DNA from: a virus
Length of the DNA: 64,000 nt
Reading direction: 5' to 3' (one strand)
Virus record (IMG/VR): IMGVR_UViG_3300044620_000592
Location: 1 to 64,000 of that record
Part shown: one piece after another, positions 1 through 64,000 of the stretch
Layout of the letters: every line of letters begins with the position of its first letter
How positions within the stretch are numbered: the stretch's first letter is position 1
Program-made: the position numbers and the translations under genes
Notes under the pieces: model-generated
The model's input: the letters and a program-made list of their open reading frames with translations, nothing else
What the model was told of the DNA's origin: nothing
The model's database searches: none

Positions 1-612
1 TTTGTCTGTCCATTCATTCCATTGTTCAATTGCTTCTGTATTCCAAATCTGAAGCTGATAAGCAGCTGTTATGATATCGTCATCTTTAAGGTTATAATTA
101 ACATCAACCCCCATGTTATTAGACAATTCATAATACAATGCCTCAGCCCAATCTTCTTTAGTTGTGTCAATCATATCTTTCAGATAATCATCCATGTAAT
201 TAAATGTGCTAATTGCTTCATCATGCTCAAGTTTTAAATAATGATCTTCATCAGCAATTGAATACTCATCTAATTCGTTATGCCAAGTCATTGCAGCAAT
301 AAAAGAATTAGTAATGTTTTCTTCGACAACATCACCTGGACTTTTAAGGATACGGCAAACCAAACGATCAACTGAATTAACAGCCCAATGCTTATAAGTT
401 TCAATTCTAAAATCATTAGGATATCGCTTAATCAAATCATTTGATATAACTTCAAAGTTTGAAATTTCTAAAATATCACTAGCGTCATTTTTATCAATTC
501 CAGTAAAACCCCAGGTTTTAAACATATCGTTATCTCCCCAGTAACCAAAATCTTCAGGCTTTTGCAAAGCTTGGCTTGCATACTTTGGCAATTCATTAAA
601 GTCAATCTTCAT
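1..612 (-). CDS. Hypothetical protein, truncated by window start
   Basis: Manual translation from ATG at 612 (MKIDFNELPKYASQALQKPEDFGYWG...) is open to base 1; the start overlaps the stop of 612..929. Confidence 0.8.
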   Translation of the reverse strand, partial: MKIDFNELPKYASQALQKPEDFGYWGDNDMFKTWGFTGIDKNDASDILEISNFEVISNDLIKRYPNDFRIETYKHWAVNSVDRLVCRILKSPGDVVEENITNSFIAAMTWHNELDEYSIADEDHYLKLEHDEAISTFNYMDDYLKDMIDTTKEDWAEALYYELSNNMGVDVNYNLKDDDIITAAYQLQIWNTEAIEQWNEWTDK

Positions 613-929
613 TAGATACCTAATTCCTTCTTTGCTTCTTCATCCCAGTTTTCTGGCAAGTTTCTTTCAATAACATATACATATCCATCAGCTATTTCAT
701 CATCAGTATTCCAATAGCAACAAACTTCACCATAAGAACCAAAATCATGACTAAACCACTTAATCTTAAAGTTAATTCCCATGTTTTCAGACTCTGGAAA
801 GAGACGATTAAGTTGATTAATATACGCTTTCATTTCTTTTGTTGCTTTTGAACTATAATCAACAACTCCAACTTGAGTACAATCTTCGCCATAAGGAGTT
901 GAACCAAATTCCATATATTCCATATTCAT
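612..929 (-). CDS. Hypothetical phage protein
   Basis: 105-aa ORF coupled to neighbours (TPYGEDCTQVG...FSHDFGSYGEV). Confidence 0.75.
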   Translation of the reverse strand: MNMEYMEFGSTPYGEDCTQVGVVDYSSKATKEMKAYINQLNRLFPESENMGINFKIKWFSHDFGSYGEVCCYWNTDDEIADGYVYVIERNLPENWDEEAKKELGI

Positions 930-1042
930 TACATATACCTTCTATTTCTATCTTTTACTACTTCTTGCTCCATACACTGTGTACAAACTGAATCTTCAGG
1001 TAGTTCTTCATACATAGCTTCACAGTTTTTACAAATATACAC
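929..1042 (-). CDS. Small zinc-ribbon/rubredoxin-like protein (37 aa, not in ORF track)
   Basis: GTG start; MYICKNCEAMYEELPEDSVCTQCMEQEVVKDRNRRYM has two CxxC pairs and fills the gap exactly with 1-nt overlaps. Confidence 0.65.
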   Translation of the reverse strand: MYICKNCEAMYEELPEDSVCTQCMEQEVVKDRNRRYM

Positions 1043-1302
1043 TATTCCTCATCCTCGTCATAATCTTCATCCCAATCTCCAAACATTTCATCCCAACATT
1101 TAGGATGAGTTCCGCTAATCATAACTTCACGCTCTTCCGCAGTCAAATGAGGAAACACAACGTGAATAAATTCATTTTTAATGAACAGTCTTTCATATTC
1201 ATCTTTGGTTAATGCAAATAAAGTTATTTCTTTACAATGAGTACATTTCTTTGTAAACTCATAAGCTGAGTCTCCAAGGCTATAAATACTATCTGCTCTC
1301 AT
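1042..1302 (-). CDS. Hypothetical Cys/His zinc-binding protein
   Basis: CTHC...HPKC, acidic tail. Confidence 0.7.
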   Translation of the reverse strand: MRADSIYSLGDSAYEFTKKCTHCKEITLFALTKDEYERLFIKNEFIHVVFPHLTAEEREVMISGTHPKCWDEMFGDWDEDYDEDEE

Positions 1303-1304
1303 TT

Positions 1305-1628
1305 TTACTCTCTTCCTTTAAAGTGTTCTTCAGTTCCATAAATAGTTTCATCATTTTCAATACCCCAAGAATATTCACAACAAAGTGGATAATCCTTATT
1401 GTCAGTAGCAACAGAATGGCTACCGCGCATTTTATCTGCAGACAAATTAGGAACTGTTCTAAAAAACTCAACCGCACAAGAATGGCAGAACAATAGCTCA
1501 ACCATTTCTAAATCAATAAACATTCCATAACCCCCGGTCAATGTCACATACAATGCATTGTCTGGATTTGGATTAAATTCGATAGTGCTGTTGCACTTAT
1601 CACAAATAATTGTTTCTTTAGGCTCCAT
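1305..1628 (-). CDS. Hypothetical zinc-finger protein
   Basis: CDKC and CHSC pairs. Confidence 0.7.
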   Translation of the reverse strand: MEPKETIICDKCNSTIEFNPNPDNALYVTLTGGYGMFIDLEMVELLFCHSCAVEFFRTVPNLSADKMRGSHSVATDNKDYPLCCEYSWGIENDETIYGTEEHFKGRE

Positions 1629-1961
1629 TTAATTCCTCACATAATTTGGATTGTTTCTGTAAAACAAAAACATATTTATTTCATACATCATCATTTGATG
1701 AACATAGTTACTAGCCATTTCTACTCTTGTAGAAAAGGCATATCTCTTATTTTTTGCAATGTTTTGAACTGCTAAATTCTTAACTCTTTGTGCATAAAAA
1801 GTATGACGTTCTTTTTTAATTTCAAAAGAATCAATGACTTTAATAATCATTTTGCCAACTGTTTTATTGCCAGATTTTGAATTAATTCCATAATCAGCCG
1901 AAAGAAATATTTCAATCTCTTTTTTAGTAAGTTCATACTTTACATATTCATCTATTTTCAT
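1629..1961 (-). CDS. Hypothetical protein
   Basis: ORF track 1629..1979; likely start MKIDEY at 1961 after GGAGGAG. Confidence 0.65.
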   Translation of the reverse strand: MKIDEYVKYELTKKEIEIFLSADYGINSKSGNKTVGKMIIKVIDSFEIKKERHTFYAQRVKNLAVQNIAKNKRYAFSTRVEMASNYVHQMMMYEINMFLFYRNNPNYVRN

Positions 1962-2050
1962 TGCTCCTCCATGAAACATTCAATTACCAGTCCAACTACT
2001 AATAAAATAAAAGGACTCATTACGACTCCAAATACTAAATACTCAATCAT
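1958..2050 (-). CDS. Small single-TM membrane peptide (30 aa, not in ORF track)
   Basis: MIEYLVFGVVMSPFILLVVGLVIECFMEEQ; ATGA overlap with the next gene. Confidence 0.5.
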   Translation of the reverse strand: MIEYLVFGVVMSPFILLVVGLVIECFMEEQ

Positions 2051-2271
2051 TAACTTAAATCCTTCCCAGATTCAATTTGTTTTGTTTTTTGTTCTCCACA
2101 ACCATTAGGGCACTCTGTAAGTTGTCCTTTTTTTAATTGAAAAGAATGCATTGCTTTTTCTGTTTTAATTTTATGTCCACAAAATAGAATTTGAATTGCT
2201 TCAAATCTACCGGGAGCTTTTGTTTTAATCATTCTATTAATCTCCTTTTTGTAACATATCTGCTCTAACAT
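2050..2271 (-). CDS. Hypothetical protein (CGH...CPNGC)
   Basis: ORF in co-oriented array; true start may be MIKTK. Confidence 0.55.
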   Translation of the reverse strand: MLEQICYKKEINRMIKTKAPGRFEAIQILFCGHKIKTEKAMHSFQLKKGQLTECPNGCGEQKTKQIESGKDLS

Positions 2272-2473
2272 TTAGTTCTCGCAAATCTTCTTTTTTAATC
2301 CAAAAGTAATTGCATTTATGAAGTAAAGCCGGAGTATAAATCTTACGAAATTCTCTTTCTCTTTCATCAAGGCCAATACGATTACATACTTCATCTAAGC
2401 AGTAATCATAACCAGCTTCAAATCTTTCATCAATAAAATCACAATTGCATATTTTACAAATTGCCATTGTCAT
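2237..2473 (-). CDS. Small zinc-finger protein
   Basis: CKIC...CLDEVC. Confidence 0.65.
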   Translation of the reverse strand: MTMAICKICNCDFIDERFEAGYDYCLDEVCNRIGLDEREREFRKIYTPALLHKCNYFWIKKEDLRELNVRADMLQKGD

Positions 2474-2630
2474 AACTCGCTTTCATTTCTTCCATAATGT
2501 TTTGATAAACTTTAATCAAAGTTGTAGACGCTTCTTGACGCTTTTCCATTATCTCGATTTTTGCTTTCAACAAAGCGTTATGCTCTTCGAGCAGCTCAAT
2601 CTTTTGCAATAGGGAATCCATATTTAACAT
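2454..2630 (-). CDS. Small coiled-coil protein (58 aa, not in ORF track)
   Basis: MLNMDSLLQKIELLEEHNALLKAKIEIMEKRQEAS... fills the gap. Confidence 0.55.
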   Translation of the reverse strand: MLNMDSLLQKIELLEEHNALLKAKIEIMEKRQEASTTLIKVYQNIMEEMKASYDNGNL

Positions 2631-2633
2631 TTT

Positions 2634-2933
2634 TTATCCTTCTACTATTAATGTAATGTAAGTTTTATCTTTTGACCAACGCTTGTGAAGATCAATATTG
2701 TTATACAAAGCTGATTGATTAATCGCTCTAATTACTTCTTTCTTTTCAGCATTAGACGTAACAACTATTTCAACTTTAATTTGATCACCAAATCTCATAC
2801 CTGAGATAATCTTATGGAACTTCTTTTCAATATCTGTTTCAAACTTGATTTGTTCTTTTTGGTATGAATAATGTCCAATAACATCTCTTGTTCTCATTTT
2901 TCCTCCTAATAAGAAAAGGTTGGCATATGCCAA
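2634..2933 (-). CDS. Hypothetical protein
   Basis: ORF; likely start MRTRD after AGGAGG. Confidence 0.65.
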   Translation of the reverse strand: MAYANLFLLGGKMRTRDVIGHYSYQKEQIKFETDIEKKFHKIISGMRFGDQIKVEIVVTSNAEKKEVIRAINQSALYNNIDLHKRWSKDKTYITLIVEG

Positions 2934-2972
2934 CCCTTTGTTTAATATTACTTTTTCTTTATGGGCTAACTA

Positions 2973-3365
2973 TTAGATTGATTCTTCAACCAGATCTAAA
3001 GGCTGTACTAATTCCAAAAGCATTTCGCCTCTTGAATCTTGGACAATAATGTATTTGTCTTGAGTAATCAAAACATTTAACATTTCCAATTGATACATGC
3101 GCAGCTCATCTCGACACTCTTTAGCCAATACGCTAGTCATATCATCAGTATCAACATTCATCAAACGCAAATTCTTAATAGACTTACGAATCTGAATACG
3201 AGCCAATGCCATAACCAATTCAGTACCAGGATCATTTCCCCAATAGTTTCTGTCAATTAATGGACTATCAAATAGAGAAGGTGTTTTCTTTTTTCTTGGA
3301 GTAGAAGAATATTCAATCTCTGATTCATCTATAAACTCAAATTCCATTTCATTCACCTTTCCCAA
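2973..3365 (-). CDS. Hypothetical protein
   Basis: 130-aa ORF in array. Confidence 0.65.
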   Translation of the reverse strand: MGKVNEMEFEFIDESEIEYSSTPRKKKTPSLFDSPLIDRNYWGNDPGTELVMALARIQIRKSIKNLRLMNVDTDDMTSVLAKECRDELRMYQLEMLNVLITQDKYIIVQDSRGEMLLELVQPLDLVEESI

Positions 3366-3522
3366 ATTTATTTATTCCGTCAATAACTAAATCAACAAGA
3401 ACACAAAGTCTTTGCTGTTCATATTCGCGAGGAATAATCAATCCTTTTGTTAATTGCCTTTGCAAATTCTCTAATTGAGAAATTGCCTTATCATAAATAC
3501 TAATGTCAATGTTAGTTTCCAT
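3349..3522 (-). CDS. Small hypothetical protein (57 aa, not in ORF track)
   Basis: METNIDISIYDKAISQLENLQRQLTKGLIIPREYEQQRL... fills the gap. Confidence 0.5.
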   Translation of the reverse strand: METNIDISIYDKAISQLENLQRQLTKGLIIPREYEQQRLCVLVDLVIDGINKFGKGE

Positions 3523-3536
3523 TGTTTTTTATCTTT

Positions 3537-3749
3537 CTACTTTACTTCAATAATTTCAATAGTCTCAATGTCTAAGTTTGAGAATTTGTAATCACGATGA
3601 CTTTTAGCAAACCATTGAGCTAATTCCAAAGTTGGAAAAGTGTTCAATACATAAACCTTGTCTTTAATCATGTCCCAAATATTAGGGTCAAGACCATCAC
3701 AATTTTTGTACTTTTGCTCATCCAATTTTGCTATGATTTGATATTTCAT
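3537..3749 (-). CDS. Hypothetical protein
   Basis: 70-aa ORF coupled to the upstream gene. Confidence 0.65.
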   Translation of the reverse strand: MKYQIIAKLDEQKYKNCDGLDPNIWDMIKDKVYVLNTFPTLELAQWFAKSHRDYKFSNLDIETIEIIEVK

Positions 3750-4264
3750 TCTGTTTCTTCTTTCTTTTTGTTTGCGAAATATTCATTAGTGCTAAGATTA
3801 GCACGTTCTAAAATCTCATCGATTGTCAAACCGTTAGGGTTTGTCTTACCCTTAGGCGGAACAAAATCTTCAGGAAAAGCACCAGCAGAAGTCACAGTAG
3901 AACTAATATTGATACTCTCATCTTTACTAACATTTGCAACATTAGTAATACTTGCACCCGTAACTGAATGCATACCTGAACGGCGAACTCTCATCACACG
4001 CTTACGAATAACTGAATCAGCACCATCAGGAAAAACAATAGCCGGGGCATTAGCCAATTTCCTACGATAAGCCTGCATAAAACGCATAGCCGAACCCGAA
4101 TCTATTTTGCGGCCTGTATCTGTAACAAATACAAAACGGATACTCATGTTTTCCGTAATCTTGATATAATCGACAATCTTGCCGAAATCTTTTACGCCAT
4201 TTGATAACTGAGTATTTAGCATGGCAATTACCTTAGCTTCATACGCATCATTTAGAGAAGTCAT
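3746..4264 (-). CDS. Hypothetical protein
   Basis: 172-aa ORF with GAGGT RBS. Confidence 0.75.
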   Translation of the reverse strand: MTSLNDAYEAKVIAMLNTQLSNGVKDFGKIVDYIKITENMSIRFVFVTDTGRKIDSGSAMRFMQAYRRKLANAPAIVFPDGADSVIRKRVMRVRRSGMHSVTGASITNVANVSKDESINISSTVTSAGAFPEDFVPPKGKTNPNGLTIDEILERANLSTNEYFANKKKEETE

Positions 4265-4338
4265 ACCTCAACCTTATCGTTTATACAATGAAATACCACG
4301 TGCAATTCGTAACCTAATTGTTGCGCTATTTGTGGCAT
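4261..4338 (-). CDS. Possible leaderless 25-aa upstream ORF
   Basis: TAGACT 6 nt before ATG; MPQIAQQLGYELHVVFHCINDKVEV; its TGA overlaps the ATG of 3746..4264. Confidence 0.35.
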   Translation of the reverse strand: MPQIAQQLGYELHVVFHCINDKVEV

Positions 4339-4513
4339 AGGGATAGTCTATACGCTCAAAGAATAGATTCGCTACTCAAAAAACAGATTTCTTTTGGAAA
4401 ATTTAATTGGTCAATAAATGACTCAAACAAGGGATCAGAAATTAAGAAGCCCAGGGGTAAAAGATGATCTGTTCTTTTACATAAAAAATGAGCTATAGCT
4501 TTAGCCCCAGAGG

Positions 4514-4555
4514 AGCGTGTAACTTTAGCCCATTCTTTTAGCGTGTAATTTTAGC
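4514..4555. repeat. 16-bp imperfect direct repeat in non-coding gap
   Basis: AGCGTGTAACTTTAGC (4514-4529) and AGCGTGTAATTTTAGC (4540-4555). Confidence 0.7.
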
Positions 4556-4673
4556 AATTGTTTGAGGCAATTCACACCACGCAATCTTTTAGCAAATAAT
4601 GCACAAATTTTAGTATATTTTTCTGAGCCTATATATGTATTGCAAATCTTTACAAAAAGGTAAACAAATTGAA

Positions 4674-5486
4674 TTAATCAGCTGGCTTAGCGTTATCAAT
4701 AAGGAATTGCATAAGAGTTCCTGTATATTTCATCCGGCCCATATGCGTTAACTCAATAGATGGGTCAGTCCAAATGTCGCCATCCATCTTTTGCCAATAA
4801 CGACAGAAGCCATAATCCTCAGATAAGAATCTATTGTCTTCGTCTACATACGAATTAAATAATGCGTAAGAATGTTTTCTTTCTTCCTCAGAAAGTAAAG
4901 ATGTATCGTCATCATATTTCAATTCAGGATACTGAGCAAACATCTTTTCAAATGCGCTACGCTTAATCATCATAAAACCAGTACCAGCATCGTGAACAGC
5001 AATCGCACCATTTTCTACAACAATTTTGTCATCTCCAAATCTAACTGGATTGACAACAAATCTTGTACTCAAACCTAAAAGCTTATCTGGTTCAGTACCA
5101 TTCTTAGCAGCTTTAGCAACCTTCTCCCAATTTATATCCTTTATGGGGTATGCACCAGTAACAATTTCTTTATCATGCCATAACATTTTAAGAATATCAT
5201 CCGGGTTAAATGCTAAGTCAACATCAATAAAAACCAAATGAGTAAACTCAGGGTTTGCCATAAACTTGGCTACAAGCTGATTTCTTGCTCTGCTGATTAG
5301 AGAGTCTGATAATGTACTAATTGAAAACTTTAAACCAATGTCTTTAAAACCCATTGCCGTTCTTAGCATTGACATAAAAAACGGTTCTGTTAATTGTTGA
5401 TCATAACAAGGCAAAGCAAAAAGTGGATGCCAACCTTTTATTTGTTCATGTGTAATTTCAATTTCTTGCTCTTTTGATTCAATCAT
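4674..5486 (-). CDS. GT-A-fold (GT2-like) glycosyltransferase-like protein
   Basis: SLISRARNQL, FIDVD (DxD), GTGFMMIKR, LSEDYGFC, LTHMG; start re-placed at MIESK (5486) downstream of the terminator. Confidence 0.7.
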   Translation of the reverse strand: MIESKEQEIEITHEQIKGWHPLFALPCYDQQLTEPFFMSMLRTAMGFKDIGLKFSISTLSDSLISRARNQLVAKFMANPEFTHLVFIDVDLAFNPDDILKMLWHDKEIVTGAYPIKDINWEKVAKAAKNGTEPDKLLGLSTRFVVNPVRFGDDKIVVENGAIAVHDAGTGFMMIKRSAFEKMFAQYPELKYDDDTSLLSEEERKHSYALFNSYVDEDNRFLSEDYGFCRYWQKMDGDIWTDPSIELTHMGRMKYTGTLMQFLIDNAKPAD

Positions 5487-5493
5487 AGTTAAG

Positions 5494-5499
5494 AGTATA
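5494..5499 (-). promoter_or_regulatory. -10 element for leaderless transcript
   Basis: TGTG-TATACT, 7 nt before ATG 5486, no SD. Confidence 0.55.
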
Positions 5500-5505
5500 C
5501 ACAAT

Positions 5506-5539
5506 AAAAAGACCCCGTGTGTTTCCACACGGGGTCTTT
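5506..5539 (-). terminator. Intrinsic terminator
   Basis: Perfect stem AAAGACCCCGTGTG/CACACGGGGTCTTT with T-run on the minus strand. Confidence 0.85.
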
Positions 5540-5560
5540 ATGGGATTATTTATTAAATAA

Positions 5561-5902
5561 TCACTTGGATGTTGTAGACTTTGCCTTTGTCTTTACGCCA
5601 GCAACTTCGTTTGCCATTACAGAAGAGTTATCTGATGTGTCAAGGGTTGCCTTAAAGAAGAGGCTGCTCTCATTTGCATCAAAACGGATAACAATATTGT
5701 AACCCAACTTCTTAGCCTGAGCACGAATACGCTGTTGCATTGAATTGTAAGCCTTACCTTTTTCAATTCCCTTAATGCAGAACTTATCGCCGGTCTTAAC
5801 AGAATCGTTAAGAGCTTCAATAATCATTTGCAATTCTTCAGACACTCTACCACTACGAGAGATTTCTGGAAAATTATCTACTTTCTGAATGCTGATTGAC
5901 AT
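5561..5902 (-). CDS. Hypothetical protein (possible small DNA-binding protein)
   Basis: 113 aa, basic C-terminal tail, AAGGA RBS, own promoter-like element and terminator. Confidence 0.7.
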   Translation of the reverse strand: MSISIQKVDNFPEISRSGRVSEELQMIIEALNDSVKTGDKFCIKGIEKGKAYNSMQQRIRAQAKKLGYNIVIRFDANESSLFFKATLDTSDNSSVMANEVAGVKTKAKSTTSK

Positions 5903-6050
5903 TTTATTATTCCTTTATGGTATTTGGATTTTTTACGATGTGAGAAGGTGTTCCCTACCTCGTTGAAAATCAGCATATCATCATCATTCGGAAGATGTAG
6001 CCAGTTTGTGAACTTTCTTTAAAAAAGTTTTTTAACCAACATAATTGAGA

Positions 6051-6251
6051 TTAAAATGTAAGGGTATTACTGCTACCAGTTTCTTTATGAGCCTCTGCGT
6101 GTTTTACAAACTCATTTTGCAACTTTTGCAAAGCCAGTCTCGTAACAATTAAATCAAAGTTTAATGTACTAATTTGCTTGTTCAATTCTGCAATGATTTC
6201 ATCTACAGTTACCTGCAACGAAGAATCATGCTCTAAATCATGTCTATCCAT
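6051..6251 (-). CDS. Small coiled-coil hypothetical protein
   Basis: 66-aa ORF overlapping the end of terL. Confidence 0.6.
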   Translation of the reverse strand: MDRHDLEHDSSLQVTVDEIIAELNKQISTLNFDLIVTRLALQKLQNEFVKHAEAHKETGSSNTLTF

Positions 6252-7963
6252 CTTTCTGCACCTCCAATCTCTTTCCTATCAGTTCCTTGGAACATTCCTA
6301 AATCATTATTGAATACGCTTACCGTAGAAAAGTCTTCAAATTCGTCATCCATTTCAAATACTGGACTAGGACTTAATATCTCAATCTCAACCTCTGAGTC
6401 AATTGCTGCCATACTCATAGCTTTAAATACAGAACCGGCCAATGCATCAGCCAAGTCTTTAGAGCCAGTAGAAGGGTGATCAATTTTGTTATTTCCAAAA
6501 AGTTTTAATTTAAGAAGTTCTTCTTCAACCAATAACTCATTCCAATAACCACGCAATCTCGTATCATACATACAAGACATTAGGGTGTCGTAGTCGGTCT
6601 TTTTAACGCTATGGAAGTCTGAATTAATTCCCATGCTTCTAAGGCTCTGAATCATTTCAATAGATTGCCAACGGTCAAATGTAACCAACCCAACATCAAA
6701 TTTTCTATGAAGATCAACAATCATTTGTCGAATTGACGCAAAGTTAATTTCTGCACCGACTGTTGCTTCCCAAGAATAAACCAAATCAACATTAATAATA
6801 GGAAGTTTTTCTACGCCCATTGATGTTTTAATTTCCTTAAAGCCAGCGCAATGCGACATGCAAAGAGCAGCCCTATCTCGTTTCAAAGCCAAGTCAACAT
6901 GAATAAATCTTGTAAACCCATCTTTATTATTAAACCAAGGTTTAAACATGCCCTCATCATCAACCGGGTCTTCTCTATATGTAAAAGCTTTTCTAACTAA
7001 ATCAGCATCCCTAAAGTATGCGTCTTCCATGTTAGGTGGTTCACATTCAAATCTTGCTCTTGCTTGAATAGGATTGCGAACATATTCTGATTCTAATTGC
7101 TCTCTCTTAATCGTAGGGTTAACTTCCCAAGTAGCAGCTTTCATTGACCAGGTTTTTGGTTCATTATTATTTCTAGAATCAAAATATCTCTGTTGGATAA
7201 AGTCACCTTTATAGCGGGGGAATGAAAGAAGAATAACTTTCCCTATTTCTGGGAAACGAGACATAACAGATAACTTACTCATGTTATAAATTGCAGAAGC
7301 AGAACCTTTTGATCTTGTTTCTCCCTTTAATTCCACATCTGTTTTAAAAGCTGCAATCTCGTCAAGAATAATAGTCATAACTTCATAACCTTCCCAACCT
7401 TCACTTTCAGAGTGACCTGAGAAGCATCTAACTGGTCTACTAAAGAAAAAGATTTCAGAAACTCTTGGTTCAAATCCAACATCATTAAAGAATGGTGAAC
7501 CTAGTAGTAAGTTTTTAAAAGGCTCAAAGAAAACTCTTTGCGCTTGTTGTGCGTTAACAGCAAGGTTTAGCAAGTCAATATATACACCTTTTGCTTTACC
7601 GTAATAACCCAAAGGATCTCTAAGGCAATGCATCATATAAGCTGTATAGGCCATTGATATTCTTGCACAATGGTCTTTACCAGATCCTTTACCCAACATG
7701 CAAATCACTTCGTTGTCTGTATAGTTATCATAATACGCTGACCCGGCTTCTTCACCCATCAGATCTATTAACGTATGTTTTTTTAAAACTTGTGTAGAAT
7801 GTCGTACAATCTCCAACTGAATAGGCGATAATGGTGGAAGCCCAAGATATTTCTTATCTTGAACAAATACCTCAATGGAAACAGGTTCCTCTACGAATTC
7901 CTCTTTCCTAAGCAAACGGTCAAAGTCAGAATATTCTAAATTCATACCCATAAAATCAGACAT
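6233..7963 (-). CDS. terL: Terminase large subunit
   Basis: Walker A MLGKGSGKD, Walker B IILDEIA, coupling motif LLSFP, RNase H-like nuclease HVDLA...FDRWQS...KDLADALA. Confidence 0.88.
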   Translation of the reverse strand: MSDFMGMNLEYSDFDRLLRKEEFVEEPVSIEVFVQDKKYLGLPPLSPIQLEIVRHSTQVLKKHTLIDLMGEEAGSAYYDNYTDNEVICMLGKGSGKDHCARISMAYTAYMMHCLRDPLGYYGKAKGVYIDLLNLAVNAQQAQRVFFEPFKNLLLGSPFFNDVGFEPRVSEIFFFSRPVRCFSGHSESEGWEGYEVMTIILDEIAAFKTDVELKGETRSKGSASAIYNMSKLSVMSRFPEIGKVILLSFPRYKGDFIQQRYFDSRNNNEPKTWSMKAATWEVNPTIKREQLESEYVRNPIQARARFECEPPNMEDAYFRDADLVRKAFTYREDPVDDEGMFKPWFNNKDGFTRFIHVDLALKRDRAALCMSHCAGFKEIKTSMGVEKLPIINVDLVYSWEATVGAEINFASIRQMIVDLHRKFDVGLVTFDRWQSIEMIQSLRSMGINSDFHSVKKTDYDTLMSCMYDTRLRGYWNELLVEEELLKLKLFGNNKIDHPSTGSKDLADALAGSVFKAMSMAAIDSEVEIEILSPSPVFEMDDEFEDFSTVSVFNNDLGMFQGTDRKEIGGAERWIDMI

Positions 7964-8618
7964 GATTTCCACCTTTATGAGAGCTATTTTCCGTCTCAAA
8001 TTGTGAGGCTTTATGAGAGTCATTTTCCGTCTCAAATTCTGGAGAATCTACGATTTCTGCGTCTTCTATGTCATCATCATTTGTCATAATCTCAAAAGCA
8101 GCAGAAAGTTCTCTTCTTACCTCGTCTGCAATTTCCGGATACTTTGATATAACATCTCTTAATACTCTTGATAAAGTCTGATTCACATTCTCAGCCTTCT
8201 GCATTCGTGCAATGTAATCAGAGTCACCACTTGTTCCGCTCATTAACTTATGAAGTTGGGCCTTCTTGTTTGCAATATCAGCAGCAAGTTTCAATGCTTG
8301 AATCCTCGCAGGAACCATCCCATGATCTGTTGCAATATTAACTGTCTCCCAAGCTTCTTTGCTTAATTGGTCAAACTCTTGTAGAGCTTTGATTGTATTA
8401 AATTGTATTCTCTCAAGGAAATAAGGGTCATCCTCTGCCTGTCTATTAAGAATCTTTTTATACTCATTAATATATTCTTTTGCTTCCCCGACCTTAAGGG
8501 AGAGAAGTGTTGCGATTTCGTGATACGAATATCCTTTAACATGAAGTTGTCCCGCATCTTCAATGACGCGCATCTTGTCAAAAATATTTTTTTCACCTAT
8601 TGGTTCAATATTTGACAT
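7956..8618 (-). CDS. Putative terminase small subunit
   Basis: N-terminal HTH (GYSYHEIATLLSL), helical body, directly upstream of and overlapping terL. Confidence 0.6.
   Translation of the reverse strand: MSNIEPIGEKNIFDKMRVIEDAGQLHVKGYSYHEIATLLSLKVGEAKEYINEYKKILNRQAEDDPYFLERIQFNTIKALQEFDQLSKEAWETVNIATDHGMVPARIQALKLAADIANKKAQLHKLMSGTSGDSDYIARMQKAENVNQTLSRVLRDVISKYPEIADEVRRELSAAFEIMTNDDDIEDAEIVDSPEFETENDSHKASQFETENSSHKGGNHV
7973..8038. repeat. 30-bp tandem direct repeat (36-bp period) at the terS/terL junction
   Basis: CTTTATGAGAGnnATTTTCCGTCTCAAATT twice, encoding FETENxSHK twice. Confidence 0.85.
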
Positions 8619-8625
8619 AATATAT

Positions 8626-8631
8626 AGTTTA
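8626..8631 (-). promoter_or_regulatory. Extended -10 for leaderless terS transcript
   Basis: TGC-TAAACT, 7 nt before ATG 8618. Confidence 0.55.
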
Positions 8632-8655
8632 GCACACTAACCTAGAAATAAAAGC

Positions 8656-8678
8656 AAAAAGCCCCGCCGAAGCGAGGC
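8656..8678 (-). terminator. Intrinsic terminator with cUUCGg tetraloop
   Basis: Minus strand GCCTCGC-TTCG-GCGGGGC-TTTTT. Confidence 0.8.
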
Positions 8679-8697
8679 AATTCACTATTTCTATTTA

Positions 8698-8784
8698 TTA
8701 ACGAGATACAACTCTGTAAATAGTAATCTTGTCGTTCTTAGCGAAAACAACAAGTTCTTCTTGGACTTTAATTGGTGAATTCAT
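8698..8784 (-). CDS. Leaderless 28-aa micro-ORF (not in ORF track)
   Basis: TGATATGAT 6 nt before ATG; MNSPIKVQEELVVFAKNDKITIYRVVSR; followed by the terminator. Confidence 0.5.
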   Translation of the reverse strand: MNSPIKVQEELVVFAKNDKITIYRVVSR

Positions 8785-8847
8785 ACTGATATCATATCAC
8801 TCTTTCAATCGTTATTTAATCGTTTGTTTTAGTTAATATAAAAGTTA

Positions 8848-9600
8848 TTATTCGTCTTTAAATCCGAGAACTTCGCCATCTTTTTCTGCATGTTTACCAA
8901 GAGTATTATAATCATAACCATGCATTTTAGTAAATGTTAATCGGTAGTTATACCAACCTCTAACCCCATCCCAGAATTTAGGTTCTGTTTCGTCAGCTAA
9001 TTGAGCAAGTTGATCTGAATCCAATAAAAAACTTAAAATTCCTAATGGCATGTATACAACGCTGTTATATGATTTATCCTTGTCATTAGCATACTCTGCA
9101 AGAATGTCTTGATATTGTTTGATAACTCTAGCAACACCCTCTCCTGCAAAGTAATCGACTTGACCATGAGCATTTCTAATTCTTGGACAATAATCATCAA
9201 CTGGAGTTACTGTACCAAATGTTCTACACACCATCGGCCTGTATCGGTAGATTGTACAACCACCTTTGTAGAATACGCAATGCCTCTCTGTTTCTCCATC
9301 AACATTCCAATTGGGGTCATGCATAGCTTCTTTAAGAGACTCAATCATTGTTTCCATCCACTCATTGGCTACATCTTCACCTTCAGACTCCATTTTGAAA
9401 TAGAAATCTTGTGTGAGCCTGTAGGCAATGTTTGCACATTCAGCCAATGGGATTCTTAACCCAATACGACAACACAGACCTGAGCCCAAGCATTTATACT
9501 CGGCATTGTTTTGTTTTGACTCAATAATCCGAACCTGATTGTAAATCATATCAAGTTTTGAAAATGTTGTCATATCTTTTGCAGTTACGCTTCTTCTCAT
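8848..9600 (-). CDS. YkgJ/CxxCxxCC-family Fe-S (or Zn) cluster protein
   Basis: CLGSGLCC...CVFY...CTIYRYRPMVCRTF. Confidence 0.75.
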   Translation of the reverse strand: MRRSVTAKDMTTFSKLDMIYNQVRIIESKQNNAEYKCLGSGLCCRIGLRIPLAECANIAYRLTQDFYFKMESEGEDVANEWMETMIESLKEAMHDPNWNVDGETERHCVFYKGGCTIYRYRPMVCRTFGTVTPVDDYCPRIRNAHGQVDYFAGEGVARVIKQYQDILAEYANDKDKSYNSVVYMPLGILSFLLDSDQLAQLADETEPKFWDGVRGWYNYRLTFTKMHGYDYNTLGKHAEKDGEVLGFKDE

Positions 9601-9893
9601 TTTAATTTACCTTTCTTTTTAAGATCATTCTGCTTTCGCATTTCCATCCTCTTTCTCTCAACCATTTTCTGTGCTGGAGACTTGGGAGCTTTTTGCCTAC
9701 CGGCAGATAGATTTCTTCCTTTACCTCTAAATTTTAAGAGATCATATTTTTTGCACCAGTTATAAACTGTCTGCGGACTTGTTTTGATATTGTAATTCTT
9801 TTCAAGAAGTTTAACAATGTCTGTTAAATTCATTCTTTTAGTAACGTAATGCTCGTACAAGAAGGCCTTGTCTTTATATGGCTCAAGTGCCAT
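9597..9893 (-). CDS. HTH DNA-binding protein
   Basis: YKDKAFLYEHY...TSPQTVYNWCKKYDL, basic tail. Confidence 0.65.
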   Translation of the reverse strand: MALEPYKDKAFLYEHYVTKRMNLTDIVKLLEKNYNIKTSPQTVYNWCKKYDLLKFRGKGRNLSAGRQKAPKSPAQKMVERKRMEMRKQNDLKKKGKLK

Positions 9894-10465
9894 TAGTTAC
9901 CACCTGTTTTATAATACCATAAAGCAATGCCCAATGCGTCTACGATATCTTCATCTTCAAGACCGGGAGTGTCGTCACCATAAGCAATAGAAACAATCTC
10001 TCTTACCCTTTGTTTTCTCTCGTTCTTCATTTTAATCTGGATAGAGCCTTTCTGTCCATTCTCTTCTAGAACCTTCCTGTCTTGCTTTGTAAGGTTCTTA
10101 TAGCCAATATTAGGCTTCCAACTCAGGGGGTTGATATCTCGCGTCTTAACGCCATTCTGATACAGAAGACCCCAAGTAAATCCAATCATGTACGAAATTA
10201 TTCTGCTTGACTGAAAGTTCTGGATATAGACGGATTGCTCAATAGCAGCAACATCCGGTTTGTGTTCATTTATTACAGCAATAAGCTCTTCAGCAATAAC
10301 CTTAAACTTATCATAAGGCTCTTTCTGCTTTGACAAAACAATCTTACCTGTCGCTAATACATTCTTTTGATTATCAATAACTGCCCAAGCCAAAGAGTGA
10401 GAAGCTGGGTCTATCGCTATTAACTTATTCCACCCTTGATGGTTGACGATTGATCTTAAACTCAC
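9893..10465 (-). CDS. ruvC: RuvC-like Holliday junction resolvase
   Basis: IAIDPAS, AAIEQ, EDIVDALGIA acidic catalytic residues. Confidence 0.8.
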   Translation of the reverse strand: MSLRSIVNHQGWNKLIAIDPASHSLAWAVIDNQKNVLATGKIVLSKQKEPYDKFKVIAEELIAVINEHKPDVAAIEQSVYIQNFQSSRIISYMIGFTWGLLYQNGVKTRDINPLSWKPNIGYKNLTKQDRKVLEENGQKGSIQIKMKNERKQRVREIVSIAYGDDTPGLEDEDIVDALGIALWYYKTGGN

Positions 10466-10471
10466 TTATAT

Positions 10472-10477
10472 AGTATA
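10472..10477 (-). promoter_or_regulatory. -10 for leaderless ruvC transcript
   Basis: TATACT 6 nt before GTG 10465. Confidence 0.5.
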
Positions 10478-10485
10478 GCGCATAA

Positions 10486-10836
10486 TTAACGCTGTTCTTC
10501 CCTGAGTTTGTTTTCATCCCAACCCCAGCCAACAAGTCTTTGAATATATCTTTCATTCTTACATTGCTCACAGATATCTTCTTCATTATAAGAAGAGAGT
10601 ACCGTATTACAGTTGTCTGTAATACATACTCTCTTTCTTTTTTTATTGTCTTTTTTTCTGTAGTAGTTTTCTAATAGCTTTTTATTTGTAACAACTTTTC
10701 TACACTCTGGAGAGCAGTATATAGTGTTATAAACTTTTGCTATAAACTCTTTTTTGCATTCATCGTTTTGACAAATTCTTGCTTCACTATCAAACATTCC
10801 CTGACCAGCATTTATCAGCCAACGCACAGTCTGCAC
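10486..10836 (-). CDS. Double zinc-finger hypothetical protein
   Basis: CQNDEC...YCSPEC and CITDNC...CEQC. Confidence 0.7.
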   Translation of the reverse strand: MQTVRWLINAGQGMFDSEARICQNDECKKEFIAKVYNTIYCSPECRKVVTNKKLLENYYRKKDNKKRKRVCITDNCNTVLSSYNEEDICEQCKNERYIQRLVGWGWDENKLREEQR

Positions 10837-11509
10837 ATTTTGCAGAACTACGCTTGTATGGCTGAGTAGGGATTTCTCGGTTTAGGAACGCCTCGTAAAT
10901 ACCCTTGTACTTCTTAAATAGTTTATCAATAAAAACATCATCTCTCTCTACAAAAATAGGAAGAATCTCTTGATTATTCTTATTTTCATAAATAACAAGC
11001 CCAGATGGTAAGTCAAGACATCTCATATAGATTTGTGCTTGTCTGAAATGGTCATCTTTGGGCTTATTATGGAGCTTCCTATAATGGAAACCTTCATTGG
11101 AGATTGACTTCAACTCAATCAGTTTATGACCATCAAGGTCAATAATACCGTCAGCAGTTCCTTCAATTGGTGGATCATCATGAGTCACCGGAATTTCTTC
11201 AGCAACAAGAATACCCATCTCTCTCATATAACTATACAATCTTTCATGGACAGCATGACCATTATCAAAGATACGATATGTCTGAGGGCGGAAGATTGTT
11301 GTCATCTCTGTTCCCTCAAATAAGTAATACCAATATCTAGCACATTGGTTTGTATAACTAGGATGGAACCCGCCAACCTTCTTTGTCGCAGGAGCGTTAC
11401 GCTTCTCTAAGAAGTCATCTATAGCCTGTGCAAAGTCAATAACAATATCATCGCCAGTCTTTTGAATAGTAGGCTCTTTAGGTTGTCTAAGGGCATTTAA
11501 AGATTTCAA
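10790..11509 (-). CDS. Cas4-like / PD-(D/E)XK exonuclease
   Basis: HPSYTNQCAR, GHAVHE, GTADG, IELKS, QAQIYM, C-terminal CADC...C; no CRISPR context. Confidence 0.8.
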   Translation of the reverse strand: MKSLNALRQPKEPTIQKTGDDIVIDFAQAIDDFLEKRNAPATKKVGGFHPSYTNQCARYWYYLFEGTEMTTIFRPQTYRIFDNGHAVHERLYSYMREMGILVAEEIPVTHDDPPIEGTADGIIDLDGHKLIELKSISNEGFHYRKLHNKPKDDHFRQAQIYMRCLDLPSGLVIYENKNNQEILPIFVERDDVFIDKLFKKYKGIYEAFLNREIPTQPYKRSSAKCADCALADKCWSGNV

Positions 11510-11824
11510 TTAATTCCCCTTTGATGCAAGTTTAAGAACATTGATATTCTCTGACAATGCCTCATACATTGTCTTCCAAATATCATTCACTAACTTATCC
11601 TGTTCACTCATTAGACTTGACCTTCTCTTAAAGGCCTGTGATTTAATAATCATTTGCGTTCTATAGGCTGCTAATAGATTAGCATACTTAATAGCTTGTC
11701 CACCGATATAATGATTAGGGTTGTCAATTATATCTTGCACAATCCTCATGCAATCAATAAACTCTTTTGACCTATCGCCCATGTTATCGGCAATAAAGTT
11801 AATATCTACAATAATGTCAGTCAT
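11510..11824 (-). CDS. Hypothetical helical protein
   Basis: 104-aa ORF coupled to neighbours. Confidence 0.7.
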   Translation of the reverse strand: MTDIIVDINFIADNMGDRSKEFIDCMRIVQDIIDNPNHYIGGQAIKYANLLAAYRTQMIIKSQAFKRRSSLMSEQDKLVNDIWKTMYEALSENINVLKLASKGN

Positions 11825-12599
11825 TTTTCTTCTTTCTTGATGTTTTTACCGACTCAGCCCATTTCATAGCCCAAGCATGGCAGTTACCACATGAGATAGC
11901 TTTCTCATGAGTAGTACCACAAAGGTAAATATTTTTCCAACCAGCAGCCCTCCCTGTGAAAGACCACGCCATTGAATCTGATGAGACAAGTTTATCACCA
12001 AATAGTGTCAACCCGTCTTTCTTTAATCCAAAACCATGCATTCTTATTCCATAGTTATGCAGTTCATTAACTAATTCGTTAACTCCCTGAACATTTGCCC
12101 TACGGCAGAACGAACCCATCCCAACGGTATCGTACTTGCGTAAATCAACTCCATAATCAGAATACATATCTAAGTGCTTTAAGTAATCAGATGGATCCCA
12201 TCCTTGCAATACAGGAATAATTGGCAAATCAGGGCCAAGTTCTTGCAATCTTAAAAAGTTCTCACATGATAATTTCTGATGTTCATCAACACTCTTGCCA
12301 GTTTTAACAATCATATGAGGCTCGCACATCCAATCCTGCGGTGAAGCCCAGTCCATCATTCCTACCTCTTCACGAAGTCGGTATAATTCTTCAATGTATT
12401 GCTCAGGAGTAGTAACCCATTTATCATAAAGAGATAGTTCAGTAAAACCTCCACTATCGCAAGCCCATCTTGCTAAGGATTTTTTATACTTTTTATATTT
12501 GCGAAAACGGCGAATTGATATGAATAGAGGCGTTGTATTCTCTCTGCCCCATAACCATGATGGGTTGTGACTCCCAACATAAAACTGAAAGTCTTCCAT
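11817..12599 (-). CDS. TGT-fold / DpdA-like base-exchange protein
   Basis: CDSGGF, PQDWMCEP, PVLQGW, GMGS, HGFG, SSDSMAW match the catalytic layout of tRNA-guanine transglycosylase/DpdA; start MEDFQF coupled (TAATG) to dcm. Confidence 0.7.
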   Translation of the reverse strand: MEDFQFYVGSHNPSWLWGRENTTPLFISIRRFRKYKKYKKSLARWACDSGGFTELSLYDKWVTTPEQYIEELYRLREEVGMMDWASPQDWMCEPHMIVKTGKSVDEHQKLSCENFLRLQELGPDLPIIPVLQGWDPSDYLKHLDMYSDYGVDLRKYDTVGMGSFCRRANVQGVNELVNELHNYGIRMHGFGLKKDGLTLFGDKLVSSDSMAWSFTGRAAGWKNIYLCGTTHEKAISCGNCHAWAMKWAESVKTSRKKKND

Positions 12600-13978
12600 T
12601 AAGCGCTTTCTATTAGTTTCTTTAGCTCTATACCAATCCACTCGGCTACTGGTGATGCAATTGCATTTCCACACATCTTGTAACGATTAGTATCGGCAAT
12701 CTTCTTACCGGTATAATCAATTGCTGTATGGTCATCAGGAAATCCCATCAATCTTTCACATTCAACAGGTGTCAATCTTCTTAAAATTAATTCAGGTGTC
12801 ATAACTCCATGCTGAGAGATTGTATCCAATGTATAAGATGGATCTCCCTCATCTCCAAAGCCTTTACCTTGTGGACCGGAAGTATCTGCACGACCAATAA
12901 TTGTCCCTTGAATTGGGATTGCAATATGATCTCCTGAGTCAATACCTGTGCGGATTGTGCGATAAATATCTTCGCTAACTTTATTATTATAACCATCATA
13001 GGCTAGAACAGGAACTTGTCCACCACCAGTACCCATGCGATGCTTTAATGTTGGAACCATATCGTCATCATAAACACGAACATCATTAACTCTTGTGCCA
13101 TCAACAACAAGAACCGTTGCTCTTGCCTCTCCGGTATTATCAAAAGCATTCAATGTTGGAGCTACTGCATTATCAATCCATGATTCATCATCAGTAGGGT
13201 TTTGTGCTCTTCTAGACTTTACAAATGGCTCAAGTACAAAGTTTCTCTCAGGGCGCTTGTAGTCACTAGCAGCAAGAGTTACTCCTCCTTCTGTCCACTT
13301 TGCGTGTCCAGATTGTCCGTACCAGATAGTTTCTGTAGTGCTACTCTCAGCAGTTCTGGCAGACTGTTTCCTTTTCTTTCTGCCCTTCTTAATATCCCCC
13401 CTGCTGTCTTCGGGGACAGGTAATATTTTTCCGCTACTTCGCTCAAGGGCTGAAGAGTCCCAGCAAGCGATGACAAAGATTCTTCTTCTGCGTTGTGCGA
13501 CTCCGAACCATTGTGCATCCAAGATGTGCCATTCAATTCCCAATGCCCCGATGTCAGCCATTTGGTTGAGGACTTCTGCGAAGTCTTCTCCTTTATTACT
13601 TGTGAGGGCGCCGGGTACATTCTCCCAGATTGCCCATTTAGGAAATTCTCCATTAGTTGCTTCTCTCATTTCTTTAATTATTCTTATACCTTCAAAGTAT
13701 AAGCCTGAACGGTCTCCATCAAGACCTGAACGCTTACCTGCTACAGATAAGTCCTGACATGGTGAGCCAAATGATATTAAATCAACTGGCGGTAACTCTG
13801 CACCATTTACATCTCTTACATCTTCAAATTTTGGAACATTAGGCCAATGCCTTTTAAGAACGCTTTGGCAATTCTTATCCCATTCAACTTGAAATGAACA
13901 TTCCCAACCTGCGGAATCAAATCCCAAGTCAAAACCACCTACTCCTGCGAATAGACTTCCGTAAGTTAATTGTTTCAT
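12599..13978 (-). CDS. dcm: C5-cytosine DNA methyltransferase
   Basis: Motifs I FAGVGG, IV GSPCQD, VI ENV, VIII QRRRR, IX RRLTPVECERLMGFP, X GNA. Confidence 0.93.
   Translation of the reverse strand: MKQLTYGSLFAGVGGFDLGFDSAGWECSFQVEWDKNCQSVLKRHWPNVPKFEDVRDVNGAELPPVDLISFGSPCQDLSVAGKRSGLDGDRSGLYFEGIRIIKEMREATNGEFPKWAIWENVPGALTSNKGEDFAEVLNQMADIGALGIEWHILDAQWFGVAQRRRRIFVIACWDSSALERSSGKILPVPEDSRGDIKKGRKKRKQSARTAESSTTETIWYGQSGHAKWTEGGVTLAASDYKRPERNFVLEPFVKSRRAQNPTDDESWIDNAVAPTLNAFDNTGEARATVLVVDGTRVNDVRVYDDDMVPTLKHRMGTGGGQVPVLAYDGYNNKVSEDIYRTIRTGIDSGDHIAIPIQGTIIGRADTSGPQGKGFGDEGDPSYTLDTISQHGVMTPELILRRLTPVECERLMGFPDDHTAIDYTGKKIADTNRYKMCGNAIASPVAEWIGIELKKLIESA
13279..13653 (-). CDS. Nested alternative-frame ORF within dcm (methyltransferase beta-like polypeptide)
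   Basis: +1 frame relative to dcm; contains EKYYLSPKTAGGILRRAERKGNSLPELLRVAL, a motif recalled from MTase-associated polypeptides. Confidence 0.55.
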   Translation of the reverse strand: MENFLNGQSGRMYPAPSQVIKEKTSQKSSTKWLTSGHWELNGTSWMHNGSESHNAEEESLSSLAGTLQPLSEVAEKYYLSPKTAGGILRRAERKGNSLPELLRVALQKLSGTDNLDTQSGQKEE

Positions 13979-13980
13979 TG

Positions 13981-14376
13981 CTACTTTCCTTTGAAGATAA
14001 TAAGAGCGGATGGGAACGGCGCAGAGTTCTTCTGGTCGTCAAATTTAAGCCTACCCTTGATAAAACGAATTTCATCAGCGTTCATGACAAAGTTATGCCA
14101 CCACCGAGTATCTGTACGGCTAGGAATCAAGAATACAGAGGTCTTTCCTTTGCTCTGTTCGTCAACGGCTTTTTCTAACCACTTGGCAATAATGTTGCCA
14201 TAAGGAGGGTTAACAAAATTACAGTTACCCCATTCAATTTCCAAACCGTCAAACTGAGGGTTAGGAGGGCAAGGATCAAAGTCAAAGTTAAATTCCTCAT
14301 TGAGTTTTTCATAAAATGCCTTTGGTGTTTTCCAGTTATCTCTAGCAGCAGTAAAATGGACTTTGTGCTTATTCAT
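13981..14376 (-). CDS. dam: Phage N6-adenine DNA methyltransferase
   Basis: WKTP, DFDPC, FVNPPY, LIPSRTDTRWW, FIKGRLKF. Confidence 0.88.
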   Translation of the reverse strand: MNKHKVHFTAARDNWKTPKAFYEKLNEEFNFDFDPCPPNPQFDGLEIEWGNCNFVNPPYGNIIAKWLEKAVDEQSKGKTSVFLIPSRTDTRWWHNFVMNADEIRFIKGRLKFDDQKNSAPFPSALIIFKGK

Positions 14377-14668
14377 ATTCTGAATCCTTAATTAGTTCTT
14401 TGAACACTTCCCACTCGATGATAGCAACCTTCACATCGGAATCCTCCCCAAGAACGACAGAAATGCAAGGATATTTATGATTTGCTTTCCATGCGTCTTT
14501 ACGCATCTTAAGCCATCCTAGACGAGTAAGGGTGAATGAAGACCCATTGTGCTTGTAATCTAAAAGAAAATTATGAAACTCAGCATCGCCTTTCTTCAAA
14601 CCCCTTCCGGAATTCTTGACAGCCTTTGCTTTGTCTTTCTTAATCTCTTCTTTTTCAGTTCTTTTCAA
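14369..14668 (-). CDS. PD-(D/E)XK Holliday junction resolvase-like nuclease
   Basis: NSGRG..KGDA...LLDYK. Confidence 0.6.
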   Translation of the reverse strand: MKRTEKEEIKKDKAKAVKNSGRGLKKGDAEFHNFLLDYKHNGSSFTLTRLGWLKMRKDAWKANHKYPCISVVLGEDSDVKVAIIEWEVFKELIKDSEYE

Positions 14669-14671
14669 CTG

Positions 14672-14794
14672 CTACTCCCAGAAGTATTCGTTGTCCTCTG
14701 CTCTGGCAATTGTATCAAGAATGACATATAGAGCAACTACGCCAATTCCTGTCAGGGTAGCAAACCCAGCTAATATCTTAATTAAAAGTTTCAT
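14672..14794 (-). CDS. Small membrane protein (40 aa, not in ORF track)
   Basis: MKLLIKILAGFATLTGIGVVALYVILDTIARAEDNEYFWE; ATGA overlap with the recA stop. Confidence 0.6.
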   Translation of the reverse strand: MKLLIKILAGFATLTGIGVVALYVILDTIARAEDNEYFWE

Positions 14795-15705
14795 CCCAAT
14801 ATTTTAGCATTAATATCTTCGATTTGCTCATCTGTAAGTTCGATCTTAGCCATACCGTTCCACTTCTCTTCTTGATAGAAGAACCAAGCGCCTCTGCGCT
14901 CAATGATGCCCATCTCAATAGCGATATCAAGCATTTCACGATACTTATCAATAGATGCTTCCTGAGGAAGAACATAGTATTCACCCTTAGTTCCGATACT
15001 GGCCATCTGCTTTGTTTTTTCAATTGTCCAAGCAACCTTCTGAGAAGTAATCATGCTTCTGTCGTCTCTCTCCATCTCTTTGGATGATTGAGATAAGAAC
15101 AACTTAACAATGTTATGCATATTATGGAATACAGAGTTGCCAATCTTAGCCTTTGTAACTGCATACATACCGCTCAAATCCATAGTCTGGTGAGCAATAA
15201 AAATCATAATGTTTCTCTCTTTATGGAGATAGTTCACCAATTGCTGAAGAAGAGCACCTTGTGAGCGAGCAAGCAAGCCAATCGCTTTACTTCCTTCAGG
15301 CTTGTCGTATGCTTCTTGTCTAATAATATTAGAAAGAGAGTCAAAGAGAAAGATATGCTTCTCTTCTGGGTGGTTGAGATACGGATGAAGATGCTTTAAG
15401 ATATCTTCAACAACTGTTGATTGGATTACAACAATGTCATCAACATTGATACCGCATTTAGCAGCATACTCTTCATTGAATGAATACTCTGAATCAACAA
15501 TGACCGGTCTAAACCCCTTAGCCTGAGCTTCTGCGAGGATTCTAAAACAGATAGTTGACTTACCAACAGATGGGTTTCCCCAAAACAAGTGAGTAGCACC
15601 TGTGTTCAATCCTCCACCTAATGCACGATTTAATCCTACACTTGGAGTTTCAATAACCTCATGAACAGGCATGAGGTCGCCTTTGCGCTTATCTACAATT
15701 AACAT
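14791..15705 (-). CDS. recA: RecA/UvsX-like recombinase
   Basis: TPSVGLNRALGGG, Walker A GNPSVGKST, VDSE, FLFDSL, C-terminal GAWF. Confidence 0.88.
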   Translation of the reverse strand: MLIVDKRKGDLMPVHEVIETPSVGLNRALGGGLNTGATHLFWGNPSVGKSTICFRILAEAQAKGFRPVIVDSEYSFNEEYAAKCGINVDDIVVIQSTVVEDILKHLHPYLNHPEEKHIFLFDSLSNIIRQEAYDKPEGSKAIGLLARSQGALLQQLVNYLHKERNIMIFIAHQTMDLSGMYAVTKAKIGNSVFHNMHNIVKLFLSQSSKEMERDDRSMITSQKVAWTIEKTKQMASIGTKGEYYVLPQEASIDKYREMLDIAIEMGIIERRGAWFFYQEEKWNGMAKIELTDEQIEDINAKILG

Positions 15706-15752
15706 TTAATCTTCTTTCTACTATAGATTTATGTAATAATAACACATGGGAA

Positions 15753-16787
15753 CTACAGAGTTCCCATCCAGTTATAAACTTTTTCCGCATCGTATGCGAA
15801 ATCAACATTATTTTTAAATGCTTCATATGCCTTAATTGACATGTTATTTAATAGCTCTTCATCAGATAGAACTTTTTTAACTTTATGAGCAGCATCTTCA
15901 ATTGAAATGCCATCAAGATTGATACTACTTTCATCATTAAATAATTCTTGAGCCAGCTGATTATCATATAAAGATCTTCTAATAATTGTTGGTCTACCGC
16001 ATGCATAAGCATTATAGATTATATGACCATAACCATCTCCATGATCTTTAACATGAAAAACTAAATCATCATTACTCATTGAGTCTGCTAAATCATGAAC
16101 TCCTGTCATATTTCCATCACGACATTGACCACCATAACTTCTGAATGTAAAATCAGTTAAATATGATTCTAATTTTATAAAATCATTCCATCCAAAATGC
16201 ATCTCTTGCAGTAAATTAATATAGCTGCTTACTGTTTTAGAACTTGTATGCTTTTTTGGTTTAAAAATATTAGTATCAAATTCTTGATGATAATAAACAA
16301 CATTAGCATCTTGAAGACTATCCGGCTTTACAGAGCCCAAAACATTCAGACCTCTAAAGATATTAGGATTCCAATTATTGCCAATTTGGACAATTAATTT
16401 AGCCTTTGGCTGGAACTCTTGTATTAATCTCTGGAATAGGCCAATGTGCTGTGGTATTGAAGCAATTATATAATCAAACTGCATATTCTTAAATGCCTCT
16501 AATGTTATTGCATTATGTGTTGTGATATTTCCAGGGTCATATACGCTATATACACCATCTGAATACTCTTTAACAATGTTAAGAGGAGGAGTGTTATCTG
16601 CTAATACTTGAGTTTCAACATCCAGAAATTGTTTAGCAGTATCTAATTGGTCATTGATAGCCCAATACCCCTCATAGAACCATTCAAGCCCTATTGGTCT
16701 ATAGACATTCATTCCCAGCCTCTCCTCAAATAGCATTACAAATGAACGCAAAAGAGAGTTATGATGAAAATCAGTTAAGATATTCAT
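15753..16787 (-). CDS. GT-B-fold glycosyltransferase-like protein
   Basis: C-terminal DGYGHIIYNAYACGRPTI resembles the GT4 nucleotide-sugar motif. Confidence 0.65.
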   Translation of the reverse strand: MNILTDFHHNSLLRSFVMLFEERLGMNVYRPIGLEWFYEGYWAINDQLDTAKQFLDVETQVLADNTPPLNIVKEYSDGVYSVYDPGNITTHNAITLEAFKNMQFDYIIASIPQHIGLFQRLIQEFQPKAKLIVQIGNNWNPNIFRGLNVLGSVKPDSLQDANVVYYHQEFDTNIFKPKKHTSSKTVSSYINLLQEMHFGWNDFIKLESYLTDFTFRSYGGQCRDGNMTGVHDLADSMSNDDLVFHVKDHGDGYGHIIYNAYACGRPTIIRRSLYDNQLAQELFNDESSINLDGISIEDAAHKVKKVLSDEELLNNMSIKAYEAFKNNVDFAYDAEKVYNWMGTL

Positions 16788-17533
16788 TGTTTTTCAAAAT
16801 ATGCTAAACCAATTGTTTCATAATTTTGCACATCTGCAAAAAGATTGCTTGTTACATCTTTAAACTGACTGCCAATAAGTGTATTAAATTCTTTGTACAT
16901 TTCTTTGGTTGTTGGCAAAGCATGAAGTTCTGCAACAATCCTGTCAATCTTCTCCAATGTCTCAGGTGATGCTCCCTTAAAAGCACTCCACTCAGCACCT
17001 TCGCAATCAATCTTAAGAATATTTACATTCTCAATAGCCTCAAGAGCATCATTTAAACTAATTGTGCTTACCTTAATTTCGCGGCCTTCTGTCCAAAGAT
17101 CCTTTTGCCATTCTGAAGAGTCAATAGTATTCCCAATAAAGCGATGATGAGAACCTGAATCTGTATTTTCATTGCCATATCTTAATACAACTTCTTTACC
17201 AGATACTTCATTAATAGCCTTGTGATGGAGAGTAAAATTATTTTCCCATCCATTAGCTTTAACATTCTTCATGATAAGTTCAGCGTTCTCCGGTAATGGC
17301 TCAACTGCAATTACTTTAAATCCACGACTAAGCATTGCGAGTGAGCAACCTCCAGCATGTGCGCCAATGTCTACTGCTGTAGAATTTCCCGCGTCAACCT
17401 GTAAGTCGCCAATCTTATATTCATCCTCGGCAATGCAGGAGTACAAAGTATTCCAGTCATTAGTACCTTCTCTTGTAAAGATGGTTACTTCTACACCCCA
17501 AGGTGTTTTAATTTTGTCTTCTTTATATTGCAT
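16784..17533 (-). CDS. FkbM-family SAM-dependent methyltransferase
   Basis: VDIGAHAG, AVEP, LKIDCEGAE, ELH. Confidence 0.85.
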   Translation of the reverse strand: MQYKEDKIKTPWGVEVTIFTREGTNDWNTLYSCIAEDEYKIGDLQVDAGNSTAVDIGAHAGGCSLAMLSRGFKVIAVEPLPENAELIMKNVKANGWENNFTLHHKAINEVSGKEVVLRYGNENTDSGSHHRFIGNTIDSSEWQKDLWTEGREIKVSTISLNDALEAIENVNILKIDCEGAEWSAFKGASPETLEKIDRIVAELHALPTTKEMYKEFNTLIGSQFKDVTSNLFADVQNYETIGLAYFEKQ

Positions 17534-18521
17534 TTAAAAATTCCTCCCATTGTTTAATTATTTTCTTTTTACCAAATACATCAATAGCGTAAGCTCTTTG
17601 CTTTTCACTAATTTCTTTTGCATATGCATCGTTGTCAAGCAACTCTTGTGTTTGTGAAATCATTTCTTCAACGCTTCCACAAACAATTCCACCAAGACTC
17701 CTAAGAATCTCCTCAACCTCATAGAAGTCAAAGTTATAAATTATATTAGCCATTTGATTATTAATAGCAACAATTGGCAATCCCATCATTAAAGCTTCAA
17801 TAAATGAAAGAGTGTATGAAGCAGGAGCAGTTCCACCATATGGCATAACCCTTGCCTCTTGCATTCTCTTTATTTGTGCTTCATACGGAATTGCACCACC
17901 ATTGTAATGACCTAAATCATCATTACCAGGGCCATACACAGTTCCATCAAATTTCTCTATTACAGCCATTACTTCATCGTAATGACAATGGCTTCTTCGC
18001 CCCTTCAAGGACTGGGCAAAGTTAACAACATTACGACCATCCCCAGTCCATCCGAATAATTCATCTTCGTCTTTATAGAAACGAATAAGAACATCTTCTC
18101 CGATGTAATTAGATAACCTTCTTTCATTTGGAGAATATCTAATAATCTTTAATCCCTCATCACGCATTGGCTTTAAAGTTGCCTCAACGCCTTCGGTTGA
18201 CTGACCGATTGTTCTCCAGATAACTTTCTTATGCTTAATCCTATCCCAGTTATGAACAATAACATCAGGAGAATGCATAACTATAAGAACATCAAATGGT
18301 TCAATCAATTCATTAGGCAAGTTAGTTTTAGGAAAATTAGTCGCAAAAGGAACATATTCTTCATAATACTTAGCACCCTTAATTCCGGGTCTTGGGTGTG
18401 TTATATGCCCCGCAGGATCGATATACGCACCATTAGAGAATACTTCATGCCCTAAGTCTGTCAGTAGCTGTACTTCATCATATTCCAGAATAGAATGGCA
18501 GCTTAAATAATGTATTTTCAT
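17523..18521 (-). CDS. GT-B-fold glycosyltransferase
   Basis: SYTLSFIEALMMGLPIV. Confidence 0.7.
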   Translation of the reverse strand: MKIHYLSCHSILEYDEVQLLTDLGHEVFSNGAYIDPAGHITHPRPGIKGAKYYEEYVPFATNFPKTNLPNELIEPFDVLIVMHSPDVIVHNWDRIKHKKVIWRTIGQSTEGVEATLKPMRDEGLKIIRYSPNERRLSNYIGEDVLIRFYKDEDELFGWTGDGRNVVNFAQSLKGRRSHCHYDEVMAVIEKFDGTVYGPGNDDLGHYNGGAIPYEAQIKRMQEARVMPYGGTAPASYTLSFIEALMMGLPIVAINNQMANIIYNFDFYEVEEILRSLGGIVCGSVEEMISQTQELLDNDAYAKEISEKQRAYAIDVFGKKKIIKQWEEFLNAI

Positions 18522-19600
18522 CAGCCCTTAACCTCTTGTAAAATCTCTTCTGCTCTTTTAATGTATGGCTGGGATACTTTCTCCCAAGTCATATTCTCAT
18601 TAATATAAATAGCGCTCTCATATGTTCTCCGAGCAACTTCTTCGTAGTGCTCAGCAACATATAGCATCTTATCACATAAATCATCAAAGATTGGCTCCGC
18701 CCATTCACCACAGTTCTCATATCTTCCAAACATTCTCCATGTCCCCCATCTAAAATCAAGAGGGACAGACATATGAGCAAACTCTGTACAGGCTAATACA
18801 TTTGTGCAAATTGTTGGAATACCTTTTGCAATTGCTTGGAATGGAAGGTTACCCCATCCTTCTCCGCTAGTCGGATACAAGACGCAATCAGCCATGTCAA
18901 ATATTCTGCCGAGTTCTTCATGAGATACCTCTTCGTCAATAACTTCAATCTGAGGATGCCTAAGGCCATTGACTTCTCCATTGCGATAGATTCTGCCATC
19001 AGGATCTCCATTAGATTTATAAATTAAACGGTAGTTATCATTGCCCTCAAACATTCTTAAAAATGCATCAACAGACATCTGAGAATTCTTACGACTAGAA
19101 GGTGAGCCAATGGATAAGAATGTGAATGTTGAATGAGGAGTTCTTAGCTTTGGATAATAGATTGTTGGGTCAACACCTAACTTAAATTCATGGATAGGAA
19201 CGCGCACTCCGGAATTTTTAAATACCTTACGCATCTCTTCACTGCATGTCCAAACCTCATCCATATCATTGCATAGCCTTACCCAATGGTCAGGGAGTTT
19301 ATTTGTTTCCCAGAATGTAAAACCAACGGAATAAATCCGTGACTTAACAAAGGCTTCCGGTACGGAATGATTGATTACAATCTCTTCAGAACAGCTATCC
19401 TTTTCCATGTATCCAAAGCCAATTCCTTCCATTGCAGCAATTTCGGGTGGCACTTGAATCTTACCAATCTCTCCCCAATGCGTGGGCTTACTTCTACGGA
19501 TCGGCAATCCGCTTGTGCCAATAAAATCCCATAGACGGTCAGGCGTATAACCATAGCCCTCACTAAATTTTGGTATCTGATTATCAGACCATACCAGCAT
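18521..19600 (-). CDS. GT4-family glycosyltransferase
   Basis: FWET, RKN, YPTSGEGWGNLPFQAIAKGIPTI. Confidence 0.8.
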   Translation of the reverse strand: MLVWSDNQIPKFSEGYGYTPDRLWDFIGTSGLPIRRSKPTHWGEIGKIQVPPEIAAMEGIGFGYMEKDSCSEEIVINHSVPEAFVKSRIYSVGFTFWETNKLPDHWVRLCNDMDEVWTCSEEMRKVFKNSGVRVPIHEFKLGVDPTIYYPKLRTPHSTFTFLSIGSPSSRKNSQMSVDAFLRMFEGNDNYRLIYKSNGDPDGRIYRNGEVNGLRHPQIEVIDEEVSHEELGRIFDMADCVLYPTSGEGWGNLPFQAIAKGIPTICTNVLACTEFAHMSVPLDFRWGTWRMFGRYENCGEWAEPIFDDLCDKMLYVAEHYEEVARRTYESAIYINENMTWEKVSQPYIKRAEEILQEVKG

Positions 19601-22600
19601 TCTTTAATCCTTTCATGTCGATATATTTCTCAATCGGAATCATCGCTCGCTCATTTTCAATCTTGTATGAGTCCAAGCGTGTAAGCGTTTTCTTGTCTTC
19701 AATTTTAGCAAGTTTTGCAGCATACCAAGAGCCCTTTTTGATAATACTTTTCAGTTTTCCAAAGACTCCAGGAAAGACCACAATCTTAAAGATCTGTTTC
19801 CCATCCCAGCAATATAGGTTTGCCATATCCTTACCAGTCTGTGTTGTAAAGAATCTTGTATGGAAGATATACAACAGCGTCTTTTCGTTGTCAGCATCTC
19901 CCAACCCCGATGGATACAGCCACCCATAGTCATGCTCAAAGCCCTTAGCTCTCAACTTAATGAACTCATGTAGTGGTGAATCAATATAGTTAAAAGCGTC
20001 ACTAAATGAGTGAAGCGTTCTGTCACCGATAAGGGCATAGAGATAGTCTCTGACGGCCACCTCTGTATCACGCTCTGCAAACACCGTAGCCGAGCCTGAG
20101 GCATCTTCAAATTCAATACGGAGGTATTGTGGTGTTTTCTTAGTAGAACGAACGACAGCCTTAACCAGCGTCAATGGAGAGTTAATCTCATGGAAGTTTG
20201 CTATATCCTCTACGAATTCATCCATTTCGTTTCTATCCGAAACAATAGTGATGGGGAATCCTAAGATTGGGAGATAGTAACGCTCATGTTCGTATTGCGA
20301 TTCAAACCCGATTGATTTGAATGCACCTACCTTCTCTAAGTTTTCTTTAACATTGGATCTTACGGCTCTCTTAGAGCATTTGTTATTGAATTCATCGTAA
20401 GAGTTAAATGGTCGCTTAGAGACAATCTCATCAATGGCAGTTCTACCGCAAGCTTGGACATTACTCAGACCGAATCTAATACCCTCTTCTCCATCTTCAT
20501 GACCGATAGTAAAGTATTCATCTGACTCATTAATATCAGGAGGAAGAACCTTAACCCCAAGTCGTTGAGCATCCATAAGATAAGCAGTAATCTTATCTGT
20601 TGAATCTTCGTTGTACAGCAATGACCATACGAACTCAAGAGGATAATAAGTCTTTAACCACATTGTCTGATACGAAAGCATTGAATAAGCAACAGCATGA
20701 GACTTGTTAAACATATACAAGGCTGCTAATTCAAAGTCAGCCCAGATCTTCTCAGCCTTCTCTCTCGTAATATACTTGTTATTTACGAACTTCTCTTTAT
20801 ACTCATCAAATCCGGCAGCATCACGCTTCTTACCAATGATCTTACGAAGCTTGTCAGCCTCTGACCATGTGAAGTCAGCAATTAGTACAGCCATCTGCAT
20901 AAGTTGTTCCTGAAAGATAACCGTACCGTATGTTTCACGAAGAATATCTTCTACAATTGGGTGAGGATACTTAGGCTTCTTTTCACCCTTTTTGCATTCG
21001 ATATAAGTCTTACCCTGTGAAAGCAAAGCACCAGGGCGAACTAGAGCGTTGCTAACAACCAAGTCATTGAAATTATCAACGCCCATTCGTTCAATAAGAT
21101 TCCTGTAAGCAGCGGCATCAGTTTGGAATACGCCAACGGTATTACCTTCTGCAATATTCTTGTATACAAGGCTATCACCGAGTTCAAGAGATTCTTCTGT
21201 AACATCTTTTCCTGTTCTTTCTTTAATCTTTGCAATGCAGTCTTTAATGACTGATACAGTTTTAAGACCCAATACGTCAATCTTAATTAGACCGACTGCC
21301 TCAGCGTCTTCCATGTCAAATGCTGTAACGACAGATCGTACACCAGCATTAACATCTTTTCTAGATTCTACTGGGCACACATCAGTCAGCGGAATTGATG
21401 ACACAACCATCCCGGCAGCATGAATGCCAGCATTGCGAATACGACCTTCTAATCTCTTTGACAAGTTTGCAACATCGGGATACTTCTTACAGAAGATTTT
21501 TCCCTTATCAGATGTTTCAAGTTCTTCAAGAGTCTCAAAGTATGGAGTGATTGCGTTAATCTCTTGGAATGGAACTTGATAAACTCTGGACACATCTTTA
21601 ACAGCAGACTTAGGCTTGTATGTTCCATAAGTTGTAATAGCAGCTACCTTGTCATGTCCCCATCTATCACGAAGATAGTTTCTAACCTCACCTCTACGCT
21701 TGTCTTCAAAGTCTAAGTCAATGTCAGGGTAGTCATTACGGTCAGGGTTAATAAATCGGGCAAAGAGAAGGCTGTACTTAATAGGGTCAACCTTAGAAAT
21801 ATCTAAAAGATAGGCCAAGATACTTCCTCCAACAGAACCACGACCAGTACCACGACCAATGTTATTTTGGTCAGCCCATTTAACCAAGTCCCAAACAATT
21901 AAGAAGTAATCAGAAAACCCAAGTTGCTTAATGATTGAAAGTTCTTCTTCTAATCTTGCCTTGTACTCTTCACCAAGCCCTCTGCTTTGTAATTCAAATT
22001 CAGTAATCTCACGAAGGTAATCGTCAGAGTTAAATAATTTAGAATACTTTGGAAGAAGATTCTTTCTCTTCTCAACTCTTGCTGAACACTTCTCTGCTAC
22101 TTCAATTGTATTCTCTAAGAAGGATACATTTGAATATCCGGCATCCTGAAACCAACTGTGCACAGTATCGGCATCTGCGACATATGGATTAATCTCATCA
22201 AATCGCAATGAGCGATTTGGATACATCTTATTAATCTTATCCACAACAGACGCGCTAGGGTCATTAATGATTGCACTATTCTCTTTAGCCAATCTTTCTT
22301 CTGCTGCACCCATACTTGGATACTGAGAGACCATAAGAAGGACTTCTTCACAACCCCTATCTTCATGTGTTGGGAAATGGCAATCAGCAGTAGCAACAAC
22401 CTTTTTCCCAAAGTGTTCAGCAAGATCAATTAAACCATCATTGATGTGCTTAGGATTCCAAGCTTGTATCTCAAAGTAAAAGTCATCCTTAAAGATTTTA
22501 ATAAACCGCTCTGATAACTGCTCTGCTCTTGCGTAGTTTTTATTATCAATAGCCTTTGAAATAGCACTACCCATACAACCTGACAACGCAACAATGTCAT

Positions 22601-22985
22601 CATCTACAAGACTCTCAAGAAGGTCAAAGTCCATTCTTGGCTTGTAGTAAAAGTTGTCTGTCCAGCCAGTTCTTGAAGCCTTAAATAACTTCTGAAGGCC
22701 TTCATTATTCTTAGCCAAAAGAATAAGGTGATATCTCTCATGCTTACCGTCTCCATCTGAATTCACAGATGGAACAAAGTATGCTTCAATACCGAAGACA
22801 GGCTTTACATTTTGCTTATCGCAAGCATCTTGAAACTTTAAAACACCGCCCATTGTTCCATGATCGGTGATGGCAGTTGCGTACTGCCCATTACGGCTAG
22901 ATGTTCTAGCAATCTCCTCTGGAGTAGACATTCCATCGAGCAACGAATACTCTGAATGGCAATGTAAATGTACGAAATCAGTCAT
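19584..22985 (-). CDS. dnaE: DNA polymerase III alpha subunit (family C)
   Basis: PHP HLHCHSEYSLLDG, GRGSVGGS, PDIDLDF, KIDVLGL, FNKSHA; no intein-sized insertion. Confidence 0.96.
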   Translation of the reverse strand: MTDFVHLHCHSEYSLLDGMSTPEEIARTSSRNGQYATAITDHGTMGGVLKFQDACDKQNVKPVFGIEAYFVPSVNSDGDGKHERYHLILLAKNNEGLQKLFKASRTGWTDNFYYKPRMDFDLLESLVDDDIVALSGCMGSAISKAIDNKNYARAEQLSERFIKIFKDDFYFEIQAWNPKHINDGLIDLAEHFGKKVVATADCHFPTHEDRGCEEVLLMVSQYPSMGAAEERLAKENSAIINDPSASVVDKINKMYPNRSLRFDEINPYVADADTVHSWFQDAGYSNVSFLENTIEVAEKCSARVEKRKNLLPKYSKLFNSDDYLREITEFELQSRGLGEEYKARLEEELSIIKQLGFSDYFLIVWDLVKWADQNNIGRGTGRGSVGGSILAYLLDISKVDPIKYSLLFARFINPDRNDYPDIDLDFEDKRRGEVRNYLRDRWGHDKVAAITTYGTYKPKSAVKDVSRVYQVPFQEINAITPYFETLEELETSDKGKIFCKKYPDVANLSKRLEGRIRNAGIHAAGMVVSSIPLTDVCPVESRKDVNAGVRSVVTAFDMEDAEAVGLIKIDVLGLKTVSVIKDCIAKIKERTGKDVTEESLELGDSLVYKNIAEGNTVGVFQTDAAAYRNLIERMGVDNFNDLVVSNALVRPGALLSQGKTYIECKKGEKKPKYPHPIVEDILRETYGTVIFQEQLMQMAVLIADFTWSEADKLRKIIGKKRDAAGFDEYKEKFVNNKYITREKAEKIWADFELAALYMFNKSHAVAYSMLSYQTMWLKTYYPLEFVWSLLYNEDSTDKITAYLMDAQRLGVKVLPPDINESDEYFTIGHEDGEEGIRFGLSNVQACGRTAIDEIVSKRPFNSYDEFNNKCSKRAVRSNVKENLEKVGAFKSIGFESQYEHERYYLPILGFPITIVSDRNEMDEFVEDIANFHEINSPLTLVKAVVRSTKKTPQYLRIEFEDASGSATVFAERDTEVAVRDYLYALIGDRTLHSFSDAFNYIDSPLHEFIKLRAKGFEHDYGWLYPSGLGDADNEKTLLYIFHTRFFTTQTGKDMANLYCWDGKQIFKIVVFPGVFGKLKSIIKKGSWYAAKLAKIEDKKTLTRLDSYKIENERAMIPIEKYIDMKGLKNAGMV

Positions 22986-23514
22986 CTATCTTCAATTCTA
23001 ATAGGCTTCCAATTGTTGGAAGCTCTTCCCAATATGGCTCATTGTACCATGCTCTTCTAAGATAGGCGTTCACGCCTTCATCTAATAAAGTTTTTACTTC
23101 ATTAGGGTTATCTTCAACCATAAACAATGGATTGATTTCTTTAATCACATGGTGTTTCTCACCCATCTTGCAGAAAATTGGAATCATTGTATTAATCTTC
23201 CATTCATCAAGCCATTGTTGAGTGACACTCATAGAGGCTTCTGCTCTTCTTGCAGTGACGATATAAACATCGTATCCTCTGCTAAACCAGTCGTTAACTT
23301 GATGCCAAGCATCTTCAAAAGGCTTAAGGTTTTTCCAGAAAACACTTGTGCCCATCATCTCATTTGATAATTCACAATCATGATGTGTTGTTAACCATTT
23401 TGTATAGTCATAGTCATTCTTCGCAAAACCGTATTGATTGACTAAAGACTCTTCTATCGCACCACCAATGTCTGCGATTACACCATCTAAATCTAATGCT
23501 ATATTTTTTGTCAT
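22978..23514 (-). CDS. HAD-superfamily 5'(3')-nucleotidase (NT5C-like)
   Basis: ALDLDGVIAD, VTAR, K, VEDNP. Confidence 0.8.
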   Translation of the reverse strand: MTKNIALDLDGVIADIGGAIEESLVNQYGFAKNDYDYTKWLTTHHDCELSNEMMGTSVFWKNLKPFEDAWHQVNDWFSRGYDVYIVTARRAEASMSVTQQWLDEWKINTMIPIFCKMGEKHHVIKEINPLFMVEDNPNEVKTLLDEGVNAYLRRAWYNEPYWEELPTIGSLLELKIDD

Positions 23515-23518
23515 ATAA

Positions 23519-23552
23519 ATAAGGAACAGGGGAGGCTTTTACCCCTCCCCTG
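23519..23552 (-). terminator. Intrinsic terminator after ssb
   Basis: Stem CAGGGGAGG/CCTCCCCTG followed on the minus strand by TTCCTTATTT. Confidence 0.75.
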
Positions 23553-23568
23553 CATCACTTTCTGTTAT

Positions 23569-24216
23569 TTACCACTCGTCTTTTGAAATTTCACCAGTGG
23601 TGAAAAAACGCTCTTGCTTATCGTATGGCAATGTCAAATATACATTGTCAAGATCATGCATTGGCAATTCTGCAATATCCTTTGGTGTTTCTGAAACACT
23701 CAATGGAATAAGGCTATAGTTGGTATCTGAAGCACCCGAACCTGTACGAGAATACTTGTACTCTCTATCGGTAATGCTACCAAATTCCTTTGCGTATTCA
23801 ATCAAGATTGCACCGATATGGCGCTGATTAAATGTTGTGTCAATAATGCGTGGTTCCCAAACTCCCGGCTCAACCTCAACTGCAACATTGATGACTAAGT
23901 GAGTCTTAGGCTTCCAAGCCTTATCCTTGTAAACTTGCTCTGAACCCCAGCAACGGAATCCGAACTTCTCAATTCCGGAAGTTGAAGCTGCTCGCCACTT
24001 CCAGTTAATTGGGGATGTAATAACGGGAACCATAATGCCTGTTCCGAACTTCTCATCGTAGTTCTTAGCATCTTCGGTAAGTTCCTGACGGAAGCGAACC
24101 TTAATGGATTCTCCTGATTGGATAGTTAGGTACTTCTTAGTACCAGTCTTGTTTGCTCCTTGTGCTGGTGCAACTGACTTTTCTAACTCTGATAGTGTTT
24201 TTACTGATTTAAACAT
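23569..24216 (-). CDS. Single-stranded DNA-binding protein (gp32-like)
   Basis: IKVRF...YSRTGSGASDTNYSL, C-terminal DEW, position between primase and polymerase, own terminator. Confidence 0.65.
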   Translation of the reverse strand: MFKSVKTLSELEKSVAPAQGANKTGTKKYLTIQSGESIKVRFRQELTEDAKNYDEKFGTGIMVPVITSPINWKWRAASTSGIEKFGFRCWGSEQVYKDKAWKPKTHLVINVAVEVEPGVWEPRIIDTTFNQRHIGAILIEYAKEFGSITDREYKYSRTGSGASDTNYSLIPLSVSETPKDIAELPMHDLDNVYLTLPYDKQERFFTTGEISKDEW

Positions 24217-24230
24217 TGTTTATACCTTCC

Positions 24231-25175
24231 TTATATATGTATTTTTTTGTTTGTTAATGTATTTATTATTTCTTCTTGTGTCATCTCTCCTGCATCCTTT
24301 TTGTCCGCAGGCAATTCCACTGTGTAGAGTTCTTTACCACTACACGCATTGAGTATATCATGTTTCATCTGCTCACCAGCAGCATCATTGTCAGAAAATA
24401 TAGTGATTGAATCAAAGTATCTTCTCATCAATTTATATTGGTATTCCGACACTCTTGAGCCAAGTGTAGCAACGACATTGGGGAATCCAGCCTGATGAAT
24501 GAACATCGCATCAATACTGCCTTCCACAATTATGCATGAGTTATACGCTTTAGCATTCTGAATATTAAATAATACATCGGCTCTTTTAAAGCCTTTGTTG
24601 TATAAGTATCTTGGCTCTTGTTCGCTTTTTACTGCACGACCAATAAAGCCAACTAACTTATATTGTGCATCCCTAACGGGAATAACAACTCTTTCTTTTG
24701 GCATTGAATAACCAACTTCAAATGTCTCCAAGGTTTCGTATTCTAGGCCTCTCTCGGAAAGTGTTATCAGATTAGATAACATGTCCTGATTGTCATAGTC
24801 TATTTCAACATCGGAAATATTCAGTTGGTCTTTCTCCCCCTCTTCATAGTTCAAATCTCTGTCAATAGTATTCTGAAGAGCTTGATGGTCGAGCTTTATA
24901 TCCTTTGTAAACGGCTTACCAGTAACTTGCTTATAGAGTTGTCTAAAGTTACCTTTCTTACCGCATGAGGGGTTAAAGCATTGCCATAAGCCAGTCTTAA
25001 TATTAATGTAGAAAGCCGGACTATGAAGGTTCTTATGGAAGGGGCAAAAGATATTTACTTCATTCATACCCTCTGAATGGATATGAATGTTGTAGTTATC
25101 AAATAACTCCCTAATATTCCGTTCAATATTACTTGATGAAGTATAGTTTGAATTTGAAAATGTTTGATTGCGCAT
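24231..25175 (-). CDS. dnaG: DNA primase
   Basis: CHC2 zinc finger CPFH...CFNPSC; Toprim VEGSIDA, FSDNDAAG, KDAGE. Confidence 0.9.
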   Translation of the reverse strand: MRNQTFSNSNYTSSSNIERNIRELFDNYNIHIHSEGMNEVNIFCPFHKNLHSPAFYINIKTGLWQCFNPSCGKKGNFRQLYKQVTGKPFTKDIKLDHQALQNTIDRDLNYEEGEKDQLNISDVEIDYDNQDMLSNLITLSERGLEYETLETFEVGYSMPKERVVIPVRDAQYKLVGFIGRAVKSEQEPRYLYNKGFKRADVLFNIQNAKAYNSCIIVEGSIDAMFIHQAGFPNVVATLGSRVSEYQYKLMRRYFDSITIFSDNDAAGEQMKHDILNACSGKELYTVELPADKKDAGEMTQEEIINTLTNKKIHI

Positions 25176-25317
25176 CGTAGTCTGTTGTTAAATTAGTCTT
25201 GGTAAAGTTTCCGTGTACTTGTTTCCACTCATCCTCTATCCACTTTCTTAATCTTACAATTGTCTCAATGTCCTGTGCTTCGCCAGCGACAAACTTCTTA
25301 GGCATTATAGCTCCCAT
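25129..25317 (-). CDS. Hypothetical protein
   Basis: 62-aa ORF between helicase and primase. Confidence 0.55.
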   Translation of the reverse strand: MGAIMPKKFVAGEAQDIETIVRLRKWIEDEWKQVHGNFTKTNLTTDYDAQSNIFKFKLYFIK

Positions 25318-26522
25318 TCTTCATTCCACTTTCCTGTTTCAAGGTTCCATCTTAGATAGAAACCAAAATGTGTTGATCTTCTTACTTTTCTTGATACTAC
25401 TTGGAATACATCTGAATTGTATTCACGGTGAATTGCTAACACTAGGTCAGCGTCATAAGCTAATTGCTTACTCCATGCAACTTCTTCAAGTTCAGGCGGT
25501 CTTTCCGCATGTCCTTCATTCATTGTTACTGCTGCTACGTCAATGATTGGAATACCATTCTTAACAGCAATACGCTTGAATGCTTTAGACAAGTTCTTGG
25601 CCTTCTCTGTTTCAGTTTTTGCACCACTTGCATCGTCAAACAAACCATGATAGTCAAGGATTACCATGTCAGGGCGATACTGGTCAATCTTTGCTTGAAC
25701 CATATTCTGGTCGGCAGTCTCAAGACCTTCTGAAGTAACCAAATAGATTGGGTGCTTACCTTCAAATGTCTTCTCAGCCCATTTCTCATATCCGTCAACG
25801 ATTCCTCGGTTAGCCTTAACAAGATCGGTATTTGTAAAGTGACCTTCTCCATTGTTTAACAATGTATCAAGTCGCTGTCCTTCTTGCTGTTTATTCATTT
25901 CCAATGAAATGATAAGCGGTCTATAGCCAGCCCTCCACGCATTAGCAGCAAATAAGCGAGCAATAAAACTTTTACCAACGCCTGTCCATCCTAAAAGGAT
26001 AACAAAGTCTCCCGGTTGCCAACCACCAAACGATTTATCAAGGACACTAATGCCACTTGGAATACCAGGGATATCCCTAGCTTCCTGCATTGATCTCTCA
26101 CGCAAATCTCCAGCTCTGTCTTTCCACTCACCTACTAAGTCAGTATCTTTTAGACTGCTGGAGAATTTATAGAGTTGCGATGTTGATTGCATTAGATATG
26201 CCATCGCCTCTTTTGGTCCCATATCTTTAAGCATGTTATTAGCTTTAGAGATAATTTGCCGTGTCTGATAAGAAAGTGATTCTTTCTTAGCCTCAATCAA
26301 GTAATAAGAAAGAGGTTCAGGGGTGTTGATAAATTCAAAGTCAGGATAATGATGTTTTACAGTATCCTTAGATGGAGTCTTTTTATGTTCATCATAATGC
26401 TGAATAATAAAGTTCCAAATATCACGGTATTCAATGAAGACATTTTCAATGCCATCATTTACAGCCTCTACATAATTGCCAGAATTAAGCAACGAGTTAA
26501 TAACTCTTAACTCATAATTCAT
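25305..26522 (-). CDS. dnaB: DnaB-like replicative helicase
   Basis: Walker A GWTGVGKS, ISLEM, ILDY, YDADLV. Confidence 0.9.
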   Translation of the reverse strand: MNYELRVINSLLNSGNYVEAVNDGIENVFIEYRDIWNFIIQHYDEHKKTPSKDTVKHHYPDFEFINTPEPLSYYLIEAKKESLSYQTRQIISKANNMLKDMGPKEAMAYLMQSTSQLYKFSSSLKDTDLVGEWKDRAGDLRERSMQEARDIPGIPSGISVLDKSFGGWQPGDFVILLGWTGVGKSFIARLFAANAWRAGYRPLIISLEMNKQQEGQRLDTLLNNGEGHFTNTDLVKANRGIVDGYEKWAEKTFEGKHPIYLVTSEGLETADQNMVQAKIDQYRPDMVILDYHGLFDDASGAKTETEKAKNLSKAFKRIAVKNGIPIIDVAAVTMNEGHAERPPELEEVAWSKQLAYDADLVLAIHREYNSDVFQVVSRKVRRSTHFGFYLRWNLETGKWNEEWEL

Positions 26523-26820
26523 CTGTCATTCTCTTTCTTGTTTCATCTAATATCTCTTTAAAGCGCATATCAGATTTGTTATTAAATTGGACTCTATCAA
26601 TATATGTTTTTGATTCAATTGCAAAATCAAACACTAAAACAGGGCCGGTTCTTGCCTTGACAAAAGATTCAACTGCCTTAAACAAAAGGTCTGATTCATA
26701 GAATTCAGATATTGCTTTTGCAACTGGCTCTTGTCGTGGAGAATCCGGAATGAATAGTTTATTGTATTTTTTGCAACAATCCTGGAAATATAGAATCGTC
26801 TGTTCTCCAGTTGCTTTCAT
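26512..26820 (-). CDS. Hypothetical protein
   Basis: 102-aa ORF upstream of helicase. Confidence 0.65.
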   Translation of the reverse strand: MKATGEQTILYFQDCCKKYNKLFIPDSPRQEPVAKAISEFYESDLLFKAVESFVKARTGPVLVFDFAIESKTYIDRVQFNNKSDMRFKEILDETRKRMTDEL

Positions 26821-27061
26821 CTTCTTCTGTTACTTTCTTCCAAGAGTGTAGCAGGTAATCATACTCTGATATACCTGCTACCACTCCAATAAATGAATCA
26901 TTCTTGAATGCCATTATCAGGCATTCTTTTCTTACATTGCATTTTGCACATCCTTTTTTTGCATACTCAATATCATCAAGATTATATGAAACCCATTTTG
27001 GTGAATTGGTATCAGATGCACAAACTGCTTCGTCTTTCCAATTACTTAGAAGTTCCATCAT
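26759..27061 (-). CDS. whiB: WhiB-family Fe-S transcriptional regulator
   Basis: W..EAVC...AKKGCAKCNVRKECL...GVVAG (4 Cys plus G[VI]WGG-like turn). Confidence 0.8.
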   Translation of the reverse strand: MMELLSNWKDEAVCASDTNSPKWVSYNLDDIEYAKKGCAKCNVRKECLIMAFKNDSFIGVVAGISEYDYLLHSWKKVTEEDESNWRTDDSIFPGLLQKIQ

Positions 27062-27245
27062 CCAGTTCTTTTAGTTTTGCTTCGATCTGCATATCAATTG
27101 CATCCCAAAGCTTCTTCCAAGCACTTTCATCTTCCAATGATACTGCCATTGTCTTTGCTCCTGCATCGAGTCTCAGCGATTCATAATTGCCGAGGTTCTT
27201 GGTAATACCAAGGGATGCCCAAATTTCAACTTTATCTTCTGCCAT
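27042..27245 (-). CDS. Conserved phage hypothetical protein
   Basis: SLGITKNLGNYESLRLD. Confidence 0.7.
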   Translation of the reverse strand: MAEDKVEIWASLGITKNLGNYESLRLDAGAKTMAVSLEDESAWKKLWDAIDMQIEAKLKELDDGTSK

Positions 27246-27252
27246 AATTACC

Positions 27253-27687
27253 TCAGAATTTTAATTTTACTTTCTCTTGAATTGATTTAATTTTTGAGTT
27301 TAAATCAATGTTGTTTTTTTGTACTGGTCTACCGGGGGTTCTATCATTGAAGAATTCAATCATCTCATAAATGTCCGATTCTTCATAGTATCGCCAACTT
27401 TGGTAACTTTGATACTTCTCACCAAATTTATTTGGTGATGGTATCAAATTCTTTTTCTCATACTTTCTTAGAGTATCAGATCTTTTTTCTACAATCTTGG
27501 CGACCTCTCCGACAGTATACAAGCGAATGAGTAATATTTCGCACTGCTCGTATGGTATCAGGATTGCTTCGCCATTATCAATCCGCTCAGCAAAAATCTT
27601 ATTTGATGATTTACTGATTTTTTTTATCTTGACGATTGTATCTGAATATTTATAAAACTTATTCAGAACTGGTTTTTTTGTTATCAT
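27253..27687 (-). CDS. MerR-type HTH DNA-binding protein
   Basis: YTVGEVAKIVEKRSDTLRKYEKKNLIP...WRYY. Confidence 0.8.
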   Translation of the reverse strand: MITKKPVLNKFYKYSDTIVKIKKISKSSNKIFAERIDNGEAILIPYEQCEILLIRLYTVGEVAKIVEKRSDTLRKYEKKNLIPSPNKFGEKYQSYQSWRYYEESDIYEMIEFFNDRTPGRPVQKNNIDLNSKIKSIQEKVKLKF

Positions 27688-27871
27688 TAATAACCACCTT
27701 TTCTTGCTTTAGCTTTTTTAAAAATTTATTGAGTTTATCAAGTTCAATATCTTTTGAATGACTACATACAACACATGTAATGTCTACATAATAAGAGCCA
27801 TGTGCATAATACGGAGACCCAATAAACTTAGGTCCACCACATGTAGCGCACTTAAGCCTTAAAGTTTTCAT
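27659..27871 (-). CDS. Zinc-ribbon protein
   Basis: CATCGG...CVVCS. Confidence 0.7.
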   Translation of the reverse strand: MKTLRLKCATCGGPKFIGSPYYAHGSYYVDITCVVCSHSKDIELDKLNKFLKKLKQEKVVINDNKKTSSE

Positions 27872-27872
27872 A

Positions 27873-29039
27873 TCAATCTAGCCAACAAGTATATTCAGCA
27901 GTGACAATTCCCCTCTCAGGATGAACAAACATCAGCGGTTGCGATGCCTTACCGACAGCAGCAAGACTTTCCATTGCGTATGTATTTGTAGACTCAGGGC
28001 TTCCTGAGATACGGCATTGCACACTGTTGAATGTCATCTTAGTAGGGGTATGGAAATGACCAAAATAAACATCATCAAAGTCTTCTTCAATAGCTCCGAC
28101 CTTCCATCCATAAACTTTCTTCTGGAATGAGTAGAGAGCCGAGAGGCTCCCAAACTGATCTCCATGAATCAGCAATGACTTATAGTTACCAATTGTGTCA
28201 ATTGCATACCAGTTTCTTTCTCCACGACCATCGGGGATTACAAACTTAATACGCTTTTCGTTTTCAAACATCAACTGGACAATGCGATAAAGCATTCTGT
28301 CACCATTTGTTTCTGGGTCGTGATCTCGTCTTGCTCTACCGCCAATTGAGCCATGATTACCAATTACACCTACGAATGTAACTGTCTCAAAATGCTCAAG
28401 CATCTTCGTTAAGAAGTTCTTAATAATTCTTGGCCCATCAACAGTAATCTGACGATACAAACCTCCATCAACTAAGAAGCTCTGACCAGGAAAGATTAAC
28501 TCACCCTCAACAATGTCTCCTAAAGCCCATACATGCAAGTGCCGTACAGGATGCTCTGCTCTTTGAATTTCAGTCAAGCGAATAACACTATCTGCATACT
28601 GCTCAATACGCCTTTCACAAATCTCGGAGTTGTAAGTAGGTGTAACCTTTGCTAACTGCCAGTCTGCAATAACAGCGACAGCAACCTCTTCTGAGTGCTT
28701 TCTCTTATCCTTAAACGGGGCAGGGACACGGGTAATCTTGTTATCCTTAATATCCTCTTTCACCGCGCGATAAACAGCATCAGCAATTGCATCCTGCTTT
28801 GTCTTAATCTTTTCATACTCCTGCAATAGCTTTGCATATGAAACTTTTAATTCAGATTCAGTTGTCGGGGCTTTCCCTATAACCGGATTTACGGGGATTT
28901 CTACAAGCCCATTTTCTTTTCTAAACTTGCACAAGCCAAGAGAATCAATTGATTTTCTACAACTTGCATCTGCATATTTTTGGTTTTTTGTATTTGGCTC
29001 AAAGGTCTGATTACAGCCTTCTGCTTCACATTCTTTCAT
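27873..29039 (-). CDS. Calcineurin-like metallophosphoesterase with N-terminal Zn-finger and coiled coil
   Basis: ADWQ, GDIVE, GNHG, HGD, GHFH. Confidence 0.85.
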   Translation of the reverse strand: MKECEAEGCNQTFEPNTKNQKYADASCRKSIDSLGLCKFRKENGLVEIPVNPVIGKAPTTESELKVSYAKLLQEYEKIKTKQDAIADAVYRAVKEDIKDNKITRVPAPFKDKRKHSEEVAVAVIADWQLAKVTPTYNSEICERRIEQYADSVIRLTEIQRAEHPVRHLHVWALGDIVEGELIFPGQSFLVDGGLYRQITVDGPRIIKNFLTKMLEHFETVTFVGVIGNHGSIGGRARRDHDPETNGDRMLYRIVQLMFENEKRIKFVIPDGRGERNWYAIDTIGNYKSLLIHGDQFGSLSALYSFQKKVYGWKVGAIEEDFDDVYFGHFHTPTKMTFNSVQCRISGSPESTNTYAMESLAAVGKASQPLMFVHPERGIVTAEYTCWLD

Positions 29040-29080
29040 TCGGACTCCTTTACAGTCACGAATATAATACCATAGGATAT

Positions 29081-29545
29081 TTAGATGTTAGGTCTTTTAA
29101 GCCTGTTTTCTATGGGTTTATTTTGAGCGTGATTACGCTTTCGTGTATGGGGTTTTGTATTCTTAACAACTTCTCTCATTTTCTCTTTTCGCGCAGCAGA
29201 GGCTCTATGCCCTTCTTTATGAACTGCACTATGCTCTGAGTGTGTGCATAGGAAAAGGTTATCTAATCTATTATCAACTTTAATTTCATTGATATGATGA
29301 ACTGTTTCCCAAGGCTCTAGATAGCGGCCTAAGTACTCTTCCATAACAAGACGATGCTCATAAGCATATCCACGAATATTTTTAGGATGATCGGTCTTTA
29401 AGACTCGTACATAACCTTTATCATCAATGTATTTACCACCGTTATAGTTTGCACTATCTTCACCAGATGGCATTTCATCGGACCATTTTACATCATTTCT
29501 TTGAGATGCAAGTCCTCTACTCATTTTAAGCGATTCCGCCAGCAT
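29081..29545 (-). CDS. HNH endonuclease (possible homing endonuclease)
   Basis: EHRLVMEEYLGRYL...VHHINEIKVDNRLDNL...H. Confidence 0.85.
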   Translation of the reverse strand: MLAESLKMSRGLASQRNDVKWSDEMPSGEDSANYNGGKYIDDKGYVRVLKTDHPKNIRGYAYEHRLVMEEYLGRYLEPWETVHHINEIKVDNRLDNLFLCTHSEHSAVHKEGHRASAARKEKMREVVKNTKPHTRKRNHAQNKPIENRLKRPNI

Positions 29546-30200
29546 CCTCTATATAGAACTGAAGAGCGCCAGACGAAGCCAGCACTGTCCAGTTTGAAGC
29601 GTTATTAGGGCCAGTTGTAGGAGGTTGACTTCTTTGCAACTCAACAAAGTAGCTTTGGTTTTGCAAAGACTCATTCGCAATAATATATTGATAAGTCCCA
29701 GCACCAAAAGAATAACCATCCCTCGCACGAAGATTTCCAATTGCAATATTCGCAGGGGTTGTCGCTGATGTATCCCAATAGGTAGACGAACCAGAACTTA
29801 AAACAAAAGCAGCAACAATATCACCACTGCCTGCGGTATTACCTTTCCGAAATCTGAGATAGTAGGTGCTATCTTCACCGCCCAGATCATCTTGTGCAAT
29901 GCCGGGAAGATTTAAAACCAGTCTATAATATCTAGAACTTTCTATTGTCACTCTATTATCGTAAGCAACATTGCCAATAGTTTCCTGAGTTAATGCAATA
30001 AGTTTTGTATTTGCAAACATATTGTTTGGAGTATTAGTTATATTGGTATTAGCAAGAGCAAGTTTTAAAATACCTCTTGGCTTATCGTCATTGACAATCT
30101 TAACTTGGTCAATATTAATTGACATCTGGTTAAGACGAACACTTGTAATCGGAGTTGTGTCTGCCCATGAGACAATTGAGTAGTTAGTGTAATCAGCCAT
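29526..30200 (-). CDS. Minor tail protein
   Basis: W..TPITSVRLNQM N-terminal fibre-anchor-like motif; beta-rich; end of tail module. Confidence 0.6.
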   Translation of the reverse strand: MADYTNYSIVSWADTTPITSVRLNQMSINIDQVKIVNDDKPRGILKLALANTNITNTPNNMFANTKLIALTQETIGNVAYDNRVTIESSRYYRLVLNLPGIAQDDLGGEDSTYYLRFRKGNTAGSGDIVAAFVLSSGSSTYWDTSATTPANIAIGNLRARDGYSFGAGTYQYIIANESLQNQSYFVELQRSQPPTTGPNNASNWTVLASSGALQFYIEDAGGIA

Positions 30201-30207
30201 TTAAATA

Positions 30208-31653
30208 TTATACACCCTCAAGGGTTTGAACCCTAGTCTGCAATGAATTAACTTTATCTGAAAGTTCTTGAATTGCCTTTACACACAGCACAAGGACATC
30301 GATATCCTCCCACATTGTAGGTTTCCATGAGGAAAAGTCAAAATATCCCCCCTCACCATATGGATCATCTGTTGTGTATTCATGAGAATAGCTGACCAAC
30401 TCTGGTCTTGTATCAAAAACTTCTTCAACAATAAAACCGTATTTTAAGTCAAGTTGAGCGAAAGCTCTTGCTTCTTCTGTCCAAGGCTGTTGAGTATTCG
30501 GGTCAACTGGATAGAAAGCATCAACTTTAAAATTATAAGTTCTTGGTCTTAAATCAGAGAGAATGCTCAAAGCATCTTGAATGTCTTCTATGTTTTCTTT
30601 AAGTTCTCTCAAAGATGACGGTCTGCAGAGATTATCGAACCCAGCTTCATCACCTTGGGTTACACGGGCTGTTGTGCTTGAGCCAGTTGTTCTAAAAGAT
30701 GTAGTTGCTTTAATGTTAAATCCATTTCCAACTTTAACTCCGCCATTTGTGGTAATAGCATCAGCGTTGGTACTGTTTGCGCTTAAAGTTGTGGAGTATG
30801 CACCATTGTTTACAAATATCTGGCTTGTATCAATTCTTGAACCTGTAATTGTAGTTGCTGACTCAGAAGCATATGCGTATATCCTTCCAGGATGGACATA
30901 TGATGTCGCATATTCATCATCATAAACTCCATGCAAATTTAAAGTAGCATCTGTGCCTAATCTTGCTGTATAGTTTGTACCAGCAATATTTATTGTTTTA
31001 AATAAACCAGATGAGTCAATGCTCCATCCGCCAATTGTTCCTGAATTTGATGTTATAGTTCCAGTTATATCTGCGTTAACTGCTGTTACATTTCCGGTTG
31101 CAGTAACATTAAAGTTAGTGCTTGAAATAGAACCATCTGAAAGAATATCAATACCAGGAGTACTAACGGAGTTGGCTATAATAGCTCCACGAATTGAAGC
31201 GCTGGAGAACTCTGCACTACCAGCATGTGTTATTGCCCATCCAGCATTGCCTTGCGCTGTTATAGCCCCATCTGAATTAATGGTGCCATTGTAGTTTTTA
31301 CTTTTAATAACATTATTAACAAGTATGATGTTTGAAGCAAGCTCCCCAGAAGTAATTGTTCCAGAAGCAATCTCCCTAGCGGTGATTGTGTTAGCTTGAA
31401 TTGCAATACCTCTTGGGTTAAGAACCCTATTCTCAATAGTGCTAATAATAAAGCTTTCTAAGTTTTTAACATTGGTATCTTCAAAGTTTCTTCTTGGAGT
31501 TCCAACAGGTGCAACTGGGTATACTGGGAAGTCAAATATAGAGTATCTTGTATAATCAATTAAACTAGATGTAAGACCATCGTGTTTATGTCCGTTGTCT
31601 CTTTTAAATATAACTTGATTTTCATTTATATTAATTTTTTTATCAGTTGTCAT
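30208..31653 (-). CDS. Tail fibre with C-terminal peptidase S74-like intramolecular chaperone
   Basis: SSLRELKENIEDI...LRPRTYNF...YGFIVEEV...VKAIQEL. Confidence 0.8.
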   Translation of the reverse strand: MTTDKKININENQVIFKRDNGHKHDGLTSSLIDYTRYSIFDFPVYPVAPVGTPRRNFEDTNVKNLESFIISTIENRVLNPRGIAIQANTITAREIASGTITSGELASNIILVNNVIKSKNYNGTINSDGAITAQGNAGWAITHAGSAEFSSASIRGAIIANSVSTPGIDILSDGSISSTNFNVTATGNVTAVNADITGTITSNSGTIGGWSIDSSGLFKTINIAGTNYTARLGTDATLNLHGVYDDEYATSYVHPGRIYAYASESATTITGSRIDTSQIFVNNGAYSTTLSANSTNADAITTNGGVKVGNGFNIKATTSFRTTGSSTTARVTQGDEAGFDNLCRPSSLRELKENIEDIQDALSILSDLRPRTYNFKVDAFYPVDPNTQQPWTEEARAFAQLDLKYGFIVEEVFDTRPELVSYSHEYTTDDPYGEGGYFDFSSWKPTMWEDIDVLVLCVKAIQELSDKVNSLQTRVQTLEGV

Positions 31654-34600
31654 TACACTACCTTCCTTAAAGTAAGAGATTGAGAGATTGATTCACCATA
31701 GGAAAACTCTTGAGAAATGACCCAGTAATCTTGATTGGATATATCGAATGCATCAAGAGATGCAATCCTAATTCTATCACCTAATTGGATTTTTGGCACA
31801 CACATTGTATTAATTGTCATAATGGGAACCGGATCGCTAACTTTATCAATAATAAACTTAGCTATTTTTTGTGCATGGTCTACTGAAGTTATGTAGGGGC
31901 TTTCAATTGTTAATTCTTTTAATCCATATTTTCTAATATTTTCAGAAAGAGATTCTTTCTTTTCGGTAACTTGCGCGGTGTTTTCAACAGATATTACAGG
32001 TATGCCATAAATGGCAAATCCAGAAACAATATTTGATCTAGGGTCTTCGCCTTGAAGATACACATGCGTATCATATGCAACATTTGCAGAAGCAGATACA
32101 ATTACTCTTGCGGTATATGGGTTGCTTTCAAATTTTAGAATGTCAATAGTATTAGGCTCGTCATCAATTATTCCGGTTGCAATTGGGGATAAAACTGTAA
32201 CAGCTGGCTTTTTATCATATGTAACTTCATAATATCTAGCCTCTCTAATCTTTGTATCAATGGGTACTTCGTTAAGAATAGGAGTTCCAAACTTACCTCT
32301 TTCTACATCCAAAAAGAAGTTATCCGATTTTGAACCATATCTGACAATCTCAGTTTGATTACCCTTAGTAAAGGCAAGAAAACCAACATTAGCAAACACA
32401 GGTTCGTTAGTTGTTGATACCCTAATACCCGCAGTATCAGTTAAAATTTCAGTCTGCAGTTTAACAACACCTAAAGAAACACCATCATCAACAGTCCACA
32501 AAGTTTCTGGCTGATCTGAAAGCTTTGATACGCTCGATATTTTTACAACAACTTTATTAGTCTGTATTTGAACATCCAAACTTGAATCTATTATGTTTGT
32601 AGTATCGCTAAAGTCATATTGCTTTATAGCATGCTGATTAATTGATGGTTCAAAAAAACGGTTGTAGTGTTCATATCGGCCATAACCCTCTTCATCAATA
32701 TAGAATCTCCCAAGGTCTGCAAGAGTGATTTCATCAATAGCCCCTCTTAAGTGCTCTTGCTCAGAGTACAGGTATGGAAAGACTGCGACATACTCAACCT
32801 GAGATGAGATGTACCTGTCCAAAATTTCTCCTGAGGTAAGGCATCTTTTATAAATAGCGTATTCGTCAATAATAAATTGCCTTGCAATGGCAGGGGCAAC
32901 CTCTTGTGTTGAGAATCTTGCGCCCCTACCTCCGATTGTTGTATCAAAAATATTTGTAACAATCGTGCCATTAATAACATCTGTATCTTTTAATTCACCA
33001 TTAACATAATAAGATAATGTTTTTGTTGCAACTTTATAGGTTACAGCAATATGATAAAACTCGGATTGCAAAAGTTCTGTATTATCCGAAACAAATGATG
33101 TAGTTGTAGTAGGGCCAGTTGTTTTAATTTTAAATCCATGACTTGATACATTGTTATAATAAAACTCAAAGCCATTTGTCGGATTAGAGTTAGCCCAAGA
33201 TGATAAATACTCGCCATCTCCAATGTCAAAATGACCATCATTAAATTTTGCAAGAAGTTCTATCGTAAAATCTTCTTCTTTTATTGCAATAGATGTGTGT
33301 GTAGGTATTCTAATGTAGCCATCGTCAATAAGAAGAATTCCTTTATCAGAATTATCAGAATCTATTCTTTGAGAATAACTTAATTGTGCATTGCTATGAA
33401 TAAAACCATCATTTTGATTATGGACTTCTGAGATATCATAGAGAGAGTACGAGGTAGGGACAGTGCCTGTTAAGTTTCTTGAACCTAAACCATCTCTTGC
33501 GACAACGGATCTAACTTGACTTGCAGGGATAAGAGCCTTTGTTGCTCCAATGAGGGAATGAAGGCTCATTGAAAAATTAGCATTTCCAGAACCATGAAAA
33601 AATTCAATTCTTATGCGGTAAGGATTTCCAGCGATTAATGAAATAGGGTTTGAGGCAAGAGAGATAGATGTATTTTCTTCACTTGAGCTGGCTAACAAAA
33701 GGTCGTCAAGGTACAGACGACCTCCCCCATTTAAGATATCAACAATAAGGCTTTGAGACCCAGTTGTTGTAGGGAAATAGTATCCATCAATAACGCCATT
33801 AAAATATTTTGCATAGGTAGCAGAATTAATAATGCTTACAAAAGTATAATTAGTTAAATTCAAAGCATTAAGTGATGGTTCCCCTGTCTCACGGGGTAAT
33901 GAAATATCAGGAGAATTTACTGTAAGGTCTGGAGCTGCGTAAGCGTTGATGCCTTTAATTCTTTCTTCTACTGATAGATTCTTTTCTAAGGCATCGGCTT
34001 TAATGGTTTTATATGTTAATTCTTTTCCTTCTCTCATACCCCAAAAACGACATCTTAACCCCGGAGCAAGTGTTGTCAAATTCCCATTTTTATCAATTGA
34101 ATCTTCACTAAATGAATATCTTGCAACTCCTCCGAGTTGAGATATCCCTCTGCTATAAGGAAGAACTTGTTTAAAATCTCCCTTGGGGAAGTTTCTTCTT
34201 GAAAGAAGGTTGTTAACAGCCTCGCTTACAGTCTTTCCTTCCAGTAAGAATCCATTTGTAAGTTTTTTTTCGGTTAAATACTTTGACCAATCACTTGCAG
34301 AAACAGATACTGTCATGTCAGAACTAGATGATGACCATTCATCAACGTAAAATTCCCCCATGCTGACATACTCGTATGGGTCAAATGTAACAACTGAGCC
34401 AGCAATGTGAGTTTCTGCATCCGTTTGACCAACTCCTCTTTCAGATACACTAACTGTGTTTGTTGATGTAACGGCATTGCAAAGAATAACTTCTCTATTT
34501 TCTTTATTTGGATTAATTGTAACAATAAAATTATTATTAACCCCTCCTGCTGGGAATATGTCAGAATTGTCAACTGTGAAAGATGATGCTGAATTACTCA

Positions 34601-35576
34601 TATTAGATCTTAAAACGGTGTTAGAAATTACATCATTTGTTTTTTTAATTCGCCATCCAGTTGAAACATTTATTTTTAAATCTTTTTTCATGTATTTTCC
34701 ATACAACGAAGAGTTATTAAAGATATTCCAATCTTTTCCTGTGTTATCTAACTTCAAAGTAAGCTTAGGACTTGAAGAACCGCCGATTGGGAGGTTGCTT
34801 TCATGAATGTCTCTTGCTCTTGAGATGCTGTAGTCAATTACATGGTCTGTAATATCGACTTCATATATTGGGGAAATTTCATGAATTCTTGCATAGTCTA
34901 ATCCATTCTTCGTAGAGAGAATAGTTATTTCAATTCTCTTTGCTAAAAATGAAGATGCTATAGCGTTATTACTATTTAAATAAACTTCTTTATAATACTC
35001 ATCATCATTTAAGGTGAATGTCTTATCTAAGATGTCGACTAATGAAGAGTTCTTTACTTTAACTCTAAAACTTTTAACTTGTCCATAGTATTCAGATGTT
35101 GTAATTTTAATCTTATTAACTTTTCTTTCTTCAAAAGCAAAAGTAATAACTGGCGATGAGGCAAATACGCCATTAGCAGCGCTTCTTGTTTTAGACCACC
35201 ACCCAAACTCATAATCGCCATCAAGTTTGCTATCTGTATCAACACTTGTTGGCATACAATGCCAAGTACCATCAGCCGTAATAATCTTGCCATTTTTAGC
35301 AAGAGCATCTGTTACGGCCCATGTAAAAGATTCTCTTTCGTAGCCATTAATCATCTGCTCTTCTGTGCAGTAATAACCAATTGAGCCTTCTGATTTTACA
35401 ATGTGAGCATCGGTATTGGTAATATTCGCATTCCCCGTCAGGGCATTTTCCAAGGTGATATGTCTGCTATCCAACAAGTCAATTGTAATTTTTGGCTTAA
35501 CATTCTGAGCTGTTGCTTCAATAGCATTATTGAAATAATTTGATAAATTTGCTCCATATGTATTTTTTGTTAACAT
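31653..35576 (-). CDS. Large minor tail / hub protein with PA14-like and LamG-like domains
   Basis: After the tape measure; YRIRIEFFHG (PA14-like), FTIE...HIAVTY...YVNG...IDEYAIY (LamG), SIRKYG-type hub C-terminus. Confidence 0.75.
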   Translation of the reverse strand: MLTKNTYGANLSNYFNNAIEATAQNVKPKITIDLLDSRHITLENALTGNANITNTDAHIVKSEGSIGYYCTEEQMINGYERESFTWAVTDALAKNGKIITADGTWHCMPTSVDTDSKLDGDYEFGWWSKTRSAANGVFASSPVITFAFEERKVNKIKITTSEYYGQVKSFRVKVKNSSLVDILDKTFTLNDDEYYKEVYLNSNNAIASSFLAKRIEITILSTKNGLDYARIHEISPIYEVDITDHVIDYSISRARDIHESNLPIGGSSSPKLTLKLDNTGKDWNIFNNSSLYGKYMKKDLKINVSTGWRIKKTNDVISNTVLRSNMSNSASSFTVDNSDIFPAGGVNNNFIVTINPNKENREVILCNAVTSTNTVSVSERGVGQTDAETHIAGSVVTFDPYEYVSMGEFYVDEWSSSSSDMTVSVSASDWSKYLTEKKLTNGFLLEGKTVSEAVNNLLSRRNFPKGDFKQVLPYSRGISQLGGVARYSFSEDSIDKNGNLTTLAPGLRCRFWGMREGKELTYKTIKADALEKNLSVEERIKGINAYAAPDLTVNSPDISLPRETGEPSLNALNLTNYTFVSIINSATYAKYFNGVIDGYYFPTTTGSQSLIVDILNGGGRLYLDDLLLASSSEENTSISLASNPISLIAGNPYRIRIEFFHGSGNANFSMSLHSLIGATKALIPASQVRSVVARDGLGSRNLTGTVPTSYSLYDISEVHNQNDGFIHSNAQLSYSQRIDSDNSDKGILLIDDGYIRIPTHTSIAIKEEDFTIELLAKFNDGHFDIGDGEYLSSWANSNPTNGFEFYYNNVSSHGFKIKTTGPTTTTSFVSDNTELLQSEFYHIAVTYKVATKTLSYYVNGELKDTDVINGTIVTNIFDTTIGGRGARFSTQEVAPAIARQFIIDEYAIYKRCLTSGEILDRYISSQVEYVAVFPYLYSEQEHLRGAIDEITLADLGRFYIDEEGYGRYEHYNRFFEPSINQHAIKQYDFSDTTNIIDSSLDVQIQTNKVVVKISSVSKLSDQPETLWTVDDGVSLGVVKLQTEILTDTAGIRVSTTNEPVFANVGFLAFTKGNQTEIVRYGSKSDNFFLDVERGKFGTPILNEVPIDTKIREARYYEVTYDKKPAVTVLSPIATGIIDDEPNTIDILKFESNPYTARVIVSASANVAYDTHVYLQGEDPRSNIVSGFAIYGIPVISVENTAQVTEKKESLSENIRKYGLKELTIESPYITSVDHAQKIAKFIIDKVSDPVPIMTINTMCVPKIQLGDRIRIASLDAFDISNQDYWVISQEFSYGESISQSLTLRKVV

Positions 35577-36568
35577 TACACCTCTTCCAAAGTTAAATTA
35601 CAGTCATACAAGTATACACCTTCATTAACATATCTTCTAACAAGTGTCTCTGAATACCCCCTGACAAAGACTGTATAAGAGGTCTCAGTATACGCTGTAA
35701 GGCCATTCTCGTCTTGATTAAGGACTTTTAAAACATGTGCATCTGGGTCTTCAGCTATTGAGTTTAGAAAATCCCTGCCGTGTCTGAGGTCAACTGTGTC
35801 CTCCATTGAGTTAGGAAGCATTGACCAAGAAAGATTAAATGTTCTTCTTCCAGAACTTGTAGCTCTTTTATAGTATCTATTACTTCTATTATCCCAATTT
35901 CTATTTTCAATAAATAATGGAGACAATGAAGAATCAAAAACTCTATTGTGATTAGTCAATGGCTTATTGTCTAAAGTGAATAATGTTCTTATTGACGTAT
36001 CATCAATATAAGATGGAGAGAGCCTAATAGGGGGTTTTACAATTGACTTAACTATTATTGGCAACTGCGCTTCTAGAGTTGAAATTGTTTTAGTTCTAAA
36101 GTCTGCAGAAGCAGAAATTGAAGCAACTGATTTTAATAAGGTGAGTTTTATAGCACTTGTTGTCGAAGTAGAGACAATATGAGCATCTGATACGAATCTA
36201 GTCACCTTTTGGCATGAGGCCGATGCCGATGTTTCTATATTAACCGTAGAAGATGCTGTTGCTATTTTCTGAGTTGTCCCAGTAAGTTCAGATTGGATAT
36301 GAACAATTGATAAAACATTTAAAATCTCTAATAAGATTGTATCTTTTACTCCCTCAATTTCAATTGAGGATTGAATTTCAACAATCTTTCTTAGGAAGGG
36401 CGTATCAAAAGATGACTCTATTGCAATTGATGAAGATACACATGCAACACGGACAGCAGATGATTCAACTTGAGAATTTACTTGAATGAATGTTTCGACC
36501 TTGACTCCGCCAATATAGAAGTCAATATCATTAACTTTGGGGCTTATCTCGTAATATTCATCAGCCAT
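35576..36568 (-). CDS. Minor tail protein
   Basis: C-terminal ~135 aa paralogous to 36568..36987 (HNR.F...RTF.L...LP...TVD...GRD.L). Confidence 0.7.
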   Translation of the reverse strand: MADEYYEISPKVNDIDFYIGGVKVETFIQVNSQVESSAVRVACVSSSIAIESSFDTPFLRKIVEIQSSIEIEGVKDTILLEILNVLSIVHIQSELTGTTQKIATASSTVNIETSASASCQKVTRFVSDAHIVSTSTTSAIKLTLLKSVASISASADFRTKTISTLEAQLPIIVKSIVKPPIRLSPSYIDDTSIRTLFTLDNKPLTNHNRVFDSSLSPLFIENRNWDNRSNRYYKRATSSGRRTFNLSWSMLPNSMEDTVDLRHGRDFLNSIAEDPDAHVLKVLNQDENGLTAYTETSYTVFVRGYSETLVRRYVNEGVYLYDCNLTLEEV

Positions 36569-36987
36569 TATTGTTCACCCAATTCAACAGATACATCGTA
36601 ATAAGAGCATGCAGATTTTATATCTCTTCTTACTAACTTTTCAGTATAAGAATTAACAAAGCAAGTGTATGTCTTGAAGTCGTCTGCGGGAGAGAGCTTT
36701 ATTGAAACCGTTACTGTTCCTCTTGTATTTGCGAGGGCTGACAGATAGTCTCGACCTCTTCTCCCATCAACCGTGTGGTCAGTATTATTTGGAAGATATG
36801 TAAAATCTAAACTAAATGTTCTTTTATTCTTTCTAATGTATCTTCTAATTTTTCCTCTTGAAAGTTCAACATCAGATCCGGCCTGCTCAACGGATGAGTT
36901 AAACTTGCGATTATGTTCTGTAATCTCTTGTCCATTAATTGACAATAGATGGATTAGACCTGTCTGCTGGTTTGGAATTGGTGCCAT
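36568..36987 (-). CDS. Distal tail (Dit)-like protein
   Basis: Immediately after the tape measure; size and beta pattern. Confidence 0.6.
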   Translation of the reverse strand: MAPIPNQQTGLIHLLSINGQEITEHNRKFNSSVEQAGSDVELSRGKIRRYIRKNKRTFSLDFTYLPNNTDHTVDGRRGRDYLSALANTRGTVTVSIKLSPADDFKTYTCFVNSYTEKLVRRDIKSACSYYDVSVELGEQ

Positions 36988-39900
36988 TATAGACCTCGAT
37001 TAATTCCGCTATAGGTTGAGATTGTTGTATTATTCAACCCCGCTGCTTTTTGATTTTGCGGAGCAATAGTAACATTATAGTCTTTCATCATTGACTCAAA
37101 CCACTGCTTTTCGCCAATAAAGTTCTCAACATAGATATGGGTTGTTGATGTGGAAGTAGATTGACCATTTACTGGACCAGAGTAAGATGGGGCTTTAGGA
37201 GTATTGAATCTCATGTTGTTCATTGCTTGCAAAGCAGCAATGCCAATGTTCTTAACTGCTGATGCATTGACTACATATTCACCGCCATGAAGAAGAGCAG
37301 GAACACCTTGCGAGCCAAATCCTGGAATTATTCCTCCATTAGCTCTGCTGATCAATCCGCCATTAAAATTACCAATTCCAAAATCATCTTCTTTATTTTT
37401 CATAGCCTTACGAAGAGCAATTCTGGCTAATGCAATCCTTTTCGTAGCAGCAGTAATTCTAGCTTCAATTTCAGGTGTTGAAATACCACCTCTTCCAACA
37501 GAAAATCCAAGTAAATTATTCCTTAATTCATTGGCACTTGTAGTGAAAGGTCTAGAGAACCCAGTAAAGCCTATTCCATTAAATGAATCACCACGCTCCA
37601 ACCTTTGAACAGCATCTGAGTAATCACCAATAATTTCAATACTTGGGTCTATTGATTTCATTGTTTCTGAAAGTTCAGATGCAACCTTAAAAGAATATTT
37701 GCTCATACTTCCAGGATAAATAACCTTTGCACCTAATGGCTTCATTACCATTTCATATATTGCACCAAGAATTCTATTAGAAGCAATTGATGCTAAAGTC
37801 GTTTGTTTTCCACTCGTATCGGCATAAGAATTCCACATTCCAACCTTAAAACCTGTAACGGGATAATGATTTTTATCATACATTTGACCGATTTCAAACG
37901 ACATTGAACTTAATTGTGAAATACCATCATCTAGAATTTGACCAACAGTAATTCTTCCAGAAGTAGCAGTATCCATTACTAGTGATGTTCTCATTTTGCC
38001 TAATAACTCTGGATCAACTACACCAGCTTTCATTAATGATTCAAATGAATCCATATTATTAAAAATAGGAGATTTTGTAAAAAACTTTTTATTAGAATAA
38101 ATTATTGCAGATCTTTGATAATGGTCCGTAAGCGAATTGGTTCTTTGTACAATTTGATTTACTATATTACTTGCATAATTAGGATCAACAATATGCTCTT
38201 GACTTCTTACTGCTTCAAAGAAATTAGACATAGTAAAATCGTTTTCTCTGAAGTCTTTCATCATTAGATCAATATGAGTTTTTCTTTTTGGCATATTTGC
38301 TGGCATATTAAATCCCATGCCTGACATATAATCATAGTGTTGTTCAATATATTTTCTTACAAATTGATTAGGGTTTTTACTATTTAAAAATAAATTTATT
38401 AAATCATCAAACTGCATAGGTCTAACTTGGTTCAAGTTGTCAATAGTTATTGCTGGGTAACTAAAAGCATTTCTATCACCCATAATTTGATCAATTAAAG
38501 TTTTAATTCCAACTTTTGTGCCAGGTTTTATAGCCCTTTTACCATTTGAAAGTATCCTTCCAGAATAGTCTTCAAAATCAATCATTGCTCTTGTAAAACT
38601 TCCAGTACGACCTTTTTTACTTTCTAAAATATTTGAAAGAACATTTTCTTTTATTAATCTATTTTGTTCAACTCTTAAGAAAGATGGGCTTACTAGATAG
38701 TCATTATACATAGAGAGCCAATCTTCACTAGTATTTCCAAAATTAGAGAAAGTTTTTGAAGGGATTAAATAGTCAGATATTTTAGAAATAATCTTTTTCT
38801 GTGGTTTTGGTGTTTTTGGTAGCCCTAATTTATTTCCATACCTTGTACCAAAAATTTTTGAAACTAAGTTTGGATAACTTCTAGTAGTTTGAGCTGGATT
38901 AAACTCCTTTATTGATTTAACCATTGGAGATCTTTCATCAAAATAGTGGAACCATGCTTCGGGACCAACTTTTATAGGCCTGCCAGCAATGTCGACAGTA
39001 GGAGTTGGCGGTTTAATAACCTCTTTTAAATGCCTTGCTTCAGAATAAATTCTGTTCAAAGGTTTGTTATTGTTAATAAATGTCCAATAACTATTTGATA
39101 AAGAATCTTGGACTCTTGGCAAGAAGGTGCTTGGGTTTCTTGGAGCGTTAAGCCCAAAGACAGTATCAGGTCCAATCAATGAAACAGCAGATTGAAGACC
39201 GGCTAAGGTTCTATCCTTACCACTAAGACCTTCATTATGAATATCAAATGTTCTTTCTAGAGGGAAATAAGCGCCAGTGATTGGGTTAAATTCAGTTAGG
39301 GTTTTTGCCAATCCAGCGCCTGCTCTTACCGATGGCAAATCCAACATGGTTGGTTTTCCACTTGGATGAACATGTTCATATTTTGGATTAGTAGCTCTAT
39401 TAAGCATAACTGCAGAACCTGTAAAGCCGGAACCAGTTTGTGAACCATATATCTCAGCCATCAATCGATTACTAGCCCAGTTTTTAGCAGCAACAAAAGG
39501 CTTCTTAACAGCCGACTTTATCTTTCCCCAGATACTCTTTTTCTGCTCTTGCGCTTGTTCTTTTGCCATTTCACCAATGCGTTGCATCTCAAAAGCGGAT
39601 AAAAAATCAGCCTTTCTAAAGTCAGCAGCAGATGCAGGTTTCTTTTCATCAGGCTTCTTGCCCTTTACAAGACCACCCTTGTAGTAGCCAAAAGCGCCTA
39701 CAGCGTCAGCATCAGGAGAATAGGCACCAAAGCTATCAAAATTTCTTGCATTTTTTGGCCCTTTTACTATTTTTTTAAAACTATCAATCCAAATAGGCTT
39801 ACTAAAAGGCATTGTAATCTTGTCGAATCCTTTAGGTTTGTTTCTAAAATAATTAACATAAGCATCTTTAGATGCTTTAGTATTAAATGCCCCCTTGTCG

Positions 39901-42900
39901 GAGCCAAAATTTTTAAATGGATCATATCCAAGTTGACTTATATAACTCATATTTGGGTTAAAGTTTTCTGGGAGAGGGAATTCCTGCTCAGGAGAACGGT
40001 ATTTCTTTAATTTTTCAGGTTTGCCTTTGAAAAGCCCTCTTTCAAGACTTAATAAATGACTTCTATCAAAACCGTGCTTACCTGTACCAAGTGGAGGATT
40101 TAGAAGCGTGGCCCCAGCAGGAAAACCAGGGGAATTTACTGGAACATTTCTTATCCAGCCAAATATTGCAATTCTATTTTTAACAACCATTTGTTGAAGT
40201 TTTGTTGCTAAGTCTGCTGTTTTTCCAAATTCAAGACCTCCATATGCAACCCATGTATCGTCAGCAGTACGCAAACCACCGCCCATCCATCCATCGCTTG
40301 TTTTTGCGCGACCAAACCAATCTGGTTTCTTACCCCAATTTTTTCCTCGGCTAGATTCGCCTTTGCCAATCGTATCCATATAGGCTTCAGTAAAACCACC
40401 ATTGTTTTGTTGCCAATTCCACTCTGCTTGTGCTGGATCTTCTTTTATCTTTTTATCGGGTGCTCTCTCAGGTGCTTTAGATTTACCACCCGTGACCATC
40501 TTCTTCGGTTTCTTAATAGCACCACCCTTTGCAAAAGAATCAATCATTCCACCATTTGCAAAAGGCTTTGGCTTATATGTTCCTTGGTTGATTTGTTGCA
40601 TCATTCCCCAGCCGTACTTGTTAACGGCTGAGTTTCTTACAACAAATTCACCACCATGAAGAATTGCTGGTATACCTTGCTGTACTGGGCCTTCTGTTGG
40701 GCCGCCCTTTGAGTATGGCAACATACCGCCCATTTCATAAAGTTTATATCCGTCATACCCTTCACTTCTGGAACCGGTGTTATAAGCATTCCTAACCATC
40801 GTAAGAATTCTTGAATTCTTCGTTTGCTTTATTGCAGGGTTTTCTGTAAGGAATTTTTTAAACTTATTAGCGGATGAATCGACTGGGGGTTTTGTGAAAA
40901 TTGTAAATGCGTCTGTAAGATAATCAACTAATAGATTTCTATCAGCATTGCGATAATTAGCAAACATAACGCGAGCCAGTTGATTTGGAGTAACTTTACC
41001 TTTTTTAAGATTATTAAGACCTGTTTCATTACCGGTTCCTCCCCCAGTGCCAGTTCCACCAGCGCCAGCTCCAGATCCACCAGCGCCAGTTCCACCACCA
41101 CCGCTACCACCGCTACTGCTAGACCCACCCGCACCAGCAGGGTTTACAATGTCTTGATAGGCTGTATATGTCGTTAGAAGTTTGGAGAAAGCTTCACTAT
41201 TTGTATCAATAACTGTTGTTAAAGTTTGTGAAAGGCCTGTGTACTTTCTTGTTAAGGCATCAATACTTGCGTCAATTGTCTTGCTCCAAATCCCAGTAGG
41301 ACCAAAAGGATTATTTTCAGTAAGTGTTTTGCCAATTGCTGCAAGAGAAGATGTCAAAGGACCAGAAGCATTAACTCCAAGTTGACCTAATGCGCCACCA
41401 AAGGATTCTGAAAAAACTGTTCCCATACTGTTAGCAATAGATTTTGCTCCAACAAAACCATTACCACCATCAATTAACTGATTGAGCATTGTGTTGAATT
41501 CTTCAGCAGTGGTTGGAGGGAATTGTGTAATCTTCTTTGCAGCCTCTGTAAAGGACTTAATCATTTCATCAAAGTACTTGGAAGCATTTTCTTTTGCTTC
41601 CTTGATTGAATCAATCATCACCTTACGGTTTTCTTCAGCAAGCTCCTTTACGCGCTCATCTCTAATTACACCAATACTCTTAGTATCTTCTGTGTCTTGC
41701 CTTGCCCCCGCATCGGCAATTGCTCTTGCTTCATCAATTTGCCCAGCATAAACTGCCATCGCATAATTACGTCTAGTATTAAGACGGTTAAGGGCTCTTT
41801 GCTCTTCGGCTTCTCTAAGTTTGTTTTGGTATTCTTGCTCTTTTGTAAGTTTTTCTTCAGCTTTTGCAACATCCTCAATTTTTTTAATTTGAGCATCATA
41901 AATTAAAAGAGATGCTTCTTTTTGATCTTTCAACGAGTTTGTTATAGATTCAACAACAGCAGTCATTGCATCCTTAATACGGCTTGCAATTTCTTCTTGG
42001 ACTTCTTTCTTGATGTCTTTTAGCGCTTGAGCTGCTCTCTTTGCTAATTCCTTAGCGCCTTCATCAGCGCCTTCAGATAAACCTTCACCAGTTGCATTGG
42101 CAATTTGCTCTTGCATTGGGTCTGTATCAACCTCAACATTATCGTCTTTCTTGCCCTTGCCGCCTAGTGTGACTTTTCCTTTTGAAGCATCAATACCGCC
42201 CTTCTTTAAACCACCAAGTTTGTTTTTGATACCCTTAGCAGATTTATCAATAAGGCCATTAACAGCACCTGTTGCTTTATCAACTGTGCTATTGACAACG
42301 CTAGTTGCTGAATCGACCATTCCTTTTGCGCCATTTACTACGCTTCTAAATTTATTATTAATACCTTTAAATTTGTCACCAATTCCAAAAGGTAGCATTG
42401 ATGCGAGTTTTAATACTCCAGTTATTGGCCAAACTAGATATTCAATCATCCCTTTAGCAAGAAGGCCAATAAGGCTAACAACTCCCTTTACAAGACCACC
42501 AGCAAGGCTGACTATAACTTTAAATCCAATTGCAAAAGCATTAACAAAAAATTCAGCAGCAAAAGCTACAGCAGCCATTAAGAAAGAGAATGCTTTCTTC
42601 CAATTACCTTGGAATAGCGATACAACTGCTCCAACAATGTTTATAATCATATAAAGGTATGGCTTAATGAACTTCTCAACAATCATTTTGAAAACATTAG
42701 CTACAAACTTAAAGACTACTGCAATACCAGAGAATGCTTTACCAAGACCTTGGACAGCACCTTCTGAGCCTTTTGCTCCGTTTCCAAAATGAGCAAACAA
42801 GTCAATAATAGGGCGGACAAGTTCAAGAACTGCATCTTTAACAGTAGTAAATGCCTCTTTAACAGTTTTAATTCCAGAAGATCCCGCTTTCTTAAAACTG

Positions 42901-45900
42901 TCTAGATTCTTCATTACAAGCATTACAGCAACGCCGATTGCAAGAATTATAATTCCAATACCAGAAGCGATAAGTGTTAACTTCATTATCTTCAGAGCAG
43001 CTGTCCCAAGATTTGTTGATGTTACAAAACCTTTCATCGCAGCAGACATTCTTGCAAAGAATCTTGGCGCTTCAACGCCAGCAGCAGCATGCTGCATTCT
43101 TAATGCAAGCATTGCATCTTTAGCGCCTTTTACACTCTTCTTGTATCCTTCTATTGGAGCAGTTGCAAGACCCTTGGCTGTACCGCCAAGTTCTTTTATT
43201 CTGTCGGGAGCAGCTTCTCTTGATCTTCCTACTGCTTCTGCGACTTGAGCAGCTCTTCCTTTAATTCCACCTCTGTAGATATCCGATGCTCTGTCAGCAG
43301 TAATTTCTCTGCCCTTATACATATTTTGCCCAGTGAATACATCAAGATCTAAATTTTTTCTACTAAGCGTTCTCTTGGCTAATGTTCTCTTTTCAAGAGT
43401 CTCTCTAGTATCCTCATAAGCCTGCAGAGCATCTTTCTCTCCAGTGGTCATTCTTCTAAAACGACCACTCGCTCCTCTGATACCGGCCGCTCCTGAAGTA
43501 ACACCAGATGCCTGCAGAGCGACTGCCTCCTGCACCATGTCGCCTACGGACTTTGAGAATCGACCACCAGGACCTCTACCACCTGTAGTTGGATAACCTT
43601 TAGCCAACAAACTTTGTTTGATCATCTCTTCAGTTTTTCTTAGGATTTCTCTTTCATCTGCATCCATTGGCCCCATACGACCACTGGGGCCTCTTACTCC
43701 CGCAGCGCCAGACATAACCCCAGTTTTCTGAAGCTTCAAAGCAGATTTCATTTGGGATGTAAAAGAAGGTTTTGCAGCAACAGGTGCGCCAGTAATTGGG
43801 TCAATAACTGAAGTACCAGTAATTGGAGCTAATGATTCTCTAACTGCTTTTTGAGCATTAACTTGTCTAGACAATGCCATTGGAGCAGTGCTTTGCTCTT
43901 GCAAAGCACCAGTCATTAATCCAATTTTATTTGCGAGTCTTCCAACCGGACCTTCACCAGATGCAAGAGTTGCAAGGAATGTCGCAAACTTCCCATTTGT
44001 ATTAACAACGGTATCACCAACAACAGTTAATGGCTTAGATAGTCTAAGCATTGCTGATGAACTAGCAACAGCTTCAACTGACAATGTTTTAAGGGATGGC
44101 AAAAAGGAGAGAAGGACTTTCGCAACGCTACCCATTGCAAGTCTAAACTGACCGAAGACAAAGATGAGTGGTCCAATTGCAGCAGTTGCTCCAGCAACAA
44201 GAAGAGCAACAGTTGATATTAATTGCTTAGTTCTACCATCAAGACTAGACCATGCAGTAATCAACTTATTTGAAATATCTGTAATTTTTTCTATTGCAGG
44301 TCTTGCCCCTTTGATGATATCAGTAGCAAAAGCTTTAAAGTTGTTTTTAAGAATTGATATTTGTGTGTCAAGAGAACCTAATGCGACATCTAATTCTCTT
44401 TGTGCAACCTCAGCAGCGTTGGCTGCGCCTGCAAGTTGAATAAAGCTAGCTCGACCAGCCTCCGTATTAACTTGACCAATTAAGTCTACTCCTTCTGTTC
44501 TTTGAGCTTTTACAATCTCATCAGTAACAGCTTGTCTAACTTTTCTAGCTTCTTTAACTTGCGCTAGAGTTACTCTACCAAAACCATCAATTTGCGCCGT
44601 TTCTCCCTCTTTAATCTGAGCTGTTGCAATTCTGGCAATAATTCCAATATCTTGATAACTCTTAATAAGAGGAAGGTTTGCATTAGATGACTTATTAGCC
44701 GAAATTATTGCTTGGTTTGCAAATCCTTGGAGTTTCTTTTCTGCAGACTCTAAACTTACAGTATTTGATTTAAGAACTTCATCAAAGTCTGCCATCTGAG
44801 CAAGTGCAACTTCCATTCTTGGACCTTGACGAACACCAAAAACTTTTGCAAAGAACTCCATTGCGCCTTCTTGACCTGCTGCGCTGTTCTTTAGTTCATT
44901 AAAACCATCAATAAGAGATTGAATAGCATCAAGACCAGTACCTTTAATTGCGGTAAAGTTAGTATCATACTCTTTTGATAATCTTCTAAACAAGTCAGCA
45001 TTTTGCTTTGTTGGAGCAACAAGTCTCTGCAAAGAAACTTTAATTGAGTTAGCGGATGCTCCAACTTCAAAACCAGCAGCCTTCATTGGAGCAAGCATTC
45101 CAGCAAGTTCAGTCATTGAAAGACCAAATGAGGAACCAGCAGCAGCGACTTCTGGGAAAGCATCTCCCAAGTCTCTTAGAGTCAATGCAGTTACGTTTTC
45201 AACAGAGTTGAAAAGATTTAATTGAGCAGTTGCTGCGCCGATTGCAGCAATTTCTCTTTCTTCAAAGGTCATCTTTCTAGATTGACCCGACATTTGCATA
45301 GCTCGCTGAGCTTGGAAGTAAAGGCTTTGTACAAGATCTTTGGCTGCACCAATATCCATGTCACCAAGTTTTTCAGTAACAGCAGCTAATTCAGTAATCT
45401 TTGCAATGCTCTCTTCGCTTTGGATACCTAATTCAGCAAAGTCTCCTGCCAATCCGACTGTTAAACTCTTGGCAAGACCGAATCTATTGCTAATTTTTCC
45501 AAGAGATTTATCAAGCCTGTCATAGCGATCAACCATTCCTTGAAGTTGCTTAGATTGCTCCTTAGTTGCCCCAACAAGGTCAACATTCATCTTCTTCGCA
45601 GCGGCCTCAAGATTTGGTGCAACATTTTCAAGAACTTTATTTAATCTTACAAATTCTTTATCAACTGACACAAGAGCTTGGAGACCGTATCTTGCAAAAC
45701 CAACCATTGGGGTTGTAAGACCAATAATAAGACTTCGACCAACGAACTGCGCATCCTTGCCAAGACGCTTCTGCTCTTGCGCTACGCTCTTTAAGTCCTC
45801 TGTAAGACCTCTTAGACGAATTCCCTTTAAAGCAGACTCATAAGCCTTAAGGTCGGAAACAGCGGCTTTTCTGAATGAGGCAGATGCTCCAGTAGCAAAC

Positions 45901-46190
45901 TTAAACTCTGTGCCCATTCCGGCAATTTCTTTTCTTACCCTTCCAATCTCATTGGTAAGAACAGAGTTGTTTCTAGAAAGTTGATCAATTGTTTTAGCGT
46001 GAGCTTTTAATGATGAGTCAGCAGAGCCTACAGCAGCAGAGAGAGCCTTGCTTCTTGCGCTAAGGTTGTTCATTGGGGCTACAGAACCCCTTACAACAGC
46101 ATTGAGCTGTTGCATAGCATTGCTAAGCTTATAAACATCCGCTACGCCCGCAGTCGCTACGGCAATTACAATATCTACATCACTAGCCAT
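36987..46190 (-). CDS. Tape measure protein with C-terminal Rpf-like and unknown domains
   Basis: 3067 aa, Ala-rich helical repeats, TP901-like core (GLSMTELAGMLAPM..AGF), hydrophobic segments, follows the tail chaperones. Confidence 0.92.
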   Translation of the reverse strand: MASDVDIVIAVATAGVADVYKLSNAMQQLNAVVRGSVAPMNNLSARSKALSAAVGSADSSLKAHAKTIDQLSRNNSVLTNEIGRVRKEIAGMGTEFKFATGASASFRKAAVSDLKAYESALKGIRLRGLTEDLKSVAQEQKRLGKDAQFVGRSLIIGLTTPMVGFARYGLQALVSVDKEFVRLNKVLENVAPNLEAAAKKMNVDLVGATKEQSKQLQGMVDRYDRLDKSLGKISNRFGLAKSLTVGLAGDFAELGIQSEESIAKITELAAVTEKLGDMDIGAAKDLVQSLYFQAQRAMQMSGQSRKMTFEEREIAAIGAATAQLNLFNSVENVTALTLRDLGDAFPEVAAAGSSFGLSMTELAGMLAPMKAAGFEVGASANSIKVSLQRLVAPTKQNADLFRRLSKEYDTNFTAIKGTGLDAIQSLIDGFNELKNSAAGQEGAMEFFAKVFGVRQGPRMEVALAQMADFDEVLKSNTVSLESAEKKLQGFANQAIISANKSSNANLPLIKSYQDIGIIARIATAQIKEGETAQIDGFGRVTLAQVKEARKVRQAVTDEIVKAQRTEGVDLIGQVNTEAGRASFIQLAGAANAAEVAQRELDVALGSLDTQISILKNNFKAFATDIIKGARPAIEKITDISNKLITAWSSLDGRTKQLISTVALLVAGATAAIGPLIFVFGQFRLAMGSVAKVLLSFLPSLKTLSVEAVASSSAMLRLSKPLTVVGDTVVNTNGKFATFLATLASGEGPVGRLANKIGLMTGALQEQSTAPMALSRQVNAQKAVRESLAPITGTSVIDPITGAPVAAKPSFTSQMKSALKLQKTGVMSGAAGVRGPSGRMGPMDADEREILRKTEEMIKQSLLAKGYPTTGGRGPGGRFSKSVGDMVQEAVALQASGVTSGAAGIRGASGRFRRMTTGEKDALQAYEDTRETLEKRTLAKRTLSRKNLDLDVFTGQNMYKGREITADRASDIYRGGIKGRAAQVAEAVGRSREAAPDRIKELGGTAKGLATAPIEGYKKSVKGAKDAMLALRMQHAAAGVEAPRFFARMSAAMKGFVTSTNLGTAALKIMKLTLIASGIGIIILAIGVAVMLVMKNLDSFKKAGSSGIKTVKEAFTTVKDAVLELVRPIIDLFAHFGNGAKGSEGAVQGLGKAFSGIAVVFKFVANVFKMIVEKFIKPYLYMIINIVGAVVSLFQGNWKKAFSFLMAAVAFAAEFFVNAFAIGFKVIVSLAGGLVKGVVSLIGLLAKGMIEYLVWPITGVLKLASMLPFGIGDKFKGINNKFRSVVNGAKGMVDSATSVVNSTVDKATGAVNGLIDKSAKGIKNKLGGLKKGGIDASKGKVTLGGKGKKDDNVEVDTDPMQEQIANATGEGLSEGADEGAKELAKRAAQALKDIKKEVQEEIASRIKDAMTAVVESITNSLKDQKEASLLIYDAQIKKIEDVAKAEEKLTKEQEYQNKLREAEEQRALNRLNTRRNYAMAVYAGQIDEARAIADAGARQDTEDTKSIGVIRDERVKELAEENRKVMIDSIKEAKENASKYFDEMIKSFTEAAKKITQFPPTTAEEFNTMLNQLIDGGNGFVGAKSIANSMGTVFSESFGGALGQLGVNASGPLTSSLAAIGKTLTENNPFGPTGIWSKTIDASIDALTRKYTGLSQTLTTVIDTNSEAFSKLLTTYTAYQDIVNPAGAGGSSSSGGSGGGGTGAGGSGAGAGGTGTGGGTGNETGLNNLKKGKVTPNQLARVMFANYRNADRNLLVDYLTDAFTIFTKPPVDSSANKFKKFLTENPAIKQTKNSRILTMVRNAYNTGSRSEGYDGYKLYEMGGMLPYSKGGPTEGPVQQGIPAILHGGEFVVRNSAVNKYGWGMMQQINQGTYKPKPFANGGMIDSFAKGGAIKKPKKMVTGGKSKAPERAPDKKIKEDPAQAEWNWQQNNGGFTEAYMDTIGKGESSRGKNWGKKPDWFGRAKTSDGWMGGGLRTADDTWVAYGGLEFGKTADLATKLQQMVVKNRIAIFGWIRNVPVNSPGFPAGATLLNPPLGTGKHGFDRSHLLSLERGLFKGKPEKLKKYRSPEQEFPLPENFNPNMSYISQLGYDPFKNFGSDKGAFNTKASKDAYVNYFRNKPKGFDKITMPFSKPIWIDSFKKIVKGPKNARNFDSFGAYSPDADAVGAFGYYKGGLVKGKKPDEKKPASAADFRKADFLSAFEMQRIGEMAKEQAQEQKKSIWGKIKSAVKKPFVAAKNWASNRLMAEIYGSQTGSGFTGSAVMLNRATNPKYEHVHPSGKPTMLDLPSVRAGAGLAKTLTEFNPITGAYFPLERTFDIHNEGLSGKDRTLAGLQSAVSLIGPDTVFGLNAPRNPSTFLPRVQDSLSNSYWTFINNNKPLNRIYSEARHLKEVIKPPTPTVDIAGRPIKVGPEAWFHYFDERSPMVKSIKEFNPAQTTRSYPNLVSKIFGTRYGNKLGLPKTPKPQKKIISKISDYLIPSKTFSNFGNTSEDWLSMYNDYLVSPSFLRVEQNRLIKENVLSNILESKKGRTGSFTRAMIDFEDYSGRILSNGKRAIKPGTKVGIKTLIDQIMGDRNAFSYPAITIDNLNQVRPMQFDDLINLFLNSKNPNQFVRKYIEQHYDYMSGMGFNMPANMPKRKTHIDLMMKDFRENDFTMSNFFEAVRSQEHIVDPNYASNIVNQIVQRTNSLTDHYQRSAIIYSNKKFFTKSPIFNNMDSFESLMKAGVVDPELLGKMRTSLVMDTATSGRITVGQILDDGISQLSSMSFEIGQMYDKNHYPVTGFKVGMWNSYADTSGKQTTLASIASNRILGAIYEMVMKPLGAKVIYPGSMSKYSFKVASELSETMKSIDPSIEIIGDYSDAVQRLERGDSFNGIGFTGFSRPFTTSANELRNNLLGFSVGRGGISTPEIEARITAATKRIALARIALRKAMKNKEDDFGIGNFNGGLISRANGGIIPGFGSQGVPALLHGGEYVVNASAVKNIGIAALQAMNNMRFNTPKAPSYSGPVNGQSTSTSTTHIYVENFIGEKQWFESMMKDYNVTIAPQNQKAAGLNNTTISTYSGINRGL

Positions 46191-46238
46191 TTGGTACCTC
46201 TTAAATTATCGCATTTTATATTGCAAAACGCAATGAAT

Positions 46239-46577
46239 TTATCCAGCAATTTCAAAGCCAAGGCCAATTGGAATATCTCTATAGTTATCTGCGGTGATTG
46301 AGTTATCCTCTGGAGGAAGTGGATCGTACCAGTCATCATCAAAGTCAACTTCTCCTCCAAATGCAACAGCAGATGCTTTGATTGTTTTTGTATATTCATT
46401 ACCACATGCGCGGTAAAGCAAAAACAACTCATGCAAAAGCAAAGAGTCTTCTAATTCTTCTAAACTTTTCCACGCACCTATTTGTACAAAAACTTCTGAT
46501 TCATACTTCAATAGGGGAAGATCATCCCAAGCGGTTACTTCGCCTGAACTTGCTGACCCTCCCTCTACTGGTTTGGG
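46239..46577 (-). CDS. Tail assembly chaperone, -1 frameshift extension (gpT-like)
   Basis: -1 frame open from the slippery site: PVEGGSASSGEVTAWDDLPLLKYESEVF... Confidence 0.8.
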   Translation of the reverse strand, partial: PKPVEGGSASSGEVTAWDDLPLLKYESEVFVQIGAWKSLEELEDSLLLHELFLLYRACGNEYTKTIKASAVAFGGEVDFDDDWYDPLPPEDNSITADNYRDIPIGLGFEIAG

Positions 46578-46879
46578 TCGCCACCCATAGCAACTGCCAT
46601 GAGTTCTTGGAATGAACGGAGGTCGAGAGCGTCTTCCAATGCATCATCATCAGCTGCCAACTCTGGGTCAACCTTCTTGAGTGCAATTTTTGCTGCTGCA
46701 ACCATCTTGTCAATGTCCTCATCTGTGAGGTTACCTTCGTCAGTTGTCTTCATATCATTTGCAACCTTCATAAAGTCTCTCAGTGAGCGAATGGTCAGGG
46801 GTTTAATTGTGCGAACTTTTCCGTCAGCAAACACAATGTCTGTACCCTTATACATATCTACATTCTTATTATTAGCCAT
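46565..46879 (-). CDS. Tail assembly chaperone (gpG-like)
   Basis: Between major tail and tape measure; IKPLTIRSLRDFM. Confidence 0.85.
   Translation of the reverse strand: MANNKNVDMYKGTDIVFADGKVRTIKPLTIRSLRDFMKVANDMKTTDEGNLTDEDIDKMVAAAKIALKKVDPELAADDDALEDALDLRSFQELMAVAMGGDPNQ
46571..46577 (-). other. Programmed -1 ribosomal frameshift site C CCA AAC
   Basis: XXXYYYZ heptamer in correct phase, one sense codon (CAG) before the gpG stop. Confidence 0.8.
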
Positions 46880-46904
46880 TTTAAAATGTCCTACCTTTGT
46901 CTAT

Positions 46905-46949
46905 AAAAAGGGAAAATCCCTTGTGCAATATATTATCACACAAGGGATT
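46905..46949 (-). terminator. Terminator hairpin after the major tail gene
   Basis: 11-bp stem AATCCCTTGTG/CACAAGGGATT followed by TTCCCTTTTT. Confidence 0.7.
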
Positions 46950-46978
46950 GCCCTAAGTACCAGTTTGTAGTTTTTTAA

Positions 46979-47572
46979 TTACAGGTCGTCAATAATCTTG
47001 CCGTACTCGTAGTTAGTGTCTGTTGACACTGGGAGGATACGGAAAGAGACTGCAAAGACGGATGCCTCTGCTCTCTTCATGCTGATTGTTGATGATTCCA
47101 TTGAGATTGCTCTCTTTGTTCTGAACTTACGCAACTTCGTTACTGAAGCAGTTGAACCAGGGGCATTGCCCTCGATTTGTACTGCCTTTTCGAATGGGTA
47201 AACGCCTTGTCCACCAAACTTGAAAGTTCTTGTATTTAAACCGTCAAGTGTATTAACGATGTCTGCGCCACTTGAGTCGCTGTTTGCGATTTCCGTGTTG
47301 TAGCTCCACGCAATAGCGAGGTTTCTCAATGTACCTTCAGCCATAGTTGTCTTAACCATAACCTTAACTTTCGATTGAATAACCTTTGCTGCGTCACCGA
47401 ATTGATCAACCTCAATGTCAACCATGTCTGGCTGCCAAGAGATTTCCACACCACCTTGGGTGTAGCCAACATCGGTAAGAGCATCGAAATCTACACCTGT
47501 CATTGTTGTGTTGGAAGCTCCAACTTTAACGACTGCTTCACCGACTACGATATTTGCTGCTTCTGTTGCCAT
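46979..47572 (-). CDS. Major tail (tube) protein
   Basis: NIVVGEA...DVGYTQGGVEIS...IEVDQ...TTMAEGTLRNL; position. Confidence 0.85.
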   Translation of the reverse strand: MATEAANIVVGEAVVKVGASNTTMTGVDFDALTDVGYTQGGVEISWQPDMVDIEVDQFGDAAKVIQSKVKVMVKTTMAEGTLRNLAIAWSYNTEIANSDSSGADIVNTLDGLNTRTFKFGGQGVYPFEKAVQIEGNAPGSTASVTKLRKFRTKRAISMESSTISMKRAEASVFAVSFRILPVSTDTNYEYGKIIDDL

Positions 47573-47587
47573 TTTTTTTCTCCTAAA

Positions 47588-47782
47588 TTATTCGAGGAAG
47601 AAAATTTTCTTTCCTCTTCTGTCACGCCATTTAGCGATCTTTTTTACATGGTCTGGGTTGACCTCATCTTGCTTTCGACCTATTCCTAAGCCCTTTTGCC
47701 ATTCAAAATCGTAAGTTTTGGAACCCATCCTGACGGTATAACCTTCAGTTTTACCTATGTATGTAATAGTAGTATACTTCAT
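47588..47782 (-). CDS. Small hypothetical protein
   Basis: 64-aa ORF; TATGCT 8 nt before ATG. Confidence 0.6.
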   Translation of the reverse strand: MKYTTITYIGKTEGYTVRMGSKTYDFEWQKGLGIGRKQDEVNPDHVKKIAKWRDRRGKKIFFLE

Positions 47783-47803
47783 ATCTTATTAGCATACCAT
47801 ACT

Positions 47804-48220
47804 CTAATAAGAAGTTGAGTATATTCTAAAGCTTAAATCCATTTGATACCAGCCTTCTTTCTCCAAAGGCTCCAGCAACCCAGAACCTACAAATATTGCA
47901 GACTTAAATCTATGGTTACTACTCTCAATTCCACCACTATCTCCAATTGTATCACCTCTGCCCAAGAGATAAATCATTCTTTCAGATATTTTAAACATTC
48001 TATCAACATCACTATCATAAATTGAGTAAGTAATATTATCAAACCTATTCCAGTAGGACTCAACTGAAGGAATTGATGGATTAAAATAATAAACAATAAA
48101 CGGAGGAGGCTCTGTTCCATACCCAATAATTGGGAAGAAGTTCATGGTTTTTCCGGCAATCTGTTGAAGGACTGTATCTTCTTTTAGAAAAGTATTAACA
48201 TCATAAACACTTATTGTCAT
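47804..48220 (-). CDS. Tail terminator protein
   Basis: Position before major tail; PPFIVY motif. Confidence 0.6.
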   Translation of the reverse strand: MTISVYDVNTFLKEDTVLQQIAGKTMNFFPIIGYGTEPPPFIVYYFNPSIPSVESYWNRFDNITYSIYDSDVDRMFKISERMIYLLGRGDTIGDSGGIESSNHRFKSAIFVGSGLLEPLEKEGWYQMDLSFRIYSTSY

Positions 48221-48774
48221 CTTCCACCTGCTCTACTTCTAATTGATGGCAAATCTGACAAACCAGTTGAACCACCTCTTGGACCAAAGCCAAATCTCTT
48301 AATTGCATACTGCAAGTTCTCTAAAACAATTCTACGAGCATCCTGCTTCACTTCGTCAGCATGACCGCGCATGCTTGGTATCTTTGCAGACCATAAAGCA
48401 CTTGGGTATGGAGGAACAGACTCCGGCCTTAAAACCATTCTGTAAGCACCTCTAGATTTAACTCTATAGGCTTTTCGACCTTTCAAGAAAACCGAGGCAA
48501 CAATAAAGGCATCTGCTCCATTTCTTGTTTTCATACCTTTTTCTGGCTTAATTGTCAACTTATATCCTAAATCTCCACTTGGAGAAATTTCATATGCCAA
48601 GTATCTTGAAGCAGGATACATTGCATAAAGTTTTTGAGATATATTATCTGCGCTTCTGTACAAGCCAGATTGCTGAATTGACGCAATACGATTAGGAAAG
48701 CTATCAATCTTATTAATAAGCGCATCCATTTGCCTTGTTGCATTGGAGTTAATATTCATATTATACATTCTCAA
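48217..48774 (-). CDS. Neck / tail completion protein
   Basis: Basic protein between head closure and tail terminator. Confidence 0.5.
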   Translation of the reverse strand: MRMYNMNINSNATRQMDALINKIDSFPNRIASIQQSGLYRSADNISQKLYAMYPASRYLAYEISPSGDLGYKLTIKPEKGMKTRNGADAFIVASVFLKGRKAYRVKSRGAYRMVLRPESVPPYPSALWSAKIPSMRGHADEVKQDARRIVLENLQYAIKRFGFGPRGGSTGLSDLPSIRSRAGGR

Positions 48775-49135
48775 CCACCCTTCTTGTAGTGATTAGATAA
48801 TGATGTAATTTGCCTTTATAGCCCATGTACTTGCGAATGCTTATAATCTCTAATGGTCCAGACTCAAGGACAACCCCGGCTCTATCCACGACATTTTGAA
48901 TCCGATTGTTGTAAGTAATATACTGAGCATCTTGGTGTGAGACATAAAACTCATACTGATCAATGTTGTCAATATATGGCTCAATTCTTCTTTCGCTTCG
49001 CTGGGATTGGAATACCGCAGGTATCGTAGCAGCCTTGCTAAAAGTTATTGTCTTTTGACCAGCAGCATTATTACTGGTTATTTTTTCGTATACATCAATC
49101 TTGTGTACAAATCTTAAATAAGTTTTTGCACTCAT
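48761..49135 (-). CDS. Head-closure (stopper) protein
   Basis: Size, synteny, SPP1 gp16-like beta pattern. Confidence 0.6.
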   Translation of the reverse strand: MSAKTYLRFVHKIDVYEKITSNNAAGQKTITFSKAATIPAVFQSQRSERRIEPYIDNIDQYEFYVSHQDAQYITYNNRIQNVVDRAGVVLESGPLEIISIRKYMGYKGKLHHYLITTRRVVENV

Positions 49136-50046
49136 TAGACAACATAATCCATCACAAACAATGTGTAATCCATAAGCAGAACATCAGCCTCGATGTTCCC
49201 AGTTGTCTCATAGAAAGAGTCTTTCATGTAAACAGTAAGAGCATCCATTTCAACTCTTGTCATGCCATGCATTCTGTATTCCGAATCATTATTCATTGCA
49301 TCGGCAATCAGCAAAGAAGCGGCCTGCTTAACATTGTCGGGAATAAATCTCCAGCCAAAGTTGCCAATAATCTGGTATGTAGAGTCAAGATCCCATTTGC
49401 CCAAAACAAAGACTTGCTCTGGCAGGGATGTCTTCCTAAAGCGGATGTTATAGGTTGTATCAAAATTGAAAGGCTGTCTTACCTTCTCAACTTTATCAAC
49501 CGTTTCACTAAGAAGGATTAATTCATCGCTTGTTCCAAAGTCTTGGATAACAGATACTAGATCAGAAACCGGAATTGGGAGTCTCATGCTCGAATAGTTA
49601 TTGCCATTCATCAGCAAGGTTTTATTTTCATAATATTCAAAAGACTGTCCACAGTAGGTGTCAATTGTATTTTTTACCCTTTTGGCAATTGCCTCAAACT
49701 TGGACTCAAATTCATTCTCAAGCTCTGGATATTCATCAAAGAACTCAGCTGCCGTAATGTAGGGGGTAAAGACATTGATGTACTTAGATTGGGTGTATGT
49801 CACCCCAGAAACCGCATAGGTGAAATCAGCCTTGTAACGCCCTGAGGAATTTAAAATATAGATTCCAGAGCTTTGTTGACCAAAGGTGATTGTATAAACC
49901 CCTGTGCCTGTTCTGGTGGCGCTGGTTGGTCCTGAAACCAAATCCCCAAGCTCATGATACAGGGATACCGATACCAGATTTGATGTTGGGTCACTTGGTA
50001 GCGTTAGCGTAAGGGTTTTAGATGTGTTGATCTTTACTTCATCCAT
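49135..50046 (-). CDS. Head-to-tail adaptor with N-terminal Ig-like domain
   Basis: IDTYCGQSF...GW..IPDNVKQAASLL...TGNIEADVLL. Confidence 0.75.
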   Translation of the reverse strand: MDEVKINTSKTLTLTLPSDPTSNLVSVSLYHELGDLVSGPTSATRTGTGVYTITFGQQSSGIYILNSSGRYKADFTYAVSGVTYTQSKYINVFTPYITAAEFFDEYPELENEFESKFEAIAKRVKNTIDTYCGQSFEYYENKTLLMNGNNYSSMRLPIPVSDLVSVIQDFGTSDELILLSETVDKVEKVRQPFNFDTTYNIRFRKTSLPEQVFVLGKWDLDSTYQIIGNFGWRFIPDNVKQAASLLIADAMNNDSEYRMHGMTRVEMDALTVYMKDSFYETTGNIEADVLLMDYTLFVMDYVV

Positions 50047-50055
50047 TATGCTTTA

Positions 50056-50061
50056 ATTATA
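50056..50061 (-). promoter_or_regulatory. -10 upstream of head-tail adaptor
   Basis: TG-TATAAT, 9 nt before ATG 50046, no SD. Confidence 0.5.
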
Positions 50062-50087
50062 CAGCATATAGGTTTAGTTGGTAAATC

Positions 50088-50378
50088 TCAAAACCCCCAA
50101 AAATGTTTCAATATCGATAAACTTGCCAAAACCACCCAAGCGACATTGAAAAGGATGATTGTTGGAAGGGTCTTGCGTGTTGAAGTCCAAATAAGAGCAA
50201 CGCTGGAAATGATGGCAAAAATATATAACCACCAGAATTGCTTGCCGAGAAGAAGCCCTGGGAAGATAATTGCAATCTTGGTAGCAAAGCCACAAGCCTC
50301 TACTGTATTAACACTTGTCCAGTATGAGCGATTACTCATGGTCTTGACAGCATTAATTATTTTTTGAAAAAATTCCAT
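50088..50378 (-). CDS. Small multi-TM membrane protein
   Basis: Three hydrophobic segments. Confidence 0.65.
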   Translation of the reverse strand: MEFFQKIINAVKTMSNRSYWTSVNTVEACGFATKIAIIFPGLLLGKQFWWLYIFAIISSVALIWTSTRKTLPTIILFNVAWVVLASLSILKHFWGF

Positions 50379-51166
50379 TTTTTATTTTCTTTTTCTAAAA
50401 TTTCTAAGTCTGTTGATTTTTGTTTTTTTCTATAAAACAAATTTCTATCAGGGGCAATCAAAGAACCTTCTCCAAGTCCTGAAGCCTCTAAGAATCTACT
50501 ATAACTCTCATTACCCCAAACAATTCTCTTAAAAGAATCACGCCTAGTGATGGGAACAAGGTATTGCATCGGAGTTCCTGCGGGGATAGTGAATTCCTTA
50601 TCTGTGGTTATGTTCAACACAACATGTATGTGATGGTAATAATCTGTATGCACAACCCCAGGTACAACCGTGTAGTTAGGATTTGGCTCATGCAACATTG
50701 GCAATGCCATTAATGAAACACCTTTGTGAGTAATATAAAGCCAAGGGGAAACCAGTTTGGGGTATTGCGCCGTTGGTATTTTCTTCAGAGTTGAGAACGG
50801 ACATCCTTCAGAACTTTCATTATCAAATCCTTCAACTGCAAATCCCTTATCCCCATACCTAGACAGTTTTAACTCAAAACGCTTGCCATCAATTGCTGGC
50901 CTTACCGTAACATCTGTCCATAGGGGGATGACAATTCCATGAGTTATATAATCATACGTTCCTTGGCATCGTCTAATTGAACCTTTTTTCTTTGAAAGAT
51001 TTTTCCACCATGAGGGGAGCTGACTCCAAGGGAGGTATGGGGGCAGATGCATCAAACGATTATCAGTAGGAATGACAACAATCTCACCACGCTTGGGCTT
51101 AGGAATGTCTTTTTTATATTGAATAATTTTATATTTGTATTTGCCTGAGCGCCTCAGCATGATCAA
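50357..51166 (-). CDS. Conserved hypothetical protein (beta-rich, possibly dUTPase-like fold)
   Basis: PSWWK...RCQG.YDY...KLVSPW...PGVVHTD...IPAGTP; type recalled beside oxygenases in aquatic phages. Confidence 0.6.
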   Translation of the reverse strand: MIMLRRSGKYKYKIIQYKKDIPKPKRGEIVVIPTDNRLMHLPPYLPWSQLPSWWKNLSKKKGSIRRCQGTYDYITHGIVIPLWTDVTVRPAIDGKRFELKLSRYGDKGFAVEGFDNESSEGCPFSTLKKIPTAQYPKLVSPWLYITHKGVSLMALPMLHEPNPNYTVVPGVVHTDYYHHIHVVLNITTDKEFTIPAGTPMQYLVPITRRDSFKRIVWGNESYSRFLEASGLGEGSLIAPDRNLFYRKKQKSTDLEILEKENKKWNFFKK

Positions 51167-52589
51167 CCTTTGCTTGTGATGTTTGGTCTAGTTTAATATC
51201 AGAAATCAATTTATGAACATATTCTTCTGTTCCGTATGCTTTTATCATTTCTCTAGCCTTTTTTGCTGAGAGCAGTTTTTGACCTTGAGCGACATGGTAA
51301 AAATGAGGAACCAAAAACATTTCATAATTGACCGATGGGATATCATACAAGAAAGGAGGTCTCTCTTGCCATAGTTCTAAAAGATTTGTTAAATACCCTG
51401 GCTTCTTCATTAACTTTTGCTGTCTCCACATTGGGGTATCATCTCTATCTGAGATGTAATGAAGGGATATCATTGCCAATATATTTTCCATCATCATATT
51501 CATCTTATTGTTATAATCTTCTTCTATCTTCTTAGAGCCGTGATTATAAGTACTCAAGTTATGCATTAAGTATCTTGCTTGTTGGATTGTTGAGCCAATA
51601 GATGTTGCCTCAATAGGTTCAACAAAAGCAGCAGCAAGACCTACTGCTACGCAATTCTTTGACCAGAATTTCTTCAAGTGACCAGGATCAAATTTAAAAC
51701 TTCTTTTTGGTTCAACTTCACGACCTAAAAGTTCAGACACTTCTCTAACTGCTTGATCATCGGTGCAGTGATTTGAAGAATAGATATATCCATTACCCCT
51801 TCTGTCTTGAGTTGGTATTTCAAAGACCCATCCATTGGCTATTGCTCTTGCCCTTGTGTATGGTCTAATCTGACCGGAAGGGTCACTTTCAGTTGGGAAA
51901 GCTATTGCAGAATCCATTTGTAGATAATCTTTATAAGAAACCCATTCGGTATTGCCAATCTCTGACATCAGAGTTCTTTTAAAGCCTGTAGCGTCAATCC
52001 AGAAATCAGACTCAAAAGCCTCAAGATTATCTAGAACAACAGAATCGATATATCCACTTTCTGGATTTAAATTAACCTTAATCACTTCTGCGTCAATTAT
52101 TTTAATATTTCTAATAACGCACAATTCAGATAAATAATTATTCAAAGCAAAAGTATCAAAATGGAATTGATTTACTGATTGATGAGGATGGTTTGCATTT
52201 ATTTTATTTTCAATAATTCCTCTAGAGATCATATTTTCAGTCAGAGTTTTTCCGTCTTGGATCAATCCGTTATAGGCAGCATAATATCCAACAGGCTCAT
52301 GAACTTCAGTCCTTGAAACACTGTGGATATAGTCAGGGGTATGATTAGTCCAGTTCTCAAAACGAATACCGTATTTATGAGTAGCTCGCGATTTAACAAT
52401 CATCTCTCCAAGCGGAATATCGCAAATGTCCATAAACATGCGCCAGTGCTCAGTTGAGCCTTCGCCAACCCCAACTATGCCAATTTTAGAAGAAGATATC
52501 ATATTTATCTCCCTAAATGGGAATGCTTTTCTTAACATTAATGCAGTAACAAGCCCAGCCGTTCCGCTACCTACAATTGTTATTTTCAC
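51129..52589 (-). CDS. Tryptophan-halogenase-family flavin-dependent enzyme
   Basis: GSGTAG, GVGEGS, ATHKYGIRF (catalytic Lys position), DATGF, WVFEIP, FVEPIEATSI. Confidence 0.88.
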   Translation of the reverse strand: MKITIVGSGTAGLVTALMLRKAFPFREINMISSSKIGIVGVGEGSTEHWRMFMDICDIPLGEMIVKSRATHKYGIRFENWTNHTPDYIHSVSRTEVHEPVGYYAAYNGLIQDGKTLTENMISRGIIENKINANHPHQSVNQFHFDTFALNNYLSELCVIRNIKIIDAEVIKVNLNPESGYIDSVVLDNLEAFESDFWIDATGFKRTLMSEIGNTEWVSYKDYLQMDSAIAFPTESDPSGQIRPYTRARAIANGWVFEIPTQDRRGNGYIYSSNHCTDDQAVREVSELLGREVEPKRSFKFDPGHLKKFWSKNCVAVGLAAAFVEPIEATSIGSTIQQARYLMHNLSTYNHGSKKIEEDYNNKMNMMMENILAMISLHYISDRDDTPMWRQQKLMKKPGYLTNLLELWQERPPFLYDIPSVNYEMFLVPHFYHVAQGQKLLSAKKAREMIKAYGTEEYVHKLISDIKLDQTSQAKVDHAEALRQIQI

Positions 52590-53647
52590 AAATAAATCAA
52601 CCTTTCTATTGCAAGATTTGGATCAATTGCATAATCATCTTTATTATAACCTTTCGGACCCCTTATATCTTCAAGAAGATCAAAAAACCCTTTGCTTTCT
52701 GTATCAATATCATTTGCAAAACAGAATTGGTATACAACCTGTTCACAAATTCTTTTTTCTTCTTCAAGAATAGAGGAGGGAATTTGTGGTTTTTGTGGAT
52801 GGTTTAAAAACAAAGTGTTCAGCGACTTATATCTGCATTTATTATAGATATATTCTTTAAGAGATTCAGGCTCTTCAAAATTTTCGAATGGAATACTGGC
52901 TGAAAAATCAATTCCTTTTATATACCTAGCCAACTGCATATCAGGCTGTGAGGAAAGAATCTCCTCAAGAGTCTCTTGAGGCATATCGAGAGATTCCAAA
53001 AGCTTAACGGCTGCTAGGGCGATTTCCTCTGTGTTGTTGAATGGTTCTTTAGTTGACTCTGCCCATTCATGGATTAATTTAAACATCCCAGAAAGAGTTC
53101 GTGAACCAGAATACAAACTATGATGATCTGCATTTTTATTTTCTGTAGCTGTTGTTTCAAGTCTTGCAATATGGCCAATACCGCTAAAGTTTAAAATATT
53201 AAAAACTTTGGTATATGTGTACTGATTAGGAGCTGGCTCAAATGTAATACCGCCATACCTACCTGCATCACACCTTGTAAAATTAAATCTATTCACTTCA
53301 CTTCCATAATTTGAAGGAACAACACCGGAATTGGCAAAAATATAAAAATTAAATTTATCTAAACTTTTATTATTAAAAGTAGTAGCGCAATCTTCATATG
53401 TTGTTAGTTCAATAGGTCTAATTTGTTCACCCTTCTTGAAAATACAGTCATGAAAACTAACTGTTGCAAGAGGGTGAAAAGCAACTATTGAACCATTACT
53501 TATCGAAAAAATTTCATAACCAGAATCAAGATTAATATATCCATCTGGGGTGTTGAATTGAACTTCAAAATCATCAGTTAGGTCAGTAAAAGCGTAATAG
53601 TAGTATTTTGTTAAATCAGCTTCAAAGATATTTTTCATATAAACCAC
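52586..53647 (-). CDS. Hypothetical protein
   Basis: 353-aa ORF coupled between oxygenase and halogenase. Confidence 0.7.
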   Translation of the reverse strand: MVYMKNIFEADLTKYYYYAFTDLTDDFEVQFNTPDGYINLDSGYEIFSISNGSIVAFHPLATVSFHDCIFKKGEQIRPIELTTYEDCATTFNNKSLDKFNFYIFANSGVVPSNYGSEVNRFNFTRCDAGRYGGITFEPAPNQYTYTKVFNILNFSGIGHIARLETTATENKNADHHSLYSGSRTLSGMFKLIHEWAESTKEPFNNTEEIALAAVKLLESLDMPQETLEEILSSQPDMQLARYIKGIDFSASIPFENFEEPESLKEYIYNKCRYKSLNTLFLNHPQKPQIPSSILEEEKRICEQVVYQFCFANDIDTESKGFFDLLEDIRGPKGYNKDDYAIDPNLAIERLIYL

Positions 53648-54234
53648 ATTACCATACTATATTTTATACCATTCGTAACAGGGTGAGCTATATGGGTATA
53701 AGGAAAATTAGATGGGAATAAAACTAGACTATTCTTTTCTAATTTAATAGTTTTATTAAAGTATGGGAATTCCAACTCTCCTCCTTCAAAATCCTCACCA
53801 AAACATGCAACAAGGCTTAAAACCCTCTGGTTCTCTGAGCTATGGTCATGATGTGCATGATATTGAGCATTATTCTCATATTTAAGAAGTTGCATTCCAT
53901 CTGCTCCTCTCAAGAATAAATCATAGGATTTTCTATAATCCCAAATACACTGGTCAATTGATAGAAAAATTTTCTTATAAGAATCAGAAATCTCTTTTAT
54001 ATCCTCTACAACTTCATCCTGCAGAAGCGGGGATAAGGGGGCTTCAAGAGAGCTTCTATGTTCTGACTCTTGGGTACCGTAGTCACCCCCATCGCCAGTT
54101 ATAGATCTTTTCCAATCAAGATAGGGCCAAGGTTGTTGCGCTTGTTCTTCGAATTTTTCTATGAAGTTCCCAACATCAAAATAGTTTTTGTAAATCCAAA
54201 CGGCTGGCATTTCTTCTATTTTTTCAATCAACAT
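53635..54234 (-). CDS. 2OG-Fe(II) oxygenase (prolyl-4-hydroxylase-like)
   Basis: LLKY...HHD, FEGGEL.F, LFPSNFPYTH...PVTNGIKYS. Confidence 0.9.
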   Translation of the reverse strand: MLIEKIEEMPAVWIYKNYFDVGNFIEKFEEQAQQPWPYLDWKRSITGDGGDYGTQESEHRSSLEAPLSPLLQDEVVEDIKEISDSYKKIFLSIDQCIWDYRKSYDLFLRGADGMQLLKYENNAQYHAHHDHSSENQRVLSLVACFGEDFEGGELEFPYFNKTIKLEKNSLVLFPSNFPYTHIAHPVTNGIKYSMVMWFI

Positions 54235-54625
54235 TATAACTAAAACTTTCTAATATGTTATTATTTTGAATAATATTACAATTCTTAATTCCACTAAGGT
54301 TCTCTAAAATTAAGAATCTAGCTTTATGCTTTTCACAAAGAATAGGTCTATATTCAACTTTATTTACTTCTAATAAAATACCTTTATTAAATGAAATAAA
54401 ATCATTTTCATAAGATACTACTTGATGAAAATGTTTTTTTGCATTTTTATTATAAAAAATATAATTATTTTCTGGGACTTCCAGCACTTGAGATTTGGTT
54501 CTATCAAAATCTAGATTTTTAATTCCATCAAAAAGACCAATGTTTACTGGTAGATTATTGTCTTTAGCCAATATTTGCGCTTCAGCAATATTAGATTCGT
54601 TTGGACAAAAAATTATCCTTCTCAT
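54224..54625 (-). CDS. Hypothetical protein
   Basis: 133-aa AT-rich ORF in operon. Confidence 0.6.
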   Translation of the reverse strand: MRRIIFCPNESNIAEAQILAKDNNLPVNIGLFDGIKNLDFDRTKSQVLEVPENNYIFYNKNAKKHFHQVVSYENDFISFNKGILLEVNKVEYRPILCEKHKARFLILENLSGIKNCNIIQNNNILESFSYNVD

Positions 54626-54626
54626 T

Positions 54627-54860
54627 TTAAAGGTTCGAAATTTTCTCTTTAATTAAGTTATAGCGATTGTACAAAGTAAACAAGCGATACTCATTGCTTG
54701 GCGCTTCTCTTTCTGAGAGGGTACTTATTAGTGATTGGTCATAAGTATCAGGATCTTCACCAATGCTTAAAATTAAATTATAAATACTCATTTCAAGACC
54801 GGTTAAGGTAGATTCAAGAGCTTGCCTTTTTTGCTCATTTGTTAGTGAAAAATTAATCAT
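54627..54860 (-). CDS. Small helical protein (possible fibre chaperone)
   Basis: 77 aa directly after the Gly/His-rich gene. Confidence 0.6.
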   Translation of the reverse strand: MINFSLTNEQKRQALESTLTGLEMSIYNLILSIGEDPDTYDQSLISTLSEREAPSNEYRLFTLYNRYNLIKEKISNL

Positions 54861-54868
54861 TATTACTC

Positions 54869-56392
54869 CTATGCGTTAAGAATGGTAAGAACAGTTCCAT
54901 CACTACCAGACACTCCACTAAGTGTACCACCAGAAACGCTTGTTGTCACGCTTACTGGCTGGGTTTCTGTTAGGATAAGAATTCCTCCACCACCGCCAGA
55001 TCGACCATTGGCACCTGCTGTTGTTGATCCATTTGTTCCGGAAGTTCCTGCAGATCCTGCAGAGCCTCCAGCGCCACCAGATACAGGAAAATGCCCAGTG
55101 TGTCTTGCTGAACCAGCATAGCGATAATCATCATTGCTATGAACACCTTGTTGGTCGTGCCTTCCTCTAGCCTGATGTCCTCCATCTACAGGGTTTCCTT
55201 TAAAATCTACATGGTCTGGGCAGTTGTCATGCTCATGATAATAAACTTCAAAAATTGCTCCGCTTGTGTGAGCATGGTTGTAGGCTGTCCCCCCGCTGTG
55301 ACCGAATGGACCTCCGATTGTATGGTTTAAACCATTTTGATGGAAATAATCAGAAGCCGAAGCTCGCGGATAATGTGTCGTTGAAGCATGCCCATAGGCG
55401 GGAGAAGAACCCCCATGATGATTAGCAGGGTAAAGACATGTAGCGCCATGATGAGTTGTTGTCCAATAACCAAATGCATGATTTGATTGTATAGCGGAGA
55501 CAGGAGTGGTCGGTAATGCAGGGGCGGGAGTGCTGGCATGTGCCCCATGTACACCATCACCAGTTCTGTAATGGGCAATGTTGTCAGTAGTGTAAGAAAG
55601 ATGTTCAGTTGGAGCTGCTGACCCCGGACTTCCTGCTGCTCCATTTGTTGCGCCCGTTCCGGTAGCAGATGAGCCTCCTGTTGAAGCATTTGAACCTCTA
55701 GACATGATAGTACCAGAGCCAGTAATTAATTTGGCAATGACAACAACAACACCGCCCCCTCTTGCTCCTAATCCGCCTGCTGCGGCTGGAGGCGTTGAAC
55801 CAGCAACGCCGTTTGTTCCAGGGGTTCCTGCAGATCCAGGACCGCCAGGTGCCAGTGCATTTCTATTAAGAGTGCCTGCCCCCCCTGGACCTCCTGAAGT
55901 CGCACCAGAGCCATTAGCAGCAGGAGTAACTGTTCCAGCAGCACCAGTTTCTCCACCTGCACCACCTGTGAAAGCATTGAAGTTTCCAGATGCACTTACA
56001 TGACCACCATTTAAAATATTTTCAACATAAGCGCGAACGCTTGAGGAAACTTGTGATGCTGTGTATGTTACACCAGCAGCATTTCCTCCAATTGAGTTTG
56101 TTGTACTTGTTGCAAGAGGAGTTGTTCCAGCAACTGTGCCAGTATTAACAGTTGCTCCAGTATCAATTCCAATAGTTCCATTAAGAGTCAATGTGTTTTT
56201 TACAAAGACTTTAAAACCATTTGTGTTAAGATGAACACTATTGTTTACTGTTAAATTATCGTAATACATATCTCTAGTAAGAGATGTATTTGAGGCAATT
56301 ACAACGGTGCCATCTTGACCGCCTCCATACACAGAGTCATTACCAATTCTTTGAACTTTTGCCGGTGAGTTGTATCTTTCTATGCCAGTCAT
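54869..56392 (-). CDS. Gly-rich virion/fibre protein with His-rich insertion
   Basis: N-terminus paralogous to 56394..57143; GGAGG/GxxG tracts; 24 His in a ~180-aa central segment. Confidence 0.75.
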   Translation of the reverse strand: MTGIERYNSPAKVQRIGNDSVYGGGQDGTVVIASNTSLTRDMYYDNLTVNNSVHLNTNGFKVFVKNTLTLNGTIGIDTGATVNTGTVAGTTPLATSTTNSIGGNAAGVTYTASQVSSSVRAYVENILNGGHVSASGNFNAFTGGAGGETGAAGTVTPAANGSGATSGGPGGAGTLNRNALAPGGPGSAGTPGTNGVAGSTPPAAAGGLGARGGGVVVVIAKLITGSGTIMSRGSNASTGGSSATGTGATNGAAGSPGSAAPTEHLSYTTDNIAHYRTGDGVHGAHASTPAPALPTTPVSAIQSNHAFGYWTTTHHGATCLYPANHHGGSSPAYGHASTTHYPRASASDYFHQNGLNHTIGGPFGHSGGTAYNHAHTSGAIFEVYYHEHDNCPDHVDFKGNPVDGGHQARGRHDQQGVHSNDDYRYAGSARHTGHFPVSGGAGGSAGSAGTSGTNGSTTAGANGRSGGGGGILILTETQPVSVTTSVSGGTLSGVSGSDGTVLTILNA

Positions 56393-56393
56393 A

Positions 56394-57143
56394 TTAAACC
56401 AATTGAGAGTATATCACTGTACCATTGGCACAACCTGTACCACCTGTAACATCAGTTGTAAGACCTGATGGCAATGTTGCACCACTGGAAATAACGATTA
56501 TTACTCCACCGCCTCCTCCACCACTGCCAGCTAAGCCAGCAGCGTCAAAATAAGATGTAGCAGTTGCAGAGATATAACGAGATGCAATAATTAGAACTCC
56601 ACCACCTGCACCGCTAGAACCACCTGCACCACCTCTTAAGAACAGCGGGGTTGTATTGCTTGCATTAAGTACATAGCCTCTTACAGATTGAGTTGGCTGA
56701 TACCAATACCCTGTAAGAGTCGCTGAGTTTGCCAAGTCAGGCTTTACACCAGTGCCTCCTTGTGCAACGGTTGGAGGAGTTGCAGTTTGAGATGCGCTGT
56801 TACCGCCAAGACTATTGGTAACAGCCGTGTTAGTAGCACCGCCTCCTGAAATCGTTCCAGTTCCTGAGAAGCCAGTTGTCATCGTGTAATTATTCGCCGT
56901 TCCAACTCCGATAGTAGAGTTGGAGTTAAGTGTTAAAAGATTCTTTACAAAAACTCTATAACCAGCAGTGTTTAAAACAACATCAGAGTTGACAGTAAGA
57001 TTGTAATAAAACTTATCAGTTGTCAATGTTGTATTAGCAGAAATTGTTACTGTCCCATCAGAGCCAGTTCCATAAATTGGGTCTGGGGCATCGATAAATG
57101 ATCCAAAAGCGTTTAAAGCAGGGAACCTAGATATACCGGCCAT
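56394..57143 (-). CDS. Gly-rich virion/fibre protein
   Basis: YGTGSDGTVTIS...NLTV...VFVKN.LTLN; GGGGGGVII. Confidence 0.7.
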   Translation of the reverse strand: MAGISRFPALNAFGSFIDAPDPIYGTGSDGTVTISANTTLTTDKFYYNLTVNSDVVLNTAGYRVFVKNLLTLNSNSTIGVGTANNYTMTTGFSGTGTISGGGATNTAVTNSLGGNSASQTATPPTVAQGGTGVKPDLANSATLTGYWYQPTQSVRGYVLNASNTTPLFLRGGAGGSSGAGGGVLIIASRYISATATSYFDAAGLAGSGGGGGGVIIVISSGATLPSGLTTDVTGGTGCANGTVIYSQLV

Positions 57144-57502
57144 TATGACTCCTCAACTCCAAAGATTGTCACATTCAATGCAGAGTTTGCAGAGCATAGG
57201 AATGTAATCTGATCACTTGTTGTATTGCTTGCCGTGTTACCATTATTGATTAAAACCATCGAGCAGTTAAAAGCAAGAGTTTCATTAGCATTAATAGTAA
57301 TATTGCTTAAGATATCGTGAGTATTCGCCTCAGCAACATTGAGGGGTTTTAAACGGATTGTTGCAGTTCTTGCAGATGCTGTTGTATTTGTAATAAGAAT
57401 TTGTTTAACGATTGTGGTTGTGTTAAGAGGGACAGTATAAGCAACAGCAGTAACTGTTGATATTTGTGTTGGGCCAGCTAATCTTTTCTGAATTACAGCC
57501 AT
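57143..57502 (-). CDS. Small beta-sandwich virion protein
   Basis: YTVP...VKQILITNTT...GVEES; paralog of 62834..63166. Confidence 0.7.
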   Translation of the reverse strand: MAVIQKRLAGPTQISTVTAVAYTVPLNTTTIVKQILITNTTASARTATIRLKPLNVAEANTHDILSNITINANETLAFNCSMVLINNGNTASNTTSDQITFLCSANSALNVTIFGVEES

Positions 57503-58305
57503 TATATAACCTCCATATAGAATCTGATCATGTTGTCACGAACAGTATTTCTATTTACCCATAAACTACCATTATACTCCAAAACCTCTCCAGAAGATGG
57601 GGAATCGATGCTCACATCATGCATCCATTCAAGGTGATTATTTCCCGGAAGGACTCTGATAACTATTTGACCATTTGAGCTGCCAATGATTGTTACAAAG
57701 GCAACTGCGAAATCATGCTGTGGTTTTACTTTTGTTAATTTTCCTGCAACAGTTGGGTGAGCATAAAGAATATCTCCGGCAGCCCATGTTTCATCTCCAA
57801 CAGCAAGACCGCTAGATACAGTTCCTCTTGTGTCCAAACCACGCAATGTCCCAAAGCTCATTACTTCACCACTTTGACCATCCGTCAAGGTTTGAGTAAG
57901 AATTCCTATTGCCCTAAGTTCCGAATTTTCTGTTCCCGTTGTTTCAAAGGGGACTATGTTAATTCTTCCACTGCCTTCTGCTCCATTAGCGGAAACAAAA
58001 GTTCCTTTTACAATTGTTGAACCACTATCATTCCGAACAAGAAAGGTATTTGGGATACTACTGTTGACCCATTCTGTACCGTCATACATCAGACCTTGAT
58101 AAGTCAAAGGAGTATCTATTACAACATCTGTTAGTTCATCAAGTAACGATGCACCGCCCGAACTTCCGAACTCAACAATTGTATTAGAACTATTTTTATA
58201 ATAAAGTTTTCCATCAGCATAGTTAAGACCCAACTCACCGAATTCAAGGGAAGAGGGGACATTAGAAGCGGTACCTGAATTTTTAATTTTAATGGTATTA
58301 GCCAT
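57502..58305 (-). CDS. Tail fibre-like protein
   Basis: MANTIKIK...PSSLEFGELGLNYADGKLYY; LDELTDV..YDG..WVN repeats. Confidence 0.75.
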   Translation of the reverse strand: MANTIKIKNSGTASNVPSSLEFGELGLNYADGKLYYKNSSNTIVEFGSSGGASLLDELTDVVIDTPLTYQGLMYDGTEWVNSSIPNTFLVRNDSGSTIVKGTFVSANGAEGSGRINIVPFETTGTENSELRAIGILTQTLTDGQSGEVMSFGTLRGLDTRGTVSSGLAVGDETWAAGDILYAHPTVAGKLTKVKPQHDFAVAFVTIIGSSNGQIVIRVLPGNNHLEWMHDVSIDSPSSGEVLEYNGSLWVNRNTVRDNMIRFYMEVI

Positions 58306-58317
58306 TACTTCCTCCTA

Positions 58318-59415
58318 CTAGAAAGTACCGCCATCTACTGTATCAGACCATGCAGGTACACCTGCTACAACTTTTAAGAACTGACCTGTTGTTCCGATTC
58401 CAAGATTAGAAAGGGTGTTCCCAGATGAGGAGTAAAGTAAATCACCAGTTGTGTAAGAAGTAAGACCAGTACCACCAGATGTTGAAGCAATTGCTGTGCC
58501 ATTCCATACACCAGTCACAATAGTGCCAAGTGTAGTCAAACTTGAGTATATGACTCCTGACCCTAAAGTTGTATTTGAAAGAACTGAAGTTCCAGCGATT
58601 TCGTAAACTTTTCCTGCAACGAGATTTAAATCTTCAGATGAAGTCCATGCGTCTGTTGCATCAACCCAGTTGAAGGTTTTGTTTGTTGCGCCAAGAATTG
58701 TAATACCAGCGCCATCAGCCGTTGTATCTGTTGGAGTAGCAACATTTGCAAGAACAATATTCTTATCCTCAACAACCAGAGTTGCGGTATTAAGAGTTGT
58801 TGTATTCCCATTAACAATCAAGTCTCCTGTAACGGTAAGTGTATTTCCAATTGTTACATCATCTGGAAGACCAATTGTTACAGCACCAGTCCAAGGACCA
58901 GTGCCAGTGCCAGAGACAGTAACTTCATTTGATGTTCCTGTGACTGATGTAACAGCAGCTGTTCCAAGATCGCTAATTTGTGAACCAGTAATTGAAATCG
59001 TTGTATTACCAGCAGCAGTTAGACGACCATCTCCTTGTACAGTGAATGTAGCAACAGTATTTGCACTACCATAAGAACCGACTGTGACTGCTGTATTGCC
59101 AAGAGTAACTCCAGAAATTGCATTGTCAACATAAAGTTTTGTTGCAGCATGAGTGTTTGCTGTTGGAGTAGGTACAAGAACAAGACCATTGAAAGTCTTA
59201 TTTCCTGATACTGTTTGAACACCAGAGAGGGTCAAATATGCGCCTGCACCACCAATTGCCTCTACTGTTGTAGCAGTGCCTCCTGCACCGCCTGAACCTT
59301 TACCGTAGTAAAGAACATCATCTACTTCGTTATATGCAAGCTCTGCATTCTCTAACGAACCTGGAGCCCCAGCATTACCGGAGCCTCTTCTTTTAATTCT
59401 AATTGTATTTGCCAT
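58318..59415 (-). CDS. Tail fibre-like protein
   Basis: MANTIRIKR...PGSLENAELAYN; HAATKLYVD; GGTGLTSY..GDLLY; ends DGGTF. Confidence 0.78.
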   Translation of the reverse strand: MANTIRIKRRGSGNAGAPGSLENAELAYNEVDDVLYYGKGSGGAGGTATTVEAIGGAGAYLTLSGVQTVSGNKTFNGLVLVPTPTANTHAATKLYVDNAISGVTLGNTAVTVGSYGSANTVATFTVQGDGRLTAAGNTTISITGSQISDLGTAAVTSVTGTSNEVTVSGTGTGPWTGAVTIGLPDDVTIGNTLTVTGDLIVNGNTTTLNTATLVVEDKNIVLANVATPTDTTADGAGITILGATNKTFNWVDATDAWTSSEDLNLVAGKVYEIAGTSVLSNTTLGSGVIYSSLTTLGTIVTGVWNGTAIASTSGGTGLTSYTTGDLLYSSSGNTLSNLGIGTTGQFLKVVAGVPAWSDTVDGGTF

Positions 59416-59690
59416 TAATAATTTCCTCCGTCTAATAGCGTGTTTGCAATTGAGTGAACATGGTCACTTCTGCTAAACAGGGTTGACACCCCAGAAGAAG
59501 CTGCTCTTGCAATATCCGCTGGATCTCCACCACTTAAAAAAGGCTCACCACCCAAAACGATTGTTGCGGGGGCGGCCAAAACTGTTGTAACCTCAGATGA
59601 CTGAACACTAAGCGCAGTGATATCTGATTCTGAAATTGTTACATTGGTAATATCACCAGACGTAACAGTTACATAGGTAACTTCACCCAT
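59415..59690 (-). CDS. Fibre-associated virion protein
   Basis: SRSDHVH motif, ends LDGGNY; likely start MGEVT. Confidence 0.6.
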   Translation of the reverse strand: MGEVTYVTVTSGDITNVTISESDITALSVQSSEVTTVLAAPATIVLGGEPFLSGGDPADIARAASSGVSTLFSRSDHVHSIANTLLDGGNY

Positions 59691-60015
59691 GATTAACCTC
59701 TCTTGAAACAACTGCTGTTCCACTTATCAAAGTGGTTACAATTGAACCGTTAAGCTCTTGCAAGTCATAAATATATGAACCAGCATCTATGTTAGATGTT
59801 TGCTCTGGAGTTAAACTAAATGTTAAAACACCGTTAGCAGCATTTGTAATTGCCGTTGTGAATGTTACAGCAGTATCTGAAGACTTACTCTTCCTAAGTT
59901 GAGCAGTATATACACGCCCTGTTATATTAATAGCAGTATTACTACTATTTCTAATCCTTAATTCGTGGAGATATGTATCTCCTTGATATATACTAATTTC
60001 TCTTTTAGCAGCCAT
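59683..60015 (-). CDS. BppU-like / Ig-fold baseplate-fibre adaptor
   Basis: IYQGDT...NITG....AQLR...G.LTFSLT..QT......YIYDL. Confidence 0.65.
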   Translation of the reverse strand: MAAKREISIYQGDTYLHELRIRNSSNTAINITGRVYTAQLRKSKSSDTAVTFTTAITNAANGVLTFSLTPEQTSNIDAGSYIYDLQELNGSIVTTLISGTAVVSREVNHG

Positions 60016-60017
60016 CG

Positions 60018-60098
60018 TTAGCAGTCACATTCCTCGCAACCACAATCGCATTGGTCAACACACTCACAACCGCAAGCACATGTTTTGTTTCTAGACAT
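60018..60098 (-). CDS. Cys-rich metallothionein-like micro-protein (26 aa, not in ORF track)
   Basis: AGGAG RBS 5 nt before ATG; MSRNKTCACGCECVDQCDCGCEECDC, 9 Cys; fills the gap between endolysin and the next gene. Confidence 0.7.
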   Translation of the reverse strand: MSRNKTCACGCECVDQCDCGCEECDC

Positions 60099-60110
60099 AG
60101 AATCTCCTAA

Positions 60111-60644
60111 TTAAGCAGCACCAGGCTTAGGCAATGCTCTCCAAGCTGCTTCAAACTTTGCAGCGTCTTTTGCCATCTCTGGAGAAAGCTCTAAATGTAA
60201 CCACTTCCCTCCAAAACTACCAGCATTATCAGACTCGGTAAAAATTTTTACCCCAGCCTCATTCTCACCTCTTGAGCACCTAAATCCGCGACCATACCCT
60301 TGATTCTTGTCCTTAGGGTTTGCATCAAATGCATAGTCATGAATTTCTTCAATACCTAACTCTTTAGTGTACTTAATGAACCAGTTCCACATTTCGACTC
60401 CAACTTTACGGTCTTTGTAGCCGATGTCGCATGCTGCACCAGTTGCGTGAACGCTCAGGAATTTCTCCATGCCTGGGTCGCCAATCTTTTTACCAGCGGT
60501 CTTGGAATTTCTCATCAATCTTGGGACATAAATCCCCATGTTGGAAGTTTTCCATCTTTTTCCACAAAGTTCAACTAACTTCTGGGTTCCAGGCTGTGCG
60601 CCCTTACCATCAAAACTTGGATAATAGCTATACTTTCTTGGCAT
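60111..60644 (-). CDS. Endolysin, Zn peptidase (M15-like)
   Basis: R...SVHATGAACD...WLHLE (H-x6-D...H ligands); next to holin; no cell-wall-binding domain seen. Confidence 0.75.
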   Translation of the reverse strand: MPRKYSYYPSFDGKGAQPGTQKLVELCGKRWKTSNMGIYVPRLMRNSKTAGKKIGDPGMEKFLSVHATGAACDIGYKDRKVGVEMWNWFIKYTKELGIEEIHDYAFDANPKDKNQGYGRGFRCSRGENEAGVKIFTESDNAGSFGGKWLHLELSPEMAKDAAKFEAAWRALPKPGAA

Positions 60645-60844
60645 TATTTACCAGCCTTGACTTTACCAAATGCTAAATCATTTGGGTTTACATAGCGTAA
60701 AATCACTGGAAGAGCTGCAGCCCAGAGTGCGTTTGCAGCCATCTTTACATCACCGGTTGAAACATAGACAGCAACAGCTGCGCCTAAAACACTTCTACCG
60801 TAGGAGGCAATCATTGCCTTATTTTCTTCTGAAATCTTAATCAT
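60644..60844 (-). CDS. Holin
   Basis: Two hydrophobic helices, LRYVNPND.AFG, basic C-terminus, coupled to endolysin. Confidence 0.7.
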   Translation of the reverse strand: MIKISEENKAMIASYGRSVLGAAVAVYVSTGDVKMAANALWAAALPVILRYVNPNDLAFGKVKAGK

Positions 60845-60894
60845 AAAATTCTCCTTTGCGGCCTAAAACCACTTATTTACAGTATACATTAGTC

Positions 60895-61137
60895 TCATTC
60901 TTCAGGCTTACTTTTTGCCTTGCTGAATATTGACTCAATTTCATCTTCAGATAACTTTCCGTCATCAAGAAAGGCATTTGCAAGACCTTCTACGACTTTA
61001 GCAACACCGCCAATTCCGGCCATAAAAATAGCCTTTGGCAAGCTAACGCCAGCAACAGCACCAGCGCCAATAACGCCAAGACCTGATGCACCGAAAACAG
61101 CAAGTATTCTCAATAGGATATTATTTACACTAGACAT
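60895..61137 (-). CDS. Membrane protein (holin-like)
   Basis: Gly-rich hydrophobic helices, FLDDGKLS.DEI. Confidence 0.6.
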   Translation of the reverse strand: MSSVNNILLRILAVFGASGLGVIGAGAVAGVSLPKAIFMAGIGGVAKVVEGLANAFLDDGKLSEDEIESIFSKAKSKPEE

Positions 61138-61304
61138 TAATCCTCCTTTTTAATTAATACACCAAACATATGAACAACAAAAGCAGCAACAGTTAGCCAC
61201 AATCCATAAGTTTGAGTTTTACCAGATAATGTAATTAAAACAATTACACCTCCGGATAATGTCCATGCCAAAGCATGGAGTTCGTTTAAGATTTTTTTAA
61301 ACAT
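61137..61304 (-). CDS. Two-TM membrane protein (55 aa, not in ORF track)
   Basis: MFKKILNELHALAWTLSGGVIVLITLSGKTQTYGLWLTVAAFVVHMFGVLIKKED; TAATG-coupled on both sides. Confidence 0.7.
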   Translation of the reverse strand: MFKKILNELHALAWTLSGGVIVLITLSGKTQTYGLWLTVAAFVVHMFGVLIKKED

Positions 61305-62809
61305 TATTTTCTCCTTGATCGACTGCTACCTCGATCTCCATTTCCAGAACCACCATCTCCTGATGGTCCACCAGCACCTCCACCTGATGGCGCAGAACCG
61401 CCTCCAGAGGGCATGGGAGCCGTTGTAATCGTTGTTAACACCGTTGTTACGGCAATCAGGGCTCTTCTTGCTTTTACATCTATCTCAGAACCTGTAGGAA
61501 CATAATCATCAAGCCCCTCTCCAAAGATGTCAATTTCTGTTTCAAATTCTTCTTTGATGTCATTTGGGGCATTCGTCAGGGCTTCAACAAGGGCATTCTC
61601 TTGCTCTAACGACAAGTCAGAAACTGTTATCTCAGCAAAAATTTCCCCGGCTTGCTCTGGAGTGATGCTCTCCAAGACTTTTTCACTTGTCGCAAGTTCA
61701 CTTGCTTGATCTGAAGACAGTTCAGAGTCAAGAATTTTATCAACAATATTTGCTACTTCTTCTTGCGATACTGAATCTGAATCAATAGCACTTATAACTT
61801 CAGTAACCTGCTCATCATTTAGCCTTTCATTTGAATTAAGTATCTCAATAACTTCTTGAACAATAGCTGCTGTTGGAGCAATTGTTGTTGTCGTAGTTGT
61901 AGTAGGTGCTACTGTTGTAGAAACGACTGTGGTTGTTGTAGTTGTTGGAATTGGCACAGTTGTTGGAGCAATTGTTGGAAATACAAAAACACTTGTAGTT
62001 GTAGGCGGTATAGTTGTTGTTGATGAAGTTGTTGTGCTTGTGGTTGTTGTGGTTGATGTTGTACTTGTGGTTGTCGTAGGGATTGGCAAAGTCAATCCAG
62101 ATACCTCATTGCTCCAACCCGAATAGACCGGAATAGAGTCGTTATCAGCACGAACTTTAAACTTATATTCAGTATTTGGTGCAAGATCCTCAACGACTGT
62201 AGATGTTTGAATGGATGACGCTGCCCAGCCAGTAAGCCAATTGTCATTTGAGAAAAAAACAGCATATCTTTCCACCTGTACATTGGATTGTTCTGGGGCA
62301 TCCCATGATAAATAAACTTTGTTTTGGTTTGTAGATGTGACTATAAGATTCTGTGGACTATTCAAATATGGAGCAATAGTGGTTGTAGTTGTACTGCTCG
62401 TTGTGGTGCTTGAAGTTGTTGTTGATGGAATTTGAGTTGGTACCGAGTCGGTTTCAATATCGTAGAAATTTCCATACCACCTATTAGGGTCTCCACAGCA
62501 AACACCTGTGCGTAAACGATAGGTTCCAGATTCTTGCACATTATAAGAAATATAGGAATCTAAACCAAAATGGTCATCATTCGCAGCTAACAGCCCGTCA
62601 TTGCTGTCGTAAAGCCAAAACATGCTGTCAATCCCGTATTGCTGAGCGGTTGCTCGCACGGTGAAGGTTGTTCCAGATTCAAGTTGGAAATAAAAATCTC
62701 CAGCACTTTCAGTTCTAAAAGTCTCGGCTTTGGCGGGGCTTGAAAAGAAGGATAAGATTAATATAGGTGCTAATAACCATGAGCCTTTTTTAAATCTTAA
62801 TCTTCTCAC
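61304..62809 (-). CDS. Secreted/surface protein: signal peptide, PPC-like domain, FN3, Thr-rich linkers, acidic helical domain, C-terminal anchor
   Basis: MRRLRFKK...PAKA signal; DSMFWLYD...AANDD; LSWDAP...LAPNTEYKFKVRA (FN3); poly-Thr tracts. Confidence 0.8.
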   Translation of the reverse strand: MRRLRFKKGSWLLAPILILSFFSSPAKAETFRTESAGDFYFQLESGTTFTVRATAQQYGIDSMFWLYDSNDGLLAANDDHFGLDSYISYNVQESGTYRLRTGVCCGDPNRWYGNFYDIETDSVPTQIPSTTTSSTTTSSTTTTTIAPYLNSPQNLIVTSTNQNKVYLSWDAPEQSNVQVERYAVFFSNDNWLTGWAASSIQTSTVVEDLAPNTEYKFKVRADNDSIPVYSGWSNEVSGLTLPIPTTTTSTTSTTTTTSTTTSSTTTIPPTTTSVFVFPTIAPTTVPIPTTTTTTVVSTTVAPTTTTTTTIAPTAAIVQEVIEILNSNERLNDEQVTEVISAIDSDSVSQEEVANIVDKILDSELSSDQASELATSEKVLESITPEQAGEIFAEITVSDLSLEQENALVEALTNAPNDIKEEFETEIDIFGEGLDDYVPTGSEIDVKARRALIAVTTVLTTITTAPMPSGGGSAPSGGGAGGPSGDGGSGNGDRGSSRSRRK

Positions 62810-62815
62810 ATAACA

Positions 62816-62821
62816 ATAATA
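62816..62821 (-). promoter_or_regulatory. -10 for leaderless surface-protein transcript
   Basis: TATTAT 6 nt before GTG 62809. Confidence 0.45.
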
Positions 62822-62833
62822 CTAGATTATTGA

Positions 62834-63166
62834 TTAAGCGGAATACTCAACTCCACTAATGGTAAAAGTACATTTATTATTGGCATTTACAACATGAATT
62901 TTATATCCAGAGTCTAAAACTGTTGTTGTATCAACAGAAACAGTCTCACTAGCGTTAATTGTAAAAGATTTAAAGAGTGCATTATTATTTCCAGGAGTTC
63001 CAGAAGGAGTTAAGATGTGCATATCAAATAATACAGAAGCACCTGTCGTATTGCATATAGTAATTGTTTTTAAGATTGTATAAGAACCTGTGTCTGTTGA
63101 CACGGTATAAACATTGGATGCTGTATCGTTTCCAATATATAAAGATTTTGGTGTTAAATTAGCCAT
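62834..63166 (-). CDS. Small beta-sandwich virion protein
   Basis: YTV...LKTITICNTT...SGVEY; paralog of 57143..57502. Confidence 0.7.
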   Translation of the reverse strand: MANLTPKSLYIGNDTASNVYTVSTDTGSYTILKTITICNTTGASVLFDMHILTPSGTPGNNNALFKSFTINASETVSVDTTTVLDSGYKIHVVNANNKCTFTISGVEYSA

Positions 63167-63510
63167 TAGACCCCCATCCAGTTAAGTATTTGATTATCAT
63201 ATACAGTTGTATTCATTGATTGAACAGTAGTCGCATCAAGAACATGATCTACTAATTCACCAACTGTATGATCTATTGCAGTTGTGCCATCGTAACCTCT
63301 GCTTAAAACAGTAAATGTATTAGCACTTCTGCTTGATATTAAAACCTTTTCTTCATATGGGTTTCCACGACCTATTGACACAACGAAGCTGTTTAAATCG
63401 CCAGATGGAAATGTTGAGCCATCTGTCACAGAGAAAGATGTAGCGGAGTTTGAAATATTCGCACTTAAAGCCTGTGCAACAACTGCACCAGCAAATTCTC
63501 TTCTTTCCAT
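63166..63510 (-). CDS. Virion structural protein
   Basis: LSANISNSATSFSV.D...FP...E.V.......FTV..RG..GT.A..H..G; the same domain occurs inside 31653..35576. Confidence 0.7.
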   Translation of the reverse strand: MERREFAGAVVAQALSANISNSATSFSVTDGSTFPSGDLNSFVVSIGRGNPYEEKVLISSRSANTFTVLSRGYDGTTAIDHTVGELVDHVLDATTVQSMNTTVYDNQILNWMGV

Positions 63511-63518
63511 ATTACCTC

Positions 63519-63905
63519 TTAGTCAATTGTGATATCAAGATCGCCAGTTGCAACTCTAAGAGTGTCACCAGCGTCAAGAACTTTGTTTGCAGTTAATGTT
63601 CCGTAAACTAAAAGATTTCCACCTGTGCTGTTGTCCATGATTCCAATTGCAACGATTGTGCATGCTGGCATGTCAGGGAAATCAATGTTTGCATTGTTTG
63701 ATGTAGCACCACCGCTTGAGGCGGTAAAAAGACCTGCAAGGGCTTTTCTTGAATAAGAAGCACCAGTTGCTTCTGTGCCCGCTGTTGAATCAGTTGGAGC
63801 AGTTGTAAACAACGCTAGATGAGTTGTTGGCATTGTATATGATGTAGTTCCAACTACATGATCAAGAATTTTGTTTTCAGCATAATCGCTAAGGCTACCT
63901 GCCAT
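63519..63905 (-). CDS. Virion structural protein (tail-associated)
   Basis: SDYAENKILDH...LALFTTAP...E..G..Y.R...GGNLL...GDLDIT. Confidence 0.7.
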   Translation of the reverse strand: MAGSLSDYAENKILDHVVGTTSYTMPTTHLALFTTAPTDSTAGTEATGASYSRKALAGLFTASSGGATSNNANIDFPDMPACTIVAIGIMDNSTGGNLLVYGTLTANKVLDAGDTLRVATGDLDITID

Positions 63906-63907
63906 AA

Positions 63908-64000
63908 TTAATCCTCCTTAGAATTAAGATAATCTTCCAATTCTAACTGATCTGGAAGTCTGAAGTTTTCAAGGGTAAGAAGGAAAGCGGCCTCTGCTTC
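63908..64000 (-). CDS. 3' end of an upstream gene (truncated by window end)
   Basis: ...EAAFLLTLENFRLPDQLELEDYLNSKED*. Confidence 0.55.
   Translation of the reverse strand, partial: EAEAAFLLTLENFRLPDQLELEDYLNSKED

Follow-up and report, generated by a model that had tools for sequence, protein, structure and literature searches.

A 106-kb uncultured lake phage carries, in the 64,000-nucleotide stretch of DNA that we analysed (the window), a removable ten-gene cassette, g119-A-B-C-D-E-(F)-HAL-H-I, in which two Gly-rich proteins are inherited together with a prolyl-4-hydroxylase-like oxygenase and a flavin-dependent halogenase. The genes are present, the catalytic residues of both enzymes are intact, and the co-inheritance is all or none. 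In essentially all relatives with adequate sampling, A and the His-rich B are accompanied by the oxygenase, the halogenase and a third protein, H. This pairing is kept in about 70 related phages, which suggests that the enzymes may chemically modify a protein of the virus particle. Judged from its inheritance, the cassette is a functional, mobile unit. That its enzymes tailor B is the reading that we tentatively favour, with a confidence somewhat short of even. The features are listed in Table 1.

Table 1. Features of the cassette and of the slot in which it lies (positions in the window)
Feature	Description	Positions	Strand	Match or remark
J	head-tail adaptor, downstream slot boundary	49135..50046	-	phrog_442 at 9e-9
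I	96 aa, three hydrophobic segments	50088..50378	-	most conserved cassette protein
H	diverged dUTPase-fold protein	50357..51166	-	phrog_7084 at 5e-28
HAL	flavin-dependent halogenase, BrvH-like	51129..52589	-	PF04820 at 1e-97
F	353 aa	52586..53647	-	inside the run, yet not cassette-specific
E	prolyl-4-hydroxylase-like 2OG-Fe(II) oxygenase	53635..54234	-	PF13640 at 4e-14
D	133 aa	54224..54625	-	conserved gene pair with 2OG oxygenase
C	77 aa, predicted helical	54627..54860	-	no family matches
B	507 aa, A paralogue: beta-solenoid-like scaffold, Gly-X-Y tracts, His-rich insert	54869..56392	-	
His-rich insert of B	residues 264-434, hypervariable, predicted disordered	55091..55603	-	
Gly-X-Y tract of B	PGGPGSAGTPGTNG, residues 182-195	55808..55849	-	Pro at Y before Gly, candidate prolyl-hydroxylation site
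A	249 aa, Gly-rich	56394..57143	-	B-scaffold family by alignment, without His-rich insert
g119	small cassette protein	57143..57502	-	phrog_1276 at 6e-5
f267	fibre-like protein, upstream slot boundary	57502..58305	-	N terminus resembles tail-fibre PHROG N termini

The original prediction had described an unbroken run of closely spaced genes, and this held for all nine ORFs (A, B, C, D, E, F, HAL, H, and I), each of which was confirmed in its place on the minus strand, with junctions of +8 to -38 nt. No terminator-like site was found between the genes of the run A to I. The membrane protein that had been expected at the end of the run is also there (I). The cassette comes after the major capsid gene and before the head-tail adaptor, i.e., in the head-fibre position, and A and B are encoded here and not after the tape measure. 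A fibre-gene setting had been claimed as well; a fibre-like gene, f267, does lie upstream and is kept in sister phages with and without the cassette, but as these upstream genes come after the major capsid gene they may encode head fibres rather than tail fibres.

Several members of the cassette keep constant company. g119 always lies before A and co-occurs with A and B. C is present in 43 loci, and in other cassette types the same slot holds small C-related proteins (clusters c21, c41, and c12), a relation based on representative sequences compared by eye. In every arrangement type a 2OG oxygenase gene lies directly downstream of D, and in three loci (L029, L034, and L172) both are missing; family and fold searches with D gave no lead. 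The 353-aa protein F, counted in the original prediction as part of the run, does lie inside it, but an F-like gene persists beside the adaptor in 6 cassette-less sister loci, indicating that F belongs to the backbone and not to the cassette. Other cassette types have c12 and c9 in place of F. The identity of I across loci is 55 to 97%, mostly above 70%, compared to 30 to 60% for the neighbouring proteins; it has more than 1000 homologues, none of them named and none with a Pfam domain.

The gene-neighbourhood survey that had been proposed as a check on the original prediction supports a functional link of A and B with the enzymes. Of the distinct A loci, 61 extend 6 kb or more downstream, and HAL is present in all 61; of the 27 HAL loci flanked by 8 kb or more on each side, 26 have both A and a His-rich B. 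At least five gene orders preserve the linkage, some of them with A and B encoded on the other strand or after the enzymes, and it spans approximately 77 distinct sequence variants, whose halogenases are 42 to 82% identical. Twelve sister loci share the f365-f267...J-K-M-N backbone but have none of A, B, D, E, HAL, H, and I; in them, f267 abuts J or is separated from it by other, unrelated genes. g119 is missing from 11 of these 12 loci; the weak match in the remaining one (L201) falls outside the slot, some 6 kb upstream of f365. Co-occurrence in both directions, varied gene orders and joint absence in sisters together point to the functional, mobile unit proposed above.

Related enzymes also occur apart from A and B. 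One complete 108.7-kb relative (G001) has a block H'-c45-HAL-3x2OG-I about 7 kb from its fibre genes, and no A, no B and no His-rich ORF was found in this genome, so the enzyme block can work without B. The cyanomyoviruses P-SSM2 and S-SCSM2R encode enzymes that are 35 to 38% identical, in AMG-type regions without A/B-like proteins. The claim that the enzymes do not belong to auxiliary metabolism is favoured by the linkage through at least five gene orders, and these distant halogenases among AMG-type genes weigh against it. GT4 glycosyltransferase genes often flank copies of the cassette, and some cassettes have a second, short HxH-rich fibre that is preceded by a Phage_tail_APC chaperone.

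B is the His-rich paralogue of a Gly-rich protein, as had been proposed. Both of its ends are A-like and enclose an insert of 171 aa with 24 His, 12 Tyr, 1 Trp, and 10 Pro residues. In the AF2 model the insert has a pLDDT below 45, whereas the scaffold blocks 21-170, 191-260, and 441-507 reach mean values of 74 to 97, mostly above 84, with a dip to 51 to 69 at residues 171-190. The best fold matches of B are generic beta-solenoids, with Z scores up to 8.1 that are within background, and the A/B family matches phrog_13336, itself without an assigned function, at 2e-4. A has 77 distinct homologues; its N-terminal part of about 50 aa is a widespread module, around which the enzymes are absent in distant phages and MAGs. 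As a negative control, remote proteins with this domain alone in common had 0 to 1% His and no enzymes nearby.

Over 63 B homologues (344 to 703 aa long), the inserts range from 39 to 232 aa and consist of 22% His, 12% Gly, 8.5% Pro, 4.4% Tyr, and 0.8% Trp. Only a few His columns are conserved, but HxH and HH motifs are abundant, with up to 22 HxH. Trp, which had been listed among the targets, is poorly supported by this composition; many inserts have none. As Trp is nearly absent and Tyr is missing in some clades, His would be the only universal aromatic target. Only B, of all ORFs in the window, has Gly-X-Y runs (two, of 6 triplets each) and GxPG sites (four), and the majority consensus of 25 aligned B homologues reads xPGG at the position of PGGPGSAGTPGTNG. 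These runs do not make B a collagen: it did not match Pfam Collagen (PF01391) at E values up to 0.1, its BFVD matches to viral collagen-like proteins have poor TM-scores, and AF2 folds the runs into the monomer scaffold and not into a collagen helix.

The assignment of E as a P4H-like oxygenase was borne out by a PF13640 score of 53.7 bits (cut-off, 27) and by an intact iron triad and 2OG-binding Lys: its HxD...H...K residues, His127-x-Asp129, His184, and Lys191, align with those of the Bacillus anthracis P4H. The nearest solved structure is this collagen P4H (3itq), at 2e-5 and over the C-terminal 90 aa only. Other cassettes have one to five 2OG paralogues, and their number correlates positively with how much Pro the insert contains (rho 0.39) and with how many GxPG sites there are (rho 0.49), both uncorrected for phylogeny. 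In two cassettes without a 2OG gene and without D, the insert has only 1 or 2 Pro residues. The original prediction took the adjacent fibre to be the substrate of the enzymes; the co-inheritance, the position of B as the only Gly-X-Y ORF and the nearness of E to collagen P4H agree with this, and the enzyme block of G001 does not.

HAL, with about 490 aa, was correctly placed in the Trp halogenase family. It scores 328.4 bits against PF04820 (cut-off, 21) over profile positions 1 to 450 of 458, and the FAD motif GxGxxG (GSGTAG, residues 7-12) and the catalytic Lys and Glu are kept. K72 (in ATHKYGIRF) aligns with ATCKLGIRF of BrvH and is the counterpart of PrnA K79, and E327 (in FVEPIEATS) aligns with FLEPLESTS and is the counterpart of PrnA E346. 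Across 23 homologues, G7, G9, G12, Lys72, Glu324, and Glu327 do not vary. The WxWxIP region reads W254-V-F-E-I-P, with Phe for the second Trp (locus L003 has WMWEIP), and W254, E257, and P259 are invariant. The motif GVGEGSTEHW is invariant and specific to this clade. The nearest solved structure is BrvH (6frl; 4e-55, residues 3-414), and VirX1 (6qgm) matches at 2e-41. We rejected a free L-Trp halogenase of the PrnA/RebH type, as the best matches are BrvH and a Xanthomonas enzyme (6y1w) and PrnA and RebH match more weakly, with their best stretch mainly at residues 136-398. Family searches of the cassette gave no flavin reductase, so a host enzyme would have to supply the reduced flavin. Neubauer et al. 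in 2018 reportedly observed that BrvH halogenates free indole in vitro. To our knowledge, Trp is the target of every characterised peptide halogenase, and we are not aware of a flavin-dependent halogenase with proven activity on His.

H had been listed as a conserved protein without assignment; it is conserved but not featureless. It adjoins HAL in most cassettes and is never more than about 3 kb away from it. Its AF2 model (pLDDT 88) matches many dUTPases in Foldseek at 5e-4 to 3e-3, with target TM-scores of 0.55 to 0.73, and a PDB profile search matched it to dUTPase at 6e-4 with a motif III-like GVVhTDY. In the profile alignment GVVhTDYyh is paired with GVVDSDYRG and tPllhl with RIAQ, the region of the motif II Arg/Ser is unaligned and the motif IV Arg/Gln is absent. 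We do not count H as a dUTPase proper: it has the fold, but it scores 14.2 bits against PF00692 (cut-off, 22) and its catalytic motifs do not agree. The ESM Atlas gave DUF6065 as a lead.

How might these proteins work together? We propose that the cassette would be a self-contained accessory unit, made of two Gly-rich surface appendage proteins, A and B, presumably present in the virion, and their own tailoring enzymes. Late in infection, E with its constant partner D would hydroxylate Pro in the Gly-X-Pro-Gly tracts of B and in the Pro-rich parts of its insert. HAL with its neighbour H would then halogenate His, Tyr, or the rare Trp in the disordered His-rich loop, which would be displayed between conserved Gly-rich motifs as a hypervariable, probably metal-binding contact surface. 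Hydroxylation at the GxP-G sites is the better-supported half of this proposal and halogenation of His or Tyr the speculative one. In its full form, a chemically hardened or tuned appendage whose His-rich loop is Pro-hydroxylated, His/Tyr-halogenated, and metal binding, we consider the proposal improbable. The linkage in both directions, the joint absence in the 12 sister loci, the relation between 2OG number and Pro content, the invariant catalytic residues of HAL and the precedent of RiPP halogenases all count for tailoring of B. Counting against it are G001, the scarcity of Trp in the inserts, the short Gly-X-Y runs in a monomer scaffold, the activity reported for BrvH on free indole, the lack of a flavin reductase in the cassette, and the reading of cyanomyovirus halogenase and 2OG clusters as pathways for small molecules or capsule decoration (Iyer et al., PMC7824862).

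A functional unit whose enzymes act elsewhere, on a small molecule, a host envelope polymer, or another Gly-rich virion protein, is an explanation that we regard as rather unlikely though still a serious one. B would then depend on the product or activity of these enzymes, which might supply its His-rich loop with a ligand or a metal-loaded cofactor or be needed for its assembly. The enzyme block of G001, away from the fibre genes, would fit this. The dependence looks asymmetric, as B is never seen without the enzymes and the enzymes are seen without B. BrvH-like enzymes have open active sites and no known native substrate. Moreover, the best-conserved member of the cassette is the membrane protein I, GT4 genes often flank the cassette, and the cyanophage clusters were taken by Iyer et al. 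as metabolite or capsule pathways. However, the core cassette has no NRPS, PKS, carbamoyltransferase, or sugar-nucleotide genes with which a scaffold could be built, cassettes whose B is richer in Pro have more 2OG paralogues, and E is nearest to a peptidyl-prolyl hydroxylase.

If there were no functional link at all, the halogenase and oxygenases would be AMG-type morons that share a recombination hot spot with a mobile fibre cassette. The cyanomyovirus enzymes in AMG-rich regions and the variability of the f267-J slot, with its unrelated genes in sisters, are compatible with this, but hitchhiking would be expected to decay over the divergence seen here, whereas the linkage persists through all gene orders and variants, the enzymes are present at all 61 A and B loci with adequate sampling, and the junctions are tight or overlapping. 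We therefore think such chance neighbourhood quite improbable. Slimmer still is the chance that the His-rich loop is an unmodified, metal-coordinating receptor-binding tip, comparable to the HxH iron sites of T4 gp37, and that the enzymes are unrelated to it. The many HxH and HH motifs, the second HxH-rich fibre of some cassettes and the hypervariable insert between conserved Gly-rich motifs, as in gp38-type adhesins, would suit such a tip. It would leave the constant presence of the enzymes in B-bearing phages unexplained, however, and the insert is predicted to be disordered and not to have a fibre-tip fold. A metal-binding loop is in any case compatible with tailoring of B.

The natural substrates of phage flavin halogenases such as VirX1, of BrvH-like bacterial enzymes, and of most 2OG oxygenases of aquatic phages are unknown, and the cassette offers a specific, testable candidate that is co-inherited with its enzymes in about 70 distinct phages. 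So far, virus-encoded tailoring of virions means glycosylation in mycobacteriophages and, in giant viruses, hydroxylation of collagen; modification of B would bring it to tailed phages with a new chemistry, and would provide biocatalysis with a protein-directed halogenase and its recognition partner. If, moreover, His or Tyr of B were halogenated, this would be enzymatic protein halogenation for the first time in any virus, by a flavin halogenase with such a protein substrate. The metal-binding contact surface would then resemble Gly/His-rich worm-jaw materials, in composition alone. If B is not modified, the tight linkage would still define a new conserved module, including a membrane protein with more than 1000 unnamed homologues.

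Among known systems, the B. anthracis P4H (3itq, 5hv0) is like E in its PF13640 fold and HxD...H...K residues, and the E gene adjoins the gene for a protein with Gly-X-Pro-Gly tracts; it differs in that the similarity is merely 2e-5 and that the Gly-X-Y runs of B are short and unmatched by Pfam Collagen. In giant viruses, virus enzymes modify virion-associated collagen-like proteins, and the PBCV-1 P4H and mimivirus L230 are such virus-encoded collagen-modifying enzymes. We are aware of no tailed phage in which a virion protein has been demonstrated to undergo prolyl hydroxylation, and none came up in a full-text literature search. HAL shares PF04820, the FAD motif and the catalytic Lys and Glu with the BrvH/Xcc-type enzymes (6frl, 6y1w) and VirX1, and like BrvH and VirX1 it is of aquatic source and without a known natural substrate. 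Unlike them, it has the GVGEGSTEHW motif and is tied to Gly/His-rich structural-type proteins and a dUTPase-fold partner, whereas VirX1 and the enzymes of P-SSM2 and S-SCSM2R sit among AMG-type genes. RiPP halogenases (SrpI, MibH, ChlH) also have their gene beside that of a ribosomally made substrate, here a candidate one. Flavin-dependent halogenases that act on ribosomal peptides or proteins include SrpI, which uses disordered regions of its precursor for recognition (PMC10858898), and ChlH (10.1101/2025.01.12.632611). All three target Trp, in contrast to the nearly Trp-free inserts of B; B is a large structural-type protein and not a leader-core peptide, and HAL is closer to BrvH than to any of them. 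A RiPP-type peptide halogenation system was rejected, as B is no short precursor and its insert has so little Trp.

Like the insert of B, the Nereis jaw protein Nvjp-1 is Gly- and His-rich and intrinsically disordered. The jaw material is said, by Birkedal et al. in 2006, to be halogenated as well. Nvjp-1 binds Zn (PMC9465683), and structural proteins of sponges contain halogenated His and Tyr (PMC8659048). There is no homology between Nvjp-1 and B; the likeness is one of composition only. With gp38-type phage adhesins B shares the arrangement of conserved Gly-rich motifs around a hypervariable segment, and the receptor-binding domain of PP01 gp38 is a weak fold match (Z 5.5, within background), but the N-terminal domain of B is beta-solenoid-like, and the B gene is part of a head-proximal module and not of the tail tip. 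Mycobacteriophage virion glycosylation, a proposed or demonstrated decoration of virion proteins by phage enzymes (the proposal is mentioned in PMC11256854), is similar in that the enzymes are encoded near structural genes, and GT4 genes flank many copies of the cassette. The chemistry of the cassette would differ, being hydroxylation and halogenation, and the enzymes of the cassette are accompanied by a substrate-like protein of their own.

The cassette that carries the halogenase gene is real, conserved and mobile. The source record is 105.7 kb long and is rated complete by CheckV, the window being its first 64 kb, and every gene of the cassette region lies on the minus strand. The nine ORFs of the original prediction are all present as described, and upstream of them lies g119, a 119-aa gene. 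The order is g119, A (Gly-rich), B (the paralogue of A with a His-rich insert), C, D, E (2OG oxygenase), F, HAL (halogenase), H and I, with junctions from +8 to -38 nt between g119 and I. J, which matches phrog_442 (head-tail adaptor), follows after 41 nt. Promoter- and terminator-like sites within the run did not exceed the shuffle background and lay inside genes. Pfam has no match for A, B, C, D, F or I. A recent foreign insertion was rejected on composition, the GC3 of the cassette genes not being distinct from that of the backbone. Upstream, the order is portal, protease, major capsid protein and head protein, then f365, the fibre-like f267 and the cassette; downstream are J, the tail genes and a tape measure of 3067 aa. 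With capsid genes on one side and adaptor and tail genes on the other, the cassette therefore sits at the usual site of head decoration or head-fibre genes and not in a tail-tip module. A and B had been called fibres; the word is better read as surface appendage, with no location implied.

The HAL-seeded survey gave 80 viral contigs among the matches listed, and on nearly all of these A, a His-rich B, D, H and a 2OG oxygenase occur together. At least five arrangements were seen; in some, A and B follow the enzymes or are encoded on the other strand. An independent survey was seeded with a profile of A, and the best 80 of 342 relatives were examined. After de-duplication, HAL was present in all 61 distinct A loci examined that have at least 6 kb downstream, and the seven A loci without HAL are all cut by contig ends. 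Conversely, of the 27 de-duplicated HAL loci flanked on each side by at least 8 kb, 26 had A. The co-occurrence of the enzymes with His-rich fibre homologues that the original prediction implied held in both directions, with one exception among the HAL loci. D lies directly upstream of the 2OG oxygenase gene as a constant pair, both being missing together in L029, L034 and L172, and H adjoins HAL in most cassettes.

In a survey seeded with J, 12 sister loci had f365-f267 and the backbone genes J-K-M-N, and the whole set of g119, A, B, D, E, HAL, H and I was missing from them. An F-like gene persists in six of the 12. F is therefore a backbone gene, not a member of the enzyme and appendage set, and the remaining genes are gained or lost as a block. 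The cassette is almost certainly a functional unit. A micro-gene for a nine-Cys peptide was considered as its metal partner and rejected; it is present in cassette-less sisters (for example L191, L197 and L204) and so is independent of the cassette. The glycosyltransferase genes that flank many cassettes (see the table) hint that components of the virion or of the host surface may be decorated further by genes of this hot spot.

Coordinates of individual genes in the source record and in surveyed loci
Feature	Position	Observation
Ribonucleotide reductase gene	genome 69272-71344 (L173:10273-12345)	phrog_367, 1e-132; just upstream of portal, head of structural module
I	window 50088-50378	96 aa, three-segment membrane protein; 55-97% identity between cassettes, mostly >70% (neighbouring proteins 30-60%)
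Nine-Cys micro-gene	window 60018-60098	26 codons
Slot protein, cassette-less sister	L191:7690-8832	380 aa, poly-Gly blocks, no His; no accompanying enzymes
f267 homologue, cassette-less sister	L197:8243-9973	576 aa, abuts adaptor gene directly; C-terminal segment, by eye, like intramolecular chaperone of fibre/endosialidase proteins
Poly-Gly protein in A/B slot of G001	L212:1417-2397	326 aa; 35% Gly, 2 GxPG sites
Second, short His-rich fibre-like protein with preceding gene	L050:12332-13643; also L049, L061, L064, L085	in some cassettes; 306-339 aa, with 5-6 HxH motifs in a stretch of about 40 aa; preceded by Phage_tail_APC assembly chaperone (PF16778, 4e-12)
c12 and c9 pair	L033:5404-5652 (c12); L051:9241-9948 (c9)	one cassette type has this pair before HAL in place of F; no Pfam match
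GT4-family glycosyltransferase (cluster c15)	L035:11095-12156 and many other loci	PF00534, 1e-16; often just after cassette
c45	L081:5653-6402 and other loci	alternative cassette member; about 250 aa; by look a distant H paralogue, 13-15% identity; no Pfam match

Distant proteins in other phages and MAGs share just the N-terminal domain of about 50 aa, contain 0-1% His and have no enzymes nearby. Searches of cellular genomes mostly returned this domain of A and B alone and never the enzymes, so no host was identified via prophages. One 3.2-kb MAG contig (L174) has partial matches to g119, A and a B-like protein and is too short to judge the remainder. Among cultured phages there was no homologue of A, only weak matches to H (in S-RIM4 and P-TIM40), and for the halogenase nothing beyond short DNA similarity with cyanomyoviruses. 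D has no usable match in the ESM Atlas and 12 close relatives among 5.8 billion proteins, all without a name, and I has more than 1000 homologues, none annotated. A literature search found no paper on an association of A or B with these enzymes.

Both ends of B resemble A. The AF2 model of B reaches mean pLDDT values of 74-97, mostly >84, in the scaffold (blocks 21-170, 191-260 and 441-507), dips at 171-190, and is at pLDDT <45 for residues 269-432. Foldseek found no match to this model in the PDB below E = 5, and a wide VIA-align search returned generic beta-solenoids alone, with Z within background. Gly-X-Y triplets form two runs of six in B, which also contains four GxPG sites; no other ORF of the 64-kb window has either such runs or such sites, and Pfam Collagen does not match B. 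In a set of 63 homologues the insert is hypervariable, both in sequence and in length (39-232 aa), and constant in composition (His 22%, Gly 12%, Pro 8.5%, Tyr 4.4%, Trp 0.8%), with Tyr missing in some clades.

The best single explanation, which we put forward tentatively, is that the enzymes covalently tailor B, and its prolyl hydroxylation half is better supported than its halogenation half. Cassettes with more P4H-like paralogues (0 to 5 per cassette) tend to have an insert of higher Pro content (rho 0.39, p 0.004) and a larger GxPG count (rho 0.49, p 2e-4); the p-values overstate the evidence because the loci are related. This correlation points at B as the substrate; the two oxygenase-free cassettes have 1-2 Pro in the insert. 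To our knowledge, Trp is the target of every peptide halogenase. The near-absence of Trp from the inserts, where it had been named as a candidate halogenation residue, and the absence of Tyr in some clades argue against B as the substrate, as does the location of cyanomyovirus halogenases among AMG-type genes. Such halogenase clusters have been read by Iyer et al. as metabolite or capsule pathways (PMC7824862).

In the main rival reading, which we rate as somewhat less likely, the enzyme block acts on something other than B, and B depends on that target. A backbone relative, G001 (IMGVR_UViG_3300032315_000979; L072 and L212-L216), complete at 108.7 kb with terminal repeats, has an enzyme block in the order H'-c45-HAL-three PF13640 2OG oxygenases-I; the block precedes the fibre genes, lying about 7 kb upstream. 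Its whole genome has no A, no B and no His-rich ORF, which counts against B as the substrate. The enzymes do occur without B, in G001, whereas B was never without the enzymes among adequately sampled loci, and the dependence is therefore asymmetric. That the enzymes simply hitch-hike with the cassette is unlikely. Tailoring of B remains our preferred reading.

Judged by their conserved catalytic residues, HAL and E look active. HAL is a PF04820 halogenase (1e-97) whose FAD motif, Lys72 and Glu327 are invariant in 23 homologues sharing just 42-82% identity; GVGEGSTEHW is clade-specific and invariant in the same 23, and the WxWxIP motif reads WVFEIP in the window's HAL. H has a confident predicted fold (pLDDT 88), a dUTPase-like barrel. 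Despite this fold we do not class it as a dUTPase, because the Arg-Ser and Arg-Gln motifs are lost and its score is below the Pfam cut-off. The predicted complex of HAL with H scored 0.00, which counts neither for nor against binding. The closest solved structures to HAL are BrvH (6frl, 4e-55) and a Xanthomonas enzyme (6y1w), rather than the free-tryptophan halogenases, and HAL matches VirX1 at 2e-41. E is a PF13640 2OG-Fe(II) oxygenase (4e-14), and its closest solved relative is the collagen prolyl 4-hydroxylase of Bacillus anthracis (2e-5), with which it aligns at the His-x-Asp, the distal His and the 2OG-binding Lys.

Follow-up and report, generated by a model that had tools for sequence, protein, structure and literature searches.

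A nine-cysteine micro-gene of uncultured freshwater phages may encode a virus-only, phytochelatin-like metal-cluster peptide

Very short metallothioneins are found among the fungal Cu-thioneins of approximately 25 residues, and the beta domain of mammalian metallothionein (MT) holds nine cysteines. Nine thiolates are the ligand count of a three-metal M3S9 cluster, and classical metallothioneins do not usually have strongly acidic filler between their cysteines. Cd binding has been reported for (Glu-Cys)n-Gly peptides that contain 8-20 Cys and are made on ribosomes (PMC4292183). In mycobacteria, leaderless short ORFs encoding polycysteine act as Cys-responsive attenuators (bioRxiv 10.1101/834739), and 'metallothionein' auxiliary genes are mentioned in passages of viral metagenome surveys (PMC13317609, PMC12917443).

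Here we describe a 26-codon micro-gene from a window that comprises the first 64 kb of a 105,669-bp IMG/VR record, complete according to CheckV. Its product shares with metallothioneins a very small size, a Cys content of about 35% in C-x-C, a lack of aromatic residues in the window copy and a lack of predicted secondary structure. In contrast to metallothioneins, its filler is Asp/Glu rather than Lys/Ser/Thr, it is virus-encoded and it has no Pfam or PDB match. With the phytochelatins and their (Glu-Cys)n-Gly analogues EC8-EC20 (PMC4292183, PMC9917255) it shares the alternation of acidic residues and Cys, interspersed Gly and a length in the range of the Cd-binding analogues. However, natural phytochelatins are made enzymatically with gamma-Glu bonds, whereas the cysteines of the phage peptide keep a fixed but uneven spacing, with gaps of x, x3 and x2, implying a defined fold rather than a simple repeat. 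The virus-borne auxiliary genes of the surveys (PMC13317609, PMC12917443) offer a likeness in idea, namely phages carrying metal-sequestering genes; the survey passages concerned are without sequences, and the nine-Cys family matches no Pfam metallothionein model.

The micro-gene and its neighbours

The micro-gene was found on the minus strand at 60018..60098, and is read as an ATG (60098..60096), 25 sense codons and a TAA stop (60020..60018), giving the product MSRNKTCACGCECVDQCDCGCEECDC. An earlier note on this DNA had left out the strand, which is also that of every large ORF in the window. That note had proposed an unannotated gene with an AGGAG ribosome-binding site, filling the gap between an endolysin gene and a fibre gene, and the sequence agreed on each point. 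The Shine-Dalgarno AGGAG lies at 60104..60108 (minus strand), 5 nt before the ATG. The gap is that between a LAS-type zinc endolysin gene (60111..60644), whose stop is 12 nt ahead of the ATG, and a 110-aa gene of the tail-fibre module (59683..60015), whose start is 2 nt past the micro-ORF stop. The peptide also proved to be as the note had described it: nine Cys are found within the last 20 of its 26 residues (35% Cys, all in C-x-C runs), in two similar half-motifs, C-x-C-G-C-E-C and C-x-C-G-C-E-E-C, and there are no aromatic residues. Approximately six residues lie ahead of the first Cys, and the peptide is very acidic.

Cys richness by itself was not beyond chance in the window. Four other open frames contained 7-10 Cys per 20 residues, at 61835..62020 (+), 57353..57457 (+), 56096..56251 (+) and 44146..44226 (-), each off-frame or antisense to a long gene. 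These frames are by-products of Thr/Ala/Gln-rich coding and not genes. The micro-ORF was the only Cys-rich frame of the window within an intergenic gap, and what sets it apart from a chance frame is that purifying selection has kept it in many viral contigs besides this one; a chance ORF was rejected on that conservation and not on Cys richness. A structured RNA or a terminator in place of a gene was rejected as well. When the window sequence alone was folded (59985..60125, minus strand), the minimum free energy was -28.1 kcal/mol compared to a mean of -29.0 kcal/mol for shuffled controls (z 0.27), and neither a promoter nor a terminator was found near the micro-ORF on the coding strand.

The upstream gene (60111..60644, minus strand) encodes a 177-aa protein that we accept as a presumed endolysin, a LAS-type (M15/VanY-like) zinc peptidoglycan peptidase, in agreement with the earlier note, which had called it a zinc endolysin. 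The Peptidase_M15_4 match was weak. Residues H66, D73 and H150 were invariant in the family alignment, and in a profile-profile alignment the S-V-H-x-x-G-x-A-x-D (H-x6-D) and W-x-H motifs fell on those of VanY-type proteins; the 99% probability of that alignment came largely from the shared PG_binding_1 domain, to which some 177-aa homologues are fused. The PDB entries that best matched the AF2 model (pLDDT 84) were zinc LD-peptidases, namely VldE, LdcB and DacB, with E-values that were weak (about 0.01-0.05) but coherent. Domain shuffling was observed among such endolysins: in L235:3518-4261 and L258:1710-2519 the C-terminal PG_binding_1 domains are 76% identical, and the N-terminal catalytic domains are unrelated (a 177-aa-type LAS domain versus VanY).

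The downstream 110-aa gene (59683..60015, minus strand; family A) is the first gene of the tail-fibre module. Its product matched phrog_1084 (E 8e-23) and phrog_3304, the latter described as 'L-shaped tail fiber protein assembly', and weakly BppU_N. A second virion gene that accompanies the micro-ORF elsewhere, that of the 303-aa head-to-tail adaptor (family B), lies in the window at 49135..50046 (minus strand) and matched phrog_442. The window adaptor is 52% identical to the product of the gene directly after the micro-ORF in loci L258 and L241, and Streptomyces phages have distant homologues that carry a head-to-tail adaptor annotation.

Family members, selection and genomic contexts

IMG/VR was scanned with degenerate DNA patterns. 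A motif-specific pattern returned 50 contigs and a looser one 65 contigs, together amounting to 38 distinct coding sequences and 33 distinct core peptides; a pattern of nine TGY alone was swamped by poly-Cys low-complexity frames. Both patterns demand the Cys codons, so that the invariance of Cys is partly circular, and the contigs are not independent samples. In the 29 distinct coding sequences of the first set, each of the nine Cys columns mixed TGT and TGC roughly evenly. Among the same 29 sequences pS was 0.81, near saturation, compared to a pN of 0.15, giving an overall pN/pS of approximately 0.2 (pairwise, ignoring phylogeny); at the positions left free by the search patterns pN/pS was 0.65. 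The earlier note had suggested a search of related contigs for kept Cys spacing and synonymous-biased variation, and both were found.

The family product has 23-32 residues and consists of a short basic N-terminus, with 2-12 residues preceding the first Cys, and a 20-residue core of consensus C-x-C-x-C-x-C-x3-C-x-C-G-C-[ED]-x-C-x-C, with filler mostly of Asp, Glu and Gly. An [RK]-x-K was present before the first Cys in 31 of the 33 peptides, R1 and K3 being near-invariant. Asp and Glu made up approximately 48% of the free filler positions, where hydrophobic, aromatic and basic residues were rare. Across the family the 363 filler positions included two Tyr and one Phe, and His was common at one position. 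The stop codon directly followed the last Cys in all 50 matches of the first pattern, which did not demand a stop. Every member had a start signal, either GAGG, GGAG or AGGAG 5-9 nt upstream or a start codon that shares bases with the stop of the gene before it, as TAATG or TGATG; this second type was found in 25 of 51 loci.

Loci were also sampled through the neighbouring genes, which does not presuppose the Cys motif. The micro-ORF was intact in 24 of 24 loci with a 177-aa homologue followed by a 110-aa homologue (19 distinct contigs, the window's own included). Loci sampled in this manner had an intact ORF with the full set of nine Cys, a decayed one or none, and no intermediates were seen. 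Decay was found in one sub-lineage (L270-L276; for example L270:1330-1520, L274 and L276 compared to L277), in which ATA stands where the ATG was and an internal stretch of 50 nt is missing; the promoter on the flank, the terminal TGC-TGA and the adaptor gene's ribosome-binding site are kept. The deletion is a lineage marker and not an assembly error because at least two sequence variants share it.

These findings, namely the synonymous excess, the intact frame and the translation signals across diverged copies, indicate that the micro-ORF is a real protein-coding gene under purifying selection, and one among the most strongly constrained short ORFs that one could ask for. The idea that readthrough or a frameshift adds the micro-ORF to the C-terminus of the endolysin, or to the N-terminus of the next gene's product, was rejected, the frame relation to both neighbours varying between contigs. 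As the earlier note had supposed, the micro-gene lies below the length cut-off of standard gene callers, which miss it; the exact window peptide was absent from a collection of 15 billion predicted proteins. It adds a clean example to the hidden micro-proteome of phages.

The micro-ORF was found in at least five arrangements across viral contigs. In the first, which is the window's type, it lies between the endolysin gene and the 110-aa gene, and in the second between an endolysin gene with PG_binding_1 and the adaptor gene. In the third it follows an endolysin gene, an SNase nuclease gene and a promoter, and in the fourth an unrelated gene and a TATAAT 6-7 nt before the ATG, the adaptor gene being downstream in both. 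In the fifth it lies between an SNase gene and the gene of a small membrane protein, on unrelated contigs of 44-52% GC without the other families (L289:1960-2465, GC 52%, and L295:9549-9980, GC 44%). The L289/L295 variant has 23 residues and no basic N-terminus, and it overlaps the stop of the SNase-type nuclease gene. Phages of the third type also have a nuclease of this family (about 51-53% identity) encoded ahead of the micro-ORF, and nuclease and micro-ORF may travel together. In all contigs except L289 and L295 the next gene is a family A or B virion gene 0-34 nt downstream, and in most contigs the downstream start lies 0-12 nt after the micro-ORF stop. The ATG of the adaptor gene (L304-L376) or of the micro-ORF (L277, L287 and L290) comes just 6-10 nt after the end of an extended -10-like box (TGTTATAAT or TGGTACAAT), and in L304-L376 this box is placed about 20 nt upstream of the adaptor start; the adaptor gene, or the micro-ORF where present, may be read from a leaderless or nearly leaderless mRNA.

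The neighbours of the micro-ORF are also found without it. Phages with a 177-aa endolysin at 82-98% identity on a different backbone had no micro-ORF anywhere in the genome. Four sister genomes (90-100% complete) have a VanY-type zinc endolysin gene, approximately 30-45 nt, the 110-aa gene, a gene of about 100 aa and a fibre gene, an order that matches the window's except that the micro-ORF is lacking. Among the best 80 family A loci, 55 had a LAS endolysin gene immediately upstream, and the micro-ORF was present in eight of these 55 and missing in 47; it was not directly upstream of family A in 72 of the 80. Among the 77 usable of the best 80 adaptor loci, the micro-ORF was directly upstream in none, and the promoter abuts the start codon instead. 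In the slot between endolysin and 110-aa gene the micro-ORF occurred only with endolysin types without PG_binding_1 (U1/U3-type), and endolysin type and micro-ORF may be exchanged as a cassette.

Endolysin, adaptor and fibre gene all occur without the micro-ORF, and the peptide is therefore dispensable for each of them. The loci compared show an accessory gene that is dispensable, mobile between genomic slots and lost in some lineages, and this is how a 'moron'-like gene with a self-contained function behaves. The earlier note had taken absence or disruption in close relatives as grounds against the gene; it is intact in 65 contigs, missing from sister phages and decayed in one sub-lineage.

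The metal-cluster reading and its alternatives

The nine-Cys family is not described in any library searched. The window peptide had no match in Pfam, NCBIfam or PHROGs, even at E = 10, and a profile of 25 family members matched no PDB chain at E up to 10. In a HMMER search of 1.84 billion representative proteins the family profile found four clusters only, of 29-44 aa and all stand-alone, with no fused or longer homologues. The longer relatives in the 15-billion-protein collection are unnamed or labelled 'hypothetical protein'; one member of 31 aa is NCBI-sourced and lies on a 94-kb contig. No cellular or prophage copies were found in 185,579 prokaryote genomes, one per species, and no copies among 50,697 cultured-phage records (tblastn, low-complexity filter on), where the 1.3-kb region around the micro-ORF had no DNA match either. 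The ESM Atlas returned sub-threshold unnamed clusters only, and a literature search on phage cysteine-rich micro-proteins found nothing relevant. An AF2 model of the peptide made with the family alignment had a pLDDT of 63 and no secondary structure, and Foldseek with this low-confidence model gave no match; the absence of secondary structure fits ligand-dependent folding, being uninformative in itself. In the collections searched, then, the family appears virus-only and stand-alone, and by its sequence we would class it as a new family of minimal size, metallothionein- or phytochelatin-like and found only in viruses.

Metal coordination is inferred here from composition, that is, from the Cys content, the C-x-C motifs and the alternation with acidic residues. 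The low mass, the approximately 30% Cys in C-x-C or C-x-x-C and the scarcity or lack of aromatic residues are those of metallothioneins, and in composition the peptide agrees with the minimal phage metallothionein proposed in the earlier note; in relationship it does not, profile and fold searches giving no match to any Pfam metallothionein family or solved structure. The peptide would have no hydrophobic core and would fold only around metal ions. Its nine thiolates would hold a metal-thiolate cluster, for example of three divalent ions or several Cu(I), formed as in a metallothionein domain or as in an alpha-linked analogue of the (Glu-Cys)n phytochelatins. Such cluster formation, taken as such, is judged reasonably likely. 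Its expression would fall late in infection, alongside that of the lysis and virion genes, and in the infected cell it would buffer or sequester metal in a self-contained manner instead of serving the endolysin or the fibre as a dedicated partner, a reading to which we give a probability of roughly 0.45. The fuller proposal is put forward tentatively: a virus-only, gene-encoded, phytochelatin-like metal-cluster family may serve as a mobile accessory that controls Zn, Cu, Fe or thiol chemistry late in infection of a probably actinobacterial cell. If metal binding is true, the family would provide a metal-cluster scaffold that is both new and minimal, its members would rank with the smallest known proteins of the metallothionein type, and lytic freshwater phages would manipulate metal or thiol homeostasis.

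The near-constant place of the micro-ORF upstream of a virion gene, often coupled to the endolysin gene, could point to a partner-specific role. In most contigs the micro-ORF directly follows the endolysin gene, its start often overlapping the endolysin stop. The endolysins ahead of it are of seven sequence types and two catalytic families, all with LAS motifs or VanY matches, and in the slot before family A they are restricted to the U1/U3-type. This arrangement would suit a dedicated zinc chaperone, reservoir or inhibitor, co-translated with the adjacent LAS endolysin and loading or withholding its catalytic Zn. However, the closely similar 177-aa endolysins on another backbone, the VanY-type endolysins of the complete sister genomes and 47 of the 55 endolysin/A slots among the best 80 family A loci do without the peptide, and there are micro-ORFs that follow a nuclease gene or a promoter of their own and are not next to any endolysin. 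An endolysin partner is thus unlikely, and the supply of metal to the zinc endolysin or to the fibre, which the earlier note had considered, is disfavoured, sister phages keeping both endolysin and fibre gene without the micro-ORF.

The gene on the other side invites a similar argument. With the exception of L289 and L295 a family A or B gene always follows closely, and several phages have the micro-ORF as first cistron after a promoter that elsewhere adjoins the adaptor gene directly. This might be expected if the peptide were part of the virion or helped to assemble the tail module, for example as a plug or cement that is stabilised by metal or disulfides and works with the adaptor or the fibre base. 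In contrast, both families are widespread without the micro-ORF directly upstream (77 of 77 usable adaptor loci and 72 of 80 family A loci in the best-80 samples), the decayed sub-lineage has kept its adaptor gene, and in L289 and L295 the micro-ORF precedes the gene of a small membrane protein. We regard such a role in the virion or its assembly as improbable.

A thiol- or charge-based role that needs no stable metal clusters, be it as redox buffer, as effector with a disulfide knot or as small inhibitor of a host defence or enzyme, seems about equally improbable. Phage genes for fitness or counter-defence are typically accessory, mobile and found where modules join, as this one is, and the strong acidity of the peptide would be in keeping with such a role. 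However, the peptide has no signal peptide for export and so would stay in the reducing cytoplasm, the odd number of invariant Cys misfits a closed disulfide knot, and there is no likeness to any described family.

A still less probable role is that of a cysteine-sensing upstream ORF, at whose nine Cys codons ribosomes would slow if charged tRNA-Cys were scarce, tuning the coupled virion genes. Such attenuators exist in Actinobacteria (bioRxiv 10.1101/834739), and the host is plausibly actinobacterial. The likeness to the mycobacterial polycysteine ORFs lies in a tiny, Cys-codon-rich ORF that heads an operon in a probable actinobacterial setting and is sometimes apparently leaderless, as in the copies with TATAAT shortly before the ATG, and the short distance to the downstream start in most contigs would permit coupling. 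The mycobacterial ORFs, in contrast, act through an RNA duplex that sequesters the next ribosome-binding site, and their peptide sequence is not functional. The fold of the window alone showed no structure beyond the shuffled controls and none sequestering the downstream ribosome-binding site. Selection in the phage family is not confined to the Cys codons: R1, K3, the Asp/Glu/Gly filler, the basic N-terminus and the exact Cys spacing are conserved, with the pN/pS of 0.65 at pattern-free positions. Moreover, the downstream genes are not cysteine-metabolism genes, and relatives express the same genes without the ORF. If true, cysteine sensing would be a new kind of phage late-gene control.

Ranthipeptide cores have alternating Cys and Asp/Glu, which the phage peptide resembles. 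A precursor of a modified peptide, also raised in the earlier note, with for example ranthipeptide-like Cys-Asp/Glu thioethers made by host enzymes or by the halogenase/oxygenase genes 4-10 kb downstream, is nonetheless very unlikely: no radical SAM maturase gene was found, PF04055 being absent from the complete 105,669-bp genome in a search whose positive controls all responded, there is essentially no leader ahead of the first Cys in the window copy or across the family, and in other phages the adaptor gene comes so directly after the micro-ORF that the window's block of fibre and tailoring genes has no place between them.

The carrier phage

The carriers of the family are a group of uncultured freshwater long-tailed phages. 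The window encodes a 3067-aa tape-measure protein (36987..46190, minus strand), which implies an exceptionally long non-contractile tail and a siphovirus. The cultured relatives of the adaptor are Streptomyces and Rhodococcus phages only, and because of these relatives and the frequent leaderless-looking promoters an actinobacterial host is suggested, as an inference only. Beyond the window, five tRNA genes are found in the genome at 79982..98234 (Gln, Arg-TCT, Ile-TAT, Lys and Leu-TAA); none of the phage tRNA genes of the complete genome is for tRNA-Cys.

In the tail-fibre module, the 110-aa gene is followed in the window by a gene of approximately 100 aa at 59415..59723 (minus strand; a relative lies at L380:2038-2337), and in relatives the same order is found, the 110-aa gene, then the same gene of approximately 100 aa, then the fibre genes. 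The product of this second gene ends in a conserved LLxDGGNY tail, and in every relative inspected the gene either adjoins the fibre gene that comes next or overlaps with it.
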